From assembly GCA_024275415.1 (NCBI GenBank), contig JAJRZD010000048.1, positions 1-5,114 on the forward strand: DNA of 5,114 nucleotides, in the 5' to 3' direction. This document shows, in pieces, positions 1-5,114 of this stretch. Below the pieces are notes generated by a model. That model was not told the DNA's origin. It ran no database searches and saw only the letters and a list, made by a program, of their open reading frames with translations. Numbering within the stretch: position 1 is the first letter of the stretch; the number at the start of each line of letters is the position of its first letter. This DNA comes from an archaeon. Lineage in GTDB: Archaea; Asgardarchaeota; Thorarchaeia; Thorarchaeales; Thorarchaeaceae. Position numbers and translations under genes: made by a program.

Positions 1-117
1 GTGCTCATCAGACGCTATGGCGCATATCTGCCCGTCAGTTACGGCTAACCCTCCGGTGACCAGTCCTGATTCAAGAAGCAGCCTTGCATTCTTGATTACA
101 AGATCCACGGAGGCCAA
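1..117 (-). CDS. N-terminal fragment of a metal-dependent cyclic amidohydrolase (dihydropyrimidinase/hydantoinase, allantoinase or dihydroorotase-like); runs off the left edge
   Basis: Hand translation of the minus strand from TTG at 117 gives MASVDLVIKNARLLLESGLVTGGLAVTDGQICAIASDEH, open to position 1 (alternative start GTG at 108). This fits the 'DLVIKNaRl...g.lAV.DG.I.AI' N-terminal beta-sandwich typical of the amidohydrolase superfamily. GGAGGA lies 6 nt upstream of the TTG. The HxH metal motif is outside the window, so the subfamily cannot be assigned. Confidence 0.8.
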   Translation of the reverse strand, partial: MASVDLVIKNARLLLESGLVTGGLAVTDGQICAIASDEH

Positions 118-120
118 AGA

Positions 121-402
121 CTATCCTCCTCCAACCGGTGGGAACAATGCCACTGCATCTCCATCTTGAAGAGAGGTGTCGTATCCATCAAGCAGTTCGA
201 TTCTTTTTCCGTTCACCATGCATGAGAAGAACCGTTTCAGCTCTTGCGTTTCGGGGTCAATGACGGTGTCCTCGAACGGTCTACCGTACTTCGATTTCAG
301 CTTTTGGAGCAGATCTCGGATATTCTCTACGTCCATCTCGATTCGGCTGGTCCCAGTGATTTCTCGCACTGTTGCAAAGAACTTGACAGTCACGTTCGCC
401 AT
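121..402 (-). CDS. moaD: MoaD/ThiS-family ubiquitin-like sulfur carrier (SAMP1-like small archaeal modifier protein)
   Basis: 93 aa with N-terminal 'VTVKFFATVREITG', internal 'MVNG' and 'LQDGDAVALFPPVGGG' ending in the diagnostic C-terminal Gly-Gly. An SD-like GAGGTG (420-415) lies upstream of the ATG. Confidence 0.93.
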   Translation of the reverse strand: MANVTVKFFATVREITGTSRIEMDVENIRDLLQKLKSKYGRPFEDTVIDPETQELKRFFSCMVNGKRIELLDGYDTSLQDGDAVALFPPVGGG

Positions 403-492
403 CCTATATCACAGCACCTCAGGAGCAAAAATACAACAGATTATAACGCTTATGACCTCTATGGTGGTGGAAGAAATCCTGGAGGCCAGTTA
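403..492. promoter_or_regulatory. Divergent promoter region with a palindromic TTATAA TATA-box candidate (441-446) and SD motifs for both genes
   Basis: AT-rich 90-nt gap between divergent starts. TTATAA reads the same on both strands, 39 nt from the moaD ATG and 47 nt from the pfkB TTG. GGAGG at 481-485 (+) and GAGGTG at 420-415 (-). Confidence 0.5.
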
Positions 493-1377
493 TTGGAGAT
501 CGTTGTTGTAGGCCATCTTAGTAGGGATCTGATAATCACTCCAAGATACCAACGCGAATCATTAGGTGGAGGAACTGCTTATGCCATGATAGCACCCAAG
601 CTTGGTGCGTTTGGCACTGGCATCATCACTCGCGTAGGCTCTGATTTCGAGCAGGAATATGTCAATTCTCTAAAGGAGTCCAATTTGGATCTGACAGGGT
701 TTCGGACAGCCGGTCCACGGACTACTCGATTCATCAATGAGTATGATGCAAAAGGCAGACGAACCCAAAGAGTGGATGCCGTTGCGCCGGAGATTCGGAT
801 GACCGACTTACAACCACATCATCTGCAAGCGAACATCATGCACTTCTCACCCTTGCTTAATGAAGTTCATACGTCTTGCATCGAGGTGGCCAGGAGGTAT
901 GGCGCTTTGGTGTCGTTGGACATTCAAGGCTACACGCGAACCGAGGAGAATGGACGGGTTGTCCCTACTACATGGGATGAGGCGTTGCAGGTTCTCCGAT
1001 ACGTCGATGTGGTGAAATGTGACACCTCCGAGCTAGAGCTTGCCATGGGCGATGGGACCGAAACTGCGCTCGTCACCAAGATGCTCGCACTTGGGCCCCG
1101 AATCGTTATCGTCACAAAGGATCAGGCTGGCTCATGCATCTATACTCGAAACTCCCAGATCGAGATACCCATGGTCTTGGCAGAGAAAATGATAGACACT
1201 ACAGGCTCCGGAGATACTTACATCATCGGATTCCTTTTGGAGTATATGCGAACTGGAGATGTGAAGCGTGCAGGTCTCTTTGGTGCTACCTGTGCATCCT
1301 ACAATCTTGAAACCGTGGGACCTTATGGTTTACCAACTAGAGCCATGGTTGAGAAAAGGATGAGTTCTTATCTATAG
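493..1377 (+). CDS. PfkB/ribokinase-family carbohydrate or nucleoside kinase (294 aa from the TTG start)
   Basis: N-terminal 'IVVVGHLSRD', 'LGGGTAY', 'RVGSDF', 'VVKCDTSEL', 'IVIVTKDQAGS' and the C-terminal PfkB signature 'DTTGSGDTYIIGF'. The true start is probably TTG 493, with GGAGG 7 nt upstream. The ORF-track start at 244 overlaps moaD antisense. Confidence 0.9.
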   Translation: MEIVVVGHLSRDLIITPRYQRESLGGGTAYAMIAPKLGAFGTGIITRVGSDFEQEYVNSLKESNLDLTGFRTAGPRTTRFINEYDAKGRRTQRVDAVAPEIRMTDLQPHHLQANIMHFSPLLNEVHTSCIEVARRYGALVSLDIQGYTRTEENGRVVPTTWDEALQVLRYVDVVKCDTSELELAMGDGTETALVTKMLALGPRIVIVTKDQAGSCIYTRNSQIEIPMVLAEKMIDTTGSGDTYIIGFLLEYMRTGDVKRAGLFGATCASYNLETVGPYGLPTRAMVEKRMSSYL

Positions 1378-1385
1378 TGATGCGT

Positions 1386-1410
1386 GGCTTGTTCAAAAAG
1401 CCTTTTCAGA
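1386..1410 (+). promoter_or_regulatory. Short hairpin GGCTT-N7-AAGCC followed by TTTT; weak terminator of pfkB, or a BRE/TATA-like element (AAAAAG-CCTTTTCA) for the peptidase gene
   Basis: 5-bp inverted repeat at 1386-1390/1398-1402 plus a T4 tract, 8 nt after the pfkB stop and about 30 nt before the next start. The two roles cannot be told apart from sequence alone. Confidence 0.25.
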
Positions 1411-1435
1411 GCCCACACCTCCTTACGAAAATGGA

Positions 1436-2629
1436 GTGAAATCGATGCTAGCAGATCTTGACGGGCTCATGGCTGAAGCAGGGGTAGATGCCATAGTCCT
1501 TGTGGGGAACGCATTCGAGGTTCCCGATATACTGTGGATGACAGGATTCAGGTCACCTGATGACGTGATAGTAGTCCACAATCGTGATGAGGAAACAATC
1601 GTAGCCTGTGCCTTTCATACCGTGGAACGAGTCAAGAAAGAAGGCTTTGTGAAGCGGACCTATGACCTGACCGACCTCTATCGAGCGTTCATGGCTGAAG
1701 GGAAACGCGCTCGAAATTATCCGGAGCGCGTCCTTGGGGATGTGCTTTCCAATGTCTTCTCAGGCAAGACAATAGGTGTCCCTGAGCATATCCCCGCATC
1801 GAATCTCCTAGCGATCCAGAAACTGGGATATGATGTGAAGCCAGTTCCAGACCTGTTGGTCGATGCCCGTGCAACAAAATCATCTCGTGAGGTCGAGATG
1901 ATAAAGAAGGCAGGCGCAGCTACCATGAGGGCGCTGAGTCAGGTGATTGAGATGATAAAGGATGCAGACATTGACGCCAATGGCAATCTATCGCACAATG
2001 GCTCCCCTCTTACTGTTGGTACGATTAAGAATGCCCTAGATCATGCCCTTTTAGATCAATGGGCAGAATCAGCTGAGGATGCCATCGTCGCGGTTGGCAC
2101 TATGGGGTTTGACTGGCATTATCTCGGCAATCCAGAAGATGTTCTAAAAGCAGGTGTGCCAATCATCATGGATGTCTTTCCGCGATTGAAACGTGAGATG
2201 TATGTTGCAGATGTTACAAGGACTGTGGTGAAAGGATCTCCTGATCCAAAGGTCAAGGAGATGTTTGATGCCGTGAAGGCAGCATCTGATGCTGTAATTG
2301 ATGCGATGACCGATGACGCAAAGATTGATGATGTGAATCTCGCCTGTTACAATACGTTGAAGAGATTTGGATTCGACTCTTCAAGATTGAATCCTGATGC
2401 AGAAGAGGGGATGACTCACAGCCTAGGACATGGTATTGGACTTGCCATCCATGAGAAGCCAAGTATGTATTCTTTGAATGACCACTTCAAAGAGGGTCAT
2501 GTTGTTGCTATTGAACCAGGTGTCTACATCAGGGCATTCGGCGGTGTCCGATTAGAGAATGACTTTGCTATCACCAAGAGCAGACCTGAGCGTCTAACAC
2601 CCGGACTAGACGATGTGATGTATCTCTAG
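1436..2629 (+). CDS. M24B-family metallopeptidase (Xaa-Pro aminopeptidase/prolidase-like) with a creatinase-type N-terminal domain
   Basis: All five pita-bread metal ligands are present: IMDVFPR, ADVTRT, HSLGHGIGLAIHEKP, IEPGVY and GGVRLEND. The start is either GTG 1436 or ATG 1445; the latter has GGAGTGA 5 nt upstream. Confidence 0.92.
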   Translation: MKSMLADLDGLMAEAGVDAIVLVGNAFEVPDILWMTGFRSPDDVIVVHNRDEETIVACAFHTVERVKKEGFVKRTYDLTDLYRAFMAEGKRARNYPERVLGDVLSNVFSGKTIGVPEHIPASNLLAIQKLGYDVKPVPDLLVDARATKSSREVEMIKKAGAATMRALSQVIEMIKDADIDANGNLSHNGSPLTVGTIKNALDHALLDQWAESAEDAIVAVGTMGFDWHYLGNPEDVLKAGVPIIMDVFPRLKREMYVADVTRTVVKGSPDPKVKEMFDAVKAASDAVIDAMTDDAKIDDVNLACYNTLKRFGFDSSRLNPDAEEGMTHSLGHGIGLAIHEKPSMYSLNDHFKEGHVVAIEPGVYIRAFGGVRLENDFAITKSRPERLTPGLDDVMYL

Positions 2630-3723
2630 GCATCAATGGAAAGAGCGTGATACGGACAAACAGAGATGCACATACCGCATCTCTGGCACTTTTCCTCATT
2701 AATGACAAATAGATTCTCCTTCTTGTCCACTGTGATGGCATCGTAGACGCATGACTTGGGACACAGTCCACATCTCGTACACTTTGCATGGTCAACTGTG
2801 GGAATACCCTTCAATTCCACTGGTTCCCGAAGGTGCTTCAACGCCTTCCCCTTGATATCTAGCACAGAGTCATAACCATGCTCGTCGAGCCAAGTGTCCA
2901 TCTCCTTGGCAATTCTCCCATAGACCGTCTGTCCTTCAAGGATTGAGGCAGTACAGACTTCTACCGCCGATGCTCCAGCCATCATGAACTCGATGGCGTC
3001 TGTGCCATGTGTGACACCCCCAACAGCAATGACTGGGAGGTTGACCGCTCTGGCGATATCAGCCACACATTTCATGGCTATCGGTCTGATCGAGGCACCG
3101 CTCATCCATCCCAATCCCTCCTCGCTCCCAAGCACAGGTTTCCCTGTTTCAATGTCTATTCTCAGGCAAGGTCCGAACGAGTTAATTGCCACGATCCCAT
3201 CGACGTACGGCGCGACCTCTTTTGCAACGGCTGCTACATCGACCTTTGGGCTCAGCTTGGCAAAGATGGGAATATCCACCGCATCACGGAGAGCCTTTGC
3301 TATCTCTGCATGACCCCCTACATAGTGGGTTGAGAATTCAAGTGCGTGTACTCCGGCAGCTTCGATTTTGGGGGCAATTTCAGAAACCTCCGCCGGTGTG
3401 TACCCCAGACTGGCTATGAGCGGAAGGGTCGAACTCAGAGCAATAGCATACTCTCGTTCAAGCCATTGTTCCAGCGGAATCTCACTCCAAAGCTCAGCGT
3501 TGAGGATGCCTCTGCGTGAACCTGTCCGTCCTTCTTCTATGGCTGCCATGTTGGGCTTGGGCACATCTGCAGGCCTGATGCTGACAGTCTTGGCAACAAG
3601 ACCTCCAGCCCCTCCCGCAGCTGCATTTAACAGGGTCATCCCATCCCGAGATGTGGGACCTGCAGCGGTAAGCACTGGGTTCCTGAATCTGAGTCCTGCA
3701 ATCTCAACCTCAAGATTGGTCAT
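2626..3723 (-). CDS. Dihydropyrimidine/dihydroorotate dehydrogenase-like FMN TIM-barrel protein (PreA-like) with a C-terminal 2x[4Fe-4S] ferredoxin domain and a non-canonical active-site loop
   Basis: FMN-barrel motifs 'FRNPVLTAAGP', 'AKT', 'LNAELWSE', 'AKLSP', 'AINS', 'GWMSGASIRP' and 'IAVGGV...AIEFMMAGASAVEVCT'. C-terminal CxxCxxCxxxC twice (C315-C325, C346-C356). The catalytic loop reads EFSTHYVGG rather than ELNxSCP. Confidence 0.88.
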   Translation of the reverse strand: MTNLEVEIAGLRFRNPVLTAAGPTSRDGMTLLNAAAGGAGGLVAKTVSIRPADVPKPNMAAIEEGRTGSRRGILNAELWSEIPLEQWLEREYAIALSSTLPLIASLGYTPAEVSEIAPKIEAAGVHALEFSTHYVGGHAEIAKALRDAVDIPIFAKLSPKVDVAAVAKEVAPYVDGIVAINSFGPCLRIDIETGKPVLGSEEGLGWMSGASIRPIAMKCVADIARAVNLPVIAVGGVTHGTDAIEFMMAGASAVEVCTASILEGQTVYGRIAKEMDTWLDEHGYDSVLDIKGKALKHLREPVELKGIPTVDHAKCTRCGLCPKSCVYDAITVDKKENLFVINEEKCQRCGMCISVCPYHALSIDA

Positions 3724-3772
3724 GTCCTCGGCTACTTTGCACTAGATGATAAGGATTCCTCAACTATGATGC

Positions 3773-3793
3773 TGTTATCTTCTTTGAATAACA
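3773..3793. promoter_or_regulatory. Inverted repeat TGTTAT-N9-ATAACA in the AOR to DPD-like intergenic region; candidate operator or RNA hairpin
   Basis: Perfect 6-bp arms at 3773-3778 and 3788-3793, about 50-70 nt upstream of the ATG at 3723. A TTATCA TATA-like box lies at 3752-3747 on the minus strand. Confidence 0.3.
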
Positions 3794-3829
3794 ACAGACT
3801 CAACATCGCGGTTCGATGACACTTCTGTT

Positions 3830-5114
3830 CTAGTTTGCAAGCATGTTCCTCTTCATCAGATCCTGCACCACAAACTCAAGTCCGAGGTTTTCAAGTTTGT
3901 CCTTCTTCGGATATCCAGTTTCCTTGTCACACCCTCTGTACTCGTAGTACTCGTCCAACATGATGTCAAGGTCAGGCAGTCCCCCTTTCGAGGGGCCTGT
4001 GGGCATCGGTTCTGAGAGGAGCCGTGGTGGAAGGTTCTCATCTTTTCTTGTGACCCCAAGCCGGTGGTTGTAAGCACGTCGAAGGTGACTGATCCTCTCC
4101 GCGGCAGTCTTGACGAATTTGAGGTCTGACCATTCACTCATCCCTGTGAGTGGTGCGATGACGCCTGCGAAGGTCTCGTAATAGTAAACTGGAGGCCACA
4201 TCACTGCATACTTGCAGATGACCGCAGAGTCAGTCAATGCATAGAGGTCTTCCATGTCCTTGACGAGTTCACCTTTGTGCGCCGGATTCATGATCTCAAG
4301 GATTTCTTTTGCCTTGTCCTTTCCGAACCGTTCAATTGCAATCTCTGGATAACCAAGCTCCTCAAGACTGGAGAGGCTTCTCAAGTGGTCTGCTCCCCTG
4401 ACATTCGTGGCATAGGTCAGACCGATTGACTGGTGTGCTCTTGGATCCTGACCTGACGCTTCGAGACCTTTCACATGGACTGCGTATTTCCACGCATCAC
4501 CGCCGATAATCTCCGCCGCTTTTCGAGTCCCTTGAGCAAGTATCTTCCCAAAGCCCTCCTGTTTTGCAATCATCTCGACAAGGCGTGCCATCGATTCGTG
4601 ATTGCCCCAGCTCAGATCCAGACCATCTGTATCCTTCTCAGTGATGATTCCTTTTTCCCATAGTTCCAGCGCAAAACCAATGGTCTTTCCGCAGGAGATA
4701 GTGTCCATCCCGAGGAGGTCACATCTCTTGCCCATATGGAATACTGACTCCACGTCGCTATTCAGACAGTTGGAACCAAATGCCATCAGGGTTTCGTACT
4801 CGGGACCGCCAATCGGACCGGTGGCGTATTTTCCTTCCCGGACTCTGATTATGTACTTGCATCCTACTGCACAGCCATGGCAGGCCTCCTGTCCGATACG
4901 ATACCTCTCCGCGATGATCTCGGGACCTATGGAATCAGCATCCTCATAGAACCCGGTCCAGTGGTTCTTTGTCGGGAGTCGTCCTATCTCGTTGATTATC
5001 GCCACTAAGTCAGTAGTCCCATACTTTCTCAGAGAGCCCAACGAGTCTGTCCACAATGGATCCCGAATCCTTCCCATCTCCACCTCATTGGCTTCAAGGT
5101 ACTTGTCCATATCA
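3830..5114 (-). CDS. aor: Tungsten-containing aldehyde:ferredoxin oxidoreductase (AOR/WOR) family protein, C-terminal (AFOR_C) part; the 5' end lies outside the window
   Basis: Motifs 'LPTKN', [4Fe-4S] 'CHGCAVGC' plus a distal Cys in 'DSAVIC', 'GPEYET', pterin-binding 'DLLGMDTIS', 'VKGLE..QDPR', 'RGADH' and 'MLDEYYEYRG..ETGYP'. The frame is open to the window edge (codon GAT precedes the ATG at 5110), so the ~200-aa N-terminal domain is missing. The gene symbol is family-level only; the substrate subfamily is unknown. Confidence 0.95.
   Translation of the reverse strand, partial: DMDKYLEANEVEMGRIRDPLWTDSLGSLRKYGTTDLVAIINEIGRLPTKNHWTGFYEDADSIGPEIIAERYRIGQEACHGCAVGCKYIIRVREGKYATGPIGGPEYETLMAFGSNCLNSDVESVFHMGKRCDLLGMDTISCGKTIGFALELWEKGIITEKDTDGLDLSWGNHESMARLVEMIAKQEGFGKILAQGTRKAAEIIGGDAWKYAVHVKGLEASGQDPRAHQSIGLTYATNVRGADHLRSLSSLEELGYPEIAIERFGKDKAKEILEIMNPAHKGELVKDMEDLYALTDSAVICKYAVMWPPVYYYETFAGVIAPLTGMSEWSDLKFVKTAAERISHLRRAYNHRLGVTRKDENLPPRLLSEPMPTGPSKGGLPDLDIMLDEYYEYRGCDKETGYPKKDKLENLGLEFVVQDLMKRNMLAN

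Follow-up and report, generated by a model that had tools for sequence, protein, structure and literature searches.

A conserved archaeal gene island combining a UacX-like reductase with tungsten oxidoreductases: a putative locus for the breakdown of a purine-type ring

Genes of the window and the surrounding island

The window, a stretch of 5,114 nt, is the whole of contig C27 of a Thorarchaeota MAG. Its genes are real, two of them (those for the amidohydrolase and AOR1) being broken off at the contig ends. The following features were assigned.

1..117, minus strand: first 39 codons of a cyclic amidohydrolase (allantoinase/dihydroorotase/hydantoinase type), with a TTG start at 117; the remainder lies on contig C46
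121..402, minus strand: MoaD/SAMP1-like ubiquitin-fold sulfur carrier, 93 aa, with a C-terminal GG (...VGGG); PF02597
403..492, no strand: divergent intergenic region between moaD and pfkB, in which GGAGG is read from the sequence at 481-485, 7 nt before the pfkB TTG start
493..1377, plus strand: PfkB-family sugar or nucleoside kinase, 294 aa (PF00294, 87.7 vs cut-off 25.8)
1445..2629, plus strand: M24 metallohydrolase (Creatinase_N and Peptidase_M24), prolidase-like
2626..3723, minus strand: UacX-like flavo-iron-sulfur reductase, 365 aa, consisting of an FMN DHO_dh TIM barrel and a C-terminal 2x[4Fe-4S] domain
2656..2781, minus strand: two CxxCxxCxxxC motifs of the reductase (C315-C325 and C346-C356) that ligate two [4Fe-4S] clusters; all eight Cys are invariant in the alignment
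3322..3339, minus strand: family signature E129-F-S-T-H-Y134 of the reductase, standing where N-x-S-C-P-H and a mobile loop of ~13 residues with the catalytic Cys sit in DPD and class-1 DHOD
3830..5114, minus strand: C-terminal 427 codons (AFOR_C, 407 bits) of the tungsten aldehyde:ferredoxin oxidoreductase AOR1

The initial annotation had placed a cyclic amidohydrolase, MoaD, PfkB, a DPD-like enzyme and a tungsten AOR (W-AOR) within 5 kb. All five gene types are present, with corrections: the M24 gene was absent from that list, the amidohydrolase and AOR genes are partial, and the pfkB start had been misplaced (the true start is the TTG at 493; the listed ORF from 244 runs into moaD).

Exact 141-bp overlaps link four contigs (C46-C27-C105-C2), and the join gives the same gene order as in relatives. 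The window is thus the centre of an archaeal gene island of ~20 kb, which reads DadD-like deaminase, polyferredoxin-AOR1-DPD-like, PfkB-M24, and MoaD-cyclic amidohydrolase-polyferredoxin-AOR2-MvhDGA. The AOR1 N-terminus and the translationally coupled upstream polyferredoxin Fd1 (177 aa) are on C105, and the AOR1 stop is 106 nt upstream of the start of the UacX-like gene. On the other side, the moaD stop is 3 nt ahead of the amidohydrolase start, and the amidohydrolase/Fd2 and Fd2/AOR2 gene pairs each overlap by 4 nt.

The order of the island is kept in 20 Thorarchaeaceae contexts, the DPD-like orthologue is present in 23/24 sampled Thorarchaeaceae genomes (16 genera), and the island core is found again in further archaeal phyla. 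Since the same order recurs within the family and the core recurs beyond it, the clustering of the window genes is far beyond chance. The earlier proposal of a locus for N-heterocycle reduction and ring hydrolysis tied to a W-AOR, ferredoxin and MoaD is borne out at this level. The conservation of neighbours across genomes, which it proposed as a check, holds for the amidohydrolase, AOR and MoaD-like genes, which recur in other phyla, but not for PfkB, which is kept at the locus, as is M24, within Thorarchaeaceae only.

PfkB retains DTTGSGD, while its NxxE motif reads NEVH; the best matches to specific NCBIfam models were all far below their cut-offs, and no equivalog was assigned. The best PDB match of the M24 protein is the Pyrococcus Xaa-Pro dipeptidase 1wy2 (89 bits), and the stretches with the usual M24 metal ligands are conserved in the alignment. 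As the conservation of these two genes is confined to Thorarchaeaceae, their tie to the pathway is weak, and we regard them as family-specific passengers with at most side tasks, such as handling of a ribose moiety or late amide cleavage.

The reductase, its partners and related systems

The reductase carries PF01180 and Fer4 dicluster domains, and the domain search of its 365 aa found no FAD/NAD(P)H domain. Its FMN-contacting stretches align with pig DPD, as do two Asn-containing substrate-site stretches; the K45, N75 and N181 stretches are matched. The catalytic-Cys loop is deleted across the family, whereas the SCPH motif is retained in PreA and PyrD of the same genome. E-x-S-[T/L/C]-H-Y is present in 84/89 family members, including that of Clostridium perfringens, and at least 576 tblastn-confirmed matches with the short E-x-S-T-H-Y loop were counted in a one-genome-per-species collection, this figure being a lower bound. 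The protein shares the fold and the FMN and Fe-S cofactors of PreA/PreT, mammalian DPD and the ferredoxin-dependent PydAc; unlike PreA and DPD, it has the short F-S-T-H-Y in place of N-x-S-C-P-H with its mobile Cys loop. Assignment as PreA/dihydropyrimidine dehydrogenase was rejected (NF006183, 176.8 vs cut-off 335; Cys loop deleted; no PreT partner), as was assignment as class 1B PyrD (NF005574, 170 vs cut-off 269; catalytic Cys absent).

The window protein shares 50% identity with a member encoded in the C. perfringens urate cluster; an identity of only ~50% counts against the function proposed below. This member lies between SsnA/PbuX and D-hydantoinase with a Se-dependent XDH, with YgeX, YgeY and XdhC nearby. 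The cluster matches that of Clostridioides difficile (PMC12507026), and the C. perfringens member holds the position that UacX has there. In the reductive uric-acid pathway, UacX of C. difficile (UniProt Q181U4) is the low-potential reductase that dearomatises 2,8-dioxopurine, or “yanthine” (Li et al., Life Metab 2025, PMC12507026); this pathway is also described by Liu et al. 2025 (bioRxiv 10.1101/2025.04.24.650524). When combined with SsnA and reduced methyl viologen, CdUacX yields ureidomethylhydantoin and 5-ureido-dihydrouracil from 2,8-dioxopurine (PMC12507026).

The likeness to UacX, judged via the C. perfringens member (SsnA-PbuX-[it]-HyuA-XDH), comprises the E-x-S-T-H-Y signature, the FMN DHO_dh barrel with C-terminal 2x[4Fe-4S] but without an FAD/NAD(P)H domain, a presumed low-potential electron donor and, less clearly, the company of SsnA-type and hydantoinase-type amidohydrolases. 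In contrast, the archaeal proteins form a separate, well-supported branch, and their gene stands in an operon behind a polyferredoxin and a W-AOR, not near a Se/Mo-XDH. The setting in Thorarchaeaceae also differs in that XDH and YgeX are missing and no SsnA adjoins. These comparisons suggest that the DPD-like protein belongs to the UacX family as one of its archaeal members, probably a ferredoxin-level FMN/2x[4Fe-4S] reductase.

In every lineage, including the AOR-free Hadarchaeota, Chloroflexota and Bacillota, the most frequent neighbours of the family are SsnA-type and cyclic amidohydrolases (100 loci surveyed). A true SsnA stands beside the UacX-like gene in the Thermoproteota cluster that was scored (555 bits vs cut-off 444), and annotated Thermoproteota clusters also hold a PnrA-like nucleoside-binding ABC system. 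The full amidohydrolase of the island (~450 aa) keeps the binuclear-metal ligands HxH, Lys, His, His and Asp; this ligand set, the size and the neighbouring ring reductase are shared with HyuA/D-hydantoinase, allantoinase and dihydroorotase. The allantoinase, DHOase and hydantoinase models fit it about equally well, and it passes no specific equivalog: the full-length copy scored 352 on TIGR03178 (cut-off 357.85) and passed only the generic pyrC_multi model TIGR00857 (304 vs cut-off 279). Identity as dihydropyrimidinase/D-hydantoinase was rejected (TIGR02033, 324 vs cut-off 393; not a HyuA orthologue). This archaeal amidohydrolase group accompanies UacX-like genes in Hadarchaeota, Thermoproteota and Asgard archaea. 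The MoaD-like protein passed both TIGR01687 (81.8 vs cut-off 49.5) and the SAMP1 model NF041918 (64.7 vs cut-off 60), and AOR-linked clusters of other phyla also contain MoaD-like genes.

A full-length AOR1 orthologue from the same genus has both AFOR_N and AFOR_C and scored 403-425 bits against solved AORs (8c0z AorB, 403; 9mqx, 425; 1aor). AOR1 and AOR2 most resemble genuine aldehyde-oxidising AORs, with scores of 403-430 bits against 9mqx, 8c0z and 1aor. The CxxCxxxC, EYE and RG-x-H stretches, which we take to correspond to residues of P. furiosus AOR, are retained in the alignment to 9mqx and 8c0z. Thus, of the altered active sites claimed in the initial annotation, that of the DPD-like protein stands (E-F-S-T-H-Y for N-x-S-C-P-H and loop), while that of the AOR does not, its Fe-S Cys, EYE and RG-x-H being kept.

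The polyferredoxin has four-cluster Cys patterns, and its gene is directly upstream of the AOR gene, at a spacing of -4 to +4 nt across 21 loci. Most gaps between the AOR and UacX-like genes fall within -17 to +100 nt, and the two overlap in several phyla; in some Thorarchaeaceae genera the gap reaches 0.4-2 kb. One clade (SH-aLRT 99) unites all AOR-linked UacX-like proteins of Asgard archaea and Thermoproteota, and the AOR1, AOR1' and AOR2 orthogroups are common to the clusters of both in the tree, the four other AOR paralogues of the genome falling outside them. Three AOR orthogroups exceed the needs of a simple electron donor, another point that counts against the function proposed below. 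In the Thorarchaeaceae genome G019 and the out-family genome G025, neither a UacX-like gene nor an AOR1 orthologue was found, which we read as co-loss of the two.

AorABC of Aromatoleum aromaticum and WorSL-ABC of gut bacteria combine a tungsten AOR, a polyferredoxin “nanowire” and a terminal redox module (PMC6365974, PMC10413684, PMC12318220). The island has the AorABC order of polyferredoxin, W-AOR and flavoprotein with start/stop overlaps; unlike in those systems, the third gene encodes a PreA/UacX-type FMN/Fe-S reductase, not the FAD/NAD+ AorC or the Bfu-type WorABC.

Alternative readings of the locus

On balance, we lean toward the reading that the island is a conserved archaeal locus for the reductive and hydrolytic breakdown of a purine-type N-heterocycle, wired to W-AORs; both the nature of the substrate and the part played by the AORs are inferred. 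A purine-derived heterocycle was among the substrates allowed by the initial annotation, and the evidence points toward such a ring.

It is possible, but unlikely, that the AORs are archaeal stand-ins for the molybdenum hydroxylase, in which case the three orthogroups would (de)hydroxylate purine carbons, the job of XdhD/DOPDH in converting urate to 2,8-dioxopurine, and electrons would pass between the polyferredoxins and UacX or ferredoxin. Molybdenum aldehyde oxidases handle both aldehydes and N-heterocycles, and AORs are able to run reductively. Bacterial clusters have one or two Se-XDH genes, and archaeal clusters have two or three polyferredoxin-AOR pairs in their place; XDH-family genes were found in 0/31 Thorarchaeaceae genomes and not in the genome studied (92.9% completeness), and the AOR orthogroups and UacX have been inherited together in different phyla. 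However, AOR1 and AOR2 are nearest to the aldehyde-oxidising enzymes and keep the aligned active-site stretches, and the AOR1' orthologue of this genome has an amino-acid/aldehyde context, being next to glutamate dehydrogenase and a class IV aminotransferase. Moreover, 3/5 AOR-linked Thermoproteota or Baldrarchaeota genomes carry XDH-family genes, none reported inside the clusters, and to our knowledge no AOR-family enzyme acts on an N-heterocycle.

The context of AOR1', the gene order identical to that of aorABC and the restriction of PfkB and M24 to Thorarchaeaceae would also suit a generic redox module, an AorABC-type aldehyde oxidoreductase whose third subunit would hand electrons on to a pyridine nucleotide or small acceptor, with the amidohydrolases, PfkB and M24 unrelated to it. 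This is slightly more doubtful still, as the DPD-like protein has no nucleotide-binding domain, its family pairs with amidohydrolases even in AOR-free lineages, and the cyclic amidohydrolase, translationally coupled to Fd2-AOR2, recurs in Thermoproteota clusters.

We give even less credence to the ferredoxin-linked reductive pyrimidine pathway (uracil/thymine or modified) of the initial annotation, in which DPD, dihydropyrimidinase and ureidohydrolase steps would lead to malonate semialdehyde and the AOR would oxidise it. The fold, the FMN site and the two substrate-site stretches do align with DPD, the amidohydrolase, which would open the dihydropyrimidine, scores on dihydropyrimidinase and DHOase models, and a ferredoxin-dependent clostridial DPD (PydAc) is on record. 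Nevertheless, a canonical PreA (C45; 436.5 vs cut-off 335) is already encoded in the genome, adjoining a CoA-acylating methylmalonate-semialdehyde dehydrogenase, and a canonical dihydropyrimidinase is encoded elsewhere (C8; 501 vs cut-off 393); the family as a whole has lost the catalytic Cys loop, and the island has no ureidopropionase gene. The nearest functionally anchored relatives of the DPD-like protein are in clostridial urate/2,8-dioxopurine clusters, the sole assayed protein assigned to the family acts on 2,8-dioxopurine, and the family neighbours SsnA, xanthine permease, XDH and PnrA-like binding protein are purine markers.

A biosynthetic role as PyrC and PyrD, for which the pyrC_multi score and the DHO_dh Pfam domain could speak, is scarcely tenable: the two are not the genome's only candidates, a question raised in the initial annotation, since PyrD (320 vs cut-off 269) with an adjacent PyrK (267 vs 224) on C43 and a PyrC-like gene (326 vs cut-off 279) off the window contig are present, the window protein scores below the PyrD cut-offs and is without the catalytic Cys, and these copies refute the idea provided that the C43 and C10 genes are not contamination.

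Proposed function of the island

In the favored reading of purine-type ring breakdown, a purine base would be supplied, possibly via the neighbouring DadD/TRZ-ATZ-type deaminase. By homology, the FMN of the UacX-like protein would then reduce the ring, with low-potential electrons entering through the two [4Fe-4S] clusters. Gene order and overlaps suggest that the co-transcribed Fd1 and tungsten AOR1 donate these electrons from aldehyde oxidation (about -580 mV), the order of polyferredoxin, AOR and flavoprotein copying aorABC with the UacX-like protein replacing the FAD subunit AorC. The reduced ring may be opened by the MoaD-linked cyclic amidohydrolase that is translationally coupled to Fd2-AOR2, and a second ring opener may be an SsnA-type enzyme, adjacent in Thermoproteota and elsewhere in the genome studied. 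MoaD, judged by its family, would support synthesis of the AOR pterin cofactor.

The purine pathway of Thorarchaeaceae looks incomplete. YgeX was not found in the family (best score, 55 bits), the YgeY candidate is a weak M20 match (173 vs cut-off 321), the SsnA-like gene of this genome is below the cut-off (387 bits vs 444) and on another contig in an unrelated context, and the deaminase adjoining the DPD-like module is DadD-like, not SsnA. Together with the missing XDH, this suggests that the substrate in these archaea may not be 2,8-dioxopurine itself. Most likely, the island encodes a tungsten-linked archaeal version of the uric-acid pathway reported from bacteria in 2025, wired to W-AORs instead of a molybdenum xanthine dehydrogenase.

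Gene content of the island

The window is the whole of contig C27 (5114 bp), which belongs to a 3.5-Mb metagenome-assembled genome (MAG) of 127 contigs; proteins nearly identical to its own carry names from Thorarchaeota (Asgard archaea). An ORF listing and Pfam/NCBIfam scans gave the following features.

1–117, minus strand: cyclic amidohydrolase, first 39 codons
121–402, minus strand: MoaD/SAMP1-like protein with GG end
493–1377, plus strand: PfkB kinase, TTG start at 493 after GGAGG
1445–2629, plus strand: M24 prolidase-like hydrolase
2626–3723, minus strand: UacX-like (DPD-like) protein, 365 aa, DHO_dh FMN barrel and C-terminal 2x[4Fe-4S] domain
3830–5114, minus strand: AOR1, tungsten aldehyde oxidoreductase (AOR), C-terminal 427 codons

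The five gene types recognized in the initial annotation are present, but two of the genes are truncated and the M24 gene had been omitted. The M24 and UacX-like genes are convergent and have their final 4 nt in common (2626–2629, overlapping stops), leaving no space for an intergenic terminator.

Exact 141-bp ends are common to C27 and C46 (left), C27 and C105 (right), and C105 and C2. The C46-C27-C105-C2 connections are assembly-graph joins, backed by synteny in relatives. The joined island comprises a DadD/TRZ-ATZ-like amidohydrolase gene; Fd1 → AOR1 → UacX-like; PfkB → M24; and MoaD → cyclic amidohydrolase → Fd2 → AOR2 → MvhD → MvhG → MvhA, where Fd1 and Fd2 are the polyferredoxins of AOR1 and AOR2. 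This order agrees with one fully annotated relative of the same genus and was also found in 20 Thorarchaeaceae contexts; the locus is real and conserved, and the general idea of the initial annotation, ring reduction and ring hydrolysis linked to tungsten AOR, holds. In the genome studied, 4-nt overlaps occur at each junction of the amidohydrolase, Fd2 and AOR2 genes, and AOR1 begins at about the end of Fd1. Our literature search for Thorarchaeota and AOR returned no description of the island, and a search of sequencing runs with the whole window listed none.

After Fd2-AOR2, in the same orientation, come MvhD, MvhG and MvhA-like genes of a [NiFe]-hydrogenase (C46:3958–6655, locus L037), and MvhD and/or MvhA marker matches adjoin AOR2 in several Thorarchaeaceae contexts. 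This arrangement suggests an AOR module linked to H2 instead of the customary pairing of Mvh with Hdr. Directly past the hydrogenase genes lies a nucleotidyltransferase (Polbeta/MNT) and HepT-like RNase pair (C46:2859–3733, L037) that resembles a toxin-antitoxin module. At the island's other extremity, a few kb past the DadD-like gene, there is a C-terminal fragment resembling adenylosuccinate lyase, an enzyme of purine metabolism (C2:98–853, L039).

The UacX-like reductase and its relatives

Alignment of the UacX-like protein with pig DPD revealed that the FMN-contacting stretches and two Asn-containing substrate-site stretches are kept, while E-F-S-T-H-Y is present and N-x-S-C-P-H and the mobile loop of approximately 13 residues with the catalytic Cys are absent. 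An exhaustive profile-free search retrieved 247 cluster representatives at E<=1e-30. Among the 103 full-length representatives aligned, the closest carry E-x-S-T-H-Y or a near variant, in distant members the loop is shorter still (“VSY”), and SCPH is retained in true PreA/PyrD types. E-x-S-T-H-Y is a sequence signature that sets UacX-like reductases apart from PyrD and PreA; public annotations of proteins bearing it read “4Fe-4S binding protein” or “dihydroorotate dehydrogenase”. Scanned by pattern, a collection with one genome for each species yielded at least 576 family matches confirmed by tblastn, in archaea (Hadarchaeota, Undinarchaeota, Thermoproteota, Baldrarchaeota, Thorarchaeota and Thermoplasmata) and in bacteria (Chloroflexota, Acidobacteriota and Bacillota, including cultured Clostridium perfringens, C. 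sardiniense and Desnuesiella). The island suggests that the key dearomatising reductase of the reductive uric-acid pathway is widespread in archaea too, namely in Hadarchaeota, Thermoproteota and Asgard.

The C. perfringens gene lies in a run encoding XdhC, a sigma-54 regulator, diaminopropionate ammonia-lyase (YgeX), YgeY, a D-aminoacylase-like amidohydrolase, SsnA, xanthine permease, the UacX-like protein, D-hydantoinase and a Se-dependent xanthine dehydrogenase (XDH). This neighbourhood corresponds to the cluster that Li et al. 2025 (PMC12507026) term “uricolytic”. The reductive uric-acid/2,8-dioxopurine pathway was elucidated only in 2025, and was also described by Liu et al. 2025 (bioRxiv 10.1101/2025.04.24.650524). 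In C. difficile, a PydA homologue without the FAD domain, named UacX (UniProt Q181U4), stands in for E. coli YgfK; with SsnA and reduced methyl viologen, CdUacX converted 2,8-dioxopurine to ureidomethylhydantoin and 5-ureido-dihydrouracil (PMC12507026). The authors could detect the reduction only with coupling to SsnA and explained this by possibly unfavourable thermodynamics (Li et al. 2025, PMC12507026). Their distribution survey covered bacteria only, and the paper makes no mention of archaea or tungsten (PMC12507026).

Our provisional assignment of the UacX-like protein to the UacX family draws on the position of the clostridial orthologue, the shared signature and approximately 50% identity to the C. 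perfringens protein; no protein named as C. difficile UacX was among the best 120 homologues of the latter. The island is best read as a putative variant of reductive purine degradation, archaeal and linked to tungsten, with its chemistry predicted by homology.

Neighbours were clustered at 80 UacX-like loci, and 100 loci were then scored with marker proteins. Everywhere, the partners met most often were a cyclic amidohydrolase and an SsnA-type amidohydrolase, the latter usually immediately upstream. PfkB and M24 held their island position in Thorarchaeaceae only. In many Anaerolineae, SsnA immediately precedes the UacX-like gene (Chloroflexota loci L074, L096, L100 and L125). Li et al. 2025 (PMC12507026) described Chloroflexota with an F420-type reductase instead of YgfK and UacX; the two observations may concern different subgroups. 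In an archaeal contig of GCA_046761105.1 (L044:13154–17077, context of P0121), the UacX-like gene follows an amidohydrolase gene, and genes for XdhC, MocA-like, MoCF-biosynthesis and MOT1 molybdate-transporter proteins are close by; ThiS/MoaD and an XDH-family enzyme of three subunits are encoded there too. This locus is an archaeal version retaining the molybdenum hydroxylase.

Several pathway parts appear to be missing or divergent in Thorarchaeaceae. The adjacent amidohydrolase of the island is DadD-like, not SsnA. Single-linkage clustering had placed it as SsnA, and the archaeal cyclic amidohydrolase as HyuA; both were ruled out by NCBIfam scoring, and the island cyclic amidohydrolase passed no specific equivalog model. 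An SsnA-like gene (387 against a cut-off of 444) is located away from the island on C80, where its neighbours (caspase-like, HTH and HEAT proteins and Amidohydro_2) add no pathway information. The Thorarchaeaceae search found no YgeX and a weak YgeY-like match.

Tungsten AORs and alternative readings

The UacX-like gene lies directly behind polyferredoxin and AOR genes in Thermoproteota (MAGs labelled Bathyarchaeia, Korarchaeia and Nitrososphaeria), Baldrarchaeota, another Asgard family and Thorarchaeaceae. Gaps from Fd to AOR are −4 to +4 nt, and those from AOR to UacX-like are often negative. The fuller Thermoproteota pattern contains SsnA (555 against a cut-off of 444), a PnrA-like nucleoside-binding ABC system, and Fd → AOR1 → UacX-like → Fd → (MoaD) → AOR1' → cyclic amidohydrolase → AOR2. 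The maximum-likelihood tree placed all of the 19 AOR-linked UacX-like proteins in a single clade (SH-aLRT 99), joined by three members without AOR detected in their flanks, one of which comes from a 3-kb contig. A Hadarchaeota clade and a mainly bacterial clade, the latter holding the XDH-linked members, lie apart from it. In one old clade the reductase gene is in an operon behind tungsten AORs, not with a Mo/Se XDH. The AOR tree resolved three orthogroups, AOR1, AOR1' and AOR2 (support 96–100), common to the Asgard and Thermoproteota clusters; the four other AOR paralogues of the genome studied that the tree includes lie outside them. No AOR1 orthologue was found in G019, the only Thorarchaeaceae genome without a UacX-like gene, or in the out-family genome G025.

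AOR1 and AOR2 most resemble true aldehyde-oxidising AORs (9mqx, Aromatoleum AorB 8c0z and Pyrococcus 1aor; 376–430 bits). Since their Fe-S cysteines and EYE and RG-x-H stretches are conserved in the alignment, the altered AOR active site proposed in the initial annotation is unsupported. The AORs might replace XDH as purine (de)hydroxylases, as the number of AORs would favour, together with the finding of no XDH-family domain in this genome (92.9% complete) or in any of 31 Thorarchaeaceae genomes. An XDH-family gene occurs in three of five AOR-linked Thermoproteota or Baldrarchaeota genomes, never within the clusters. However, an AOR acting in this way has no known precedent, and we consider this replacement improbable.

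The specifically pyrimidine scheme of the initial annotation was not borne out. The UacX-like protein scores below the PreA model (177 against a cut-off of 335) and the PyrD model (170 against 269). Outside the island, the genome encodes a canonical PreA (436 against 335) followed directly by a CoA-acylating methylmalonate-semialdehyde dehydrogenase (526 against 448; C45:1231–4018, L043), and a canonical dihydropyrimidinase (501 against 393; C8:4848–6239, L040:1849–3240); the standard reductive pyrimidine route seems to be present in the MAG as well. A biosynthetic PyrC/PyrD reading was rejected, because elsewhere in the genome there are a PyrC-like gene (326 bits, cut-off 279) and a PyrD gene (320, cut-off 269) with PyrK (267, cut-off 224) as its neighbour.

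Proposed electron supply to the reductase

The island order of polyferredoxin, AOR and flavoprotein is the same as in aorABC, and recent work describes AOR-polyferredoxin wires that terminate in differing redox modules (PMC6365974, PMC10413684, PMC12318220). We therefore prefer a reading in which AOR1/Fd1 would provide the UacX-like reductase with its own supply of low-potential electrons. The AOR1' orthologue of this genome, a cluster-type AOR, and its polyferredoxin adjoin glutamate dehydrogenase and class IV aminotransferase genes (C28:18836–25120, L139:836–7121), a setting of amino-acid catabolism that fits amino-acid-derived aldehydes as the electron source.

More tentatively, and with the odds against it, Fd1, AOR1 and the UacX-like protein could form one hard-wired AorAB-type “nanowire” complex with a new heterocycle-reducing end module, coupling aldehyde oxidation directly to dearomatising purine-ring reduction in Asgard and Thermoproteota archaea, while a sister amidohydrolase-Fd2-AOR2-MvhDGA module would tie the same chemistry to H2. 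A two-chain complex prediction for the UacX-like protein and Fd1 with custom alignments gave no answer (score 0.00) and is evidence neither way. Such a complex would be Stickland-like, with nucleobases serving as electron sinks, and would in Thorarchaeaceae work with no XDH-family enzyme found.

Our analysis gives a testable function for an AOR subgroup in sediment archaea rich in AOR genes of unassigned role, and a candidate for a new module at the end of AOR-polyferredoxin wires. It also points to a possible route by which Asgard archaea may draw carbon and nitrogen from nucleobases or use them as electron sinks.

Follow-up and report, generated by a model that had tools for sequence, protein, structure and literature searches.

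The window analysed here, a whole contig of 5.1 kb (5,114 nucleotides) from a thorarchaeal genome, encodes a flavin-dependent reductase, P0001, in which the catalytic cysteine loop of dihydropyrimidine dehydrogenases (DPD) and class 1 dihydroorotate dehydrogenases (DHOD) gives way to a short S-T-H-Y loop. Judged from its sequence and genomic context, P0001 is best filed as a new archaeal member, linked to a tungsten-type aldehyde:ferredoxin oxidoreductase (AOR), of the recently named UacX family. We consider it likely that this FMN barrel, fed with low-potential electrons via its own iron-sulfur clusters, reduces an oxopurine ring, with 2,8-dioxopurine or a close isomer as the most likely substrate. 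The window carries the following features.

121..402, minus strand: small protein of the MoaD/ThiS fold with a GG end (NCBIfam moaD_arch, 81.8 bits)
244..1377, plus strand: PfkB-family kinase, whose start probably lies later because its relatives have 270–301 aa
1436..2629, plus strand: M24 (creatinase/prolidase-fold) peptidase (Pfam Peptidase_M24, 135.7 bits), convergent with the reductase gene
2626..3723, minus strand: P0001 gene, encoding a DHO_dh-fold FMN barrel with a C-terminal 2x[4Fe-4S] domain, 365 aa; putative UacX-type reductase
2629..2799, minus strand: C-terminal ferredoxin domain of P0001, with eight Cys in two CxxCxxCxxxC motifs (Pfam Fer4 at residues 309–361)
3106..3108, minus strand: W206 of the G-W-x-S-G motif, an invariant, family-specific Trp whose position is mostly a gap in SCP-type proteins
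3169..3183, minus strand: N181-S-F-G184-P185, of which the Asn is common to DPD and DHOD (N-T) and the G-P is family-specific
3256..3258, minus strand: K156, the FMN-site Lys of A-K-L-S-P, invariant in the SxHY family and in SCP-type proteins
3313..3339, minus strand: loop E129-F-S-T-H-Y-V-G-G, lying between the end of strand beta4 and the beginning of helix 138–148
3487..3501, minus strand: N75-A-E77-L-W79, of which N75 and E77 are common to DPD (N-x-E) and W79 is family-specific
3830..5113, minus strand: 3' part of a tungsten-type AOR (Pfam AFOR_C, 407 bits), the gene being cut by the contig end

Translation of positions 2629–3723 on the minus strand gives the 365 residues of P0001, to which Pfam assigns a DHO_dh domain (114.8 bits) together with Fer4 families. 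The predicted structure (AlphaFold2, 50-row alignment; pLDDT 95.9, pTM 0.92) contains nothing beyond the barrel and the 2x[4Fe-4S] domain, and its best fold match in the PDB is to domains IV–V of pig DPD (TMq 0.84), followed by DHODs. P0001 resembles DPD, PreA and clostridial PydA in its fold, FMN Lys, N-x-E and N-S/T ligands and C-terminal 2x[4Fe-4S] domain: the motifs LNAELWSE (residues 74–81), AINS (179–182) and AKLSP with K156 are all present, as had been noticed from the sequence at the outset, together with eight Cys ligands (315, 318, 321, 325, 346, 349, 352 and 356). The top-ranked NCBIfam models are PreA (176.8 bits, cut-off 335) and class 1 PyrD (170 and 169 bits, cut-offs 269–270), and the scores fall far under their cut-offs. 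P0001 also differs from PreA by having no PreT partner and from class 1 PyrD by lacking the catalytic Cys/Ser loop. The same genome encodes a canonical PyrD (ELNLSCPH) beside PyrK, as well as a 423-residue PreA-like protein (ELNVSCPH) adjoining an aldehyde dehydrogenase. P0001 is therefore a third paralog, in a genome where the housekeeping and pyrimidine-catabolic roles are already filled.

Class 1 DHODs, PreA and mammalian DPD share the motif E-x-N-x-S-C-P, in which the Cys is the catalytic acid/base and the Asn binds the ring. Translation confirms that P0001 reads E129-F-S-T-H-Y-V-G-G at 3339–3313. The distance from E129 to K156 is 27 residues, as opposed to 43 in pig DPD and also in the PreA-like paralog of the same genome (E154 to K197); the segment is thus 16 residues shorter than in DPD and PreA, close to the estimate of about 15 in the original prediction, and contains no Cys at all. 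In the predicted structure, a six-residue loop (132–137) joins strand 127–131 to helix 138–148, and the loop as modelled is too short for a mobile-lid role. Compared with DPD, the S-C-P and 13 further residues are absent, so that both the catalytic motif and the mobile lid of about 16 residues are deleted, and N668 is replaced by Ser. The hand alignment of the original prediction had matched this Ser to the Asn, H133 to the Ser and Y134 to the Cys of the classical motif. The Asn-to-Ser replacement stands, but the other two pairings come out differently: in the alignments made by HMMER and by hhalign (probability 100%), S-C-P falls in a gap and H133 is paired with the His that follows SCP in SCPH, the gap position within the loop alignment being ambiguous. 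We also looked for an alternative catalytic Cys. The candidate, C186, was ruled out as a conserved catalytic residue because T, A, V or G takes its place in numerous family proteins. A discussion of such a Cys-free active site was not found in the searchable literature, where the name UacX appears in a single relevant paper.

Among 400 distinct homologs bearing the motif, S131 and H133 are conserved at 100% and Y134 at 99%, so the S-T-H-Y motif is not a chance occurrence. W79, Y108, G184-P185 and W206 are each 100% conserved in the family (n=400) and not so in SCP-type proteins, which have no conserved Trp at the W79 position. The same 400 homologs retain N75 (99%), E77 (100%), N181 (100%) and the eight Fe-S Cys (99–100%), and the family has K45, N75, E77, E129, K156, N181 and all eight Cys in common with DPD-type enzymes. 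The nearest relatives, 64–86% identical, come from Thor-, Prometh- and Hodarchaeota, with E129, S131, H133 and Y134 invariant. A search among 1.8 billion cluster representatives yielded 247 matches at E <= 1e-30, ranging from proteins with long E-x-N-x-S-C-P loops to several short Cys-free loop kinds. In a maximum-likelihood tree of 133 proteins, all SxHY proteins fall on one side of a branch with 98% support, with PreA, PyrD and other short-loop groups on the opposite side, and the archaeal and bacterial SxHY members form separate subgroups. Each full-length copy at the 80 genome loci that we compared has E-[FLY]-S-[TLV]-H-[YH] and N-[ST]-x-G-P, and all 119 examined homologs of the bacterial protein P0136, from Thermotogota, Izemoplasmatales, Bacilli and Clostridium, have E-x-S-[TV]-H-Y, with Thr in 118 of the 119. 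The homolog search, tree and neighbourhood comparison that had been suggested thus recover an STHY-loop family apart from PyrD and PreA. The 98% branch and the family-specific invariant residues bear out the view that it is a distinct, non-decayed subfamily, of which the loop is a hallmark.

In the reductive uric-acid cluster, bacterial members of the family stand where UacX does. UacX of Clostridioides difficile (Q181U4) was described as a PF01180 protein, found next to SsnA in the place of YgfK (Li et al. 2025, Life Metab 4:loaf031, PMC12507026). In a coupled assay with SsnA and reduced methyl viologen, it converted 2,8-dioxopurine (yanthine) to ureidomethyl-hydantoin; it was proposed to be ferredoxin-dependent, and the authors considered that the reduction of 2,8-dioxopurine is perhaps thermodynamically unfavourable (PMC12507026). 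The Cys-free loop is not discussed in that paper, where the word "cysteine" occurs 0 times (PMC12507026). Independently, Liu et al. named the YgfK step DOPOR (NADPH:2,8-dioxopurine oxidoreductase), and E. coli YgfK/DOPOR probably does the same step, the reductive dearomatisation of 2,8-dioxopurine before SsnA. Except for the Fe-S motifs, BLAST finds nothing significant in common between P0001 and YgfK, a protein of 1032 residues with a GltD-like FAD/NADPH module; YgfK is therefore an analogue, not a homolog. C. difficile UacX, by contrast, resembles P0001 in its architecture, an FMN barrel of family PF01180 joined to an Fe-S domain of the ferredoxin type and lacking any FAD/NAD(P)H domain, and both Pfam and the structural model give this architecture for P0001.

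In Clostridium sp. SHJSY1, the genes run in the order YgeX, GuaD (guanine-deaminase-like), YgeY, Amidohydro_3 (UacY-like), MocA, HyuA-like, SsnA-like, the EISTHY protein, Xdh Mo/FeS/FAD subunits, XdhD-like, XdhC and a UacT-like urate permease. The metagenome contig with the Thermosipho africanus protein has YgeY, YgeW, HyuA-like and SsnA-like genes followed by that protein, and at two loci (L092 and L087) the family protein occurs with Xdh and SsnA-like genes. The UacX-position protein of Clostridium has E-x-S-T-H-Y and N-S-x-G-P, as P0001 does; P0001 and the SHJSY1 protein are 34% identical over their full length (E = 2e-73), with EFSTHYVG in the former, EISTHYVG in the latter and AINSxGP in both. 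Taking synteny and the Clostridium sp. SHJSY1 protein as a proxy, rather than the sequence of Q181U4, we conclude that the P0001 family is probably the UacX family. Two earlier expectations fare differently here. The claim of an uncharacterised subfamily falls, given the bacterial members at the position of UacX, an enzyme assayed on 2,8-dioxopurine, whereas the expectation of a different ring is supported by the purine-catabolic gene neighbourhoods, which point to an oxopurine as the most likely substrate rather than a pyrimidine or orotate. The substrate of P0001 may nevertheless differ from that of UacX, given an identity of only 34% to the proxy and the split of the family into an archaeal and a bacterial subgroup.

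The archaeal context differs from that of UacX, since P0001 follows a Fer4_11 ferredoxin and AOR rather than Xdh genes, and the gene for C. difficile UacX adjoins those for SsnA and HyuA-type amidohydrolases, whereas the P0001 gene has no adjacent SsnA. The loci compared are mostly archaeal, with a few bacterial ones; the Asgard part comprises Thor-, Prometh-, Hermod-, Heimdall- and Baldr- lineages, and the rest Bathy-, Kor-/Thermoproteota, Hadarchaeota, Thermoplasmata, Anaerolineae, Bacillota and Acidobacteriota. The three genes of the Fer4_11 > AOR > reductase unit follow one another without interruption in most archaeal loci, and in many archaeal lineages the AOR stop lies at or overlaps the reductase start. 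In the window, 106 nt separate the upstream AOR gene from the reductase, and several Thorarchaeota have a gene for a CLC channel between the two. The order in Thorarchaeota is amidohydrolase < PAS kinase < Fer4_11 > AOR > reductase > M24 < PfkB < MoaD-like, continued rightward by > cyclic amidohydrolase > Fer4_11 > AOR, and the position of the M24 peptidase is kept among these loci. Two other contigs of the same genome are the flanks of the window and bear the expected genes: C105 carries the 5' part of the AOR, the Fer4_11 ferredoxin, the PAS kinase and the amidohydrolase, and C46 carries the allantoinase/HyuA-like amidohydrolase, Fer4_11 ferredoxin and second AOR that the MoaD-like gene precedes in relatives.

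Archaeal loci outside Thorarchaeota add genes belonging to the reductive uric-acid pathway that are also found at most bacterial loci. They encode two kinds of amidohydrolase, one SsnA-like (33% identity to SsnA of E. coli; 400.7 bits, cut-off 444) and one HyuA/allantoinase-like (30% identity to HyuA), together with YgeW-like carbamoyltransferases, a YqeA-like carbamate kinase and YgeY-like M20 peptidases. In this genome and other Thorarchaeota, the linked amidohydrolases are only HyuA/allantoinase-like (344 bits against an allantoinase cut-off of 357.85) and DadD-like, the cluster amidohydrolase AmA being nearer to DadD/TRZ-ATZ deaminases than to SsnA. Xdh and YgeX are missing from the Thorarchaeota cluster, as is an adjacent SsnA; this genome does have an SsnA-like gene, but unlinked, on contig C80. 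Three loci (L081, L086 and L091) have family members without any such cluster. A ThrC-like PALP protein beside some homologs was considered as a YgeX ortholog and rejected, as it scores above the cut-off for threonine synthase and reaches only 24 bits for YgeX.

As a possible mechanism, the two [4Fe-4S] clusters of P0001 would pass low-potential electrons to the FMN TIM barrel, and the reduced oxopurine ring would be primed for hydrolytic opening by the neighbouring amidohydrolases in an anaerobic, reductive degradation of purines. Product structures of the UacX pathway imply that C6 gains a hydride, presumably from FMNH2, and that C5 becomes sp3, in parallel with the action of DPD on C6/C5 of uracil. 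In Old Yellow Enzymes, a Tyr supplies the proton, and the invariant H133/Y134 pair might do so likewise in P0001. Alternatively, the proton might be added at a ring nitrogen, with reduction of C6=N1 and subsequent tautomerisation; by this route the enzyme would need neither a Cys acid directed at carbon nor a mobile lid. The invariant aromatic residues W79, Y108, Y134 and W206 would give the pocket a flatter shape, apt for a bicyclic substrate. The textbook catalytic cysteine and the mobile lid would then be dispensable for catalysis on the DPD scaffold.

The probable source of the electrons is the neighbouring pair of four-cluster ferredoxin and tungsten AOR, in place of NAD(P)H or an Xdh-type partner, and the most economical reading of the Fer4_11-AOR pair is a low-potential electron-supply module for the reduction. 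The Fer4_11 partner resembles the polyferredoxin domain of E. coli AegA and YgfT, for which the NCBIfam name is formate-dependent uric-acid utilization proteins. The upstream AOR scores 414 bits to P. furiosus AOR (1aor) and 397 bits to AorB (8c0z). We considered an AOR with an altered active site and did not see one: E-Y-E, the His and all four Cys ligands of the Fe-S cluster match their counterparts in the P. furiosus enzyme. AOR might also stand in for Xdh in the chemistry itself, an idea that nothing here supports. A complex prediction for the reductase and the polyferredoxin of the same genome, run without controls, gave a score of 0.00 and is evidence for neither side. We put forward only tentatively a broader reading, in which the polyferredoxin, tungsten AOR and Cys-less flavoprotein of Asgard, Bathy-, Kor- and Hadarchaeota-related archaea might form one electron-wired unit within what would be the first archaeal pathway of reductive purine degradation, with AOR in place of the Mo/Se Xdh-type enzyme and His-Tyr in place of Cys. 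In such a unit, AOR would feed aldehyde-derived electrons of very low potential to purine reduction, or might itself act on the purine, and the invariant His-Tyr pair would take the place of the DPD cysteine as a proton relay.

Other explanations have to be weighed against reduction of 2,8-dioxopurine or a close isomer. The archaeal AOR-linked subgroup might have a UacX-like fold and mechanism and yet reduce another N-heterocycle in an undescribed nucleobase pathway, candidates being another oxopurine isomer, hydantoin or a pyrimidine-derived ring. The 34% identity to the bacterial UacX-position protein and the separate archaeal subgroup would fit this idea, as would the Thorarchaeota cluster, with its DadD-like and allantoinase-like amidohydrolases, M24 peptidase and PfkB kinase and its lack of Xdh, YgeX and an adjacent SsnA. 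We nevertheless regard it as unlikely, given that the two subgroups have the same invariant, family-specific residues in the pocket and that sister archaea have SsnA-, YgeW-, YqeA- and YgeY-like genes beside Fer4_11 > AOR > reductase. The persistent gene order could also mean that P0001 is the flavin/Fe-S third subunit of a tungsten AOR complex, with the electron-transfer role of AorC and no dedicated heterocycle substrate. The AorABC system of Aromatoleum aromaticum (8c0z) likewise has genes for a Fer4_11-type polyferredoxin, AOR and flavoprotein in a row, the stop of AOR lies at or over the reductase start in many lineages, and the AOR is of the canonical AOR/AorB type. The flavoprotein here is, however, an FMN protein of the DHOD fold with its own Fe-S domain, non-homologous to the FAD/NAD-binding AorC. 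The bacterial members have no AOR at all and still keep all family-specific residues and always adjoin ring-opening amidohydrolases, the substrate-binding Asn residues of DPD are kept, and the intervening CLC channel gene separates AOR from the reductase in several Thorarchaeota; we give little credence to a role as an AOR subunit.

Least credible, and hardly to be entertained, is the idea that P0001 is a normal dihydroorotate or dihydropyrimidine dehydrogenase in which the Cys has simply been lost and a different residue serves as the acid. PreA, PyrD and DPD are indeed its top matches in NCBIfam and the PDB, and the UniRef label of homologs is "dihydrothymine dehydrogenase", but against such an enzyme stand the scores far below the PreA and PyrD cut-offs, the Ser in place of Asn at position 131, the deleted lid, the canonical PyrD/PyrK and PreA-like genes already in the genome and the purine-type gene neighbourhoods. 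Reduction of an oxopurine by a UacX-family enzyme remains our preferred reading of P0001.

This reading points to reductive purine degradation in Asgard and other sediment archaea, in which tungsten AOR modules would take the part that Mo/Se xanthine dehydrogenases have in bacteria. Archaeal reductive purine breakdown would matter for how nitrogen and carbon are turned over in anoxic sediments and for the reach of the 2,8-dioxopurine pathway. The assignment to the UacX family also proposes a function for a protein of many anaerobic archaea and bacteria that is often mis-annotated, and whose database names include dihydroorotate, dihydrothymine or dihydrouracil dehydrogenase, "4Fe-4S binding protein" and "diguanylate cyclase". 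Homologs of the family occur in gut protists as well.

The window corresponds to a short contig in its entirety (C27 of the source genome, positions 1-5114), and the AOR gene is truncated at its end, with the remainder of that gene on C105, while the continuation of the MoaD side is carried by C46. The island is therefore divided among three contigs in the assembly.

Homologs of the reductase family were also found in eukaryotes, including the following gene on a Hadza-gut contig:

L090, 10001-11137: family homolog P0275, with an E-F-S-C-H-Y loop

The gene is surrounded by WD40, bZIP, and Mpp10 genes, and a second homolog, P0286 from Tritrichomonas musculus, has the loop E-L-S-T-Q-H. The occurrence of these two homologs in eukaryotes suggests that anaerobic protists acquired the reductase-family gene by transfer. 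The locus L072 from a Bacillota MAG (1-18844) has an archaeal-type layout, comprising two Fer4_11>AOR pairs, the reductase, a third AOR, and YgeW/YqeA-like genes, and its reductase falls with the archaeal reductases, which together suggest inter-domain transfer of the whole module. A large distinct group of DHOD-ferredoxin fusions (representatives P0135-P0227) has Cys-free loops that are shorter still, such as E-L/V-V-S-Y; these fusions also carry D/N-S-x-G-P and fall into clades of their own.

In a subset of Thorarchaeota, a channel gene sits between AOR and the reductase:

L001, 6118-7956: CLC-type channel gene with CBS domains; also at L013, L018, L020, L024, L025, L028, L029, L031, and L077

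The pairing of AOR and the reductase, tight elsewhere, is thus interrupted in those genomes by the inserted gene. Another gene adjoins the reductase or lies near it at archaeal loci (L004, L051/L055, and L060) and in one acidobacterium:

L004, 2295-3554: threonine-synthase-like PLP enzyme gene; also at L051, L055, L060, and L087 (11276-12580)

With a score of 347.6 bits, the encoded enzyme exceeds the cut-off for ThrC (303), and it might serve as a substitute for YgeX or remove a ureido group.

The source genome also encodes a canonical PreA-like paralog with the SCP loop, on contig C45:

L006, 1231-2502: PreA-like (SCP) paralog
L006, 2558-3721: gene directly downstream, a predicted aldehyde dehydrogenase as read from its sequence alone

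No PreT was found near the paralog at this locus, and the paralog may be a ferredoxin-type pyrimidine reductase.

The PfkB ORF of the window (244-1377, forward strand) is 377 residues long as listed and so exceeds its orthologs (270-301 residues) by about 80, and its Pfam match begins only at residue 86; the true start of the gene is probably internal to the listed ORF. Ribose-1-phosphate and nucleoside kinases are among the best NCBIfam matches of its product, all of which score under the cut-off.
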